A stretch of 63,286 nucleotides of DNA, filler included, from Craspedostauros australis (taxonomy: Eukaryota), in NCBI GenBank assembly GCA_030167865.1. It is 4 parts of 4 records of this genome, joined end to end, with 100 filler letters (N's around TTAATTAATTAA, not from the genome) between each part and the next. Parts side by side here need not be neighbours in the genome. Positions count along the whole stretch, not along the records: positions 55,351 to 60,375 come from JALAGF010004050.1; 3 more parts are not named here. The stretch is one strand, 5' to 3'. Under the pieces are notes generated by a model, which saw only the letters and a program-made list of their open reading frames with translations, did no database searches and was not told the DNA's origin. Positions within the stretch are counted from its first letter, which is position 1. Each line of letters starts with the position of its first letter. The translations under genes and the position numbers were made by a program. This document shows, in pieces, positions 1 to 63,286 of the stretch.

Positions 1-2400
1 CTCATTTCATCCAAGCTGCGATCTCTGCCTGTTCCTTTGCAGAAGGCCCTCATACTGGCATCGTACATTCGATCCTCGTTTGAGCTGGACCCTCTGCAGG
101 CGGTCTGGGACTACGAAGAGCAAAACAATCCCACAGGAGGTGACATTCTTCCCGCTCCAGCTCATAGCTCTGAACACGAAACAAGTACGCCACTTGCGGA
201 GTGGCTGGAACAGGCTGTTCTGGAGGGCCTTCTCGCGAACTCCATCGGTGGTGCAAGCTACCGCTTCGCACACGACCGCATCCAACAGACAGCACGCAAT
301 CTCGTGCCGTTCGGAGAGGTTCGAACCAAGCTCCGTCTGCGAATTGGCCAGTGCTTGTGGGAGTTCTGCACAAGGAGTGATGAAGCAAACAAAGCTAGAG
401 ATCAGGGAAATGACGGCAGCATTTTCTTCATCGCAGCCGATCACCTCAACTGCGCCCCAACCAAGGACCACCTCGCAGCGGCTCGACGAAACCTTCGGGT
501 TGGCGAGCACGCACTCCAAATCGCCGCATTGGTGCCTGCTGCAACGTATCTCCAACTTGCAAGCACTGCATTGCGCAAGGTGAGAGGTGACCCATGGCAG
601 GAACACTACGACTTGATGATTCGGTTGGTGCGCGCACGGTGCGGTGTCGAGCTCGCGCTAAATCGATTCGACTTGGGGTATTCGCTGGGATACGAGCTGC
701 TGGATCATGCTCGATCCATCCACGACAAGGTACTTACGTATATTGCGATGGCCAATGCCCTTGGCAAACAAAATGAGCACACAAGGGGCTTGCAGTTGGC
801 TCAACAAGGTGCCCAATTGTGTGGCAAGTACCCCAAGCGATGGTTCCTGTTGCATGCTGTGCCACAGCTTCTTTCTGCCAGAGCGTACTTGAAGAGAACA
901 ACCACGCAACAGTTCTTTGACCAGAATCCCATCACAACCAATCCGCAGACGTTGCTCTCGATGGATTTAATGCAAGAGATCACCGTCAGAGCGTACTCAT
1001 GCCAAGACATGCTATCATGGATGCTGACGACCGTGAGACTGATCCAAATCACGAGGAGGGATGGCATCTGCGAGTACTCTGCTGGTGCGATTATTAGTTT
1101 TTCTATCGCCCAGACAAGATGGGGCGAGTTTGCGGACGCTTGTAAATCTGCCAAGCTTGCGAAGGAGATCATTCGTAGGGTGGGCAGTGGTACGAAGACG
1201 GAGGGGTGGATCTATTACATTGTGGCACTCTACGTCGATTCATTCTACAAACCATGGCATGAAATAACAGGCGACTTCCAGCATGCTTACAAGTCAGCCA
1301 TGGCAGTTGGTGACGTTGAGCTCAGTGTGATGGCACAAAATACCGGCCTCGTCTTTGCATTCTTCCACGGACGTCCTCTGACCGAAGTGGTGCCAAACGC
1401 TCTCTCTCTCCTCGAGCAGATGAGGATGTACAAGATTGATACATTCAAGGGTGTGGTGACTGAAATGTTGACTCTGTACCAAAACATGCAAGGCACGATG
1501 GAGTTGGATTGGAAGGCACTCATGGATGTTGGCAAGTATGAGCATGCTGGTCCATTTGAGCGGGAAAATGCTTATTGGGGACGGCTCCACCTTGCGGTGT
1601 ATTTCGGAAAGTTCAAACACGCAGAGAAGATGGACCATATGCTCATGACGCATGACACCGGTGACGGCAACTTTGCCTTGGTCACATCCGTTGCCATTCT
1701 CAGCGGCGTCATGGCCTCTCACCGATACCGACAAACGAAGAAGAGCAAGTACCTCAAGATGCTGCGACAGCAAAAGCGGCAGCTGAAATACATCTGTGAT
1801 ATCCAAGGAACTTGCGCACTCCATCGGTACTTGATTCTACGTGCTGAGTGGAAAGCAATCAAGGCAGGAAACGCGAAGCCCGCCCTCGTGGAATCCTGCT
1901 ACAATGATGCCATCAAGCAAGCACGAGAAGGGGACCACCTCCATGAAGCAGGACTCGCGTGTGAGCTGGCAGGCAAACACATGCTGAGGAGCTGCAACCA
2001 AGACGATCCTCGCATAAGCAACTATTTCACTCAGGCATTGAGATTCTACGAAAGGTGGGGCGCTATTCCCAAGTGCAAGATCTTTCGTGAAGCCTACGGC
2101 GATTACATTGATGAAGATCGCGTGCGCGAGATGAAGATGCAAGGGAGCCTCGCAGATCAAGTCAAATCTCTCACCTTTTCGCAAGAACATCATGGCCAGT
2201 CGAGCGTCAACCAAGATCTGACGTCGGAGCGAACACCAAGCAATGCGCCAGTCCATTATGTTTCAGATGTAGCTTCGATGGGGAAAGCGGGCGACTCTCG
2301 AACAGTTACATCATCGAAGGACGGCAAAATGGGCAGCAGAGGCGACATGGAAAGTGCCAGGGACCACAGTGGTTTGATATCAACAGATACGTACTTGTAA
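1..2400 (+). CDS. COG3899-like STAND/AAA ATPase-associated protein with TPR-like helical C-terminal region (5'-truncated)
   Basis: Frame 1 is open from base 1 to TAA at 2398-2400. Motif YRFAHDRIQQTA (nt ~259-294) and the C-terminal YNDAIKQA...HEAGLACELAG...ALRFYERWGA pattern match the post-NTPase region of COG3899-type proteins. The P-loop would lie upstream of the window. Confidence 0.75.
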   Translation, partial: LISSKLRSLPVPLQKALILASYIRSSFELDPLQAVWDYEEQNNPTGGDILPAPAHSSEHETSTPLAEWLEQAVLEGLLANSIGGASYRFAHDRIQQTARNLVPFGEVRTKLRLRIGQCLWEFCTRSDEANKARDQGNDGSIFFIAADHLNCAPTKDHLAAARRNLRVGEHALQIAALVPAATYLQLASTALRKVRGDPWQEHYDLMIRLVRARCGVELALNRFDLGYSLGYELLDHARSIHDKVLTYIAMANALGKQNEHTRGLQLAQQGAQLCGKYPKRWFLLHAVPQLLSARAYLKRTTTQQFFDQNPITTNPQTLLSMDLMQEITVRAYSCQDMLSWMLTTVRLIQITRRDGICEYSAGAIISFSIAQTRWGEFADACKSAKLAKEIIRRVGSGTKTEGWIYYIVALYVDSFYKPWHEITGDFQHAYKSAMAVGDVELSVMAQNTGLVFAFFHGRPLTEVVPNALSLLEQMRMYKIDTFKGVVTEMLTLYQNMQGTMELDWKALMDVGKYEHAGPFERENAYWGRLHLAVYFGKFKHAEKMDHMLMTHDTGDGNFALVTSVAILSGVMASHRYRQTKKSKYLKMLRQQKRQLKYICDIQGTCALHRYLILRAEWKAIKAGNAKPALVESCYNDAIKQAREGDHLHEAGLACELAGKHMLRSCNQDDPRISNYFTQALRFYERWGAIPKCKIFREAYGDYIDEDRVREMKMQGSLADQVKSLTFSQEHHGQSSVNQDLTSERTPSNAPVHYVSDVASMGKAGDSRTVTSSKDGKMGSRGDMESARDHSGLISTDTYL

Positions 2401-2613
2401 GTTGGAGACGGATAGAGTAGTATAGTACACGGTGAATGTATTCGTGCTTCGACACGGCAGTGTAATCTGCTCTACTGTTTACGACCCACGATGGGTTTAT
2501 TGATTTTACAGTACGAGTGTGCACCATACGTTGTACTTTACCGAGTGTGCACCCTCCCACAACAAGGGATGAGAATTCCTTGGAATTCCTGCTGGAACAA
2601 ACTCGGAGCGAGC

Positions 2614-4518
2614 TCACAGTACTTCCACACTATTTGTACGTTGCCAGAGGCCGTCCCAATCATCACCCAGCAATTCTGCAAGCTTGCGGTTGTGCGGTTC
2701 AAAGAACCTCCGCATGTAGCTGACGATTTCGTTCTCATTCTCCGTATACTCCCTCGTGTTGCGCGGCGAGTCATCTTCGATGGAATAGTTCGGCAGACCC
2801 AAATGTTCCCACACCTTTTCCATGGTTGCGCCAACGCCATCCTCTTTCAACTTTTCCAAGGAAAGCACCAGGAACTGATCTCGATCGAATTCGCGGAACC
2901 AGGTGCGCAGTTGCAACGCGTACATGCCACGCGTGAGCAAACCGTACGAACCCGTCTTCAAGGGAACGTGGAGTTCCAAGTATTGTTCCCATGCTTCGTC
3001 CTCCCTGGGCGTGCCGGCGAAGCTATCGAAGACTGCTTCGTCAACCCTGCCCTCGTCCTTGTCCCAGTACGGAATCAACCCGCAATCCTCCAGCTTCTCC
3101 AACTCATCTTCGATGACTTGCTTCAGCGACTTCTCACGCCACTCACTGCCACGTGTTTTGAGCTGGGCTGCGGTCCCCACGGGCGATGTGACCATTGCGT
3201 AGTGCGATTCCGCCCGTTTGACGGGATCCCGCAGCATGACGAAGAACTTGGGCTTCCAATCGAAGAGGAGCTTCATGCGTGGGATAACGCGGCGGGTGTC
3301 GATCAAATAGCTGGGCGTGGAATCGCCCGTCATGCAGGATGGTGCCAACTTGAGATGCTCGGCCTGGTAGAACATCTGGCAATGCGCCAGCTGCTGCTTC
3401 TTGGTCTTGAGCGCATCATTCCACCTCCAGTCCAGACAGTGCGTCTCGCGATTGCGCGGTTTGATGATGAGAGGATGCTGCATCATGTACTCGTATAGCG
3501 ACGTCGTTCCCGATTTCTGAGCACCCAAGATGAAGAAGCTCGGGGTGGAGCGTGGGTTCTGCTTTGCTTCCTTCAGGCGGTCAATCGATCTCCTCGTTTG
3601 CACCAACGTCTCCCCCTTGTCCAAATGGATGCGCTCCTTCGGTTGCATCGTGTAATCCAAGATGATATGGACCCTCGAGTCGCTGCCGCAATTGCTGACA
3701 GCGTGCTTGGCCTGGTTGTTGATCTCGAAGACGTGGCCCGGAGTGCAGTCGATGCGCTGCATCATGTCCGGCGTCGGTCCGCATCGGAACAGGACCTTGG
3801 ACGGATCCTCGACGACCAACGGGACGTGAACCCGATGCGTGTGCTTGACCCATTCGCCTGTGTCGTGATGGACGGGGATGGTCACGCCCGGAGGCAGGCT
3901 CGCCAGCAGCACTCGCACGAGCGTGTGTCCCTTCGGCAGCAAATCCAGCACGGGCTGCAGCGCGGCCTCGAAGTCCTTCCACCATGGGAATTCGTATATC
4001 TTGGACAAGAAGTCGTCGCAGAAGAGGAGCACGATCTTCCCAATCCCCCACGCATCATGGGCCGGCCTCGTCAGCCTGACATTGTGCTTCGCAGCGTTCC
4101 GCGGATCCCAGTAGTTGGTCGATGAAAGCTCCGGGACCGGCGTTGGGTCCTTCTTGTCCTCCTCCGTCTTTTTGGATCTGGTCATGTGCAGCGGGTACTT
4201 GTAGTTGTATCCTTCGATCACCATCTGCTGCAGCGCGGACACGTCAGCATGGCCGAGGGTGCTGAAGCAAGTGGGGCAATCCAGCTGCTGTACCTCGATT
4301 TCCGCGTTCACCTTGGCCTCGCCGGGGTCGGAGTTGGGGCCGGGACTTGCAGGCGGCACGACGTGGATCGTCGCGTCGAAGACCTCGAATGTCGGACGTT
4401 GCTTGTCAGAAGCTGATATCTCGTGATACTGGAACGGCGCGCACGGCATTCCGTCCTTGACCATCCGCACGGCCTCCTGATGCTGCTCTTCGATCTTCTC
4501 CTTCGATGTTCCTGCCAT
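2614..4518 (-). CDS. Fusion of aspartyl/asparaginyl beta-hydroxylase-like 2OG-Fe(II) oxygenase and PAPS-dependent sulfotransferase (634 aa, intronless)
   Basis: ATG at 4518 (MAGTSKEK). Oxygenase motifs IPVHHDTG (HxD), RVHVPL and EINNQAKHAVSN...RVHIILD (distal His). Sulfotransferase 5'-PSB FILGAQKSGTTSLY and 3'-PB MLRDPVKRAES motifs. Confidence 0.85.
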   Translation of the reverse strand: MAGTSKEKIEEQHQEAVRMVKDGMPCAPFQYHEISASDKQRPTFEVFDATIHVVPPASPGPNSDPGEAKVNAEIEVQQLDCPTCFSTLGHADVSALQQMVIEGYNYKYPLHMTRSKKTEEDKKDPTPVPELSSTNYWDPRNAAKHNVRLTRPAHDAWGIGKIVLLFCDDFLSKIYEFPWWKDFEAALQPVLDLLPKGHTLVRVLLASLPPGVTIPVHHDTGEWVKHTHRVHVPLVVEDPSKVLFRCGPTPDMMQRIDCTPGHVFEINNQAKHAVSNCGSDSRVHIILDYTMQPKERIHLDKGETLVQTRRSIDRLKEAKQNPRSTPSFFILGAQKSGTTSLYEYMMQHPLIIKPRNRETHCLDWRWNDALKTKKQQLAHCQMFYQAEHLKLAPSCMTGDSTPSYLIDTRRVIPRMKLLFDWKPKFFVMLRDPVKRAESHYAMVTSPVGTAAQLKTRGSEWREKSLKQVIEDELEKLEDCGLIPYWDKDEGRVDEAVFDSFAGTPREDEAWEQYLELHVPLKTGSYGLLTRGMYALQLRTWFREFDRDQFLVLSLEKLKEDGVGATMEKVWEHLGLPNYSIEDDSPRNTREYTENENEIVSYMRRFFEPHNRKLAELLGDDWDGLWQRTNSVEVL

Positions 4519-5228
4519 TTTGTTGCTTGCCGCTGATATGTATTGTATCACACTTCGGAGGGGTTGGTTGGTTGGTTGGTTGGTTGGTGAATGGTTGGTT
4601 TGTGAATGGTTGTCGCAAGATTTTGATGGATGGTGATCGGGCAGAGGGAGGGTTGGATGGATCGATGGATCCCAACAGAAACGAATCAACAGTTCGCCGC
4701 TCTTTGATTCGCCATGGTGCCTCGCTTTCTTCCTTCGTTGTTGGTGTGAAATCCTATGATCTGTCATACGTCCGCTTATGCCCATTTGGGCATTGATTAG
4801 CCCCAAAACTCCTGCGAAGAACTTTTCCACACATGATTACGTTCGACTTTCAATCACGAGCAATGCTTCTTTGAGATTGTGGCGATTCCATCGCGTTTCT
4901 CTCTTTCGAGAACAACGAATCCACAGCAACAGAAACAACGCGGGGCACGACTCTGTGAACCGGCAAGGATCGCTTCCTGTTGGGTTCGTGAGGAAGAGGA
5001 TGCAATCGAGATCAACCACCACAATACTTCACTGTTGCAACTTCGCACTGTTGTGGGCAAGAAAGAATTGCGATAGCGTCGTGGCGAAACATTGACCAAC
5101 ACTCGTGTTCAGTGGAAGAGCGCACAGAGACACCTTCCCTCCTTCTCCACCATCCGCCCACGAGTAGATACGCACAGAGACGTGGACGCGGACTCGTACT
5201 ATACAAGCAATAAAACGTGGGAGACAAG

Positions 5229-8200
5229 ATGACGAAGCTATCGGACCAGCAGCAGAAGAAGAAGGAGGTGGACCGCCTGATGCGGACGATGGACCTGCAG
5301 TCCAAGATCGGCCAGCTGAGCCAGGTGGAGATCAACCTCATGGTCAACAACAACCGCACCGCGTTGCGCCAAGATATGGTGGACCATTACATCGGGGAGC
5401 TGGGAGTTGGATCCGTCCTGAATGTCGTTTCCGGCGACGTGCCGTGGACCGCACGAGATTTCCGAAGGGCGGCGGTTCTGATCCAGGCGACGGCAAAGAA
5501 GTACGGACGTCCGCCAGTCATCTGGGGGCTTGACAGCGTGCATGGTGCCAACTACGTCCATGGGCGCTTGGTCACGCCGCAGCCCATCAATCTCGCGGCG
5601 ACCTTCGATCGGGACCACTCTCGCAGGGCAGGGATTCTGGCCAGCCGTGACACGCGCAAGGCGGGAATCAACTGGCTCTTCTCGCCCCTCCTGGGCATCG
5701 CGTGGGAACCCAGGTGGAGCCGAGTGTACGAGACCTTTGGCGAAGACCCGTTCGTCGTTGGTGAGCTCGCGCAGCAAATGATCCAGGGTATTCAGCAGCT
5801 TGATGACGATCAGGACGGCAACACCACACTCACCCCGAGCAAGGCGGCGGCATGCGCCAAGCACTTCCTGGGGTACTCGTTGCCGCACAACGGCCACGAC
5901 CGTTCTCCCAGCTGGATTCCAACCCGCCATCTGTTCCAGTACTTCCTGCCGCCATGGCAAAAGGTCGTTGGCGAAGTCGAGACAGTCATGGAGAGCTACA
6001 CGGAAACCGACGGCGTGCCCAACGTGGCCAACAGAGCCGCGCTTGACAAGATCCTGCGCCATCGCCTGGGCTTCGACAAGCTTCTCGTCACCGACTACAA
6101 CGAGATCTACAATCTCAACGACTGGCACCGAACCACAGGGAACCTCACGCAGGCGGTCCTCAAATCAATGCAGGAAGGGGCCGTGGACATGAGCATGATC
6201 CCTTGGGATGCGGATACTTACTTGGGCGCTCTGTCTGCGTATCACGATGATCACGAGATCTCCATGGCGAGAATCGACGACAGCGTTCGAAGAGTTCTCG
6301 AACTCAAGCAACGATTGAACATGTTCGACGAGGAGATCAAGGAGGACGATCTCGATTTCTCGCCTCCGACCGATGAGGAAACCCAGCAGGTGATGGACAT
6401 GACACGGGATTCCATCATCTTGGCCAAGAATGAAGGCAACGCATTGCCGCTTGCGTCGGATGAAGAACTGAAGGTGCTGATAACAGGACCAACCGGCAAA
6501 TCTCTGTCGTACCAATCCGGTGGCTGGACGTGGACGTGGCAAGGCATCGAACCGGCCGATGAATCATCGTGGTACACGTACGGCAGCACGGTGCTGGGTG
6601 CGATCCAAAATAGCGACGAAGAAGTCAAGTGGGATGTCACCTACACCTGCGGCGTCGATATTCTGGGAGGCGAGTGCGAGGACTCCGAAAGCGACATCAG
6701 CAAGCAAAAGGCGGATAGTGGCAAGAAGGATGACGTCCTCAGCAAGGTCAAAGGTTGGATTGGTTGGGGCGATGATGACCCAACCTCCTACGTCGCTATC
6801 GAACGCGCCGTGGCTGATGCGAAAGACAAGGATGTCGTCATCATCTGTGTCGGAGAAGAGAGCTACGCCGAGAAACCGGGGGATATTCGGTCCTTGCGTC
6901 TCCCGCAGGGTCAGTATGCCTTGGTGGAAGCAATTCGCGCAAATACGGATGCAAAGATCGTATTGGTGTACTTCGGTGGTCGGCCAAGGTTGCTGGCGGA
7001 TATGGTTGTGAGTACTGTGCAATGTCGTGTTCTGCCATCCACTTGGACATGTGTTGTTGGGTGTTTGTGTTTGCCATCAGCATTCTCGATCGATGCATTG
7101 CGCTGATTCGTGGCCAGTCCATCCAGATCAAGGAGTGGCATCGCATGGTACCTCTCAGCCTCCTCATACCATGCAAACGCATGGTACACGCAGAGCACCC
7201 ATTGCTGTTTCCTGCTGCTTGGCGTTCAACTTCAATGGTCACCACATCGTGCACTCACCACGCCCCGACAATGACGGTTACGTTGCCACACTCGACTTTT
7301 TCACGATTGTTTATCCTTTCGCAAACCTCCTCCGCCCACAACGCGACGCAATTCGAATCCATTGCTGCGATGGGGTCATCACAGGAGCATTCCGACGCTG
7401 TGATCCTCGGTTTCTTGCCCGGTCCGATGGCGGGTCAAGCAATTCTTGATATCATGACAGGGAGCCACAACCCGAGTGCCAAGCTCCCCATCACGTATCC
7501 ACTGCATGAAGATGCAGCAGGATCGCCGTACATGCATGCCGTGTCCGACCAATGCACAGAAGACACTGGCGGACCTTTGCCGCATTACAACTACATCCAA
7601 TGCGGAGTGCAGTGGCCGTTTGGGCATGGCCTTAGCTACACCGAGTTCAAGTACCATGACCTCCAAGTCACACCGGACCAGATCCATCATGAATGGCAAA
7701 AAGATGACGGGAAGATCGATGTATCAGTGACTGTGACGAACACTGGCTCGATCGCAGGCCACGAGACGGTGATGGCGTTTTCATTCGACGATCATCGATC
7801 GACGACGCCCGAATACAAGCGGCTGAGAGGCTTTGAAAAGGTCTTCCTGGAGCCTGCCGAGTCCAAGGATGTCGTCATCTCCATACCGGTGTCGGACCTT
7901 CGCTTCGTTGGCCCGCACGATGATTCTCACTACATCTACGAATCTCTAACATTCAAGATTGGAATCGGCGCAGGAACCGATTGCAGAGTCGCCCCGATAG
8001 ATGGTAGCGTCCAACCATGCTCGGGGCCCATCTCGTTGACGGTGGATAATGACTATGTCGGCGCGTGCGAGAGCGCATGCAGCATCTGGAATGAGAGCGG
8101 TTGCATGAAAATGATGGGATTGGATTCCAAGTCCTGTCGCAAGCAATGCACATCCATTCATGACGATGAATCCTTGCAAATGAACAACGACGGATGGTAC

Positions 8201-8869
8201 GTTTGTGTTGACGGAACACTTGGTCTGCGAGGACTCTGCGCAGTCGAATCCAAGATTGTTCAGAGTGTTCAGATTGCCAGCTGGTCATGTGTGAGGAAGA
8301 GGTTTGCGCTACTCCTGAGCAGAGTGAAGTGGAGTACTTTGTTCTGCACTGTTTTATTCCTGCCGTCCGTGAGCTCGATATAGCGTCTCATCGAATCAAC
8401 CCAATCTGCCATCCGAATTACCGTTCTCCTTCTTTTGCTTCGTCTATCCCAACCACACATTCGTATGCATCGTGCCTCGAACTACCTCGTCTTCATCTGC
8501 CATGCTTCCAACCTCAACAGGGGATACAACTACGTGCAATGCTTGGAGAATGTGGTGTGGAGCAACAATTTCCGTGCGGACACGTCGCAGTGCTGGAAGA
8601 TGACAACATTCTGTCGGAACATCATGATCACGCCTGGGATGGATGAGCTGGGCCACGGAAACACTCCCGGAGCCTTTGCCGACTTCGGAGGCGGTGGCGG
8701 AGTTGCTGCGATCGTCGTTCTCGTCATGGCACTGATCGCAGGGGCACTGTCAACCTTCGCAATCATCACTGCCCTGCGTGGGGGCTTCTCCAAGAAATTG
8801 ACTCGGTTCCAAACCGCAGAATTTACCAGGGTTGCAACGGAAGCATATGAAGATCAAGTTGTACTGTAA
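5229..8869 (+). CDS. Glycoside hydrolase family 3 beta-glucosidase with Fn3-like domain, Cys-rich segment and C-terminal transmembrane helix (~979 aa, 3 exons)
   Basis: Exons 5229-7007, 7385-8196 and 8521-8869; GT-AG introns join in frame (DMV|EHSDAV; DG-W-GYNY). GH3 motifs PRWSRVYETFGEDP, AACAKHF, LLVTDY (nucleophile Asp), WPFGHGLSYT and VTVTNTG...LRGFEKV. TM segment VAAIVVLVMALIAGALSTFAIITAL. Confidence 0.88.
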
Positions 8870-9010
8870 GAGCAGTTGCTTCGAGTTGTGTACAAGAAAT
8901 ATAATTATAGTATGCACTTTCTTACATTCGATGGGAGAACAGGATATTGTGGATGTAGTATTCTAGCTACGAGTACGAGCACAAGTACAAGCACAAGCAC
9001 ATGCTGATGC

Positions 9011-10721
9011 TCAGGCAACGAGGGTTCCGTTGGGGATGGGGAATTGATCATCCTGTCCAATCCTGGCGTACTGCCTCAGCTCCACGGCGTTGCTGCCGCT
9101 GCTGGGATTCTCGAAGGGACTGTCATGGACGTAGCGAACGGAGCCATGCTGGCTGGCAAACTTTGACCGCTTGATGGCAAGCACCACCGCGATGAAAATG
9201 AATGCGCAACCGCCAATCGTGGACACGAGCTGTTGGATGGTTTGGTTTGACGATCCAGAGCCTACCGACGCCGACTTCTTGACTTCGATCTGCACTTCGG
9301 GGCCTTTTGACTCCGGCAGCTCTCTAACCACAGCCTCTGCACACGCGCTTCCTCCAACACAGATGCTGTCGCCGATGATCATGACCTTGGTGAGGTCTTC
9401 CGCGGCGAGGTGGGAGCAGCTGGAATCTCCCTTGCAAGAGTGTTTACCGAGGGCGAACTGACCTTGCATCGATTGGCATGCGCGGATTCCGCTGCAGCTG
9501 TCATCTCCGACAGTGATGAGATCATCGGAAGCGTAGCAGGCTTCGAGGCCCACGCAGCTTCGTTTGCCGATGGTGACATCGCTGTTGGCTTCCATTGCGA
9601 CATCATGGCATGCGTAGTCACCCTTGCAGGCATCGTTGTCGATGGTGATGGTGGTTGCCTTGTGCGGCGGAGCGGCTGCGATGCCTTCACACGCTCGCTC
9701 TCCTGTGCAGGCCCGATGTCCGATGTTCACATGCCGAACGTCAAATTCACCGCAGGAAGTATCGCCAATGCAAGCTTCTGGGCCGATGTTGTAGGTATGC
9801 CACTTGTTGGCAACGCCATGTCGAGATCCTTCCCTTGCGCACAAGCTGCTCAGTTCGTCGCCCCTGCCGCGGCAGCTGTTTGGAAAGATGACTGTTTCTG
9901 GGCCAACTCCAGCACACCTGAATGTGGGTAAGAGGGGTGCGGGATGGGAAGCATTGCGATTGAGCATGGAGGGAAGAATAGTTGAGGAGAGTGGAGCGGA
10001 GTAGTTGTAGGGCACAAAAGACAATATTGGAAAGAATGAAACGAACGAGATGTGAGAGACGTGTGTTGCTCGTTTTGGCCCCTTGTTACCTCCTTTGACA
10101 GACATGTGTTGTACTTCTTCGCCTGGATGTCACACGATCGTGGGCGTTTGCAAGCTCGATCAAAGGGAAATCCAGCCAGCGTGCAATCGGCGACCGAAAC
10201 ATGAGTTGCAGAAGCAACACGTTGCACCACGTTGACTCAATGATCCTCCACAATCTGCAACCACCACCTTTGGATGGTTGATGCAGAGTGATGTCACAGG
10301 AAACTTACGCGTGGTTTCCAACACAGGATCCCTTGCAGACCGTCATGATTTCATCCTTGCTGTGTGTGGAGCATGTGCCTTCTCCGATGCAGCAATCTCC
10401 CTTGCACTTGGATCGCACTTCTTCCCCTGTGCCAGTGAAGCAGATGCCTTCCCTGACAAGCTTATCCAGAAGAGGTACGCGCCATGCCGGCTTCGAAAAG
10501 TTTGTGTCGGCGTAGGATGCTTGCACAGCTCTGGCCGTCTTGGCGTCGAGCTTCCAAGCCTCTGGACGGACACTCGATGGATGCGTCGCATGGTTGGTGC
10601 CATGTACCCTGTTCGAGTGCACTGGAGCGGCAAGCAAAGTCGTGATGGCGATCGCCATCCAGAAAAGGCTGGCGATGCATGCCGATGAGGGCGTTGATGA
10701 AGAAGCCGATCCTATCCTCAT
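9011..10721 (-). CDS. Type I membrane protein with ~9 Cys-rich (I/V)Gxx(A/S)CxGxx(A/S)C repeats (~439 aa, 2 exons)
   Basis: Exons 10721-10309 and 9917-9011; intron GTAAGT...TTCAG joins GNHA|CAGVG in frame. N-terminal hydrophobic signal-like stretch (IASLFWMAIAITTLLAA), Cys repeats, TM LVSTIGGCAFIFIAVVLAI and a cytosolic tail. Confidence 0.75.
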
Positions 10722-11755
10722 GGTTGTCTGGTACTGGTGCGTGGCGAAGGGCGCGGAGTGGAATGGAGTGGAGTGGAATGGAACACGGTGGAGCAAATGA
10801 TCTCAACGAGTTTGTGGAAACGATGGAGAGGAGAGGGACATGTGAGTCTGCATGTGTGGTACTTCCCCCCGCTGTGAATGAGAAAGGGAGTGGATCAAAA
10901 GAGAGAAAGAGGTGTCACAGGCAGCCGCTGATGTGGATGTGGATGTGGATGTGGATGTTGGGTTTCCCTCCACTCACGCAAAGAGTATCTTCTTTCATTC
11001 TTTTTCGGCCAAATGTTGGCCATCCTTGTTGTTGATGCCTTTCAGCCGCTTTCGTGAGAATGACCAAAGAAGTGGACAGTTTTAAGTCGTGCGAATGGAT
11101 TTTGCGTGAATTGAAACGCAGAGAGCGTGACGCCGTTTTTGTCACAAGTATCGCGGACAACGCTTGTGTGGGACTTGCTTTTCTGAATGAGAACTCATCA
11201 GTTATGTTCTGTGACAGGATTCACGGAGTCGTGTGGACAAGTTTTTAAGTGAAGTATTTTATAAATTACCGTAGACCCCAATAATTGTTCGTATCAAAAT
11301 GAACTGTTCGTGAGTATTGAGGCGTAACTTCGGATATAGTATAGAAGTATTGCAGAGCAAGACGCAATTTGGAGGAGAGGAGAGAGCAGCGCACGCTCTC
11401 GTGCAGAGTGGTGCTGTGGAGGGGACGCCAGCCGTATAGGACTTGTAATGTCGATATGTGCTGATAGAGCAAAACACGCCACCGTTGTTGCTATCATGAA
11501 ACCGGTACGGACACGTGTTGTTGCGCGACGCTACGACTGTGATAGCCCACTACTTCTCCGTACTCGTATTTTGGTCACAGACGCATGTATCAGTATCATT
11601 GTAAACGTAATGCTTCATACCGGTGGGTTGGATCTACCCAAACTGTTTTGTTCAAGTCCGTGCATTCGAGAGAGTGCGACAGTGTCTCATGAGCTGAATC
11701 TTTGGGCGGCGCCACACCAGTCCTCGTATGCACCACAGGACCGTTGCTGCCGAAA

Positions 11756-12807
11756 CTAACGTTCTTCCTGTGGCTGCCCAGCGATGGAAACCAGATTAAT
11801 GCAATAACGATTGCCCTTGCTGTCTGGCAAGTTGTGTCCCAGGTGTGTTCCATCCAAGCTGACCGTCTCACCGTTGGCCAAGACTCTGACATAGTCCCAG
11901 TTGACTTCGGTGTCGCGAAATGATGGCCTGGATTAATTAATCACGATGGGTGGATGATATTGTGAGATGGTGGTGGATAGTGGGCAGTTGACATGATCGA
12001 ATAGAGTAGAGGATAGCAGAGCAAGGTGGAGTTAAGCAATGTGGTAGGAGCGTCAAGTCCAGGGTGAGATTGTGCAAGAGAGAAAAGCTTGGCAGCCATA
12101 ATGACTCGGTGTGTATGCAGGAGCAGCAACGATGAGCATGCAGCCAGACATGACGCTGGAGTATCAAATGCATGAATAGGCGAACACAGTTGCTTGCGGA
12201 ATATAGAAGCATTCTGGCGCAAAGATCGCGCAGCACCGAAGAGTCGGCTGGGCTCACTTCGTTTCAGTGCAGGGCAATTGCGCTGGATCGATCAACCTCG
12301 ATGGTGCACCGGTTCGAGGTCGCCCCCCAAAGAGACCACTCAATGGCAAACCATCGACATTTCCCATGTTCGTCATGTGCACAGCCACCAGCACGACATG
12401 CAATGCAATGCAAACGTCGCGACATACCATCCATGAGACAAGGACTCCCCGATCCAATCATCCCACGACCGGTCCTCGGGAGCGTAGAAGACCTCCTCGC
12501 CCGTGTTGGAATCGTAAAACGTGACCTTGCTTTCCTTGTCGAGTTTGGTGAGGAAAGTGGTGCCTGTCCAGTATCCCGCGTGCTCTGCGTAGTGGCGGTT
12601 GAAGTTGCAGATCTGGTCGGCAAGATCCGAGTCGCATCCCCATCGCAGGTCGGATTGCACGGGGACGTGAGATGTTCCATGTTCCTTTGGCTTCATGATG
12701 GATTCGTCACCAGGAACGCACGGAGGCAGGCATTGCGCATGCACAGCGCCGAGGTTGGAAACGACAGCGAGGATCAGAACGATCGAAGCTCCGATAATGT
12801 ACATCAT
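11756..12807 (-). CDS. msrB: MsrB-like (peptide methionine-R-sulfoxide reductase fold) protein with signal peptide (183 aa, 2 exons)
   Basis: Exons 12807-12428 and 11927-11756. Exon 2 is absent from the ORF track and reads PSFRDTEVNWDYVRVLANGETVSLDGTHLGHNLPDSKGNRYCINLVSIAGQPQEER*. Splicing rebuilds HGWPSF; HLGH and RYCIN catalytic motifs are present. N-terminus MMYIIGASIVLILAVVSNLGAVHA. Confidence 0.85.
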
Positions 12808-13738
12808 CTTGCTGGAAGTATTTGCTGCTGCTGCGTGTGTTGGAGATGCCGCTGATGCTTTCAGTTCGGCCGTCAATGGATCGTCGGAAGGCGGAAGCAG
12901 ATGATGCCTTTTGGACATTCAATGGTGCTCGTTGTGCGGCGTGCGAATAGACGGAGCAGAGTAGAGTGGTTGTCTTGGCCCTCTTTCGAGACGGCGCAAG
13001 TATCCGTGGAGTATTGGATAGGTATTTGTTTTATACGAGCTGCGGTCGTCACTTCCTCGTTTGGCGTGCAATTGCTCTATTCTGTGGGTGCTCTGCAGCG
13101 AATCCGAGCACCCATGCTTCGTGGAGCATGATGGGTTGCATGTTCATTGTTGATGCTATGTGCCTCACGCAACGTTGCCTCTCGTCGTGCTGACTCTGAG
13201 TCGTTGTTGTTGGCGAATGGACGCGTCCACGTCGCGATTTGGCACGATACGGACTGCCTGAGTTGTGGCCAACGAACAATCACGATGTTCTTTTGTCGCG
13301 TTGTCGAAAAGTGAGACGATCGAATCAATCGATCTTCACATGCTAACGAGCGAATCGTTCGACCACAATTGCCTCCGAACGATGCTTGACTCATTCGACT
13401 ATTCTATTTTCATGGAAGGTGTTGGATTGAGACCGAAGGCGGAAGATTTTTGACGCGAGGATCCGCGAAGAGGTCACACCATGACGCCAAGAGCAACAAG
13501 AAGAGCCCAAGGCCGCGACAGCAACAACATCAATCCCCACAAGGTGAACCAGAGCAAAGCAAAGCAAGGAAAGGAAAGGAAAGGTCAGCAACCAACTCTT
13601 CTGCGTTCGTATCATTGCCATTGCGGAGTCAAAGGAAAGGACATTCTCCCAACAAGCAACAGAGTACAAGCGATACTCCGCAAGCCAGAATACCAACACA
13701 ACCACGAGCGTGACACGAAGCAACATCCGACAGCCACA

Positions 13739-15494
13739 ATGAGCAGCGACGAGCCAACGGCGTCGGCAGGTGCGGACTCCAACGCCAACGATAACGCCGA
13801 TGCGAATGACAACAACAACGACGACAAGGACAACGACAAGGACAGCAACGAAGAGCCTCCGAAGGAAAGCAATGATGGAAACGGCGGGGACGACAACGAG
13901 GAGAGCAAGGACAGCAGCGAAGATGGAGGCGACGGTGCCGATGAGGCCCCTGCACCGGCCGCAGCTGCGGCACAAGCGCCTGCGCCACCACCGCGAAGAG
14001 AGCCGTCGGAGCGCGAGCAGGCGCTGGATCAGTACAGAGCCAAGATCCGCGAGCACCGAGAGGTCGAGGCGCGGCTCAAGCGCATGAGAGAGGACGTCAA
14101 GGGCCTCGTGGGGCGATATCAGAAGACCGAGGACGATCTGACCGCCCTGCAATCCGTGGGACAGATCATCGGAGACGTCCTCAAGCGACTTGACAATGAG
14201 CGGTTTATCGTCAAGGCCTCGTCGGGTCCCAGATACGTGGTGGGCTCCCGCTCGAGGTTGGATCATGACAAGCTCAAGCCGGGAACCCGCGTGGCGCTCG
14301 ATATGACCACGCTCACCATCATGCGCGTGCTGCCGCGTGAAGTCGACCCAACCGTGTTCCACATGCAGGCCTCCGAGGAAGATGGAGGCGTGTCGTTCGC
14401 TGACATCGGTGGTCTCAACGAGCAGATCCGCGAGCTTAGGGAGGTCATCGAGTTGCCGCTCACCAATCCCGAGCTCTTCATTCGCGTTGGAATCAAGGTG
14501 CGTCACACACAAGGCAACACGTTGATCGATTGCTTCCTCTCTTGTGTTGGTTTGCCTTGTCTTGTCTAATCTCATGATCGATTTTGCGGTGTGTCTTGCC
14601 ATTGGATGAGATGTGATGGATGCGCCTGCTCTTGCAAGATGTGGCGTTGCCATGGCAGGACCTGCTTCAAGCGTGCTGCGACTGCCAATTGCTCCACATG
14701 GCCGTGTCTCACTTTCTCCCTATCTCGAATCATGACCCAACATTACACACGTACTCGATGATTGTGGTACCCCTCGACAACGCGCATACGTCCTTCGTCT
14801 TTGCTGATTGGCAATGCAGGCTCCAAAGGGAGTGCTGCTTTACGGGCCACCAGGAACTGGCAAGACGCTGCTGGCACGAGCTCTTGCGTCCAACATCAGC
14901 GCCACGTTCCTGAAGGTGGTCGCGTCCGCCATCGTCGACAAGTACATCGGAGAGTCCGCGCGCATCATCCGTGAGATGTTTGGCTTTGCACGCGATCACG
15001 AGCCCTGCGTCATCTTCATGGATGAGATCGATGCCATCGGTGGATCCCGTTTCAGCGAAGGTACCTCGGCGGATCGTGAAATCCAACGTACCCTGATGGA
15101 GCTCCTGAACCAGATGGATGGTTTCGAGGCGCAAGGGCAGGTCAAGATGGTCATGGCCACAAATCGTCCTGACATCCTCGACCCCGCCTTGCTCCGACCA
15201 GGTCGCTTGGACCGTAAGATTGAAATCCCGGAACCAAATGAGACGCAACGATTGGAGATCTTGAAGATCCACGCCTCTGGCATCACCAAACGCGGAGACA
15301 TCGATTTCGAGTCGGTCGTGAAGCTGGCGGACGGTCTCAATGGTGCCGATATGAGAAACGTGTGCACAGAGGCCGGGCTGTTTGCCATTCGGTCTGACCG
15401 GGATTATGTGCTGGAGGAGGACTTCATGAAGGCGGCCAGAAAGATTCTGGACAACAAGAAGCTGGAATCCAAACTCGATTACAGCAAGGTGTAA
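13739..15494 (+). CDS. RPT4: 26S proteasome AAA-ATPase subunit RPT4 (PSMC6), 477 aa, 2 exons
   Basis: Exons 13739-14497 and 14820-15494 (GIK|APKG). Motifs [25 protein letters not shown], Walker A GPPGTGKT, Walker [21 protein letters not shown] and C-terminal [12 protein letters not shown]. Confidence 0.97.
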
Positions 15495-16197
15495 TGCTTG
15501 TGCAACTCCTCGCGAGCATAAGGCTCATGGACTCGAGATCGTCCAGCATGATGCTCAATTCTATCATATAATACGACATGAGTATTGGAAGAATACTCCC
15601 AGAGTACTCACGTACTCCGAGTATCCTGTTCGCAAGTCAGGACCATACCTCGTCAGGTCCAACACCAATACGACTAGGCCCCCCATGCATTGAAGCCCTT
15701 TCCTGCTTGCATGATGGCGACATGCACGTTTCTTGATTTAACATTGAGCTTGCTTCGTGTCGAGTAGTGTTGCTGGAGTATGTATGAAAGGATGCCTATT
15801 GGATAGCTGTGCCCACCCACAGCACGAGTGTGGCGCCATGCATACGATTACTATCGTACTCGTAAGATTGCTCTTGGTCTTGCATGAAACCTCTCCGTCT
15901 GGTGATCTCTGCTAACGCTATTCTCTGCTCCAGACACGCGGATCTCACAACCAACCAATTCCCTGCGGTGGCGGAAAGACGAACCAAGAAGGGATGAGAT
16001 CGGAATCAGAACAGACCTCTCTCCCTCTCACCACAACCCAACCCAACAACCTGGAAAGGCAGGACACACATGTCGCACAAGCACAAATAAGCGTGCTCGA
16101 TGTCGTATTGAGTGCCATACGACATATAATATAATACACCACACATCAAATACCAAATACCAAACAAATACTGACTATCCGCGATTGTTGAGACGAC

Positions 16198-17421
16198 ATG
16201 ACGAATATGGATGCAATGGGCAGCGCTGCCGTAGCCACAATGCAACACGCAGAAGTCAGCAACGCGGCGCCTGTGCTCAAACCATCATCGCCTGCTGGCA
16301 ACCGCAACGACGAGAGCAGCAGACCAACGGGACGTGGACGATTTGCCGGAAAGAAACGACAGCGTAACCCACGCAACAGCAACAGAAACAACAGCAACAA
16401 CAACCGTCGCGTGCGACGCGATCCTCAGGTCAGATGCTGCATCTGCGAAACCACGGAGTCCGTCAAGTACAAATGTCCCAAATGCAAGGCACCGTACTGC
16501 TCCGTGGCATGTTGCCGCAAGCACAAGGGATCGCCGGCATGCGCAGAAAAAGCAGCAGCAGCAACAGAGGCATGCAAGTCGACATTGCCCAAAAGCGCGT
16601 ACTTACCGCCCGATCTGTTGACGGATGATCCTACCGCAAATTCCGAAAAGCGCCGGCAGCAACGCGATGGCAACGGCGACCATAGGAACAATGACAACGA
16701 CGATGACGACGACGATGATGACAATGATTCCCTGGATGAGGGTTGGAAGATCACGGATGAAATGATGAAGGCGCTGGATACATCCCCTTGGTTGCAAGAT
16801 GAACTGATGGATGGTGGGTTGCGTCAGATCATCTTTCACATCATCCAGCAGTCCGATCGTGTGGAACGGCATGGCAGAACGCAACAGGAGGAACAGCTGG
16901 AGCTGGCCAAGGCGGAGTATCCCAGGTTCGGCATGTTCGTGGATAAGCTGCTGGTCCTGGCGGGTGTGCTGGAACGCCACGACAGTGCAGATTTTACGGC
17001 TTCCACCTTGATGTCTGCAGTCGGTGCTGGTGCTACGAACGGCGATGGCGTTGCTGCGAATGCGACCGAGGAATTGGAAGGCTGGCTGAAGCAGAACCAC
17101 GAGCGCGAGGATCTGCAGCAGATGCTGCGGCTGCGTCAGATACGACCCAAGGTGACAGGGGCTGCATTCATGAAGCCCATCGTGGATAGCGATGGTGATG
17201 AAAGCAACACCGATGATGACGACGATGGTGACGGCGACGACGCGAGTGGGTCTCAATCGTCGTCATCCACGTCGGAAGCAGCTGACAAGGTGGACGAGGA
17301 TCTTACCGATGTGGCTACCAAACCAGACGGTGAAGAAGCAGCTGATAGCAATGGTAGCAGGCAACAAACAAAGGAAGTGGCAGAAGTGGGAGCTGCTGTC
17401 CTCAACGAGGAGGGAGAATGA
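16198..17421 (+). CDS. Zinc finger HIT domain protein (ZNHIT3/Hit1-like), 407 aa
   Basis: CCICETTESVKYKCPKCKAPYCSVACCRKHK fits the zf-HIT pattern. It is followed by a helical LQDELMDGGLRQIIFHI...FGMFVDKLL segment like the Hit1/ZNHIT3 C-terminus, with acidic low-complexity tracts. Confidence 0.8.
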   Translation: MTNMDAMGSAAVATMQHAEVSNAAPVLKPSSPAGNRNDESSRPTGRGRFAGKKRQRNPRNSNRNNSNNNRRVRRDPQVRCCICETTESVKYKCPKCKAPYCSVACCRKHKGSPACAEKAAAATEACKSTLPKSAYLPPDLLTDDPTANSEKRRQQRDGNGDHRNNDNDDDDDDDDNDSLDEGWKITDEMMKALDTSPWLQDELMDGGLRQIIFHIIQQSDRVERHGRTQQEEQLELAKAEYPRFGMFVDKLLVLAGVLERHDSADFTASTLMSAVGAGATNGDGVAANATEELEGWLKQNHEREDLQQMLRLRQIRPKVTGAAFMKPIVDSDGDESNTDDDDDGDGDDASGSQSSSSTSEAADKVDEDLTDVATKPDGEEAADSNGSRQQTKEVAEVGAAVLNEEGE

Positions 17422-17921
17422 AATGATGGATACCCGCATACCTCGCCATAGAAAGTATCATGGTCCTCTGCTTTGGGCTCGCACCATATTATTATTCTAT
17501 CATACCTTTCGCTCTCTCCTTTGAGAGAGAGCAAGAAGATTGTTTAATTCTCGTTTGCATTCATGCTCACCCCCATACCTATTGGTGAATACGCGGCAGA
17601 TGACACAGAACATGCGAAGATTGCAATCACCTTTCCCCTGTTCAGATGGGAGAGATCCTGATCCTCTCTTGAGATTTCTTTTCGATACTCGTGCTCATGA
17701 AACACTTCCCTTCTGTCCCATTGCAACAAGAACACATTCTCATGATTGCACATTGAAACGATGTCCTCGACTCTGTTCTGTTCTCATCTATTATATCAGA
17801 CTGTATTCTATTGACGCGTATAACATTATCAAGTGTGCTTGGTATTTGTATTGTTCCTCCACCAGATGATGGCGATCGTAGACTGCATCATACAAGAACA
17901 TGCTTCAATTGATTGTCGCCA

Positions 17922-19295
17922 TCAGGTTGTTGACAATGAGAGAAGACGCAGAATCTCCTTTTGGATCTTCGTGGCGCAAGACGGTTGACTTTGTGCCCAT
18001 TGCCGCAGGACGCTGACTGCCTCGTCGTAGTTTCCCAGTCTCTCCTCCACATCCGCCCACGCTCGGAATGCCAATCGGCGGGCTTGGGCGGTGGCTGACG
18101 GGATGGCCAGACAGCGGGCGCAATCTTCGATTGTATCGCTGGGGTCGCCGCCGGATTCCACCAGGTACGCTGCCCGCATGGCGAAAGCCAGCGCGATGGC
18201 GGCTGAGTTTTGCAAGTCCTCCTCCTGGAGTTTGGAGATGACCGAGCACAGAAGCTTCTCTTGTTGATTGATCGGAGCTGCGTGGTGCGGAAGTGCAAGT
18301 TTCGATCGCCCGTGCCAACGGAGGGATTGGTTGTGTGCATGTTGATATGCAACGGGTGAGATGGCGCTCGTTGCACAAATCGAAGCAGCAAGGCAGACCA
18401 AGTTGAGAGAGACGAGGTGAGCTTTTTTGTGAATGTTGACGGATTAACGTGACATCATGCTCGCACAGCAGGAGTCTCATGGAGAATCCTCATCCGCCTG
18501 GGCGCTTTGCTCCAGCTGCGCTCCTTGGAGCAGCCACCATCTACCCTTCCTTCAAGACTGCGAAGAATGGCAATGTAGTGCGTGGCAATGGAATGTAGTA
18601 GATCCAGTCGGAACAACACTTCCTTCATCGAAATGTCCGTGCGTTCCTTCCCTTAACGTCATTGTGGGCTGCAAATAGCACCGTGTTTGGTATGGGGTAT
18701 GTATAAAACCAACATGGCGACTCTATGAAATGCAGCCGTTGAAAAGCCAGCAATCAAACAACAAAACAACACATCCCAACGGAGAGTGAGGTGCACCCAT
18801 CTCTCATTCCCTCCAAGCACTGGCAGCAGAATTGAACGTACCTAGCTTCGCCTTGTTGAGCACCAAGCAGGCGGCTCGCAGGACCGGAGGGACGCTGTCG
18901 TTGGTCTCCGAATCCAATCGGGCCACCACCTGATGCCAATCCTTCACGTGGCTGACGACCTCACGTTTCGCATTCCACTCGATCTCGATGTTCGGGCCAG
19001 CATCGCAGTGACACAGACACGAGGACGGTTCAATCACCACATCCTTGGCCGAGCCTGTTGCAACATCCGCGTGTTGTCCGTCAACCAGCAGGATCTGAAG
19101 ATTCTCGACGAGATCCAGCGGATTCTCATACTGCTTGCAGCATGCTTTGTTCTGGCACACTCTTACCCTCAGGCCCGGGTTGGAGTAGCCATAGCAGGGC
19201 TGCGTACCGAGGAGTATTGGTAGGACGGCCGTGACAACAAGGGTGATGGCCAAGTTGTGGCATCGGGCGGCTGCGAAGGGGAGAAGTGGATTCAT
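17922..19295 (-). CDS. Thioredoxin-like [2Fe-2S] ferredoxin-domain protein with C-terminal TPR-like helices and N-terminal signal peptide (~269 aa, 2 exons)
   Basis: Exons 19295-18842 and 18277-17922 (GTACGT...CGCAG; KAKL-A-PINQQEK in frame). VCQNKACC and CLCHCDAGPNI match Trx-like ferredoxin Cys motifs. RAWADVEERLGNYDEAVSVL is TPR-like. Confidence 0.7.
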
Positions 19296-20270
19296 GGCGA
19301 GGTCGGAGGAGCTGAGGAGGAGTGTGAAAAACGACCCTGAGAACACGAGTATCTGTTTGTGTTTGTGATCTCTGGATTTGGTTGGCCCAGCGACGGCGTC
19401 CTCCTGTGGGTTGGTGGCGTGGTTGGTCGGTGACATGGCTGGTTGGTTGGTTGGTTGGTTGGTTGTCTGTGTGGTCTGTCTCGGTCTCTCTCCTTTTCTC
19501 TCTTCTGTGACCAATCAATCAGCGCACAAAAGATCTTCTGTGTTGTGGAGAGTTCGCTTTCTCTTTCGATGGGAAAGGTACTTGGTAAGACTCAAATGGA
19601 CACCAACTCTCAATGTCGATCGACTACTTCGAACCATGGCTCACAACACCTGATTCTCAACGGATCGAAAACAAGGATGTGGTGTTGGCACGTGCGACAT
19701 GTAAGCACATGTAATATAACCGTCGCATCGACCGCACACTTAGCGGTTAGCGATGGAGGGATGCGAAGACAATGCAACGCCTGCGTTCCTTGGTTTGCGA
19801 TCGTGATGAGGACTCATTAATTGATGCTTCAGCGAGAATTTGCACCTTCCAACAGCGCGCAAGTTGGGCTTTTGCTGTTCTCCATTTGTCTTTGGCGGTT
19901 GGTGTGATCTTACGAAAGTTCGTGTGGGGTTGCTTGATCATCATCGTCACCACCGACAGCGACTCCTGCGAACACCGCAACAGCCTCAACGTGGACCATA
20001 CCAGAAGACGGAAGAGGAGTCGAACGTGCATCCATCATCACCATCATCTTCTTCGTCATCTTCATCTCCGTCAACAACATCAGGATCAGCAACAACAACA
20101 TCATCAATATCATTTTGTTGTTTTCCTGTGTTCCCGTGTCTTTGCGTTCGTCGTTTGTTTCCACCAACCATCAGAGACATTGAACGCTTCGCACATCACG
20201 CATCACGTATCACGAACCACGCAGCACAAGACAAGAACTACGCAATCGAATAGAGTACTCTATCGCAACG

Positions 20271-23243
20271 ATGGACTTCTTCGGTGCCAAGAAGGATGGC
20301 GCAAAACAGAAGACCCCAGAACAGTTGGCGTCTGAACAGCGCGAGTCGGAGCGCAAGGAGAGGTTGCGACAGCAGCAGGTGGAGGCCACGAAAGCGTACA
20401 CCCGTCCAACCAGACTGGGACGTTCCTTGAATCGCACACCCAGCAACCTCAGCGTTGCCAGCAGCGGAGCGTCAGTGTGCAGAAGCGTCTCTCCTGTTCG
20501 ACGCGGCCGATCGCCCAGTGCGAAGGTCGATGCTGCCGACAAGGCAATGGTCGATCTCTCCACCACCACCTCCATCACGATGAAGAAGCCGAAGAAGAAT
20601 ACCAACTCGTCCGGATTCCTCGGAAATGTGGCTGGTGACATCCTGCGTTCGTTCTCCAATCCCCTGCAGCAGGACGAGGCTCCCAACAACCTCAGCGTCT
20701 TCACTGGCAACCTGAATGGCGTCGCATCAATGTCGCAGGAGTCGTCGACATCCGCAATCCCAACCTCGCCCATGAAAACGACTTTCAACACGTCGGAAGT
20801 GAACGATGCGCTCAATCTGGGAGACGCGGTGCTGGCGAAGGCGCAAGGACTCTTCGGAGTCGCCGCGGCGCCGGCACCTGGTCTTGCCACAGATAGCAAC
20901 GACCGCACGATCGAGAATGTGCACTCGGACCTGACCGACAACACAGGGGGGCCTCCCATCACCGTACCCACTTCCGCAACAGCAGCAACTCCGGCGACTT
21001 CACCAGCATCGAAGACTTTGGGGACCCCCTCCTTTGCACCCTCCCTTGCAGGCTCGCGTCGCAAGGCATCCACCGCCTCGAAGGGCGGGTTGGATCTGAA
21101 GAACAATGACAATGGATTTCATGTCATCGCGACCATGATCACCAAACGGTACGCCGATAAGATCGAAGATGGCGTCGAGAAGTACTACGTGATCACCACC
21201 GAAGACCGACAGATCCTGGACCGCACCATCTCGCCAAAGGTCAAAGCCAACTTTGTGGAAGCTGTGCAATACCGCATCCTCAACAGCCCCAAAGATTCTC
21301 AGAAGACGATCCATTCTTTGGTGCGCAAGTGCCAGGCGCTTGGGTTGCACCGAGAGGCCGATGAAAACTTGCTGTTTGCGCCGACCTTCTCCACCGTTAT
21401 GTTCAACGTAAGTTCAGTTGTTCTACTGCACTGTATGGCGACACAGTGCACTGCCTGGTCACTATGGATGAAATTGTGGACGCATGCATATTTGCGGAGT
21501 GCTTCCGTTCCAACCGTTGACACGCACGCGATTTTGAATCACCGAGTTGCTGCAACTGCCCACATCTTCAGAATTCACCACTCACCCCCAACGCATCACA
21601 TCACATCGCTCTGCCGACACCACTATACCTCTGTTTACTGTTGATCCCTTGACTCCGAACGATCGCCTTACCATGCGCTATTCATTCTGCACCACCCTCC
21701 TCTCCGCATTACTCATTCTGCCTTTCACTTTACTTGATCACAGCACCCCGACCCTGAGCCCGAACCTGAGCCCGAGGTTATCCCGGCAATCATCACTGGT
21801 CTGTCTGTGGGAGGCGGCGACGCATCCGTGAAGTCAGGTCAAGCCACTTTGGGCGGCGTGTCGGCTGCAACGGCAAGCAAGAGTCAGACTGGATCCGCCA
21901 CAGGAGGAGCAGCAGCAGCAGAAGACGATACTCCAACACCGACGCCTGCGCTGGAAGAAGTCAGCGCAGAAGAGCTGGAGCGCAGACAGCTGCTCGCGGA
22001 GTTGAGTGAGGCGTCCAACTTGATGTCAGAGTCCGTGACACCAGAGGCAGCAGAATTCTGGCGTGCACACGTTACCGACTTACAATCTCGCCTCCGCGAA
22101 ATCAACGGCGAGGGAGCCAACAGCAACACAGAGCTTTCTCCCGATACTTTGGCATCACCAACGTTGCCAGCACAAGAACAAACGACCCAGCATCCACCAA
22201 ACGCCGCACAGCAACAACAAGCGCAAGCAGTCCAGCAGGCGCAGGTGCAAACGCAACTGAAGCAGACTGAGCAGGAACAATCGCAACAGGCAAAGGCAGC
22301 AGCAACACCAGCGGCTACGCCTGCCACCGCAAGAACCTTCACAGCAACGGCCGTCGCGGCAGCCGCTGCCTCATTCAACAGCGCGATCAACCAGGCTGCA
22401 ACGGGAACACCATCCACACCCGTCACGACCACCGACCAACCAAACCAACAGCGCAGTACCACGCTCCCTGGTGTGGACCCAACGTTGGCCGACGCTCCCA
22501 TCATGGATGTCATTGCACCAGCTGATCTGCCAGGTGGCAGCACCTTTGAGGTCGAAATTGAAGGCCGTGGATTCTTGGCCACAGTCCCAGCGGGAGGAGT
22601 ACGTGCAGGCGAAACCTTCTGCTGCTACATGAGAGAATTATCTGCGGAAGGACCCCAGATTCCAGTCGGAGCATGGCGAGATTCTTTCTTCAGCTGCTTC
22701 GCGCACGGTATTTTCCATCCATCATTGCTGAATGCAGTCTTCTGCCCGCTGGTGATGCTGAGCCAGGTGATGACGAGGCTGGGATTGGATTTCATGGGAC
22801 GCGAGGTGGCGGCCGGTGAGCTGCCAACCTCGACATCCAGCATGATGACGGGGATCGTTGTCTTTTGGTGCACGATGAACATTGGCATCTTCGCAGCGTA
22901 CAATTACAAGTGGAGCTCCAACATGGAGCTGTCCTACGCTGACGTCGCCGCTGCCATCCTTCTGAACGTGATCGGATTTGTCTATACCTTGGTCGCGACA
23001 ACAGCAACCAGGAGAAGCATCCGCCAGAAGTTTCTTATTGAAGACGAAGAGAATTGCGAGGCTCCACGAGACATGGTGGCCGCCGCATTCTGTCTTCCAT
23101 GTACCGTGTCGCAGATGGCACGCCACACCGCCGTGTACTCGAAATACGAAGGCGTGTGTTGCAACGACACCGGCATTCCAGATTACGTGGGCTCCGACTT
23201 GGCAGATGTGAACAAACCCAAGCAAGGGGCGTACATGGTGTAG
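20271..23243 (+). CDS. PLAC8 (Cys-rich membrane) family protein with long disordered N-terminal extension (~878 aa, 2 exons)
   Basis: Exons 20271-21407 and 21744-23243 (MFN|HPDPEPEP in frame). PLAC8 motifs WRDSFFSCF, FCPLV...QVMTRL, two TM helices and AAFCLPCTVSQMARH. Confidence 0.8.
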
Positions 23244-23949
23244 GCTCAACAAAGGAGAACACAACAGAGGAATAGAGAAAACCGAAACAGGAAGCTGAAG
23301 CCAACCAAGAGCAGAACAGTGCACAGAAGGTGGAGCTGAAGCTGAAGAGAATCGACACCAAGCATAAAAGTCCTCTGCCCCGAAATGAACGAATAGATGA
23401 AAGAGAGAGAGAGAGTGAGAGACGGGCGTCAAAGAATGAATGAAGCGGTTGGCGAAAGTCTCGCTTTTCTCTCTTGAGAATGAAGGATTCATGTGAAAAG
23501 AAGCGAGCAAAGCAGGTCGAGAGATGTCGTAGAGTAATACTGGTATGAGTGCGTATACAGGAGTAGTGATGATATTGACAAGACAACAACGCACAACTCT
23601 TCAGCACTTCGATTCCGCAAGAGTAGTCAGTTTCTGCTTTCTTCGAACGTGGACTATGTTGTGTTTGTGTGATTAAATGGGATTCAATGTTGGTTGGGGC
23701 TTCGAGAGTGGCAGAGTGCTCGGAATGTGTGAAACATGTATTTCGCTCAAGAGAGAGAGAGAGTGGCGCTGCTCCTTCTTCCTAATGGAACGCATGAGTC
23801 TTCCACTCAAGCATTGGAGCCAAGCATTCCAATCATACTCGTACGCACTCGTCACTGTCCTCCTTGTCATTACCATGCCCATGTTTGTGTGGTACTCCAT
23901 GCAATGGCCACATGCCATGAATGACATCATCGAAAAGGGCGAAATCTCT

Positions 23950-25114
23950 TCAAGCATTGTCCTTGAGGTAGGCCGCGAATTTGTCTTTGTACTCCGGATG
24001 CCAACGACTGAGCGGAGGGCGGTCCTCCGTGATGTCCCTCATGGTCCACGTCATACGGAGGTTGTCAGTCTTGCGATCGACGCTGTTGTCAGGACACATG
24101 ATGTAGAAGAGACCCTTGTCCATCTCTGCCACCATGAAGTCAACCACCTGCTTCGGCATCCAAGCTCCGTCGGCCGGCTTGTCCTCGTGGAAGAAGACTG
24201 CGTCCTGATCAAACGCTTCATCCTTCTCCGATGCTTTCGACCTCGCCGCCTTGAGCGCGATGGATGTGTTGACCCAGCCTGGAACGAGCAAGCATGATCG
24301 CAGCTTCGATCCTTCCTCGCTGCGCAGATCATGCTCCAATCCTTCCGTGTAACACTTCAACGCCGCCTTCGACATGTTGTACGAGAGATTTCCTGGCGGC
24401 ATGGTGATGCCTTGCTTGGATCCGGTGTTGACGATGATGCCAGGTTCGCCCGATGCCTTCATCTTGGGCACGAACGCCAGGCATCCATGGATCGGGCCGT
24501 ACGTGTTGACGCCCATAGTGAAGTGCACAGTCTTCATGTCCGTGAGCGGACCACCGCCTTGGCCAACCCCGGCGTTGTTCATGAGGAAGTGGCATTTTCC
24601 ACCATCCTCAAACACTTCGTCTGCCAACTTCGCAAGTGCTTCCTCCTTCGAGACATCCACCACCCTCGCTTCGATTCTCTGAAAGGCCATGCGTCAGAGA
24701 AAAATGGGGAGCAGAAGAAGAAGCAATGAATGCGTGCAGATTGGTTTGATCAGTGAAATCAGTCAGAGCAGTGAAAGCCATGGCGATAAGAAATCGTCAG
24801 AGCAATGTGAAGCAACAAAGAGAGTGAGGTGAGAGGGTGAGAGAGGAAGACAGGTCGATAGATGAAGGATGCGAACCACAGCGAAGGATCCAACCAAACT
24901 GCTTGCGGTCGCCACTCACTTGAGATTCGGAAGTGCACTTGCTCTTGACGAGATCTTTCGCAAGACCCAGCTCTTCTTCGTCAATGTCTGTCATCCACAC
25001 ATGCATGCCTCGGCTGGCAAAGTCAATGCATGCGGCTCGACCGATGCCAGATGAAGCACCGGTCACGACGGCCGTGCATCCTTCCTTGAGTACATCCGCG
25101 CTTGTCACCGTCAT
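23950..25114 (-). CDS. Short-chain dehydrogenase/reductase (classical SDR), ~307 aa, 2 exons
   Basis: Exons 25114-24920 and 24678-23950 (ESQ|RIEAR). Motifs TGASSGIG, NNAG, NTGS and YNMSK (YxxxK). The ATG lies 6 nt from the contig end, so a longer N-terminus cannot be excluded. Confidence 0.9.
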
Positions 25115-25120
25115 CTTGAT

Positions 25121-25220
25121 NNNNNNNNNNNNNNNNNNNNNNNNNNNNNNNNNNNNNNNNNNNNTTAATTAATTAANNNNNNNNNNNNNNNNNNNNNNNN
25201 NNNNNNNNNNNNNNNNNNNN
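25121..25220. other. Assembly gap with artificial TTAATTAATTAA six-frame-stop linker
   Basis: 100-nt block of Ns with a central ttaattaattaa; the same design occurs at 55251 and 60376. Confidence 0.97.
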
Positions 25221-26685
25221 GTTGAGTTGAGTTCATCATGTGTGTGCGTGTGGAGTAGTACGTTGGTTGGGCTGCGATGTTTCAGATCGAGCAACTTTTG
25301 CATTCATTCACGTGCGTGCTCACATTCAGGTGCCTTCTTCGTGTATCCACATCCATTCGAAGCAGTGCACCCGGTGTATGGACGAGTGTGCTGTGTGTGG
25401 TGATGGAGTGGCAAGCACATCTTTCCGAGCCGATCACATTCCAGACATGTCTGTTCGTGAAATCCATCCACGCATCATGAATCCAGGCTGTGTTGATCGC
25501 TGCAGCAAGATGTCAACATGTCTTGGTGGTAGGTGTCAGTACGTGATGGAGTAGGCTGTCGTTTCAAGGAAGCACGGGCGACATGGACATAGAAGATGTC
25601 GTTGAGATTCTGGTTGAGGTTTGGTCCGTGGTGCCGATGGTGGTGATGGAAGTGATGGGCGAGGCAATTTCGTTGGTGTCATCACGCAACTGCAGAGAGA
25701 AGGAAGGATCAAGAACAAAGACAACGACCAGAACGACCGCAAACATCAAGACACGTGTGAGCCGCTTTGTGAGCACAGAATTCCGCGAAGGAGACGAGAA
25801 GGAAGGGAAAGCGGGAAGGACAAGAAGAAGGACAAGAAGAAGCGCAGGAGAGGCATGGGCAGCCATGATAGAAAGGTGTTCAACAAGAGACAGGGCACCA
25901 TACGAAGGTGTAAGTCGTAGGCAACACCAACTAAGGGACAGACAGAAAGCAGGCGAGCAAAGGGGAGCGGCAGCGCTTGAAGAAGAACGAAGGCGGAGGT
26001 GGCCATGGTCGCATCACCCTCCGCACGTGGTCTCTGACTGATCCACGATCATGCCTCCTCGTGATCGTGAGTAACAAGCGGCGGACAAGGGGAGCAATGC
26101 TCGCAGGTTGGTTGCGCATGGCTGAAATGTTGATTCACACAGGGCATGGATGTTGCATACCCATGGCGTTGGCATGCGATGCGATCACAAATCTTTCCAG
26201 GCCAGCTCAGTTCGAATGAGCGAGTGCGATACCTGTTGGGATGAATAGTGTACCATACGACCTACTCCAGAGAACTATGATAATGAGAGAGGCATGTGTG
26301 GCAGCTTCTCTCGGGAGAGTAGATCGAACTTTCCATCCCGAAGCTGCATAGTTGTAGACGTGGAGATATCTTGGTTGTTCGCCTCTGTGTTTGCGTCGCC
26401 GCCAACAAGTCCCTTCGTTTCTCCATCCATCGTGCTCACTCTCCCCCCTCCTATGCATCCCTTCACACTGTAATGTGGATTGCACGATTGGTGCCTCCTT
26501 CTGGACTGTGCTCTGGCCACGGTCGTTGACGATCTGTCTGTGTTGGAGAGAGAGTTGTGACGATCGCTAATGGACACTGTGGACCGAGTCATGGCTGATA
26601 CCTACCAACAGAGGGACGCCTATTGGTGCTCTCTAATGTATGAAAATGCTCTCAACCTTCCCCTCTGGTGCTGCTTGTATTGCTA

Positions 26686-27012
26686 TCAGCCATGAGTTCC
26701 ATTCGCCCTGTACTCTTCAATAGTCTACATGCCGATGTTGCCTTCTCCTTCACGACCAGCGGCAGGGTAAGCGCAGAAGGATCATGTCCGGGTCTGCATC
26801 AGGTTCCAAACGTCCTTGGCGGACCGCTTTTCGTCGCCGATGTCGGTCTTGTGGCTATCTCCCTTGGTGCCAACGGGCCGACAGTACACCATTGGGCTTC
26901 GTGGGAACTGTCGCCCGTGTCACTGCCCAAGCATGTGCCAGAGATAGAACAAGAGGCCGTGGTTGAGACGCTGCATTTGCAGTTTAACCGCGACTGGCAA
27001 GCGCTGTTCCAT
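26686..27012 (-). pseudogene. Possible decayed coding fragment of unknown origin
   Basis: 109 codons from ATG 27012 read MEQRLPVAVKLQMQRLNHGLLFYLWHMLGQ*HGRQFPRSPMVYCRPVGTKGDSHKTDIGDEKRSAKDVWNLMQTRT*SFCAYPAAGREGEGNIGM*TIEEYRANGTHG*, with C/G-ending codons resembling neighbouring genes. No family recognised. Confidence 0.2.
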
Positions 27013-27320
27013 GGCACAGTGTAATGTTGATTTGGGCCAGTGCTGTCGAAATCTGGCAAGGAGATCCGAGCGTCAGTGCACCATTTGTAGTACTGGTTGG
27101 TTTGGGGTTTTGATTATGTTCATATTAAGTTTGACGATACATAGCACGAAGTAATCACTTGGAAAGAGATGGTAGAGCTCAGGCTATCGATCTTCCTTTC
27201 AGCATGCCGTATTCAATTTAATGCTCTGCTTCTCACGCTTCAAACTGATGCGAAAGGACACGGAAGATATAGCATGCTCAAATATGCACGCATGTACGCA
27301 CACGAATGGCAGTATTGCAT

Positions 27321-28388
27321 TTAACTGAAGGACGTTCGCCACACCTGCGGTGCGATCTTCTGCAAGGCCTCCGCAACCTTGTTCTGAATCTCTTCCGTTG
27401 GTGTCAAGGCCAACATCAATCCTCCGCGACCAGTCCCGCTCATCTTGGCACCGATGGCTCCTGCTGCCCGGGCGGCGTCGACCAAATCGTCGAGCTCCTT
27501 GCAGCTGACGGTAAGTTGCTGCAGCAGCGCATGATTCTTGTCCATGAGGGCGCCGAGATCTTGCATGTTGCCTTCCTCGACCGCCTTCTCACCCTTGTCG
27601 ACGATCTCGAGATACTGCTGCAGAAGTGCATCGAACCACTCCGGATCCGCGTCCTTCTTGGCGCGCACGTCGCCCACCACGGTGGTGGTGGATGCCGTGA
27701 TGCCCGTCGAGGCGTAGACGATGCGGATTGGCTCCTTGAGGGCCTTCTTGAGGAAGATCGGGTCCGTGTCGGTGCGCTGGAATCGCAGCAGACCGCCGAA
27801 GGTTGCGGCGGTGTTGTCAATGCCGGATGGCGTGCCGTGGTATCCCTTCTCACCTTCGTATCCGGCGGCGTTGACTTGTTCCTCGGTGAGGTTTGCCAAC
27901 GAGGGGATGGTCTGCTTGAAGGCGCGTGCCAGACTGACGACCTGCGCTGCGGAGGCGCCGATGCCGGAAGCGCAGCACAGGGTGCCGCCGAAGCACATGT
28001 TGCAGGTGTTGGTGTCGGTCGCCTTCATGTGGTCCTTAATCTGCGAGTCGAAGTGCTTGAGGACGAGCTTCAGGGCCTCCTCGGCCTCCTCCCGCTTCTT
28101 GGGCTTGTAGTTGGGGACGGCTGGACGGCTGTCGGAGACGGCGAGCGGCGAAGATTGGTCCGCATCGGCCTCCGACTTGGTGAACTCCACCTTGCAGTCC
28201 GTGTAGGAGGCCACGGCGCCGACGAGGGCGGGGACCTTGTACACGACGAAGTGCTCTCCGAAGAGGATGAGCTTGCCGAAGGCGCGGGTGTCGGCCAAGG
28301 TCGTGTCCTTCGCGTCCGAACCTTCGCCGTCGTAAGCAACTTCATTCATTTCATGGTTGCTGATCTTCCAGGAGGTTGCGCTCGTCAT
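27321..28388 (-). CDS. MVK: Mevalonate kinase (GHMP kinase), 355 aa, intronless
   Basis: ATG at 28388. Motifs GKLILFGEHFVVY, SGIGASAA, YHGTPSGIDN and GAKMSGTGRGG. Confidence 0.93.
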   Translation of the reverse strand: MTSATSWKISNHEMNEVAYDGEGSDAKDTTLADTRAFGKLILFGEHFVVYKVPALVGAVASYTDCKVEFTKSEADADQSSPLAVSDSRPAVPNYKPKKREEAEEALKLVLKHFDSQIKDHMKATDTNTCNMCFGGTLCCASGIGASAAQVVSLARAFKQTIPSLANLTEEQVNAAGYEGEKGYHGTPSGIDNTAATFGGLLRFQRTDTDPIFLKKALKEPIRIVYASTGITASTTTVVGDVRAKKDADPEWFDALLQQYLEIVDKGEKAVEEGNMQDLGALMDKNHALLQQLTVSCKELDDLVDAARAAGAIGAKMSGTGRGGLMLALTPTEEIQNKVAEALQKIAPQVWRTSFS

Positions 28389-28423
28389 CGTGCTTGTTCC
28401 GGTCTCGTTCGTTCTGTAGTGTT

Positions 28424-28458
28424 GCTGAGTGCTGAGTGCTGAGTGCTGAGTGCTGAGT
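28424..28458. repeat. Heptamer tandem repeat (GCTGAGT)x5 just upstream of MVK
   Basis: Five perfect copies plus a variant GCTGTGT, ending ~35 nt upstream of the MVK ATG. Confidence 0.95.
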
Positions 28459-29700
28459 GCTGTGTGCTTGTTGTTTACAATTATGGTATGCTCGCTGATG
28501 CTGAAGCTGCTGGAGCGTTCCGAGTTGTGTCTGTGTGAATGGATCTGCATCCAATGTCGATCTTGTTCATGCTGGCCTTGGTCATGTTGGAGCTCATCTG
28601 TTCGCCTTGACGACAGTTGCAGATTCGTGCGTGGTTTTGTGTGTGTCGTCATTGTTTGGAAACCGTGCGAAGTTCGCATTGTCGCCATTTCGCAACCACG
28701 TATGGGTCGATGATTCCATTGAGTCAAACATCGGTGCTGATGCACGACTTGACACGGAATGGCGTGACTTCGTGTGATCCGTTGAAGCAAAAGCCAGCCG
28801 CTCTTCGAATTTGCGAACGGTTGGCGTGCATGACTTTGATTTCGCGGAAATGACTCGAAAGATTTCTGCGCAAATCCCGTTTCGGGTGTTGGTGTTGGTT
28901 GTGGTGGTTGGAGAGGTCGCCGAAAAGAGGGTTTGATGTCCCTCTCTTGTGGGTGTGGGATAGGGTGGAGGGTGGCTGGTTGGTCAACTCGTCAGCTCTG
29001 TTGGATGCATGACAATCCACACAACCGAACAACGAACAACGAACAAAGAACAGCCGTCTCTGTGTCCGTCTCTCTTCGAGAGCATTGAAGAATAATCATA
29101 GACGACAGGTGGCAACTTCCGAATCAAGTTGCTCAAGTTGCTCTTGCATACGACTGATCGGTCTGAACCTGCCATTCACAGTTGGAGATCCGAGCTATCC
29201 TACGACTCCATCCGGTTGCAATCGCATTGGCGTTTGGGCATCTCAGGAGATCAATCGGAGTCGGCGACTTGCATCGTCTCGTGCTGCGATCGAAGGCATC
29301 CAGGGCGTCGGCGGAAGAGGATTGGGGCTCTGCCTTGTGTGACGGTTCCTCCCAATCTTGAGAAAGAACGGAAAGCGCCCGTTGCGTCATAATCAACGTT
29401 GGCGCTACTCCAAACACAGCAGCAACGATCGCATCGCGGCACAAAGAGGGCATCCCAAGAAGGGCAGGCACGCAGCCCGGTATCGTCCACATTCCTTGTC
29501 TCCAGTGTTGGTGCCTATCATATCATATCATACTCGTAGCGGAACGTAACGCAACGTAGCGTAACGTTGTGCACAAACGACAGCGTGCATCCCTATCGCG
29601 GTCTGCTGCAGCGGGGGCTGGCGTCAGACACCATCAACAACCAACGGCGCCATCGCAAAAACATACCATTGCCATTGCCATTGACATACTATAAGAAACG

Positions 29701-32700
29701 ATGACTTCTATCGAGGCTATGGGCGACGACGATGACTCCATGAATGCCTTCTTTGACGAGCTCGACCAGCAGCCTGAAGCTGTCGATCCTGCGGATGCCG
29801 ACCTCGATGACTTGCTCATACAGGGAGATGCCAGCGAAGCCGCCAATGGAGATGCGAAGGACCAACTTCCGAAGGATGCTGCCAAAGTCGACGATCGCAA
29901 GGACGACAATGCCGTTGGCAAGAAGCCGATCGTTGTGGAGACCACGCCGGCGCCCAGCGTCACCATCGCCACAACCGTGTCCAAAGATGACGGCAACGTC
30001 AACAAGGAAATCCCAGCATTCAAGCCGAAAGCCTCCGCTCCGAAGAAATCAAATGGCTACTCGTCGAAGACACCGTCGCGCTCTCGTTCGGCACCTCGTC
30101 CGACAAGCCACAGGACGCCCAACACGGCTTCGAGAGCCGCAGCTTCGACCACGCGTTCGGCTTCGTTGCAGAGGAGGAGGAACAAGAAGAGCAACGCCCA
30201 CGTATCTCCGCGGTACCTCACGTCTGCCGAAGAGTACGTTGTCAGTGCCAGGGCCAGGACCCCTTCCAGCACCCGACGCGTCAAACCAATTACCGTCAAT
30301 CTGTCGGCCCCCATTCCGTCCACCAACGGCACGCACATTTGGGAACGCGCGCAGATATTCCAGAATCAGAAGCAGCAAAAGATCACGCAGCTGGAATCCG
30401 CCATGATGGAGGAGTACACCTTCACACCCAAGAACGTGTCGACGCCGAAAACTCCAGCAGCGCGCAAATCACCAGCTGTCTCCACCTCCAACGGCGTGTC
30501 CGTCTTTGATCGACTCTACTCATCCGAAACGGCCGCCGCCCGTGCAAGGACAGCCGCCTTGTCGGCAAGCAAGCAGGCTGCCAAAACACCGACAACGCCA
30601 AAGGAACCGATACGCCCCACGGATCCGGCGGAGCATGCCGAGAAGCATCCGCGCGTCTACAAATTGTTCACGGAGGGGCAATCGCAGCTGCGAGCCAAGA
30701 AGACGACCATGAAGGTGAGCACAGATTGGGTCGGGTTCATTGTATTATATTTTGTACCGTTGCTGTCATCCCGCCAGTTTTGTCGATGGGCATCATGCTT
30801 TTCTTCGTTCGCTCGTTCCATTCCACGAATCGCATTTCCTTCCTCGACGTTTCTCACGCCATTCAACATGCATCGTTCATTTTCATGCACCCCCGATTGT
30901 GCAACCGCTCGCTAAATAAACAACTTGCAACTTCGAACTTTTCAGGAGGAGGATGACGCGAGACAAAGGAAGAATGAGGCCCAGGACTTGGCCGTCTGCA
31001 CGTTCAAGCCAAACACCAAGTGGGACATCGCTGGTGATCGATTGAAAGTTGCGAAAGAACGCCGGCGGCGTGGCGACGACAGGATACCGTCACCGCCGAG
31101 AATCGTCCCGATGGCAGAACGAGAACGTATGGAACGTGATCGTCGCCGTGAGATGGCCGACCTGCCAAACTGCACATTCGCACCAAAGACCAAGTGGGAT
31201 CTCATGGGTGAGAAACGAGGGCCCAAGTCCGTGGACCCGTTCGATGAACTCTCCGACGACGAAGACGACAAGAAGCGCGCAACGCGACGCAACTCCACAG
31301 GAAAGACCGGCAAATGGGACAAGTCCTTCTTCGACGACAACACCAGCTCGGCGATCAAGCGGCGGATGCCCACAGAGATTCAGACAGGTGATTCCACGCC
31401 ACGCAAGTTGCGGGATGGCGTCAGCCCGTTGCCGACTCCAGAAGTTAAGGGAGGCCCAGGTGGTAGCCATTCGATGAACTCACACCTATCTGTGCCAGAT
31501 GCCAAGCATTCATCCAGCGACGGCCTCGCAGTCCCCGAACTCAAGAAGACGGGCCGCGAAGTCAACCTCGTTGCCGACACCTCCAAGGAGACCAAGGGAT
31601 TGAACGACTCCAAGCCCAAGGTGGTGCGATCGCACTTTGTCGGTGACATCTCTCCACCGTCACCAGTGTGGAAGCAGAAGTACAAGAAGATCGTCAAGTC
31701 ACACACGGAGCAGATTGTCACTGCGCAAGGACGTGGTGATGCTGAGAATGTGCAGGTGCGTGGAGCAAGTCGGATCGATGCTGGTGGATACCACACGCCT
31801 CACTCGCCAAGACGTCGTGACGGAGGACTGCCAACTTCGATGAACATGGTCACCCCCAATCGTGTCGCTCAGACGCCCAATGCCGCGAAACAGCATCCGA
31901 GCAACAAAAAGCCGTCAAGCGACCCGGATCATCCCAAGGCGCCACCACTTTCACCATCCGATGAGAATGGCCAGTCGACACCCGTCACAAAGCCGGAAGC
32001 GGACAATGTCGGCGGATTCAAGGTTGCAAAGAAGGCCGCTTCGCCAGCTAAACCAGGCAAGGCAAAGGACGTTGGCGGGTTCAAGGTTGCAAAGAAGGAA
32101 GCCACGACTCCCACAACGCAGGCTGAATCTGCGAGCGTTGGTGGATTCAAGATCGCCAAGAAGGTCCAATCTCCGCCATCGGAGGACGTTGGCGGATTCA
32201 AGATCGCCAAGAAGGCTGTTTCAGAATCGTCAACTGAAGAGAAATCGGAAGCAGCACCGGCTCCTGCGGCGGAACCCGAGCAGAAGAAGTCTGGTTCACG
32301 CAGCAAGAAGGACAAGAAGAAGACATGGGCAGATCGGTTGCTTGGCCTAGGTGGAAAGAAGCAATCCCAAGGATCGGGAGATGAATCAACTCAAGCAGAT
32401 GCGGTATCCGTCGACGATGTCCAACTGACCGAAGACAAGGCCTCTGCCGAAGCAGCAGCAGTGGCGGCAGCGGCGGCGGAAGAAGCTCGCATCGCGCAAG
32501 AGAAGGCAGAAGCGGCCCGTGTGGAAGAGGAGAAGGCAGCCGAAGAAGCGCGCGTAAAGGCAGACATGGAGGCCAAGGCGGCAGCCGAAGCAGAAGCCGC
32601 ACGTGTCGCGGAGGAGAAGGCTGCAGAAGAGGCGCAACTATTGGCCGAAGCGGAGGCTGAGGCAACACGCGTTGCGGAAGAAAAGGCGGCTGAGGCAGCC

Positions 32701-34338
32701 AAGGCGGAAGCAGAAGCAGCTCGAATCGCAGAGGAAGAACGCATGGCGGAAGCAAAGGCAGCAGAAGAGGCGAAGGCAGCGGCCGAAGCGAAGGCGGCCC
32801 GCCTTGCTGAGGAAGAGGCAGCAGCGGCAGCCAAATTGGAGGCAGAAGCTGAAGCAGCTCGAATCGCCGAGGAAGAGCGAATCGCTGCAGAGAAGGCCGA
32901 AGCAGAGGCGGCCCGTGCTGCAGAAGAAAAGGCTGCGGAAGAAGCCAAGCTCCAAGCCGAAGCCGAGAAAGCAGCAGAGGAAGCTCGCATTGCTGAGGAA
33001 GAGCGCATTGCGGCAGAAGCAAAGCTAAAGGCGGAAGCTGAAGCGGAGTCGGCTCGAATTGCCGAGGAGCAGGCAGCAGCTGCAGAGGCATCGAGACTGC
33101 AAGCTGAGGCCGACGCCAAGGCAGCAGCTGAAGCAGAGGCAGAGGCAGCTCGCATTGCCGAGGAGAAGCGTGTCGCTGAAGAGAAGGCAGCAGAGGAAGC
33201 GAAGGTGCAGGCAGAGGCAGAGGCAGCCCGTATTGCCGAGGAGCAACGCCTTGCTGCAGAGAAAGCAGAAGAAGTGGCCAAGGCTAAGGCAGCGGAGGAA
33301 GCAGAAGCAGCTCGTATCGCAGAAGCAACGGCGGCAGCAGAAGCCAAGGCCGAGGACGAAGAAGTAGCTGTTGCTATCGCTGCTGTTGAGCAGGCGAAGC
33401 TTGCGGAGGAGAAGGCCGCGGCAGAAGCCGCAAAAGCACAAATCGGAGAGGCTGAAGAAGATGCGCAGCCAGAAAGCCAAAACGGCAATCAAGAGGCAGA
33501 GGCAGAGCCAACAGACGATGCAGCAGAAGGCTCAAATCGTCTCGATCAGACGAAGGATGCCATGACTGGCAGGGCGAGGAAATGGTTCAACCGCATCGCG
33601 CGCAGGGGACGAAGCCAAGACAGTTCGGGATCCTTGGAGGAGTCGAAGTCGGACGGCGGTAGCGAAGCCGGAGTCGAGAAGCCAACGGACGAGGCTGCAG
33701 ATGAAGAGGAAGGCAAGCGCAAGGCAGAAGAAGCCGAAGCGGAAAAAGAGGAAGCCGCAAAGAAGCAGGCAGCCGAACAAGAAAGACTCGAGGCCGAGCA
33801 GAAGCAGCGAGAAGAGGAGGCAGCAGCCGCGGCCGAGCTCAAGGCTGCGGAGGAAGAGAAGCTTGAAGCTGAAAGGAAGCAACGAAAAGAGGAGGAAGCC
33901 AAGAAGTTGGCTGCCGAGCAGGAGGGACTCGATGCTGAACAGAAGAAGCTTGAGGAGGAAGAAGCTGAGCAGATTCGGCTGATGGAAGAGGAGGAAGAGC
34001 GACTTGCTGCTGAAGAGGAAGCGGTTCTCAAGGCAGAAGAGGAGGAGAAGGCGCAGGCAGAGGCCGAGCGCGCCGAAGCAGCAGCCGCCGCCGCAGCGTT
34101 GCTCGCGAAGATGGCGAATCCTCGTTCCACGTCGCCCAAACCAAGGCGCGAGCAGACGGAGGCTCCCAAGACCCCACCAGAATCCGCGCCAGAACAGAAG
34201 AAGTCCTCGAAGAAGAAAAAGAAGAAAGGCAAGAACTCCGATCGAGCAAAGAGGTGGAAGGAACGCCTCGCGAAGAAGTCAAAGTCCAACGAGAGCATCG
34301 ACGAGATGGCTGAGTCAATCGCCAAAGCCGAAGAGTAA
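29701..34338 (+). CDS. Large low-complexity protein with (C/Y)TF(K/T/A)P motifs, VGGFK(V/I)AKK repeats and a long Glu/Ala/Lys-rich helical region (~1468 aa, 2 exons)
   Basis: Exons 29701-30714 and 30946-34338 (TTMK|EEDDAR, GTGAGC...TTCAG). Long uninterrupted ORF with many EAEAARIAEE repeats; no catalytic domain recognised. Confidence 0.8.
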
Positions 34339-34511
34339 CTGCTCCCGGAGCAGGTCCTTTCAGGTCCACGAAAGTAGAGATCGTTGTAGAAGAAGGTAAA
34401 CATGTGCAGCCTGATGTGAATCGATGTGATTCGAAGAAGACGAATAATACTCATTTGTTATTGTTTTATCAGAGTTTCGGAAATGGACATGTATGCTCTA
34501 CGAATAGAGCA

Positions 34512-34928
34512 TCATGCAATAGTTCTCTCCTTTTGTGTTCCTGTCTTGCCGGCTTGATCCTCTGCCATGGCTCCGACGAATTTGAATCTGGGCAATACTT
34601 CGTCGTTGACAGTCACAGTCTCCGTGAACATCTCCAACGGCCGTACCCAATGGGAGTAGTCACCATAGAGGCAACGGTACACCACGAGCTTCTCGCTGGT
34701 CTCGCTATGGGTGGCAACGAAAAAGACTTCGTACTCGTTGCCCTTGTAGTGCTTGTATCGACCCGGGAGCACGGAAGCTTCTGCTATTGCAGAATTCACG
34801 ATCGCGTCATTGGACGTCATGGTTCTTCTCGTTGTTGTCGCTGCTGCTGCAGTTGTGTTGTGAGGGAACAGCAGCCTGGAATGCCGCAATGATCGACGAT
34901 GCTGTCTCGCGAGTTGACTGAGGAGCAT
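34512..34928 (-). CDS. DUF1653 domain protein with Arg-rich N-terminal presequence (138 aa)
   Basis: PGRYKHYKGNEYEV...ATHSET..LVVYRCLYG...WVRPLEMF...PRF is the DUF1653 signature. An alternative start exists at MTSND. Confidence 0.85.
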   Translation of the reverse strand: MLLSQLARQHRRSLRHSRLLFPHNTTAAAATTTRRTMTSNDAIVNSAIAEASVLPGRYKHYKGNEYEVFFVATHSETSEKLVVYRCLYGDYSHWVRPLEMFTETVTVNDEVLPRFKFVGAMAEDQAGKTGTQKERTIA

Positions 34929-35417
34929 GGGGAGTAAAGGAATCTGTGGCTATCGTCAGGGGGTAGGCAGAGCTGCGGGCTGTTACTTGCGCCAGTGCAC
35001 GAACAGGTTTCGAAACGTAGTTGTACGGATCTTCGTTGACTGTCCCACAAATGTGTATTGTGGTGATGGCGTCCCTGGTTGTGCTGTGTGGCAGCCGCTG
35101 ATTCTCGGCCTTTGGATCTTTTGGCGCCAACCAGCAGTTCTCATTCCATGTGGCTGAGGCCTTCCGTCATCATCGGAACTAGTCTCCACATTGGTGATAG
35201 AGGCATCTGTAGTTGTACTAGGTCGTACTCCTCTCTAGAGTATGACGAAATCATCTATTATATCATCGTGGGGCGCACACTCATGCACGCTTCAATAAAG
35301 TTGAAGCGGTCTCGAGAGAGACTTGTCATCTCACAAGGCATCTGCAATTCTCCATGATATTCAAAATGCTACTGATACGAGTACGCACGTACTAGTGTTG
35401 TACATTGGTCAATCGCA

Positions 35418-36434
35418 TCACATGAACGCGCCCGATTCCTTCCAAATGCTGGGGAACCAGAAGAAGGAAACGCCATGATAGTCGTCCTGCCACGCCATGC
35501 CCTCCTGCAACAGCAACCGTATGGCCCGATCCACCCTATCTTGCGACCATCTCAACTTCTGAACGACATCATCCGCCGTGACGCAACCGCCGTTGCCGCT
35601 GCCATCGTCGGACTGCGCCAGCTCCAGTATCTGCATGTGATCTTGATCCAGTTCCGTCGGCACGGACACGATCATCTCCGTCTTTCCCACCTTGACCATG
35701 CGGAACCCGCCACCCAGCTTGCTGAGCTTGGCGATGGCGATGGGAATGTCCGCCTGGTTGCATTTCTTGCCGCTCCCGCTCTTATACTTTTTCTGCAACA
35801 CGTCGAAGACCTCCTGCACCGCAATGATGCCGCCATTTCTGGATCTTGTGGCGTAGCACACTTCGGCCACCTTGACAGCGAGCTCGTAGTAGAAATCTCC
35901 AACGCCCACCCCCAGCGTCTTTGCCCAGAATGATTTGGAGCTGACGAGCGGGTCCACGCCCAGCGGCCCGCACATCTGAAGGAAGCGTTGTCGGAAGGCG
36001 GGGTCATTTTGAATCTCCGTCTGATGGGTCTTCGCGAACGTCGCCAGCTTGGCCTTCAGAGTCTCCACCGTCTCCACCGCCGATTGCAAGGATGTTGCCT
36101 TGAGTTCTTCGGCCTTCTTTGAGAATCTGGAAGTGATTGTGTTGAGACAATTCGATGGTACGGATCATACGAACGATTGCAGGAATGACATGGACACGCG
36201 TTGTGAGGTGAGCGAGCTTGACTCTTCATTGGTGCCAAGGGTGGCTGGACGAGTCGATAAGATGTACCACTCCAGGAGTAGTTCCGGCAGAACATCGCGA
36301 TCGAACTTCGGCAACAGAGAGGTCCAAGATGGAACGGGTTGCATGCAAACACGCCCCATGAATGCAACCGGCATCACTCACTTCGCTGAAGCCTTGCCGC
36401 GGCCAACACCAATGCCTCTCCTTCGATGCGACAT
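35418..36434 (-). CDS. SNF8: ESCRT-II subunit SNF8/VPS22 (EAP30), 253 aa, 2 exons
   Basis: Exons 36434-36382 (MSHRRRGIGVGRGKASA) and 36126-35418. Motifs FLQMCGPLGVDPL, GDFYYELAV, SVPTELDQDH and EGMAWQD...FWFPS. Confidence 0.93.
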
Positions 36435-36580
36435 CGTGTCTGCGTCTTGCCTTTCTGGATGCTTGTAGGGTGATAGTTAGGTTGTATAGTACAAGTTCCC
36501 TGATTCGTGAGGTTTGATTTGGTGTGGTGGTGTGGTGCTATTGTGCTGTCTCTCTCGTTGCCGTGTGTCCAACCACGATT

Positions 36581-36607
36581 TGTGTGTGTGTGTGTGTGTG
36601 TGTGTGT
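36581..36607. repeat. (TG)n microsatellite
   Basis: About 13 TG units upstream of SNF8. Confidence 0.95.
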
Positions 36608-37376
36608 TGGTCTCCTTCTCCTTGTTTGTGTGTGGCGTGTTGATCTCAATCGTGTTTGGTCGTGGACCAAGATACGACTACGAAAACAAGGAAAGAGTGT
36701 GAAGGATGGATTCCGGTGAATGTCTGCATTCGCTGATTGGACAGATTTCTCATTCGTGCATCTCATCAATGATTGACACTCGTGACCTGATTGCAGGTGC
36801 CTGACCGTCAGCCGCTTCACCCATCACGAACGTGTTGATTTCCACCACCAACACACGCAAAAGTGCCCAATTTGTGTGAGCACCTCGATTTCTACGCCTC
36901 ATCGTTGTCACGTAACCCGAAGAACGTGGACATGTCTCTGCGCTGACACCGAACAACCAAGGGCTCCGTTGGTGTCCAACAAGTCCACATCCTCTGAGCA
37001 CCAATCGCCATCACCGACTTCTTTGCTTTCGCCACTGCTCCACTGCTCTACCACTTTGTCATTTGCATTGATCTCAAGGATCGGCCAGCAAGCACCGCCC
37101 ACCAGCGCCAGCACCAGTTCAAACGCCAACGCAAGCAAAGCAAGGCATCGTGAACACAAGTGCGATACTCCCATCAGCTCCAAACATATTATAGAATAAG
37201 ACGGAACATCCTTCCTTGCATCCCAGAGTGCCGCAGTTGGGCCACCGTCGCCATCATCATCACCATCGCCACAAACTGAAGACTTTTTTCTTCCGCAAGA
37301 ACAATTACCGTTTCGACTCTTGATTCTGCTCTATTCCGCACTGGAGCATACGTACGAACAGCGCACAAACAGAACC

Positions 37377-40211
37377 ATGAGGCTACTTGCGACGGCCATC
37401 GGTCTTCTGTGCACTTGCACCGCACCAGCGGCGTCCTTTCAATTTCATTCGACCTCGCAATTACAGCAAGCCGGAGCTTCGTATCATCCCTTCCGTTCTG
37501 GGGGAGGCTCGCAAATTCATACCCAAGGCAAACATGCTAATGCCTATCAGAATCGTTATCACAGAATAGTCCATGCGGATGCATCCGCACTGCGGCTCCA
37601 GGCAGCTGCAGGTTCAGCTTCAGCCGCAACAGATACTGCGGAGCTACAAGATCCTCTCGTATGCGATCCACTCACGCTGGCCAATGGCATCGTCCCCAAA
37701 ACCAAAACTCTGTCGCATTCCGTGGCATTTTATGCCAAATTCGTTGTTGACCGCATGACGAAAAACAGAAGGGACCGTCGGACTGTTGTGAAGAAGCGGA
37801 TAAAGGGACAGAAGAGAGCATTTTGGAAAGAGCTCGACAAGCAACGAAGGAATGTCGTTTCCTTGGCAGGATACACGGCGCACATCGCGGTTCCCTCCTT
37901 CTTCTTCCTCTTCGTTGGTGCATTCATGGTCAGCGTCACGCCCCTCTACTACAGTAAATGCATCCAGTGCGTTTCCACCCTCACGGCGGGCAGGGCTGAG
38001 CTCATGAAGGCCGTGGCTGGATTGGCCATCACAAGTACTCTCGCTGCTCTGTTCACCGGCATGAGAGGAAGCTTGTTCTGGATCGGAGGTCAGTCACACC
38101 GTATCGTCAACGTCTCCTCTATGGCTATTGCTATTGCCTGCACCGCACTTTCGCAATCATGAGATCGATCTTCGTTGTGGGCGTTCACTTTGTTACCCTT
38201 CGCTTTTGTCAATCTCATTGACCAGCAACCATCATGTTGATCATCCAGCTCACACACTACACCCATCTCTCTTTCTCTCTCACATACACATACATATACA
38301 CATGCAACAGGTTCGCGAGCCAACTATAATGTGCGCGTCAAGCTGCATCGAAGTCTCCTCATGCAAGAGGCCGCCTTCTTCGACATGAATGAGACGGGAT
38401 ACCTCCTCAGCCGTCTCAATTCCGACGTCAACAAAATCGGACAGGTCATTTCCTATCATGTCAACGTCGTCCTGCGACAATTCGCGCAGTTTGTCTTCGG
38501 CTCACTTTACCTCGTCAAAATATCGCCAAAGCTCTCCATGTGGACATTCGGTGGCATCGGTCTCGTCGCATGGTTGTCTGCCATTTACGGAGACTTCGCC
38601 CGCGACTTGGCAGAGCAGGTGCAGGACACCTTTGCCGATGCCACGGCAGTCGCGGAAACATCCTTCTCCATGAGCGAGACCATCCGCGCCTTTGATGGTG
38701 TCGAAAGCGAGTCTGCCAAATTCGAAAAAGCGCAGAGCAAGGCATTGAGCTTGGAAGAGGTGCAGGCATGGGCCTACGGAACGCACAAATTCGTCAGCGA
38801 CACCCTGCAGGCCTTCTTGCAGGTCGCGCTCTTGGTTGCCTGTTGGAGCGTCGGCAAGGCCGGCGGGTTGCCAGCCGCAGAACTCACAACCTTCATGTTC
38901 TACACCAATTTCGTCCTCGAGTCATCGAACGAGGTCGGAGACCAGTGGGCCAAAATACAGGCCGCCGTCGGTGCCTCATCCAGCGTTTCCGATCTCATCC
39001 GTCGTGTGCCAAACATCCGCGATCCCCCACCATCGGATCTGCAGAGCACGCCGGCATTGGCTCCAGCGTCAGGATCGGCAGCACCCAACGCCGACACAAT
39101 CTCATTGGCGGCGTCGTCTGCGCAGGGTCACGTCAAGGTCAATGGCGATGCATCCGCAGCATTCCCGGTCATTGCGATGGACGACATGACCGTCACTTAC
39201 GATGCGATGGAACGACCAGCACTTGGCCGAATCAATTTTAACATTTACCCTGGCGACCGCGTCGCGGTGGTGGGACGCAGCGGAAGCGGAAAATCCTCCA
39301 TGCTGCGAACCATCCTTCGGTTTTACGATCCCTCCTCGGGTTCCATCAGCATCAACGGCCAGAACCTGAAGGATCTGCGACGTGCCGACTTGGCCAAGAA
39401 GGTCTCCGTCGTGCAGCAGGAACCACAGCTGTTCCCCATGTCCTTGGTTGACAATGTTCTGTACGGTATCGAGAAGGATGACGTTAATGCCACGAGCGGT
39501 GCACCATGCTACAGCGCATCGTACCGTGACGCCGTATCAGAATCGTTGCGAGTTGCAGGCATTCCCGTGGAACCGGGCAACGAGTTGGGATTGAATCTGG
39601 ATACCCGCGTGGGCGAGGGCGGGCGTTCTCTGTCGGGCGGACAGCGACAGCGTGTGGCCATTGCGCGTGCCGTCATTCGATCGCCGGAAGTGCTGCTCCT
39701 GGACGAACCAACGTACGTGCAACTCTATGTTTGCATGTGTCTGGCTGTGATTGCTTGCTTCATTTGCCTCGCTTCAGATGACATGAATGGCATGACATGA
39801 ATATGCCATGCGCATTTGTTGTGCCGGATCTCATTGCGTTGCATCGTTTCTCACACTTGGAAACAAATCGGTCTCTTGGTGCCACTCTCGTGTCTGTAAA
39901 CATTGCCGTCGTTATCTCAATACCTACTTGTGCAATCCGCGCGCAGCGCTGCGTTGGATTCGGAGAGCGAACGCAAGGTGGTGGAGACGCTGGAGATATC
40001 CATGGAGCACACCAAATGCATGGTCATGGTGACGCACAGACTCGGTGTGATTCGATCGTTGAAGATCAACCGAGTCATCGTGCTCGATAAGGGTGAAATC
40101 GTGGAGCAAGGGCATCCGGAGGAGCTGCTGGCCATTGAGGATGGGTTGTACACGTCTCTGGCGAGAGAACAGGGAATCACGGCCATTCAGTCACCGCCTG
40201 TGCTAACATAG
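37377..40211 (+). CDS. ABC transporter subfamily B half-transporter (TAP-like), probably plastid-targeted (~792 aa, 3 exons)
   Basis: Exons 37377-38088, 38311-39712 and 39947-40211. [17 protein letters not shown], Walker A GRSGSGKS, signature LSGGQRQR, Walker B LLLDEPT|AALD and H-loop VTHRL. Signal peptide followed by AAS-F (ASAFAP-like). Confidence 0.92.
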
Positions 40212-40488
40212 AGAGTAGTCAAATAATCAAGTTACAGCAATGTCTTCAATGCAACGAAATGCAATGCAATGGACCGCTGCAGCAAGTCAAAGCGGAAAGG
40301 TTTGGGCATACGACTACGAGTATGCATTGAGCGACGAGCATGGTGGGTGCCCTTCGGAGCCCAGCGATCCAGTGACGCGGCGGTACAAACAAGATGTCCT
40401 CAACGAAATGCATCTGGCCCTGCTCCGCATCACGCCCATTTGTTCGTACAATTAGGAACTGGACTATCTCACGAATAATAATACTAGT

Positions 40489-43400
40489 TTAGACGTCGTG
40501 GCTATCATCATCATCTTGCGATAGTTGTGTCAGCCCTTCCAAAGCATTCCCATTCCCCTGTTCCGAAGTGTCGATCATGAGATCGCTCCCAGACCAACGA
40601 TCGTTCTCCTCGTCGTAAACGTTGGTGTCTTGTGAGAGCAAGTGGTTGTCGCCCGTGCCGGCAACACTCGCAACAGAATCAACAACTCCATGCGTGCTTG
40701 TCTTGTTGTCATCTGTTTTCATATTGCCATCCGAGGTATTCTTTCCCAGCAGCAGATCCAGCCAGGGCGCCGTTCTTGGCGTCGTCATGGGCTCGTCTGC
40801 TGAAGTGAAATCGTGCAGCAGCTTCTTGAATTTGCGAGGTGGGGCGCTCGCACTCGCCGCGTCACGTCTCATTGTACCTCCGTTGGCACTGTTGATACTC
40901 ATGGTGGTTTCCAGATTTCGCTTCAGCGAGATGGACGGCGCTGTTGCCGCAGCTGATTCCTGTGATTCCTGTCCCCCCTGAGACGATGTTTGACTCAAGA
41001 AACGGATCATCGCACGCGGGTTGTTTGCGCCCATGTAGCCTGCGAATTGGTGGTCTTGGCGGTAGGTTTTGTAGAGCATCGATTGGACAGACTTGGCTTC
41101 AGGGATGATCTTGCTGAGAACGTTGTCCTGTACATGGTGGAAGATTCTGTTGGTGGATACCGTCATGTCAGCCATGCCCTCGTCCAGTTGCTTGTGCAAG
41201 TCATGCATCGGAACCGTGAGTTCCGTCGCAGCTGGATTCTCATCGCCTTTGCCTACTGCCGCATCCGCGTCTGATTCCCCTGCCTTCGCAGACACCTTCT
41301 CTTGCTGCTCCAACTCGTCCAGTGCGTGTTGCCACATCTTTTCCTGCTTTTCGAGCTGGACCTTGTCGGTGAGAAGCGTCGCCACCTCTCGCCACCATGA
41401 TTGATTCTTGGGATGCTGTCGCTGCAGCCGCTGGAATCGTTCGCGCTTTTTCTGGGCCTTCTTCAGAGCGATGCGCTCACGCTTCTCCTGACGCTGACGT
41501 TGACGCTCCTGCTTGCGCTTGATCTGCGCAGCACGGATGGCTTCGATGCGATCCACCTGCTGCTGAATGTAATGATCGAATCGCCGTTGTCGAGAATCAT
41601 CAATGACTTGCATCGCGTACTGGGTGCACCTGATGACGTGCTTGCGACCCTCACGGACCAACTTGATCTGGTCAGCGTTGAGATCGGGGTCACGCTGCAG
41701 CTTCGATTGTACCATTTTCATTGCTCGATTCTGTTCATGTGCAACGGAAGGAAGGAGGACATCTTGAAGGGAGAGGAGTCCGGCCGCCTGCAGATACTCT
41801 TGGTCTTTTTGTTGGGACTTTTGGAAAAGAAGCAGCGACTCGACATCGACTGCTGGAGGATTCTGATCTGGGCTTGCATCATGAGTGCCGCTTTGTTCAT
41901 TAGCTCCGGTCGAATCGTTGTTCTCACCATCTGGATCTTTCCCATCATTCTTGTGGGGTGTGACCTTGGCATTGCTTTGAGTTTGCTCACGTTTGGAGCT
42001 CGTTTGTGTTTGGTGTGCCTTGGAACCGTGTGGATCATGCTTGTTGGACTCGTGTTCGTGTTCGTCCTCGTCCACGGTCTGCAAAGCACACTTGAAGAAA
42101 TGCTGAATGATGTCTTTGGATGGAATGTTGATGTCCTGCTGGTTCGGGTAGTCCAGTCTAATACTGATCAGGTGTTTCGTGAGATCATGGATTTGGCCGT
42201 GGCCATCACGATTACGCTCAGCAGCCTTGCTGGTATCCGCGCCTTCGTCCTCGACGTTGGGGTTTGCACCACTTGGCTCTTCCATCGGTTGCGCTTGTTC
42301 TGATGCATTGCTGCAGGAGGTTGATGCGGTGTTGATGGTCTGCATCTCTGTCTGATCTGGAACAGAAAGCTGGATGTCGTCGATGTTTTGCTTCGCTGCA
42401 CTTCGCATCGGCGATGGAGATTGTCTGCCATCCTGGCTGTGCTGCAAAGAAGCGTGATTGGGATTGGGTGCTTGGTGCTCACGCTCGTCGGCTTGATCAA
42501 TCTCATGATGCTTGCTGGTATCATTGCTTGGTTCAGGTGCAGTCGAGGTGGTATCTTGCGAGTCGCTGGAAGTTCCGCTTTCCTTGCGTTCTTCCTCCTT
42601 GTCGATAGCATCATTTGTGCTGCCAGCGTTGCAAGATATGGCATCAGCGTGTGATGCATCTTGATTCACGGACTCGTTCGCAGGAGATGCAGATGATTGC
42701 GCCGTGGTGGCATCAATGCGATTGGATTCACCATCATCTTGACAGGGGCCGTCATGACGTGGCTCCTCCTTGTCCGATTCTGTATCCACATCCATGGGAT
42801 CCTCACCACCAGCACGATGGCGACTGCTGCCCTCGCGCTGTTCTTGTTGTTCAGAAGCAAGCTTATCGGAAACGATGGTCTCTTGAGATAAAGGCTCCAC
42901 GGGTGCATCGCTGTCTTCGTCATCATCGTTGCTGTTGTCACCGACATGGTGTTTGGATTGAGGCTGTCCGTCTTGCGCCGCGACTGGCGAGGATACGGAA
43001 GCGAATGAATCAGAGAGTCGGCGTCGGCAGCTCGATTCCGATGTGCGAAGTGTCGTAGTTTCTGCTGCTGCTTGTGATGACGTTGGTTGAGCATTTGCGG
43101 TGGACGCGGCACTCAAAGAGCCAGGTCCATCTGCGTGTTTGACCTTGCTGGCGCTCTTTCGAGTTTGCGACGACACCGTCGATGCGTGTGCCTCCTTCTG
43201 AGCATTTTGCAGGATCGACTTGCTGCTGCTCCGTCTTTTGGACGACAAGGACGAAGACTGTCGCAGTCCGCTTCCCTTGTTGGTGCGATCGATGAGTGCA
43301 TTGCGGTTGACCAATGGTTGGGAGAGTCCTGCTTGCAGATTCGCAGCAGAACTGGCTTGCGACGGTTGCAGCGACGTGCCAAGATGCTTCGGTGCAAATT

Positions 43401-44325
43401 GGTGGCTGCGCCTTGGCTCCAGAACGATGTTGGGCACCGGAGGCACGTTCTCTTGATCCACGCTGTTGGCAAAAGCGTTGATTTTGCTGTGCAGACTCGG
43501 TGCCAAGTTCTGAAGGTGGCTTGCCGCGGCTGCGATGGAAACTGTCATGCGTTTGCTTTGCTTTTCCAACGGTGAGGACTCATTCGATGCTGGCGCTGGC
43601 AATGCCTGCATGCGATGTGGAGAAGACGAAGCAGACGATGAAGATCCACCTGATGTGGACGACGGTGATGGGGTCGAGATGTGCGAGACGTTGAGGTCGG
43701 AAGACTTGCGTGATCGTGCAACCTTCGGACTGCCGTTGGTTCCTTCTGGCGATGACAGAGCTGGCTGCTGCGGAGCTGGCTGCTGCGGAGCTGGCGGCGG
43801 AGACGATGTGCGAGTTGCGCCCATGGTGAAGTCCATGGCATCGAGATCGTTGAGGCTCTTCAACTGAGCCGATGCACGATCCGATCTGCGGCCGCGACTG
43901 CCCTTGCGATGGCGTCTAGTCGACACGAATTGCGGCGACTGAGGAATGGTAGGCAGGCTGTAGGTGGAGACGGAGCGTCTGTTGGAAGTCCCGATGGTCG
44001 CGCCCAAGGGGTCCACCTCCTGAGCTTCATCTCGTTCATCCTCGCGGCGCGATCTGCCATGCGTCAACGTGGGCAAGCTCAGGCGACCCTCCTCGCGCTC
44101 TTGCTGCATGCGTCGTCTTGCCTGGCTTCTGGTCAAGCGCTGGTACGACGAAGACAGGGATCTCGACATTGAGTTGGACATTGAGTTGGACAACGAATTG
44201 GACAAAGACGCGGGCGATCGCGATGGAGATGGCGCCATTCCGGACATTCGCATGGAAGGCGTCATCAACGACGCATCCAGCCCTCCTGAAGACTGCATTG
44301 TCGATGGCATCGTTGACGGCATCAT
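40489..44325 (-). CDS. Hypothetical 1278-aa mostly disordered protein with C-terminal coiled coil
   Basis: 3.8-kb uninterrupted ORF that is Ser/Gln/Asp-rich, with coiled coil RQRQEKRERIALKKAQKK...WWREVA. No domain recognised. Confidence 0.75.
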   Translation of the reverse strand: MMPSTMPSTMQSSGGLDASLMTPSMRMSGMAPSPSRSPASLSNSLSNSMSNSMSRSLSSSYQRLTRSQARRRMQQEREEGRLSLPTLTHGRSRREDERDEAQEVDPLGATIGTSNRRSVSTYSLPTIPQSPQFVSTRRHRKGSRGRRSDRASAQLKSLNDLDAMDFTMGATRTSSPPPAPQQPAPQQPALSSPEGTNGSPKVARSRKSSDLNVSHISTPSPSSTSGGSSSSASSSPHRMQALPAPASNESSPLEKQSKRMTVSIAAAASHLQNLAPSLHSKINAFANSVDQENVPPVPNIVLEPRRSHQFAPKHLGTSLQPSQASSAANLQAGLSQPLVNRNALIDRTNKGSGLRQSSSLSSKRRSSSKSILQNAQKEAHASTVSSQTRKSASKVKHADGPGSLSAASTANAQPTSSQAAAETTTLRTSESSCRRRLSDSFASVSSPVAAQDGQPQSKHHVGDNSNDDDEDSDAPVEPLSQETIVSDKLASEQQEQREGSSRHRAGGEDPMDVDTESDKEEPRHDGPCQDDGESNRIDATTAQSSASPANESVNQDASHADAISCNAGSTNDAIDKEEERKESGTSSDSQDTTSTAPEPSNDTSKHHEIDQADEREHQAPNPNHASLQHSQDGRQSPSPMRSAAKQNIDDIQLSVPDQTEMQTINTASTSCSNASEQAQPMEEPSGANPNVEDEGADTSKAAERNRDGHGQIHDLTKHLISIRLDYPNQQDINIPSKDIIQHFFKCALQTVDEDEHEHESNKHDPHGSKAHQTQTSSKREQTQSNAKVTPHKNDGKDPDGENNDSTGANEQSGTHDASPDQNPPAVDVESLLLFQKSQQKDQEYLQAAGLLSLQDVLLPSVAHEQNRAMKMVQSKLQRDPDLNADQIKLVREGRKHVIRCTQYAMQVIDDSRQRRFDHYIQQQVDRIEAIRAAQIKRKQERQRQRQEKRERIALKKAQKKRERFQRLQRQHPKNQSWWREVATLLTDKVQLEKQEKMWQHALDELEQQEKVSAKAGESDADAAVGKGDENPAATELTVPMHDLHKQLDEGMADMTVSTNRIFHHVQDNVLSKIIPEAKSVQSMLYKTYRQDHQFAGYMGANNPRAMIRFLSQTSSQGGQESQESAAATAPSISLKRNLETTMSINSANGGTMRRDAASASAPPRKFKKLLHDFTSADEPMTTPRTAPWLDLLLGKNTSDGNMKTDDNKTSTHGVVDSVASVAGTGDNHLLSQDTNVYDEENDRWSGSDLMIDTSEQGNGNALEGLTQLSQDDDDSHDV

Positions 44326-45011
44326 CGATGTTGGCCGTCGTCGTCAGATGGCACAGCTCTGATTGAGGGTACTTGTATGGAGTACGACTATGATTGTGAT
44401 TTGGTATGCCTCTTTGCTCCCTTCTTTTCTTGCTCGTTTGCTTGGTGCTTTTCTTTCTTGCTCGATTGTTGGCGCCACTCACCGCAAGATACCCTCCTCC
44501 TCTTCTGGTGGCTTTGCGCTCATCTCACTGTTTTTGGCGCGATTTTCTCGTTGTTCTCGTCCCTTCTGCAACAAGAAACCGTTGTTTGAAACCAACGGCG
44601 TTCTTCACCAGTAACGTCAAATCGTGGTCGATGTAGTCATTGAAGCGACTGATTCATCAAATCACACTTGAACGTTATTTGACGTTATTATACCAACTTG
44701 AGAGTAGCTTGGTCGGTCACCAGGCGCACTTTCCTACAGACAAGCAGGCACCAACAGCGGCAGACGGATGGTTGGCCAGACGACCATGGCGGTCGATCCA
44801 AAACACAACAACAACAGAGAACGGCGTTGGTGGCAACAACCACAGCGCAACAACACATCAAGCAACACCGCCACTATCATCGTCACGCCCACCGACGCTG
44901 TCTTTGCAACCAAGGAAGTGACGACTGTCGCTATACGCAGCAGTCTTCCTCTTCACTGACAGAAAGCCGCCTCCAACAAATCCATACTAATACACCACAC
45001 CGCACAACAAT

Positions 45012-45867
45012 ATGTCTTTTCCAGGAATGGGAGTGCAGAGGGCGTGGCATCTCATCGATGCCAACAACCAGACGGTGGGACGCCTTGCGGTGCAGATATC
45101 GCAGCTGCTCAAAGGCAAGCACAAGCCCACCTTCAAACCCAACAAGGATGTGGGTGACTACGTCGTCGTTATCAACGCTGAGAAGGTGAGTGCGGCGTCT
45201 CCAAGTGGATCATTGTGTCCATTTGTCATGTGGCTACTTTCCACGCTTGGGAGAAGTATGGATGTGTGATTAGATGTGGTGTGGTGCTGTTGGTATTGTG
45301 GCCCCAATCTATAATGTGATACTCTCCTCTATTCGTTTGGACCATATGTCATCTCGTCTCACCCACTGACTCACTGACTCAATCCCTACCAACCACTACT
45401 TGAAACATCTGACCATCTTCTTCTGAATGAACGAACATCTGGCAAACACTACCCGATCGAACCCAACTGTCAACTCGTGGTTTGCCCATGCATTACAGGT
45501 CCATTTCAGCGGCAAGAAATGGAAGAATAAGCTGTACCGATGGCACACTGGTTACCCGGGTGGATTGAAGCAACGCACGGCGCAGGAACAGCTGAACCGC
45601 AAACCAGATGCGATCCTTCGATCGGCGGTGCTGGGCATGCTGAAACGAAACCGTCTGCGCCATCAGTGCATGGAGAAGAGATTGAAGCTGTACGTCGGCC
45701 CGGAGCATCCTCACACCTCGCAGTTACCATCAGAATCCACAAAAGTGTCACCAGCTCTGCCGCGGTCCGGGCCTATGGAGCGATTTGGACTTGAGAGCTA
45801 CACGCAGCTGCCGCACCCACATGCATTGAACAAGAAGTTCTCCCTCAAGGATTTGAAGGGTCTTTAA
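45012..45867 (+). CDS. MRPL13: Ribosomal protein uL13, bacterial type (probably mitochondrial), 180 aa, 2 exons
   Basis: Exons 45012-45185 and 45499-45867 (NAEK|VHFSG). Motifs WHLIDA, GRLA..I...[17 protein letters not shown] and [12 protein letters not shown]. Confidence 0.93.
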
Positions 45868-46360
45868 AAGATGGCATTGCAGAGTAGGACATAATAATAT
45901 TAGATGACATTTGCAATCTACTAATGGCATTCCTGCACTGAGAAATGGCTATTGCATTGCATTGCATGTCCACTGGAGTCTCGTCGCTCGCAAGGGTGCG
46001 GATGCTCACAGCCATGCAGCCTCCCTGTACCCACATCGGTTGCGTGGATGTGTGGGCATGGTGGTTCTGGTTCATTGTCGGGAACGAGAATCGCTGGCAT
46101 GATTGACTCAGCGGACCAATCAACCACAACGCGGTCCTCTGCTGCGGCACATCAACAACGAATTCAGAATCAAACAACACAACAATCGAACAAGGGGGCA
46201 ACCATCATTCATCATTCATCATTCATCACCTACCACTTCTTCAGACAAGCAGTCAGTCGATCAAACAGAGAAGCACAGCACCTGTGCATCTTTCTATTAT
46301 ACTCCCCTCCCAACCAACCAACCTACGAACCAACAACTGTCACAATCCTCGAATTCCAAG

Positions 46361-46528
46361 ATGGTCGTTCTGCAGAAATCCAACAAAGGCCAAGCGACAG
46401 TGACGGCATGCCCCGCCTTGGTCGCCGCATTCGGTGTCATCTCCATCATATTCGCTCTCTTCGTCATCAAGATCATTCTGGACAGTGGCGATGTGCAAAG
46501 ACGTTCCGAGGATGATGTGGAGTACTGA
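46361..46528 (+). CDS. Putative 55-aa single-pass membrane microprotein (or 5' remnant of a decayed gene)
   Basis: MVVLQKSNKGQATVTACPALVAAFGVISIIFALFVIKIILDSGDVQRRSEDDVEY*. Start context CCAAG-ATG and a CA-rich leader resemble those of neighbouring genes. Confidence 0.4.
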   Translation: MVVLQKSNKGQATVTACPALVAAFGVISIIFALFVIKIILDSGDVQRRSEDDVEY

Positions 46529-47678
46529 TTCGCAACATTTTATCCGGGGATTTACTACTACATTCGGAGAGCCAGAGATGCAAAGGCATCTCCACCGTCG
46601 ATGTTGATGCTCCTGCGGTCATGTGACATCACCTCACATCACATGACACAGATGATGAGATCAGCATGAGGCAACGCTCTCGCAGAGCAATCCCAGAATG
46701 GCTGTTGGGCGACGCCGAGTGCACGGCATATTGTCTTCAGGAATCGAAGCGGTACGGTTGATGATCCCGGGCACAGGATCGATCCAACGAAGGTAGACCT
46801 GGCGGTGCCATACAATGTGAGTAGGTAGAGAGTGTTCGATGGCCGTAATTTATGTAGAGTAGAGTAGGCAGGAACAGCTGCAGCAATCACAACAAGTTGG
46901 TCGAATCACTGTCTGAACTGCAAGATGATGGAATGTTGCTGCGCCGTGCCAGAGTAGTGCTTCCTCATCATCGCAGCGCCTGAAAGCTGAACGAATCGCA
47001 AGCTGAACCATACTGTCACCGTTTGTGCCTACTGCCACGTGTTCATCCCACCGAACCAATAGGTTTGCGACAGATCAAAAGTCATGGTGCACTACACCAA
47101 CACAGAGTATGTTTGGTACAGCATCAAAGGAAAGAATGTGTCTGGAGATCCGGGGTACGGAGAACGAATATGCAGGTGGTCTTCATGGGTTACGTATGCC
47201 ACCATGAGCATCGGGCAGAACCAATGGCCATTGGCCCACTATCCTTCGTTTAGAAACGATACAATAATCTAGCACACTTTCGAGCATCTCCTCTCTGTTG
47301 GCTCCGCGCACTGGCTTTACCACACGAGCAATGGTCGTTCTGTTGGTGCGGTGTGGATCCCCTTGCTTCCTTTCCGTAGCATGTGAATAACCGTTGATTT
47401 CGACTTGTTTCTTTTTCGGCAACAACCGCTCAGGCATCGCCAGAGCGGCCTCACAAGAGACACAACCAAACGCAAAATCGGAAGCTCATGCACAACAACT
47501 ACTCTGCGAGGCACACCATCATAATAGAATATTATATTCTATTATTACATATTATCATCAAACACACAACCACACACAACCACACACAACCACACACAAC
47601 CACACACACACCCATCCACTCTCCTCAACTTACGACTATCCACTCGATTCGACTCAGCGACGAATACGCACGCGAAGG

Positions 47679-50665
47679 ATGTCAGGCAAGGGATTGCGGC
47701 GCAACCGACAGCAGGTATCGTCATCGCTGACCAAAGGAGGCCGACAAGGCAAGGCATCATGGTTCAAGTCGGCGAAGACGTGGATCGCCTTGTTTGGTGT
47801 CATCTGGGTGATCTACGCGGTCGGCGTTGTCGTCACTGTCGTCAAGGTGCACCAGATGGGCGACACGGCGGTGTCCAGCGACCACATCATGGGCGGCGTC
47901 AAGAGCAGAATGATGACTCCCGATGATGCCAGAGTTGCGTCGCAGGCTCTGGACGTGTCTCCGCAAAAGCATCAGCGTATGCATCAGCAACAGCAACAGC
48001 ACCATCAAGGCCTGTCTCCCGATAGCACGGCCAAGGTGGAGATTCAGAAGCACGTCAATCACCGCATGACCAACGGTGCCGTTGCTGGCGACGACCAAGC
48101 CAAGGACAAGATCTCCGACGAAGCCATCGAGCTCGCGCGCAAGAGGGACGAGAAATTGGCGGAACTCGCGGAGCAACAGCGCAAGGCCAATTTGAAGCGC
48201 GTGCGGCGTCCGCGGTTCAAGGCCAATCCATACGGTCACATGGTGGAACCCAACATGATCGCACCGCATTCGTTGGACCGGCCTCGCGAGCAGCCACCGA
48301 ATAAAAAGCGAGATCAGGTCCTCAAGATACACATGGAACCCATCGATAAGTCGATCTGGAAGGAGCGCCCGTTGCCGGTGCGCACGACGACGGCAGCCGA
48401 TCTCACGCAGCGGGCCTTTCCGCAGCTCAACTCCTGCCGCTTCCTGCCCAGCCAATGGCCCGTCGATGAGTACCCCGACGACGATCCCTACCTGCCGTGG
48501 ATCCATGACGTCTTTCCGTCGCATGAGGGGGATTTCATTCAATTCGTGGCGCAGAACAAGCGTCGATGTCAGACGGGGACAACGCCGGAAGAAGAGGTGG
48601 CGCTGGATCATTGGGAGCCGCAGATCACGCAGTTTCAGCATGTGCCGTTGAAGCGGACCAACACGACCTTCACCAAGACGCCCAGGTACCGTCTGTCGTC
48701 GCACGAGGAGGCGGACCACGATGCCATGGCAACGCGCTTCATTTGCCGCTTCAAGGATGCGGACGGCGTCGTCCTGGAGGAGACCCTCAGCGTCTTCAAC
48801 AATGATTACGAATGGACGACCTACCGCAAGCACCTCAGGAGCATGTTCTCGCCCGACGGTCGCAACCTCAACTCGCCCCACACCTCGCAGCTCATCTTCA
48901 AGTGTCCCGTGCCGCAACACTTGCAGGAGCAGATCCGCACGGGCGACAGCGTCGTGGACGATTGGGCCACGCTCTTCATTGATCTGGTCACCATCCGGAC
49001 GCCACCGCGGTACGGACCGCCGACCGAGTTCCTCGTGCCAAACTACGACCTGTCGTTGCCGTCGATGATGCGCGCCAAACCGCCGATGCGTTTCGATGCC
49101 AACGTGCAATGGGGTGACGACCACATCCTGCCGACCGTCGAAGATTCGGGACGCTGGGAGAATGTTCCCATCTGCAGACCATCGATGATGGAGTACGAAC
49201 CGGACGTGTACGACCAGCTGCAGCAGGCGGAGCAGGAGGGGACCGTCGCCGAGCAGGAGAAGACCCACAACCTGGTCTCCTGCCTGTGGGCATCCGCGGG
49301 ATACACGACGAGAGGCAACCGCTTTGCCATCAACGACGGACAGCGACGCATGCTGGAATGGCTCACGCATAACCAGAATCTGGGATTCGATCATTTCTAT
49401 ATCTACGACAACTCCGGGGCCTTCTCCAAGACCAGCTCGTTGCAACCCATCGCAGATCTGTTCCCCGGCAAGGTCACGGTCATTCCGTGGCCATCGAGGG
49501 TGTGCAACAACAATCCAAACAACGTGGATTCGCCTGGCGAACGTTCTTCGCAGTACGCCGCAGAGTCATCATGCTCGTTGCGATTCGGTCCGCACGTGAA
49601 ATGGATAGGGCAGTTCGACATCGACGAGTACCTCATCCCCATGGGCGAGTACGACAGCGTGCTGCCGCTGCTCGACAAGCTCGAGGATGAGGGCAAGAAG
49701 ATCATCTCCTTCGACTCTTGGAGAGCATGGCCTCGCAGGACTCACATCAAGTAAGTTGGGTCACGGCGCTGCAGTGTGCTGCACTGGTCTCTTACACACA
49801 GAGCAAGAACGGATGCGGAATGCCTTGAATGAGCCGGCAAAGATGGAGCGCGCTACTGATTCGTTGTTTGCATCGCTGAGATGATGTGTGTTTTTGTTTG
49901 CCATGGTTGATGTCGCGTCGTTTCGGAGCCCCATTCCTTGTGTCATTCATGCTTCTCATGGATTCGGCTCTAACCTTCCTTTTGTTGATTTGTGCTGTTT
50001 TGGTACGAAACAATGCGCCCATGCCTTGCTCACGTGCGGACACTACACTGAATCACATGAAATGAACACACGAAATCATGAATCTTTCGTACGAGTACAG
50101 CACACCGGTGACCATCAAAGACAAGGCTTTGTGCGAGAGTACCGATGGGTGCTTCGATCTGGTCATTCCCAACAACGTCACGGTGCTGGCGGCCTACAAT
50201 TGCGACAGGCAAAAACCTGGGAAGAAGCTGCACAAGATGCCTGCGGAGAAGCAGATATACCGCGCCGATTATGTGAGGCAACACTTCGTCCACTATTCCA
50301 CCATCACGGCATCGACCATGCTGAACTACACAGTCTACGGGAATAAGTTCGGCAGCGCCGTTACGTTCCCCGACCCACTGTCAAGGTTTGGCGACGAGGT
50401 GAACGAAGGTCTCATGGTGCACAGCAAGGCCGTCGCTCGGCAAGACACCGCCGGTTGGCTGAGGCACTGCAACGTCAAGGGTGGCGGGGACGGCTTCTGC
50501 CGCATCGGGTTCCCGTGGCCCGACGGCGCAGAAGAGAGAGGCGAGACGAAGGACGCAGATGGCTGGAAGTACAATTGCTACCTCAACCCCAAGATCGATG
50601 ACTTTTGGGTGCCCAAATTGGAGAAGGCCATGGCGAAGTATTCCCATTTGTTGCAAGGCAAGTAG
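47679..50665 (+). CDS. Glycosyltransferase family 92 (DUF23)-like type II membrane protein (~878 aa, 2 exons)
   Basis: Exons 47679-49750 and 50101-50665 (THI-N-TPVT). N-terminal TM WIALFGVIWVIYAVGVVVTVV. GT92-type motifs EWLTHNQNLGFDHFYIYDN and WIGQFDIDEYLIP (DxD). Confidence 0.82.
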
Positions 50666-51299
50666 AGTACTCCAAGAGGTTCTGCATGTGCTTTGTGAGA
50701 GCTCATGAGGATGCTCCGACGCGTAGAAGAGCATGGCAGTGCAGGATGCAAGCCAACCCATCGCACTAGTACCAATAGAGAAGATGTTAACAACAACAGA
50801 TGACATGGTAGAACTCCTTGCTCTTGCCACACCCGGACAACCCACTCTGCGCAACAATAGAGTATCCCTTGTTCAACTTGGATGGAATAGAGCAGTTGTG
50901 TTCAGAGAATGGATAAGAATAGTACTTTCATTTTATTTCACCGTACCTCCCAATGTTGTTCTTGGATGACCCAGTCGAGCATTGTTGAAACCGCATCTGT
51001 CGGACAAGAAGATCGACAAGAACAGCTTCGGTTTGACTAACTGGAGTAACATCATTGTTCTCCTTTCCGTTTCTCATGCCCAAAACGAACGCAATCGCAA
51101 ACACAACGCAACACGACAAGAGATCAACATGGCAGAAAACCACGAAAACAGATCGTGACCATGACGCAGTGAACGATGTTGCTTTGGTGCACGTTGGTCA
51201 TAAGTCGTAATAGATGAGATTGAACAAGAGAGTAGAGTTGCTCCGATCCAAGAGTTCAAGTTCATCCAAAGCACGATATTGCTTTACGTGAAGTCTCCC

Positions 51300-52346
51300 A
51301 TGGCGAAGGCAACCACAGCCAACGGCAATGGCCCAAGCAACGGCCACGGAAAGTCTCCGAAGCCCGCTCTGTGGAAGATCTGGTGGACCGCCGCCAGGCC
51401 GCACACGCTCACGGCATCGCTGTCGCCCGTCATCGTCGGCCATTGCGTGACGGTCAACGCGTTGGGACCTGACGATGTGGACATCCCCGATCTGCGCATG
51501 GTCACGTTCCAATGGGCCTGCTTCTGCATGCTGATCCAGCTGGGCACCAACCTGCACAACGACTACGCGGACTTCGTCAAGGGCGCGGACGATGACAAAC
51601 GCGTCGGCCAAGCACGCGCCACGCAGAAGGGATGGCTGACGCCCCACCAGACCGCCAGCGCCGCGTGCACGATGATGGGCCTCACATTCCTGGTCGGTCT
51701 CAGCTTCATCCTGCAAATTCAGGGACCCCAATGGCGCACGGTGATGTTCACGATCGTCGTGCTGACGTCCGTCTTCAACGGCTTCGCCTACACGGGAGGG
51801 CCATTCCCGCTGGGTTACATCGGTCTGGGCGACGTGTCGATCGCGTACTCCGGACTCGGGGATCTGTTCGTGTTCCTGTACTTTGGTCTTGTGGCGACGT
51901 TGTCCGTGCCGTTCCTGTACATCGCGTGCAAGACGGACGGCACAGACGACCTTTTGACCAGCATCATCATCTCGGCACTGCCACAGGCCGTCCAGGTTGC
52001 CTGTCTGGGAACGACGATCATTATCGTCAACAACCTGCGGGATCGGCACACCGATGTTCGTGCCAACAAGCTCACCATGGCTGTGAGATTCGGTGCTACC
52101 GCGTCGCGCATGGAGTACGCTCTGATGCTGGTCATCGCTTTTGGAATCCAGCTCGTGAGGTTCGGCAGGTCAACTGACTCGTTGGTACGACTGATGCCGT
52201 TGCTGTGTCTGGTGAAGGCGCGCACGGAACTGCAGGCGGTGCACAGCAAGGACGGCGCCGCGTTGAATCTTCATGTTGGCGGGGCTGCGAAGGTCCAATT
52301 TCTGTTCTGCCTTCTGCTTGGTTCTTCGTTGCTTTGGGAGTCGTGA
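51300..52346 (+). CDS. menA: 1,4-dihydroxy-2-naphthoate prenyltransferase (MenA, UbiA family), 348 aa, intronless
   Basis: Motifs AARPHTL, NLHNDYADFVKGAD, AYTGGPFPLGY.GLGD and VNNLRD...D..ANKLTMAVRFG; multiple TM helices. Confidence 0.9.
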   Translation: MAKATTANGNGPSNGHGKSPKPALWKIWWTAARPHTLTASLSPVIVGHCVTVNALGPDDVDIPDLRMVTFQWACFCMLIQLGTNLHNDYADFVKGADDDKRVGQARATQKGWLTPHQTASAACTMMGLTFLVGLSFILQIQGPQWRTVMFTIVVLTSVFNGFAYTGGPFPLGYIGLGDVSIAYSGLGDLFVFLYFGLVATLSVPFLYIACKTDGTDDLLTSIIISALPQAVQVACLGTTIIIVNNLRDRHTDVRANKLTMAVRFGATASRMEYALMLVIAFGIQLVRFGRSTDSLVRLMPLLCLVKARTELQAVHSKDGAALNLHVGGAAKVQFLFCLLLGSSLLWES

Positions 52347-53021
52347 CGAGAGAGTACTTGTACGAGTACGGATGATGAGATGGTGCAAGAGAGCGAGAGA
52401 GCGAGAGTGACAGACTTGCGCTGGCGCCAATCGGCCATGATAGCGCCGACCACCATAACAGCATGGTGCTAATCCGCCAACTGTATGTTGTACTATGCAC
52501 GTTTACATCGATCCATCTACAGCACTTGTATGTAGAGTAGAGTATATTATATTTGATGTTGAATAGTAAGGCTGACCCTCCATCTGTAGAGAGCATGCTT
52601 TGTTCTTGGTACTCTCCGTAGATAACTCTTCAGCCAGTCATCAGAAATTGCCCAAGCATCGTCTCCCTTGTTCGCACGGAGAATCCTGAGAAGTTTTGGA
52701 GTTCGTGGAAGCAGGAACGAACCTGGCGGAGTCTCCGAAGGTTCCCAGCACAACAAGAACAGTCCGCACTGTAAGAGTGCGAACAAGAGTGGATTGGTTG
52801 TGGCCATGCCTCTCCACTTGTGTGTTGCTTTCGTTGCGTACTCGTATGTGTTGGTATGGTATGTCTCTATGGTATGGTTAGTATAGTGTAATATTCATTT
52901 GGGTTTCCTGGTCTCCCTGCTTTTGCAGCATGTGCGATCCAACTTGGCTCGTCCAGCACCACGTGCTCCGCGACACTCGTATGTACTCCATCTACTTCTG
53001 CCTTGTGTTGTTGGTATGACC

Positions 53022-53966
53022 CTACAGAAGCAGCGAGGAGGACGGACTTTCCTTGTTGCGTTCGTGTTCATGTTCATGCTCTTCGTCGTGTTCACTGCGA
53101 TCACCTTCGTGATCGAGGAAGGACTGCTGCGACATGAAGCCTATGGATTGGATCGTGCTGAGTCTGGGTGGCATGGGCACCCTCATGATGCTGGGCAGCG
53201 ATGAATCTGCTGAGATCGCGTCCTCCTCCTTGATCGATGCCACGGAACGCAACGACCTTATCCGGACCGGCATGCGAGGTGTGAAGTCGTGGGGATGGGA
53301 CGCAGCATACTGCCCGCGTTGCTGCCGGCGGTCCTGATCGTGCTGACTGCACGAGATGCCGGAGTCGGTCGCTATCGTCGAGCACGCAGTGAAGGTTGCA
53401 GATGTCGCCGAGAGGGACGAGGGGCCTAGTGACGCTGTACCAATGGAAGCCACGCGCACCGGCAGCCGAGGTGGGTCTTCGCACAGGAGATCTGGGGCAG
53501 CAGCAGGAGGCGACGTCGGTGCTGCGTGCAACGCGTCCTTGCTGTCACCAGCGTTGTGGTGGCTGGTCTTGTCTGCGTTGGTGGGAACGGCGCATTCGCA
53601 GGCAGGATCGGCCTTGTCCATCAGGCTGCGGCCGCTCTCCCAGTTGATGCTGTGCATGTTGGCCAGCGCTCTGCCATTGGCCGGGCTGCTGAGAGTCGAT
53701 AGAGTGCTGCGTCTGGTGGCAGGCAGCGGCACGCAGTCTTCCTTGAGGGTGCCATCCAGGAGGGACTTCAGCGACGGGTACATGAACCGTTGCTGCAGCT
53801 GATCGAAGAACAGGGTCCCGCTATCGTCCATGCTCGACACCCTCTTGATCTTCGTGGAGAACCCTTCTTCCACCATGATCTCGCGAGGCAACTGGTTGAT
53901 GCAATCCGAGGTGGACAGCGTTGCTGAGGTCCTCGTCTGCGATGCTGATGTATTGTTTGCTGTCAT
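53022..53966 (-). CDS. Hypothetical protein (~314 aa) with repeated Pro/Arg (PxR..S) motifs
   Basis: ATG 53966 in AAG-ATG context within a longer ORF. Motifs PLPATRRST, PRLPVRVAS, PRMPVRIRS and PMPPRLST; no known domain. Confidence 0.6.
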   Translation of the reverse strand: MTANNTSASQTRTSATLSTSDCINQLPREIMVEEGFSTKIKRVSSMDDSGTLFFDQLQQRFMYPSLKSLLDGTLKEDCVPLPATRRSTLSTLSSPANGRALANMHSINWESGRSLMDKADPACECAVPTNADKTSHHNAGDSKDALHAAPTSPPAAAPDLLCEDPPRLPVRVASIGTASLGPSSLSATSATFTACSTIATDSGISCSQHDQDRRQQRGQYAASHPHDFTPRMPVRIRSLRSVASIKEEDAISADSSLPSIMRVPMPPRLSTIQSIGFMSQQSFLDHEGDRSEHDEEHEHEHERNKESPSSSLLL

Positions 53967-55250
53967 CTTGACTCTGTTTGCTTCTCTGACTCGAGGTATT
54001 GTGTGTGAGAGAACTTGGTGGCTTCCGAGTCTTCTCTGTCGAAGCGTTATCTGTGCGATGTGATGAGATGTGATGAGATGTGATCCTGTTCTGTTGCGCC
54101 TGATGGTGACCGGTGTCTTGGCGTCTTGGTGGAGCAGCAGGTGTTGATTGATGGTTGGGTTCGGTGATTGTCGATTGCGAGTTGGGACTTGTCTCAAGTG
54201 TGAGTGGAAGAGAGCTTGCGAAGGAGATGTCTGCAAGTTCGCGAGTTGCGGCAGGTTTGGCGTCGTTGTGGACGGTCTACTGGAGGTCTGCGTGTTTCCT
54301 CCCTGCTCTGAGTTATGTACCGTTGGTCTGAGTGTGTCTTGGGTGTGCGAAACTGAACGAAAGCGATGCATGTGGTGGTGCAACAGGCAACAAGGAAACA
54401 CAAACTCCACAAGACATCAGCTTTGGCCCTCTCAGCGCTCGCGAAACTTACGTGCTTTTCCAATTTGGGTTCCTCCGACGCCTCCGCTGAGTCGTCCCCA
54501 GTCTTCTTTTGTGAGCGTTGAAGCGGCAGTCGAGACGGTTTTGGCCATCTGGTACTCGTACAATGATGACTGCTTAAGTGTTTCGAAACACTTAGACTAA
54601 TGTGATGTCATTTGGATTCTTCCAAGGTCACGTAAAACAGCAATCATTGATCATTGATCGATGCGTTCGTGTTCGCGAATACTGGTGGAGTGACATACGG
54701 CCCCATTCAGGGTACGATCGTACATTCCTGCCGATTTTTTATCGGACAACATGACTTTTTTTGCAAACGATGTAGCGTGTTGTCCAATAGGTTTAGATAT
54801 ATTTAGCTAGCTTCTACGACACAAATACCTGGCCGACTTGTCTTCACCGCGGACGAAAATGATGACGTTATTGACGGTCGCTATCAGACGGCGATGACAT
54901 CCAAGGGGGTGGATGGTGACGTTGCGGCAGATTTGGTGACACGTTGATTCCTCGCGTTGTTGGTGATTTGGCTCGGTTTGGGGTTTCCTCCTTTGGGCGT
55001 GTCGTGCCGGCAGCATCCCGGCGCATCAGCTGCAACAGCAACACTTGCGAATACCACACAACACAGTATTATAGAATATAATGTAATGGAGCACAATGAC
55101 TTATTCTGTGGTGTGCAAAGCATTGTATTATAGAATACTATTTAATGCGATGCTTAGTTTGTCAATACAAAGTCCTGCGCAACCTGCGTTGCTCCCCTTC
55201 AACATGGGATGTCATGTTCATCTGCTGAGCTGATGGCACGACGCGGAAAG

Positions 55251-55350
55251 NNNNNNNNNNNNNNNNNNNNNNNNNNNNNNNNNNNNNNNNNNNNTTAATT
55301 AATTAANNNNNNNNNNNNNNNNNNNNNNNNNNNNNNNNNNNNNNNNNNNN
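55251..55350. other. Assembly gap with artificial TTAATTAATTAA linker
   Basis: N block with central ttaattaattaa. Confidence 0.97.
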
Positions 55351-56412
55351 ATCAACGCTCGTGGAATGGAGTTCAATTGGCTACCAACGGTGAAGATCTT
55401 CATCCGAGGACGCATGCGCAACCTTTTCTTCGAACACAGCACGATTCGCTACGACGAGATTCGGAAGTACGCCGTGCGGTACTCGCTCAAAGCCACCCGA
55501 CACGCCCAGATCGCGATGCAGATCGGTCGGTGCATTCAAGACTCTCTGACCCAGGACGCCAGATCCCGGTTGCAGCTGGAGTCACAGCGGTACACAATGA
55601 CCACCGTTGAAGGGGTGGTGCACGACGGACTCCTGATGTTCAAGGTACTCATGGAGAAGTCGCTGGTCAACACCAACGCGACCGTCAGCATGCTTCGCAG
55701 CAACCTGGCCAACCTGCCAACGAAGATCGGCGAGCTCTCCGACAACATCACGGAACTCAATGAGTACGCCAAGCATCAGCGCAGCGAGCTGAACGCCCGT
55801 GGGCAAGTCACCCACGATCTCTTGGTCTACCTCTTCGAAGCCTACAAGCAGGTGAACGACGAAGCCTTCCGCCGGTACATCGAAAGCAAGGAAGACCAGC
55901 ACCACGAAGGAGAAGCTCTCAGCGCAGACTCGCTCATGGATCTCGTCGAGAAGAAGTTCAAGACGATGATGGAGCGCGGCACCTGGAAGGCGCAGACCGA
56001 CGACCAGAAGCACATCGTGGCCCTCACGGCCGAGATCGAGCGCATCAAGAAGAACCGAAACGGGAACAAAGGAAAAGAGAAGAAGGGCAAGCCAGAGAAA
56101 GAAGGCAAGGGCAAGAAGGGCAAGGACAAGGACAAGGACGGCAAGAAGGCTGGATCCGGAGACACTCCGTGGTTCTACCAACCGCCGGCCAACGGAGCGT
56201 CCAAGTCCAAAAAGGACCCGAGCGGAAAGGACGTCCACTGGTGCCCGAATCACGGAACCAACGGAAAATGGGTCCGACACAAGCCATCCGAGTGCAAGGC
56301 CATCAATGGAGGGGCCAACAAGGGTGGGCAATCCGGCAAAGCCGGAGGAGACGGTGCTTCAGGAAACAAGCCCCAGGTGGCCATGCCACATGTGGTCGAA
56401 GAGGAGTACTGA
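55351..56412 (+). CDS. gag: Retrotransposon Gag (5'-truncated)
   Basis: Open from the contig start to TGA 56410-56412. Helical capsid-like region, Lys-rich stretch and atypical zinc knuckle WCPNH...KWVRHKPSEC. Confidence 0.85.
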   Translation: MNARGMEFNWLPTVKIFIRGRMRNLFFEHSTIRYDEIRKYAVRYSLKATRHAQIAMQIGRCIQDSLTQDARSRLQLESQRYTMTTVEGVVHDGLLMFKVLMEKSLVNTNATVSMLRSNLANLPTKIGELSDNITELNEYAKHQRSELNARGQVTHDLLVYLFEAYKQVNDEAFRRYIESKEDQHHEGEALSADSLMDLVEKKFKTMMERGTWKAQTDDQKHIVALTAEIERIKKNRNGNKGKEKKGKPEKEGKGKKGKDKDKDGKKAGSGDTPWFYQPPANGASKSKKDPSGKDVHWCPNHGTNGKWVRHKPSECKAINGGANKGGQSGKAGGDGASGNKPQVAMPHVVEEEY

Positions 56413-59400
56413 ATCACAGGCCGGAGGGTGTGGGCATTTGTGTTCACCCTCTGCAGGCCATTCATCGTGGCGTTACTGGCTACACTCTGCATCAGCGCAA
56501 TCGCATGTGGGGATGAGGAGTCAGTGACGACCGTGGTGGTGGTCGCCCTGGTAACTTGGGTCGCTCAGCGCATCGCGCTGATCCAACGAGACTCTCGCAA
56601 ACATACCAGATGGCGATCAAGCCACACGAAGTGCCGACGCTTCTACGCGCGTGGCACCAGAACCAGACCACCCAGGATCGGATCCAAGGACGGCAGACCC
56701 TCACGGAGAATGCTGCATCTTTGGACAATCGCCGACCAGGAGCAGCAGCACGCGCACACCATGCCGCTTGCCAGATTCGATTCAGATTCATTCGAGATGG
56801 CAGTGGACAACTGTGCCACGACCTCCTTCACGAACAACAAGGAGGACTTCATCGGAGATCCAATCAAGATTGACAAGGTGGTGAAAGGAGTGGGAACGCG
56901 GAAAGTGCATCTGCAAGGCAAGGTGGAATGGCGAATCGAAGACGACAACGGGAATCGGCACGTCATCGAGCTGGACGGGGTCATCTACGAACCTGGCCTA
57001 CCGTTTCAACTGCTCTGCCCACAGCACTGGGCGCAATGCAGCAAGGATCCAGAAGGTACAGGATGCACCACCCTTGGGAATCGCATGGAGATATTCTGGG
57101 ACCGACGAAGACACCAGAGGTCGATACCTCTCACATCCTCCAACATTGGGATGATCCGGACAGCAACCGGATACAGCGGAGTTCGCAAATTCTGCATGGC
57201 TACCGAAGTCCCCATATCCACGCCAGACAACCAACTGGACGCGACCCACCTGGTGAGCGACGACGAAGAGTCAGTGGTGATGGACGACGACGAAGGCAGC
57301 GTCAATCAGAGCGAACAAGCCATTGACACCAGCGGAGCCGAAGACGACCTCAGCAAGGAGCCAACGCGAATCGACTTCCGGGACATCCCCTACCGAGCGC
57401 CCATCGACCATGCATCCGAGTTCAGCACCACTCCAACCGCGGACATGCTCTGGCTGCACTACAAGCTGGGACACGTCTCATTCAACAAGATGCGGACCAT
57501 GGCTTCCAAGGGAGAGATCCCAGCGAAGTTCAGGGACTGTCAGATTCCGGTCTGCGCATCGTGTGAGTATGGGAAAGCGACCCGGCGACCTTGGCGGACC
57601 AAGGGAGGCAACCAGCAGGTGAGCAAGCTCATCCCCATCAACAGGCCAGGAGACTGTGTGTCGGTGGACCAAATGGAGTCACCTACCCAAGGCTTCATCG
57701 GTCAGATCAAAGGTAAGCTCACCATCCAGAGATACCGAGCTGCAACCATCTTCACGGATCATCACAGCCGCTTCAGCTATGTGCACTTGCAAAAGAGCAC
57801 CAACGCTGAGGAGACGCTGAATGCCAAACGAGCATTCGAGGCGTACGCCAGAACCTACGGAGTCACCATCCGGCACTACCATGCCGACAATGGTCGATTT
57901 GCGGAGAACAAGTTCCTCTCGCATGTCGATCGCTCCAGCCAGACCATCACTTTCTGTGCGGCGTATGCTCACTTCCAAAACGGGGTGGCAGAGAAACGCA
58001 TCAGAGACCTGCAGGAGGCGGCCAGAACCATGCTGCTGCACATGCATGTCCGATGGAAGGAGGCTGCATCAATCTCACTGTGGCCCTATGCTTTGCGGAT
58101 GGCCAACGAGGTGATGAATGCAACTCCCAACCCTGTGGTAAATCACATCACACCAATGGAGAGATTCTCTGGATCAGCAATCAAGCCCCAGCTGAAACAC
58201 TTTCACTCCTTCGGATGCCCCACATACGTGCTCAACCCTCGTCTCGCGAACGGCCAATCACAGCCGAAGTGGATGTCCAAGGCACGGATCGGCATCTACC
58301 TCGGACTGTCACCCAGACATGCAAGGTCAGTGGCACTCATCCTGAACCCAAGGACCGGACTCGTGTCACCGCAGTTCCACATCAAGTGCGACGACATGTT
58401 CGAGACCGTGGCAGGAACATCGGGAACGAACCATGGCAGATGGAAGGAGCTGGCGGGCATCAGAAAGGCAGAAGTCATCAAGCGCTCCAAGGGAGCGACC
58501 GGAACCAAAGGGTTACGCTGGTCTCCCGAGCACCGATCGCCACCACAGACCAAGGAGGCATCGGCGGAGCCAGACGAACCGCCCGAAGAGTTCGACGCGC
58601 CAGAGACGGAGGCAGCAGACAGCATCGACATCGGCGAAGCACCCAGCGACACAGCAAGCCCTGCGACGCCAGGCGACTCCCAGTCGGCACCTGCATCCAT
58701 CCTGAGACGCTCCAACAGACATCGGACACCGTCCCGAAAGGTCCGGGAGAACGGGGACACCGAAGTGGTGGCCCTGCCCGGAGCATTGGAAGTCGCCAAC
58801 ACCTTCTCGAATGGAGAGAGCTTCGACACCAACGAGACGTCGGACCCAATCGCATTCGCAGCTTCGGCCGATCCAGACACCATGTACTACCATCAAGCCA
58901 TGAAGCAACCGGATCGCCTCAAGTTCAAAGAAGCAATGCAGGCGGAGATCAACGCCCACCATGAGAATGGTCACTGGGAGGTCGTGAAGAGATCCGAAGT
59001 GCCTGAAGGAACCAAGGTGGTCACATCAGTGTGGTCAATGAAGCGAAAGCGGCGCATCAAGACCCGAGAGATCTACAAATGGAAGGCGAGACTGAATGTC
59101 CATGGCGGCCAACAAGTGAAAGGCGTCAACTTCTGGGAGACCTACGCCCCAGTCGTCACGTGGATGTCCATCAGACTTGTTCTCATCCTGTCAATTCTCA
59201 ACAACTGGCACACTCGACAGATCGATTTCGTGCTCGCTTATCCACAGGCTGAAGTGGAGACCACCATCTACATGGAGGTTCCAGTCGGGGTAAGTATCGG
59301 AGAGAGCGACAACAAGGACCATGTCCTCAAGCTGGTGAAGAACTTGTACGGCCAAAAGCAAGCCGGACGAGTCTGGAATCAGCACATGCATCGGGGATTG

Positions 59401-60375
59401 CTGGACGTCGGATTCACCAGAAGCAAGGTGGACGAGTGCGTCTACTATCATGGCAAAACCATGTTCCTGGTGTACGTGGACGACGGAATCCTGGCCGGCC
59501 CCAGCTCGGAAGAGATCGACAGACTGCTCGCTCAACTCAAGCAGCGGTTCAACATCACGGACGAAGGGGACCTGTCGGACTACCTGGGTGTGCACGTCAC
59601 TCACCTGGAAGACGGACGCATCAAGCTCTCGCAGCCACACCTCATCGACCAAATCATCAAAGACGTCAACTTTCGGCCCAACACCAGACCGAGAGACTCG
59701 CCTGCGCTGACCACGAAGATACTGGAGGCTGATGAGGACGGAGAGGAGCACAACGCAACCTGGAGCTACCGGTCAGTCATCGGCAAGCTCAACTTCCTGG
59801 AGAAGTCCACTCGAGGGGAGATTGGGTATGCGGTGCACCAAGCCGCCCGATTCAGTGCCAACCCAAAGAAGTCACACACTCAGGCAATCCACCTCATTGT
59901 GCGATACTTGATGGCAACCAGAGACGAAGGGATCATTCTGGATCCAAACGACAAGGCATTCGAGTGCTTTGCTGATGCTGATTTCGCCGGACTGTGGAAC
60001 AAAGACACCGCAAGAGACGACTCGGCCACTGCACGGTCCAGAACCGGCTACCTGATTCGATTTGCTGGATGCCCAATTGCATGGGCCTCCCGCTTGCAGA
60101 CAGAGATCGCTTTGAGCACAACTGAAGCTGAAGTGATTGCATTGTCCACTGCTTTGCGCGACGTGATTCCAATGATGAACCTCATGAGCGAGATGTGCGA
60201 CAACGAGATTGTACCAGAGAAGTACAAGCCACGAGTGTACTGCAACGCGTTCGAAGACAACTCAGGAGCCTACGAGATCGCAAAGTTCCCAAAGATGCGC
60301 CCCAGAACGAAGCACATCAACATCAAATACCATCACTTCCGATCATACGTGGATCGCAAACTCATCGAGATCTAC
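56413..60375 (+). CDS. pol: Retrotransposon Pol (protease, integrase, reverse transcriptase, RNase H), 3'-truncated; same frame as gag
   Basis: Protease AVDNCAT. Integrase HYKLGH...CASC and DDE residues (SVDQ, HADNG, NGVAEK). RT KARLNVHG, QIDFVLAY, LYGQKQAG and YVDD. RNase H FADADFA, STTEAE and RTKHINIKYH. No internal stop over ~1320 codons. Confidence 0.95.
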
Positions 60376-60475
60376 NNNNNNNNNNNNNNNNNNNNNNNNN
60401 NNNNNNNNNNNNNNNNNNNTTAATTAATTAANNNNNNNNNNNNNNNNNNNNNNNNNNNNNNNNNNNNNNNNNNNN
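60376..60475. other. Assembly gap with artificial TTAATTAATTAA linker
   Basis: N block with central ttaattaattaa. Confidence 0.97.
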
Positions 60476-60777
60476 AGATCATCACATTTTCACCACAGAA
60501 AACAACTTTTCATCAATCGCCAGCCGTGACATGACGACCGCAGAGCGATGACGCCCCTGACGGATCATGAGCGCAGATGTCCCACAAGGGTCAACGTGAT
60601 AGCATTACCAAAAGCAGGTGTCAACTGTCTCCGGTGCCGCCAGCAAAACCAGCCTCGCCTTCAGCGCTTCTCTGTTTGGACTCCCCTCTCTGTCGGGAAA
60701 TGAATCGAACAGCTTCACTCCCTGTCTCAAACTTCCGTCAGCATGGAAAAGAAATTGGTATCAAGAGCAAGAGCGTC

Positions 60778-60819
60778 AGGGTGCGAGCAAGGGTGCGAGC
60801 AAGGGTGCGAGCAAGGGTG
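60778..60819. repeat. 12-bp tandem repeat (AGGGTGCGAGCA)x3.5
   Basis: Perfect copies ~360-400 nt upstream of the DAACS ATG. Confidence 0.93.
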
Positions 60820-61178
60820 TGTGAAAGTCTGCGAGAGTGTGTGAGAACCAGAGAGTGCGAAACCTCTTCCTCCTTGACGTGCGATCCATCCGTTTGGGCA
60901 ATCAAGAAACAGCCAGCAATCGCGCGATCGGGCGAGTAATCATCTATCACTGCAATCGATTGTGGCTGTCGATGACGGTGATCGATTACGGTAATCGATC
61001 GCACAGATGGCTGAGCGATCGTAGAGGCGATCATAGTATCGCACTGCGATCATTGAAGCGATCAAGCCAAGCTGCAGACAGAACATCGCATTTCGAGGTT
61101 TGGTGTCAGATCAAAAGCTCATAAAATCAACCAACGGTGAATCGAAACACCACATCGTCAACCAAGGCAAGCAGCATC

Positions 61179-62852
61179 ATGGCAGAAGAACAAACCAAAC
61201 AAAACGACAACACTATGGCCGACACTGTCGTCAAGACAGATCCAGATGCAAGCCCGGCCCTCCGCCCCGCACCAGTCCAGGCATCGCTGGATGACATTGG
61301 GAGCATCGCAGAGATGCCGCCTGCCGGATGCGGCATCATGGCCCGATATCCAGTCCTCTCCGTCCTTATCTTTGCCAGCGTGGGCATCGGAACTGGGGTC
61401 GGTCTGAGCTACTGGGAGCCAGACGATCCATGTGACAAGGAGGTCACCCTCAAGTGGCTTGGCCTGATCGGTGACATGTTCATCAGAGCCCTCAAGGCCA
61501 TCGTCTTGCCGCTGGTCTTCATCAACGTCGTCATCTCCGTCGTCGACATGATGAGCCTCGGCCGCGCAAGTTCCATCGGATGGACGACGATCGGTCTCTA
61601 CCTTGTCACCACCATCGTCGCCTCCATCGTCGGCATCGTCTCCATCGTTTCCTTCGATGGTCTCTTCAACGAAGACAGCTTCGACGACGACGACGATGCC
61701 CGCATGTCCTTCGGATGCAACAAGGAAGGCTTCTTCATCACAGAACAGAGCGATGGTTCACTCATGTGCATGGAAGGATCTGGCGACAACATCGACTTCC
61801 TCGTCGATGACATCTCCGCCACCTTCGTGACCAAGAGCAGCGGTGCCCGTGACGACATCAGTCTGTCGGATACCATCTACGACGGTATCTTCACCAAGCT
61901 CATCACCTCCAACATCTTCACTTCCTTCAACTCGGCGAACTTCGCAGCCGTCGTGGTTTTCGCCATCGCCTTTGGCTCTGCCTTGGGCCAGGTCCTCAAC
62001 GATCGTGTTGATGGCAACACCGCTCTCAGCCACATCATCAAGCTCTTCAAGGAGCTAGATGGTGTCTTCCTCAAGCTCATCAACTGGGTCATCATGCTGA
62101 CGCCATTCGCTGTCTTCTCGCTCATCGTGCGTGCCATCGGCAATCAAGATGACCTCGCCAAGGCATTCGAGAACGTGGGGTACCTCGTGGTCGCCACCAT
62201 GGTCGCAATGCTCTTCCATTTCTGCATCGTCCATGTCGGTCTCCTTGCCCTCATCCGCAAGAAGAATCCGTTCACCTACCTCCAGAAGCTCGTCCCCGCG
62301 CAGACCATGGCCTTCGCGTGCGCAAGCTCCGCCGCCACCATCCCCATGACGCTCCGCTGCGTCCAAAGCACAGGAGAAGTCCCAGATTCCATCGGCCGCT
62401 TCGTCGTTCCGCTGGGCGCCACCATCAACATGGATGGTGGCGCTATCTACTTCTCATGCGCGTGCATCTGGCTGGCTGTCCTCAACGGAGTCGACATCGA
62501 TGAATCTGCCTACGTCCTGCTTGTCATCATCGCTACTATCGGTTCGGCCGGAACGGCACCGGTGCCATCCGCATCGCTGGTTCTCATCATCACCGCATAC
62601 AACACCGTGTTCAACGCATCCGGCACCCCGGACGGCTTCGAGTACATCCTGGCCATCGACTGGTTCATGGACCGCCTCCGTACTGTCCTCAATGTCACCG
62701 GTGACGGTGTGGTGACAGGCTTGGTTTCTGCCTTGGCCCCCTTGGACGCCCTTGAACACCTTGAGATCCCTGGCGACCTAGACGCTGGCATGCCCAAAGA
62801 CAAGGTGCTCGACAGTGAGGATTCCGGTGAGGAAGAGGCCAGCAGCCCATGA
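61179..62852 (+). CDS. Dicarboxylate/amino acid:cation symporter (DAACS/SLC1), probably an acidic amino acid transporter, 557 aa
   Basis: Motifs FIRALKAIVLPLV, AFACASSAATIP (HP1), VPLGATINMDG (TM7), SAGTAPVP (HP2) and DWFMDRLRTVLNVTGD (TM8, retaining the substrate-binding Arg of GltPh/EAAT). Confidence 0.93.
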   Translation: MAEEQTKQNDNTMADTVVKTDPDASPALRPAPVQASLDDIGSIAEMPPAGCGIMARYPVLSVLIFASVGIGTGVGLSYWEPDDPCDKEVTLKWLGLIGDMFIRALKAIVLPLVFINVVISVVDMMSLGRASSIGWTTIGLYLVTTIVASIVGIVSIVSFDGLFNEDSFDDDDDARMSFGCNKEGFFITEQSDGSLMCMEGSGDNIDFLVDDISATFVTKSSGARDDISLSDTIYDGIFTKLITSNIFTSFNSANFAAVVVFAIAFGSALGQVLNDRVDGNTALSHIIKLFKELDGVFLKLINWVIMLTPFAVFSLIVRAIGNQDDLAKAFENVGYLVVATMVAMLFHFCIVHVGLLALIRKKNPFTYLQKLVPAQTMAFACASSAATIPMTLRCVQSTGEVPDSIGRFVVPLGATINMDGGAIYFSCACIWLAVLNGVDIDESAYVLLVIIATIGSAGTAPVPSASLVLIITAYNTVFNASGTPDGFEYILAIDWFMDRLRTVLNVTGDGVVTGLVSALAPLDALEHLEIPGDLDAGMPKDKVLDSEDSGEEEASSP

Positions 62853-63286
62853 GCCTTCACTTTCATGTTGAATCACCCCCTTGTGCGCCAGCCCCCGCAG
62901 ATCTCGCCCAACAGAGAGGTCTTCTTTGATTGGGAAGGCATCGTCTGGAAGCGGCGCGGCGCCACGGCATACACAAACAATTCCTAAATAATATTCCTCT
63001 GTTTCGAAGTGATTGCAACTTATCGTTTTTGTCATCGGTTCGATGCGGTGCTGTAGTGGGCAACTTGGGAGCTGCGGGAGATACCCTTCCCAGTCGCCTC
63101 CCACCCTGGTCTAACGCATCCTTGTTGACCTTCGGTACCCATCGCAGTACCATCAATAATTGATATACTAGTGTCTGTAGATACCATTTAAACCGTACCA
63201 TCGTATCAGAGGACAGCATCTCCACATTTAGGACTCACTTGAGTGACGGGACCTGCAGTCGGTCCTGGGGGGGGGGGGGGGGGGGG

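Follow-up and report, generated by a model that had tools for sequence, protein, structure and literature searches.

We propose, with a probability of roughly 0.7, that the TGA at positions 56410-56412 of the DNA analysed here marks where gag naturally ends in a diatom-type Ty1/copia retrotransposon, and that its Pol proteins are made by programmed readthrough of this UGA codon. UGA readthrough between gag and pol is supported by the conservation of the stop, by the reading frame that the two genes share and by the open linker that separates the stop from the protease. Occasional ribosomal readthrough is the most likely explanation because distant relatives keep the same gag-UGA-pol layout. 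This layout and its conservation, the open linker and the repeated occurrence of a stem just past the stop are observed directly in the sequences compared; together they suggest that ribosomes read through the UGA and that the stem raises the rate at which they do so.

Results

The element and its gag-pol junction

The window (the whole stretch of DNA that was analysed, 63,286 nucleotides from Craspedostauros australis) includes an unplaced contig of 5,025 nt, bounded on its left and right by N44-TTAATTAATTAA-N44 linkers, which carries the inner part of the element. The contig edges lie inside gag and inside RNase H, cutting the 5' end of gag and the 3' end of pol; LTRs are absent from 55351..60375, and no second copy of the element was found in the window. 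In Pfam searches, an RVT_2-type reverse transcriptase (E 1.9e-45, pol residues 855-1088) is preceded by gag_pre-integrs (residues 338-388) and SH3_retrovirus (590-636), and this position of the integrase upstream of the reverse transcriptase places the element in Ty1/copia. Among the best three Atlas clusters for gag, the sole one with recorded taxa belongs to Eukaryota, with Bacillariophyta as the commonest group (the phylum is known for 5 members only). The features are as follows:

55351..60375, + strand: inner part of a Ty1/copia-type (putatively CoDi-like) retrotransposon on an unplaced contig (Pfam domains, linkers on both sides)
55351..56409, + strand: gag, 5' end cut by the contig edge (homologues, knuckle-like motif, acidic tail)
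56410..56412, + strand: in-frame UGA closing gag, proposed readthrough codon (frame reading, relatives)
56413..56418, + strand: spacer AUCACA, 6 nt, from the UGA to the first stem
56413..56775, + strand: linker of 121 codons from the stop to the protease motif, open in the gag frame, first hydrophobic and later basic
56419..56459, + strand: hairpin 1, 12-bp stem with a 3-nt bulge and a 14-nt loop (predicted fold)
56463..56539, + strand: hairpin 2, long stem-loop of 77 nt, 3 nt past hairpin 1 (predicted fold)
56635..56688, + strand: basic motif RRFYARGTRTRPPRIGSK of the linker, conserved, ahead of the first in-frame ATG (alignment with relatives)
56710..56712, + strand: first in-frame ATG past the stop, codon 100 (sequence)
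56776..60375, + strand: pol, with protease motif FDSDSFEMAVDN, integrase, reverse transcriptase and RNase H, 3' end cut (Pfam, pol search)
57424-57576, + strand: gag_pre-integrs (Pfam)
58180-58320, + strand: SH3_retrovirus (Pfam)
58975-59676, + strand: RVT_2 (Pfam)

The gag protein combines a knuckle-like motif, W..H..C, with an acidic tail, VVEEEY. Its homologues have an N-terminus that is longer by about 80-120 residues, and the ATG at 55366 is unlikely to be where gag really starts. When re-read, the junction agreed with its description in the first-pass annotation: the sequence is GAG GAG TAC TGA ATC ACA GGC CGG AGG GTG, with the TGA at 56410-56412; the ORF at 55366-56412 is in frame with the next ORF, one TGA lying between them; and the first in-frame ATG, placed about 100 codons past the stop, was found at exactly codon 100. 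No further stop occurs in this frame up to the contig end at 60375, and the TGA is the single stop in 1,670 codons. Its context, UAC-UGA-A, contains neither a Glu codon before the stop nor a C at +4, unlike that of the relatives; the short leaky context UGA-C(U), with C directly 3' of the UGA, is thus not present in this copy.

Two other accounts of the junction were rejected. A -1 frameshift is ruled out, since the -1 frame closes at 56514-56516 and the pol homology sits in the gag frame. The use of UGA as a general sense codon is likewise ruled out by the single TGA in the long frame of the window element and by the relatives L011 and L015, where gag plus the first 300 pol codons contain one in-frame stop.

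Conservation of the stop among relatives

A search with gag, the junction and the protease yielded 4,010 matches, of which the best 150 were all at most 557 aa long; 149 of these 150 matched inside gag. The knuckle motif is present in 125 of the best 150 gag relatives, the protein ending a median of 43 aa past it, and at least three D/E residues occur within the last 12 residues in 112 of these 125 scorable proteins, which indicates a homologous acidic tail; the tails align with the ...VVEEEY of the window element. The last gag residue is Glu in 81 of the 125 and Asp in 7; one position earlier, Glu occurs in 39 and Asp in 31. On the pol side, 509 relatives were found at E<=1e-20, and an HMM detected gag in none of the best 120 (1,121-1,633 aa) while detecting it in the fused control P0152.

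At the DNA level, all nine relatives with junction DNA have TGA at the end of gag, giving 10/10 elements when the window element is counted, and gag identity between the compared elements is 22-47%. The DNA of the eight informative relatives (8/8) shows gag, one TGA and a pol that is in the same frame and open from its first codon, the single-stop, single-frame arrangement expected of programmed readthrough and found in the window element as well. The frame remains open past the TGA for 564 codons in L002, 186 in L003, 1,082 in L007, 1,425 in L011, 350 in L014, 581 in L015 and 302 in L016; L001 has the same TGA with just 12 codons left after it. The first-pass annotation had allowed that other copies might have a sense codon here, leaving a simple nonsense mutation; no such codon was seen in the nine junctions, and the acidic tails likewise place the end of gag at this point.

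The stop is thus conserved in relatives rather than private to this copy, with two exceptions. P0152 is a fused gag-pol protein with a short linker, so the stop is not obligatory in the wider group. L004, L005 and L010 form one decayed family with an early TGA in gag and a tail ...SDE[EG]SDF followed by TAG, past which L005 continues in frame and an indel puts L004 and L010 out of frame. Excluded from the junction counts were this family, L006, L008 and L009 (broken gag, no pol), L012, L013, L017 and L018 (junction not reached) and L019, L020 and L021 (fragments in which the HMM detected no gag). Not every compared copy is intact, since gag of L011 is internally deleted and L014 and L016 become degraded farther along pol.

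A C directly follows the TGA in 7 of the 9 relatives (binomial P ~0.001 at p=0.25), and most relatives have GAR-UGA-C; the stop context looks to be under selection. The locus scan used a gag alignment of 4 sequences, the alignments of 42 and 8 sequences being too diverse. In genome contigs, the pol alignment identified 11 loci and the gag alignment gave no match; viral contigs gave no match with the whole protein or the gag alignment, and a word-based search of residues 200-560 against long proteins gave none.

The linker between the stop and the protease

The linker of the window element contains no stop in frame 0, three in +1 and one in +2, and the chance of finding no stop in shuffled sequence is 0.014. 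Across the linkers of the window element and its relatives, frame 0 has no stops versus 1-6 in each other frame; the corresponding shuffle chances of an open linker are 0.005 in L002, 0.0006 in L003 and 0.0001 in L007. In all of these linkers, the frame is both open and coding from the first codon past the stop. Hydrophobicity in the window linker peaks in a 19-residue stretch that scores 2.22 at residue 9. The basic motif RRFYARGTRTRPPRIGSK aligns with RF-Y[VI]R...RIG.K motifs in L003, P0154, P0157, P0168, P0153 and others, and the conserved peptide motifs LCRP and RF-Y[VI]R..RIG.K both precede the first ATG of the window element. The 3' arm of hairpin 1 falls in the codons for LCRP, which P0154 and P0157 also contain.

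Predicted RNA structure past the stop

Folding recovered the hairpin that had been drawn in the first-pass annotation, in which 56422-56430 pairs with 56445-56453 (one G-U) and is extended by GGCC 56419-56422/56456-56459 after a 6-nt spacer. The stem begins 6 nt after the UGA, close to the distance of about 8 nt at which a stable structure follows the stop in signals of the MuLV type. Hairpin 1 alone has a predicted energy of -22.2 kcal/mol; a 61-nt fold that contains it reaches -24.7 kcal/mol (z -2.1), and 4 of 200 shuffles were equally stable. Hairpin 2, which is additional to what was described earlier, is predicted at -36.1 kcal/mol (z -3.6), with none of 200 shuffles as stable, and the segment 56410-56545 folded as a whole reaches -63 kcal/mol (z -4.0, 0/200 shuffles).

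No other 130-nt stretch of the 5-kb element is as stable as the one with the two-hairpin fold at 56419-56539: the 130-nt segment from 56416 has the lowest energy among 979 overlapping segments of the contig and lies at -4.0 sd after regression on G+C. The strength of this signal depends on where the folded segment is cut, since the 100 nt from the TGA onward have a z of only -0.97. A z-score scan singled out the junction at 5-nt steps and not at coarse 40-nt steps, the coarse scan having missed it because its segments cut hairpin 2. An Rfam search of the contig found no known family at the junction.

A stable stem begins 5-8 nt past the TGA in 6 of the 10 elements (the window element, L001, L002, L011, L015 and L016); these stems differ in sequence and are not alignable with each other. 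For each element, the 40 nt beginning 3 nt past the TGA were ranked against every in-frame position of that element; the ranks were 4/1,655 for the window element, 2/1,015 for L002, 3/1,510 for L011, 5/977 for L015 and 6/863 for L016. Combined by Fisher's method, P is 8e-8 with 40-nt segments, 3e-6 with 50-nt segments and 6e-5 with 60-nt segments. The stem is not universal, since L003 (51/645), L007 (833/1,468) and L014 (467/856) have no unusual structure past the stop.

Discussion

Readthrough between gag and pol is textbook knowledge in gammaretroviruses and is thought to be rare in Ty1/copia elements. Under the readthrough reading, most ribosomes would stop at the TGA and release Gag, and a minority would insert an amino acid at the UGA and continue in the same frame, crossing the 121-codon linker into the protease, integrase and reverse transcriptase/RNase H to give Gag-Pol; the outcome would be a low ratio of Gag-Pol to Gag. 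The UAC-UGA-A context of the window element is not of the leaky type, and its stimulator is most likely the RNA structure that is predicted to begin 6 nt past the UGA, with the hairpins at 56419-56459 and 56463-56539 stacked on each other. Most relatives may use GAR-UGA-C instead of, or on top of, such a structure.

The first-pass annotation had pointed to splicing or an internal start as alternative sources of Pol, and both appear unlikely, given that pol is open from its first codon and that conserved motifs lie before the first ATG. An intron over the UGA that is spliced from some transcripts, which would then encode Gag-Pol, and kept in others, which would encode Gag, has a parallel in the copia elements of Drosophila, whose Gag to Pol ratio is set by splicing (PMC2194720); in the window element, 81 GT-AG pairs that would preserve the frame flank the stop, and the fused P0152, which lacks the long linker, resembles a spliced product. 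An intron, however, would not require the frame to be open from the very first codon past the TGA, as it is in the window element and seven relatives, nor does it sit well with conserved peptide motifs inside the region or with a conserved acidic tail that ends exactly at the stop and suggests a functional Gag C-terminus. GTRAG/GTAMG, which we take to be the donor consensus, does not occur in the 150 nt before the stop of the window element, L002 or L003, whereas L007 has one; we consider the splicing explanation improbable. We hold to the same degree of doubt for the production of Pol apart from Gag, be it through an internal promoter or subgenomic RNA, an IRES, a non-AUG start or reinitiation past the gag stop. 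A minor promoter has been described in the junction of Tca2 (PMC2194720), and in-frame Met codons occur in the linkers of L007 (codon 9), L003 (codon 52) and L002 (codon 68). Independent initiation, however, needs neither the common frame of gag and pol, nor a single stop, nor the lack of a gap between them, all of which are found in 8/8 informative relatives; in the window element, moreover, the first ATG lies past the conserved linker motifs, and no in-frame ATG overlaps or adjoins the stop.

Two further explanations are far less probable than these. The window element could be a dead copy in which the TGA is a chance nonsense mutation, as might be suspected of a single copy on an unplaced repeat contig without LTRs; yet the TGA is the only stop in its long frame, and the comparative data contradict the idea by placing a stop at the homologous gag end in relatives as little as 22-47% identical. 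Selenoproteins are present in diatoms, and the UGA might be read as selenocysteine with the adjacent hairpin acting like a Sec redefinition element, since the stop is UGA in 10/10 elements and a stem follows within a few nucleotides. This proposal is comparably remote: an Rfam search at E<=5 found no SECIS or other family on the contig save for a chance snoRNA match (the contig lacks the 3' UTR, where eukaryotic SECIS elements are located), Sec has no apparent role in the linker, and the C at +4 and the Glu codon preceding the UGA characterise near-cognate readthrough (PMC10085805).

Returning to programmed readthrough as the preferred reading, its extension to the whole group is somewhat better than an even bet. 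It holds that an ancient diatom Ty1/copia lineage, represented by thousands of protein clusters, may make Pol by UGA readthrough with a two-part signal, GAR-UGA-C and a stem-loop 5-8 nt further on, one part compensating for the other from copy to copy, and that the linker may give Gag-Pol two features that are absent from Gag, a basic motif and a hydrophobic segment resembling a membrane helix. If this is true, the lineage would be the first broad copia clade with readthrough as the rule and would offer a natural series of signals for the study of readthrough in diatoms. If readthrough holds, the main retrotransposon lineage of diatoms would use it as its standard means of expression, and numerous natural versions of a single signal, differing in whether they have the C at +4 and the stem, could be compared in transformable diatoms. 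Gene callers annotate gag and pol of these elements as two separate genes, and the annotation of diatom genomes would then have to account for readthrough. The copia elements of diatoms are stress-induced, nitrate limitation being one inducing condition, and shape diatom genomes (PMC2806351).

The first-pass annotation knew of no such signal in diatom elements, and this claim must be narrowed. An in-frame UGA with RNA structure downstream has already been described for the Ty1/copia element Tca2 (PMC2194720), and the paper of Maumus et al. 2009 (PMC2806351) has mentioned that a stop or a frameshift separates gag from pol in diatom CoDi elements but, in the part available, gives no mechanism, stop context or RNA structure. 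The signal is most likely of a type already known from MuLV, Tca2 and the fission-yeast element Tj1, here seemingly spread over a large diatom copia lineage. In Moloney murine leukaemia virus (MuLV), the gag-pol junction consists of UAG, a purine-rich 8-nt spacer and a pseudoknot and yields the Gag-Pol fusion at a low rate (PMC2194720). The window element resembles it in having gag and pol in one frame, a single stop and a short spacer followed by stable RNA structure; it differs in having UGA, the 6-nt spacer AUCACA and two predicted plain hairpins, and in being an algal Ty1/copia retrotransposon rather than a retrovirus.

Tca2 (pCal) of Candida albicans, also a Ty1/copia element, shares with the window element the in-frame UGA between gag and pol and a structure past a short spacer (PMC2194720). 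It is a single fungal element, whereas the diatom layout is common to many deeply divergent lineages, mostly with the C at +4 and the Glu codon. The UGA-plus-pseudoknot junction of Tca2 gave no readthrough in a Saccharomyces cerevisiae reporter, and its mechanism was called non-canonical (PMC2194720). Tca2 is the closest copia precedent, and its failed yeast reporter counts against the readthrough reading; this one studied copia case is still unexplained.

In Sindbis virus, a C after the UGA is enough to make the context leaky (PMC2194720, PMC10085805); UGA-C of this type occurs in 7/9 relatives, whereas the window element has A at +4. The longer context GAA-TGA-CT is strictly conserved in the fission-yeast elements with in-frame stops, Tj1, Tcry1 and Tosmo1-3 (Ty3/gypsy; PMC10085805). 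These elements differ from the diatom ones in belonging to the gypsy superfamily, in having fungal hosts and in that no downstream hairpin is reported for them in the available part of the source (PMC10085805). The window copy, with UAC-UGA-AUC, is unlike them in context and would rely, if on anything, on structure. Among its relatives, L011 (GAA TGA CTG) and L007 (GAA TGA CTC) have the same 8 bases as the fission-yeast elements, and L002 has GAA TGA C.

An in-frame UGA between gag and pol, shared with relatives

The third contig (55351-60375; 5,025 nt) holds the internal portion of a retrotransposon of Ty1/copia type, on which the Pfam domains gag_pre-integrs, SH3_retrovirus and RVT_2 lie in that order. 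A single frame is open across 1,670 codons, and the sole stop in it is the TGA at 56410-56412. The gag 5' end is truncated, its homologues being longer by ~80-120 N-terminal residues, and pol breaks off within RNase H, as judged against the fused relative P0152. No LTR was found on the 5,025-nt contig, and no second copy of the element within the window. The sequence, coordinates, 6-nt spacer and hairpin described in the first-pass annotation were all reproduced on re-reading and folding, and the first in-frame ATG, which it placed ~100 codons on, lies at codon 100 after the stop. The comparison with relatives that it had suggested indicates that the stop is not a private mutation: gag ends at TGA in the window's element and in 9/9 relatives. 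UGA readthrough, as that annotation had proposed, is the best-supported reading, and the gag-UGA-pol site would, judged from sequence comparison, be a lineage-wide case of an already known type of recoding signal.

Junction DNA was obtained from two scans, which yielded 10 metagenome loci and 11 loci on contigs of bacteria-labelled genome bins; 8 were informative for frame, and the remaining loci, decayed or short of the junction, were left out. Each informative locus has an acidic gag tail, one TGA and pol in the same frame, and the pol frame was borne out by tblastn with the window's pol. Gag identity between these elements is 22-47%, and they are therefore old, separate lineages. In a decayed family (L004/L005/L010), gag ends at TAG, and L005 is in frame afterwards.

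Table. Gag-pol junctions of the window's copy and relatives' DNA loci (L numbers): stop context; open codons after TGA; rank of the gag stop by 40-nt fold; main stem onset after UGA (nt); linker codons from stop to protease motif, with shuffle chance of a stop-free frame
window: GAGTAC TGA ATC; rank 4/1,655; onset 6; linker 121 (0.014)
L001: AGCAAA TGA TGG; just 12 codons past the TGA; onset 7
L002: GACGAA TGA CAG; 564 open; rank 2/1,015; onset 7; linker 83 (0.005)
L003: AGCGAC TGA CGT; 186 open; rank 51/645; linker 176 (0.0006)
L007: TCCGAA TGA CTC; 1,082 open; rank 833/1,468; linker 198 (0.0001)
L011: CAGGAA TGA CTG; 1,425 open, TAG at end, gag internally deleted; rank 3/1,510; onset 8
L014: GAAAGT TGA CGA; 350 open, frame shifts farther downstream; rank 467/856
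L015: GAGGAG TGA CGG; 581 open; rank 5/977; onset 7
L016: GACTAC TGA CTA; 302 open, then TAG; rank 6/863; onset 5

Gag and pol as separate open reading frames

When 620 residues of gag, junction and protease, with X standing for the stop, were used to search 1.84 billion representative proteins, 4,010 matches came back. The best 150 of these are all ≤557 aa, and 149/150 match within gag; the remaining one, P0101, is a pol piece beginning in the linker. Of 509 pol relatives with E≤1e-20, the top 120 (1,121-1,633 aa) gave no match to a gag HMM, which did pick up P0152 as a positive control. Gag-only best matches and gag-free pol relatives together indicate that gag and pol are separate ORFs across the family. 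P0152 is the sole fused gag-pol exception seen, with ~20 residues from gag tail to protease; on the basis of this one protein, the long linker and the stop may go together.

The W..H..C knuckle motif is present in 125/150 of the best gag relatives, which end a median of 43 residues later (10th-90th percentile 35-53); the 25/150 without it (fragments or variants) were excluded from the tail counts. At least 3 Asp/Glu occur among the last 12 residues in 112/125 motif-bearing relatives, and the tails can be aligned with the ...VVEEEY end of the window's gag.

The linker after the stop

None of the four linkers measured contains a frame-0 stop, and the other frames hold 1-6 each. Third-position G+C exceeds second-position G+C over most of the junction, the two being about equal near 56566-56626. 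In the linker alignment, LCRP occurs a few codons past the stop in the window, P0154 and P0157, and the basic motif RF-Y[VI]R...RIG.K is found in the window, L003, P0153, P0154, P0157, P0168 and others. An intron spanning the linker region is argued against by the frame that stays open from the stop on, by the codon-position G+C and by the retention of these motifs, although a very short intron would be compatible with them. A separate start of pol at an AUG is likewise argued against, since LCRP and the basic motif both lie 5' of the window's first ATG; a start at a non-AUG codon would be compatible.

The Pol part past the stop opens with a strongly hydrophobic, membrane-helix-like stretch (window 56437-56493), followed by the basic motif; P0152 is without this hydrophobic and basic linker. 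Over 19 residues, hydropathy peaks at 1.64-2.22 in 4/4 linkers tested (window, L002, L003, L007), and values ≥1.6 are reached in 31/68 pol N-terminal extensions (P0153-P0272) versus 2/80 control stretches past the protease motif.

Stop context and RNA structure

Candidate signals for UGA readthrough lie on both sides of the stop. C occupies position +4 in 7/9 relatives. The final gag residue is Glu in 81/125 and Asp in 7/125 relatives, whereas Glu and Asp number 39 and 31 at the penultimate position; this skew at the last residue, but not one earlier, points to codon constraint rather than charge. According to PMC10085805, the fission-yeast gypsy elements that have an in-frame stop strictly conserve the 8-base context GAA-TGA-CT; the paper also reviews an AA dinucleotide 5' of the stop and a C 3' of UGA as readthrough-promoting.

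Predicted structures at the window's stop:
56419-56459, hairpin 1, 6 nt after the UGA: 61-nt fold, -24.7 kcal/mol, z -2.1, 4/200 shuffles equally good
56463-56539, hairpin 2, 77 nt, 3 nt past hairpin 1: -36.1 kcal/mol, z -3.6, 0/200 shuffles
56410-56545, both hairpins jointly: -63 kcal/mol, z -4.0, 0/200 shuffles
56531-56660, a strong fold after hairpin 2: -58.1 kcal/mol, or -2.9 sd once regressed on G+C

Hairpin 1 by itself is predicted to be of modest stability, and the two-hairpin region has the lowest energy when the contig is scanned in 979 overlapping windows of 130 nt. The signal is sensitive to fold-window edges: a coarse scan missed the region, and the 100-nt stretch from the stop, which cuts hairpin 2, gave z -0.97. 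Given the fold at 56531-56660, ~250 nt 3' of the stop are therefore unusually structured. The arms of hairpin 1 code for G-R-R-V and T-L-C-R-P; LCRP occupies an equivalent position in P0154 and P0157 (pol ~50% identical), and what is conserved would be the peptide or else the RNA arm.

For each element, 40 nt from 3 nt after every in-frame codon were folded, and the gag stop was ranked among all positions. Fisher's combined P of the ranks is 8e-8 with 40 nt, 3e-6 with 50 nt and 6e-5 with 60 nt, the three sizes tried; the ranks are conservative because adjacent positions overlap. The main stems of the six elements with a listed onset have no sequence in common. Both elements lacking +4 C (window, L001) have a stem, and the three lacking a stem all have +4 C; this pattern among ten elements suggests that stem and +4 C could be two interchangeable stimulators.

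Relation to known systems

PMC2194720 describes an in-frame UAG with a pseudoknot at gag-pol of MuLV, an in-frame UGA with a pseudoknot at gag-pol of the copia element Tca2, and an in-frame stop at pol/env of SIRE1; fission-yeast gypsy elements also carry in-frame gag-pol stops, according to PMC10085805. The Tca2 junction drove no readthrough in a yeast reporter (PMC2194720), which is a warning for the diatom-type case. For diatoms, Maumus et al. 2009 (PMC2806351) list an ORF1 and an ORF2 and note, without analysis, that gag and pol are separated by a single stop or frameshift or by none. Judged by titles and abstract openings, we found no report of gag readthrough in diatom retrotransposons; for copia gag stop-codon readthrough, our literature search listed only the Tca2 and fission-yeast papers.

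Contig and locus observations

The four contigs in the window are joined by N44-TTAATTAATTAA-N44 spacers (25121-25220, 55251-55350 and 60376-60475), each of which stops all six reading frames; these are joints of unplaced contigs, and features crossing them are artefacts. Loci L011-L021 are eukaryotic copia elements of the same family on bacteria-labelled bins (Planctomycetota, Cloacimonadales, Janthinobacterium, Cytophagales and others), L011 on a contig of 350 kb; the contigs are probably eukaryotic DNA that was binned in error. In L015 (1-3743) and L016 (1-4322), the pol 3' end comes first, followed after ~700-1,100 nt by gag and the pol start, a layout expected for tandem elements with a shared LTR or for a circular form. 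On the window's next contig, at 60776-60815, the 12-nt unit GGGTGCGAGCAA occurs in three tandem copies.
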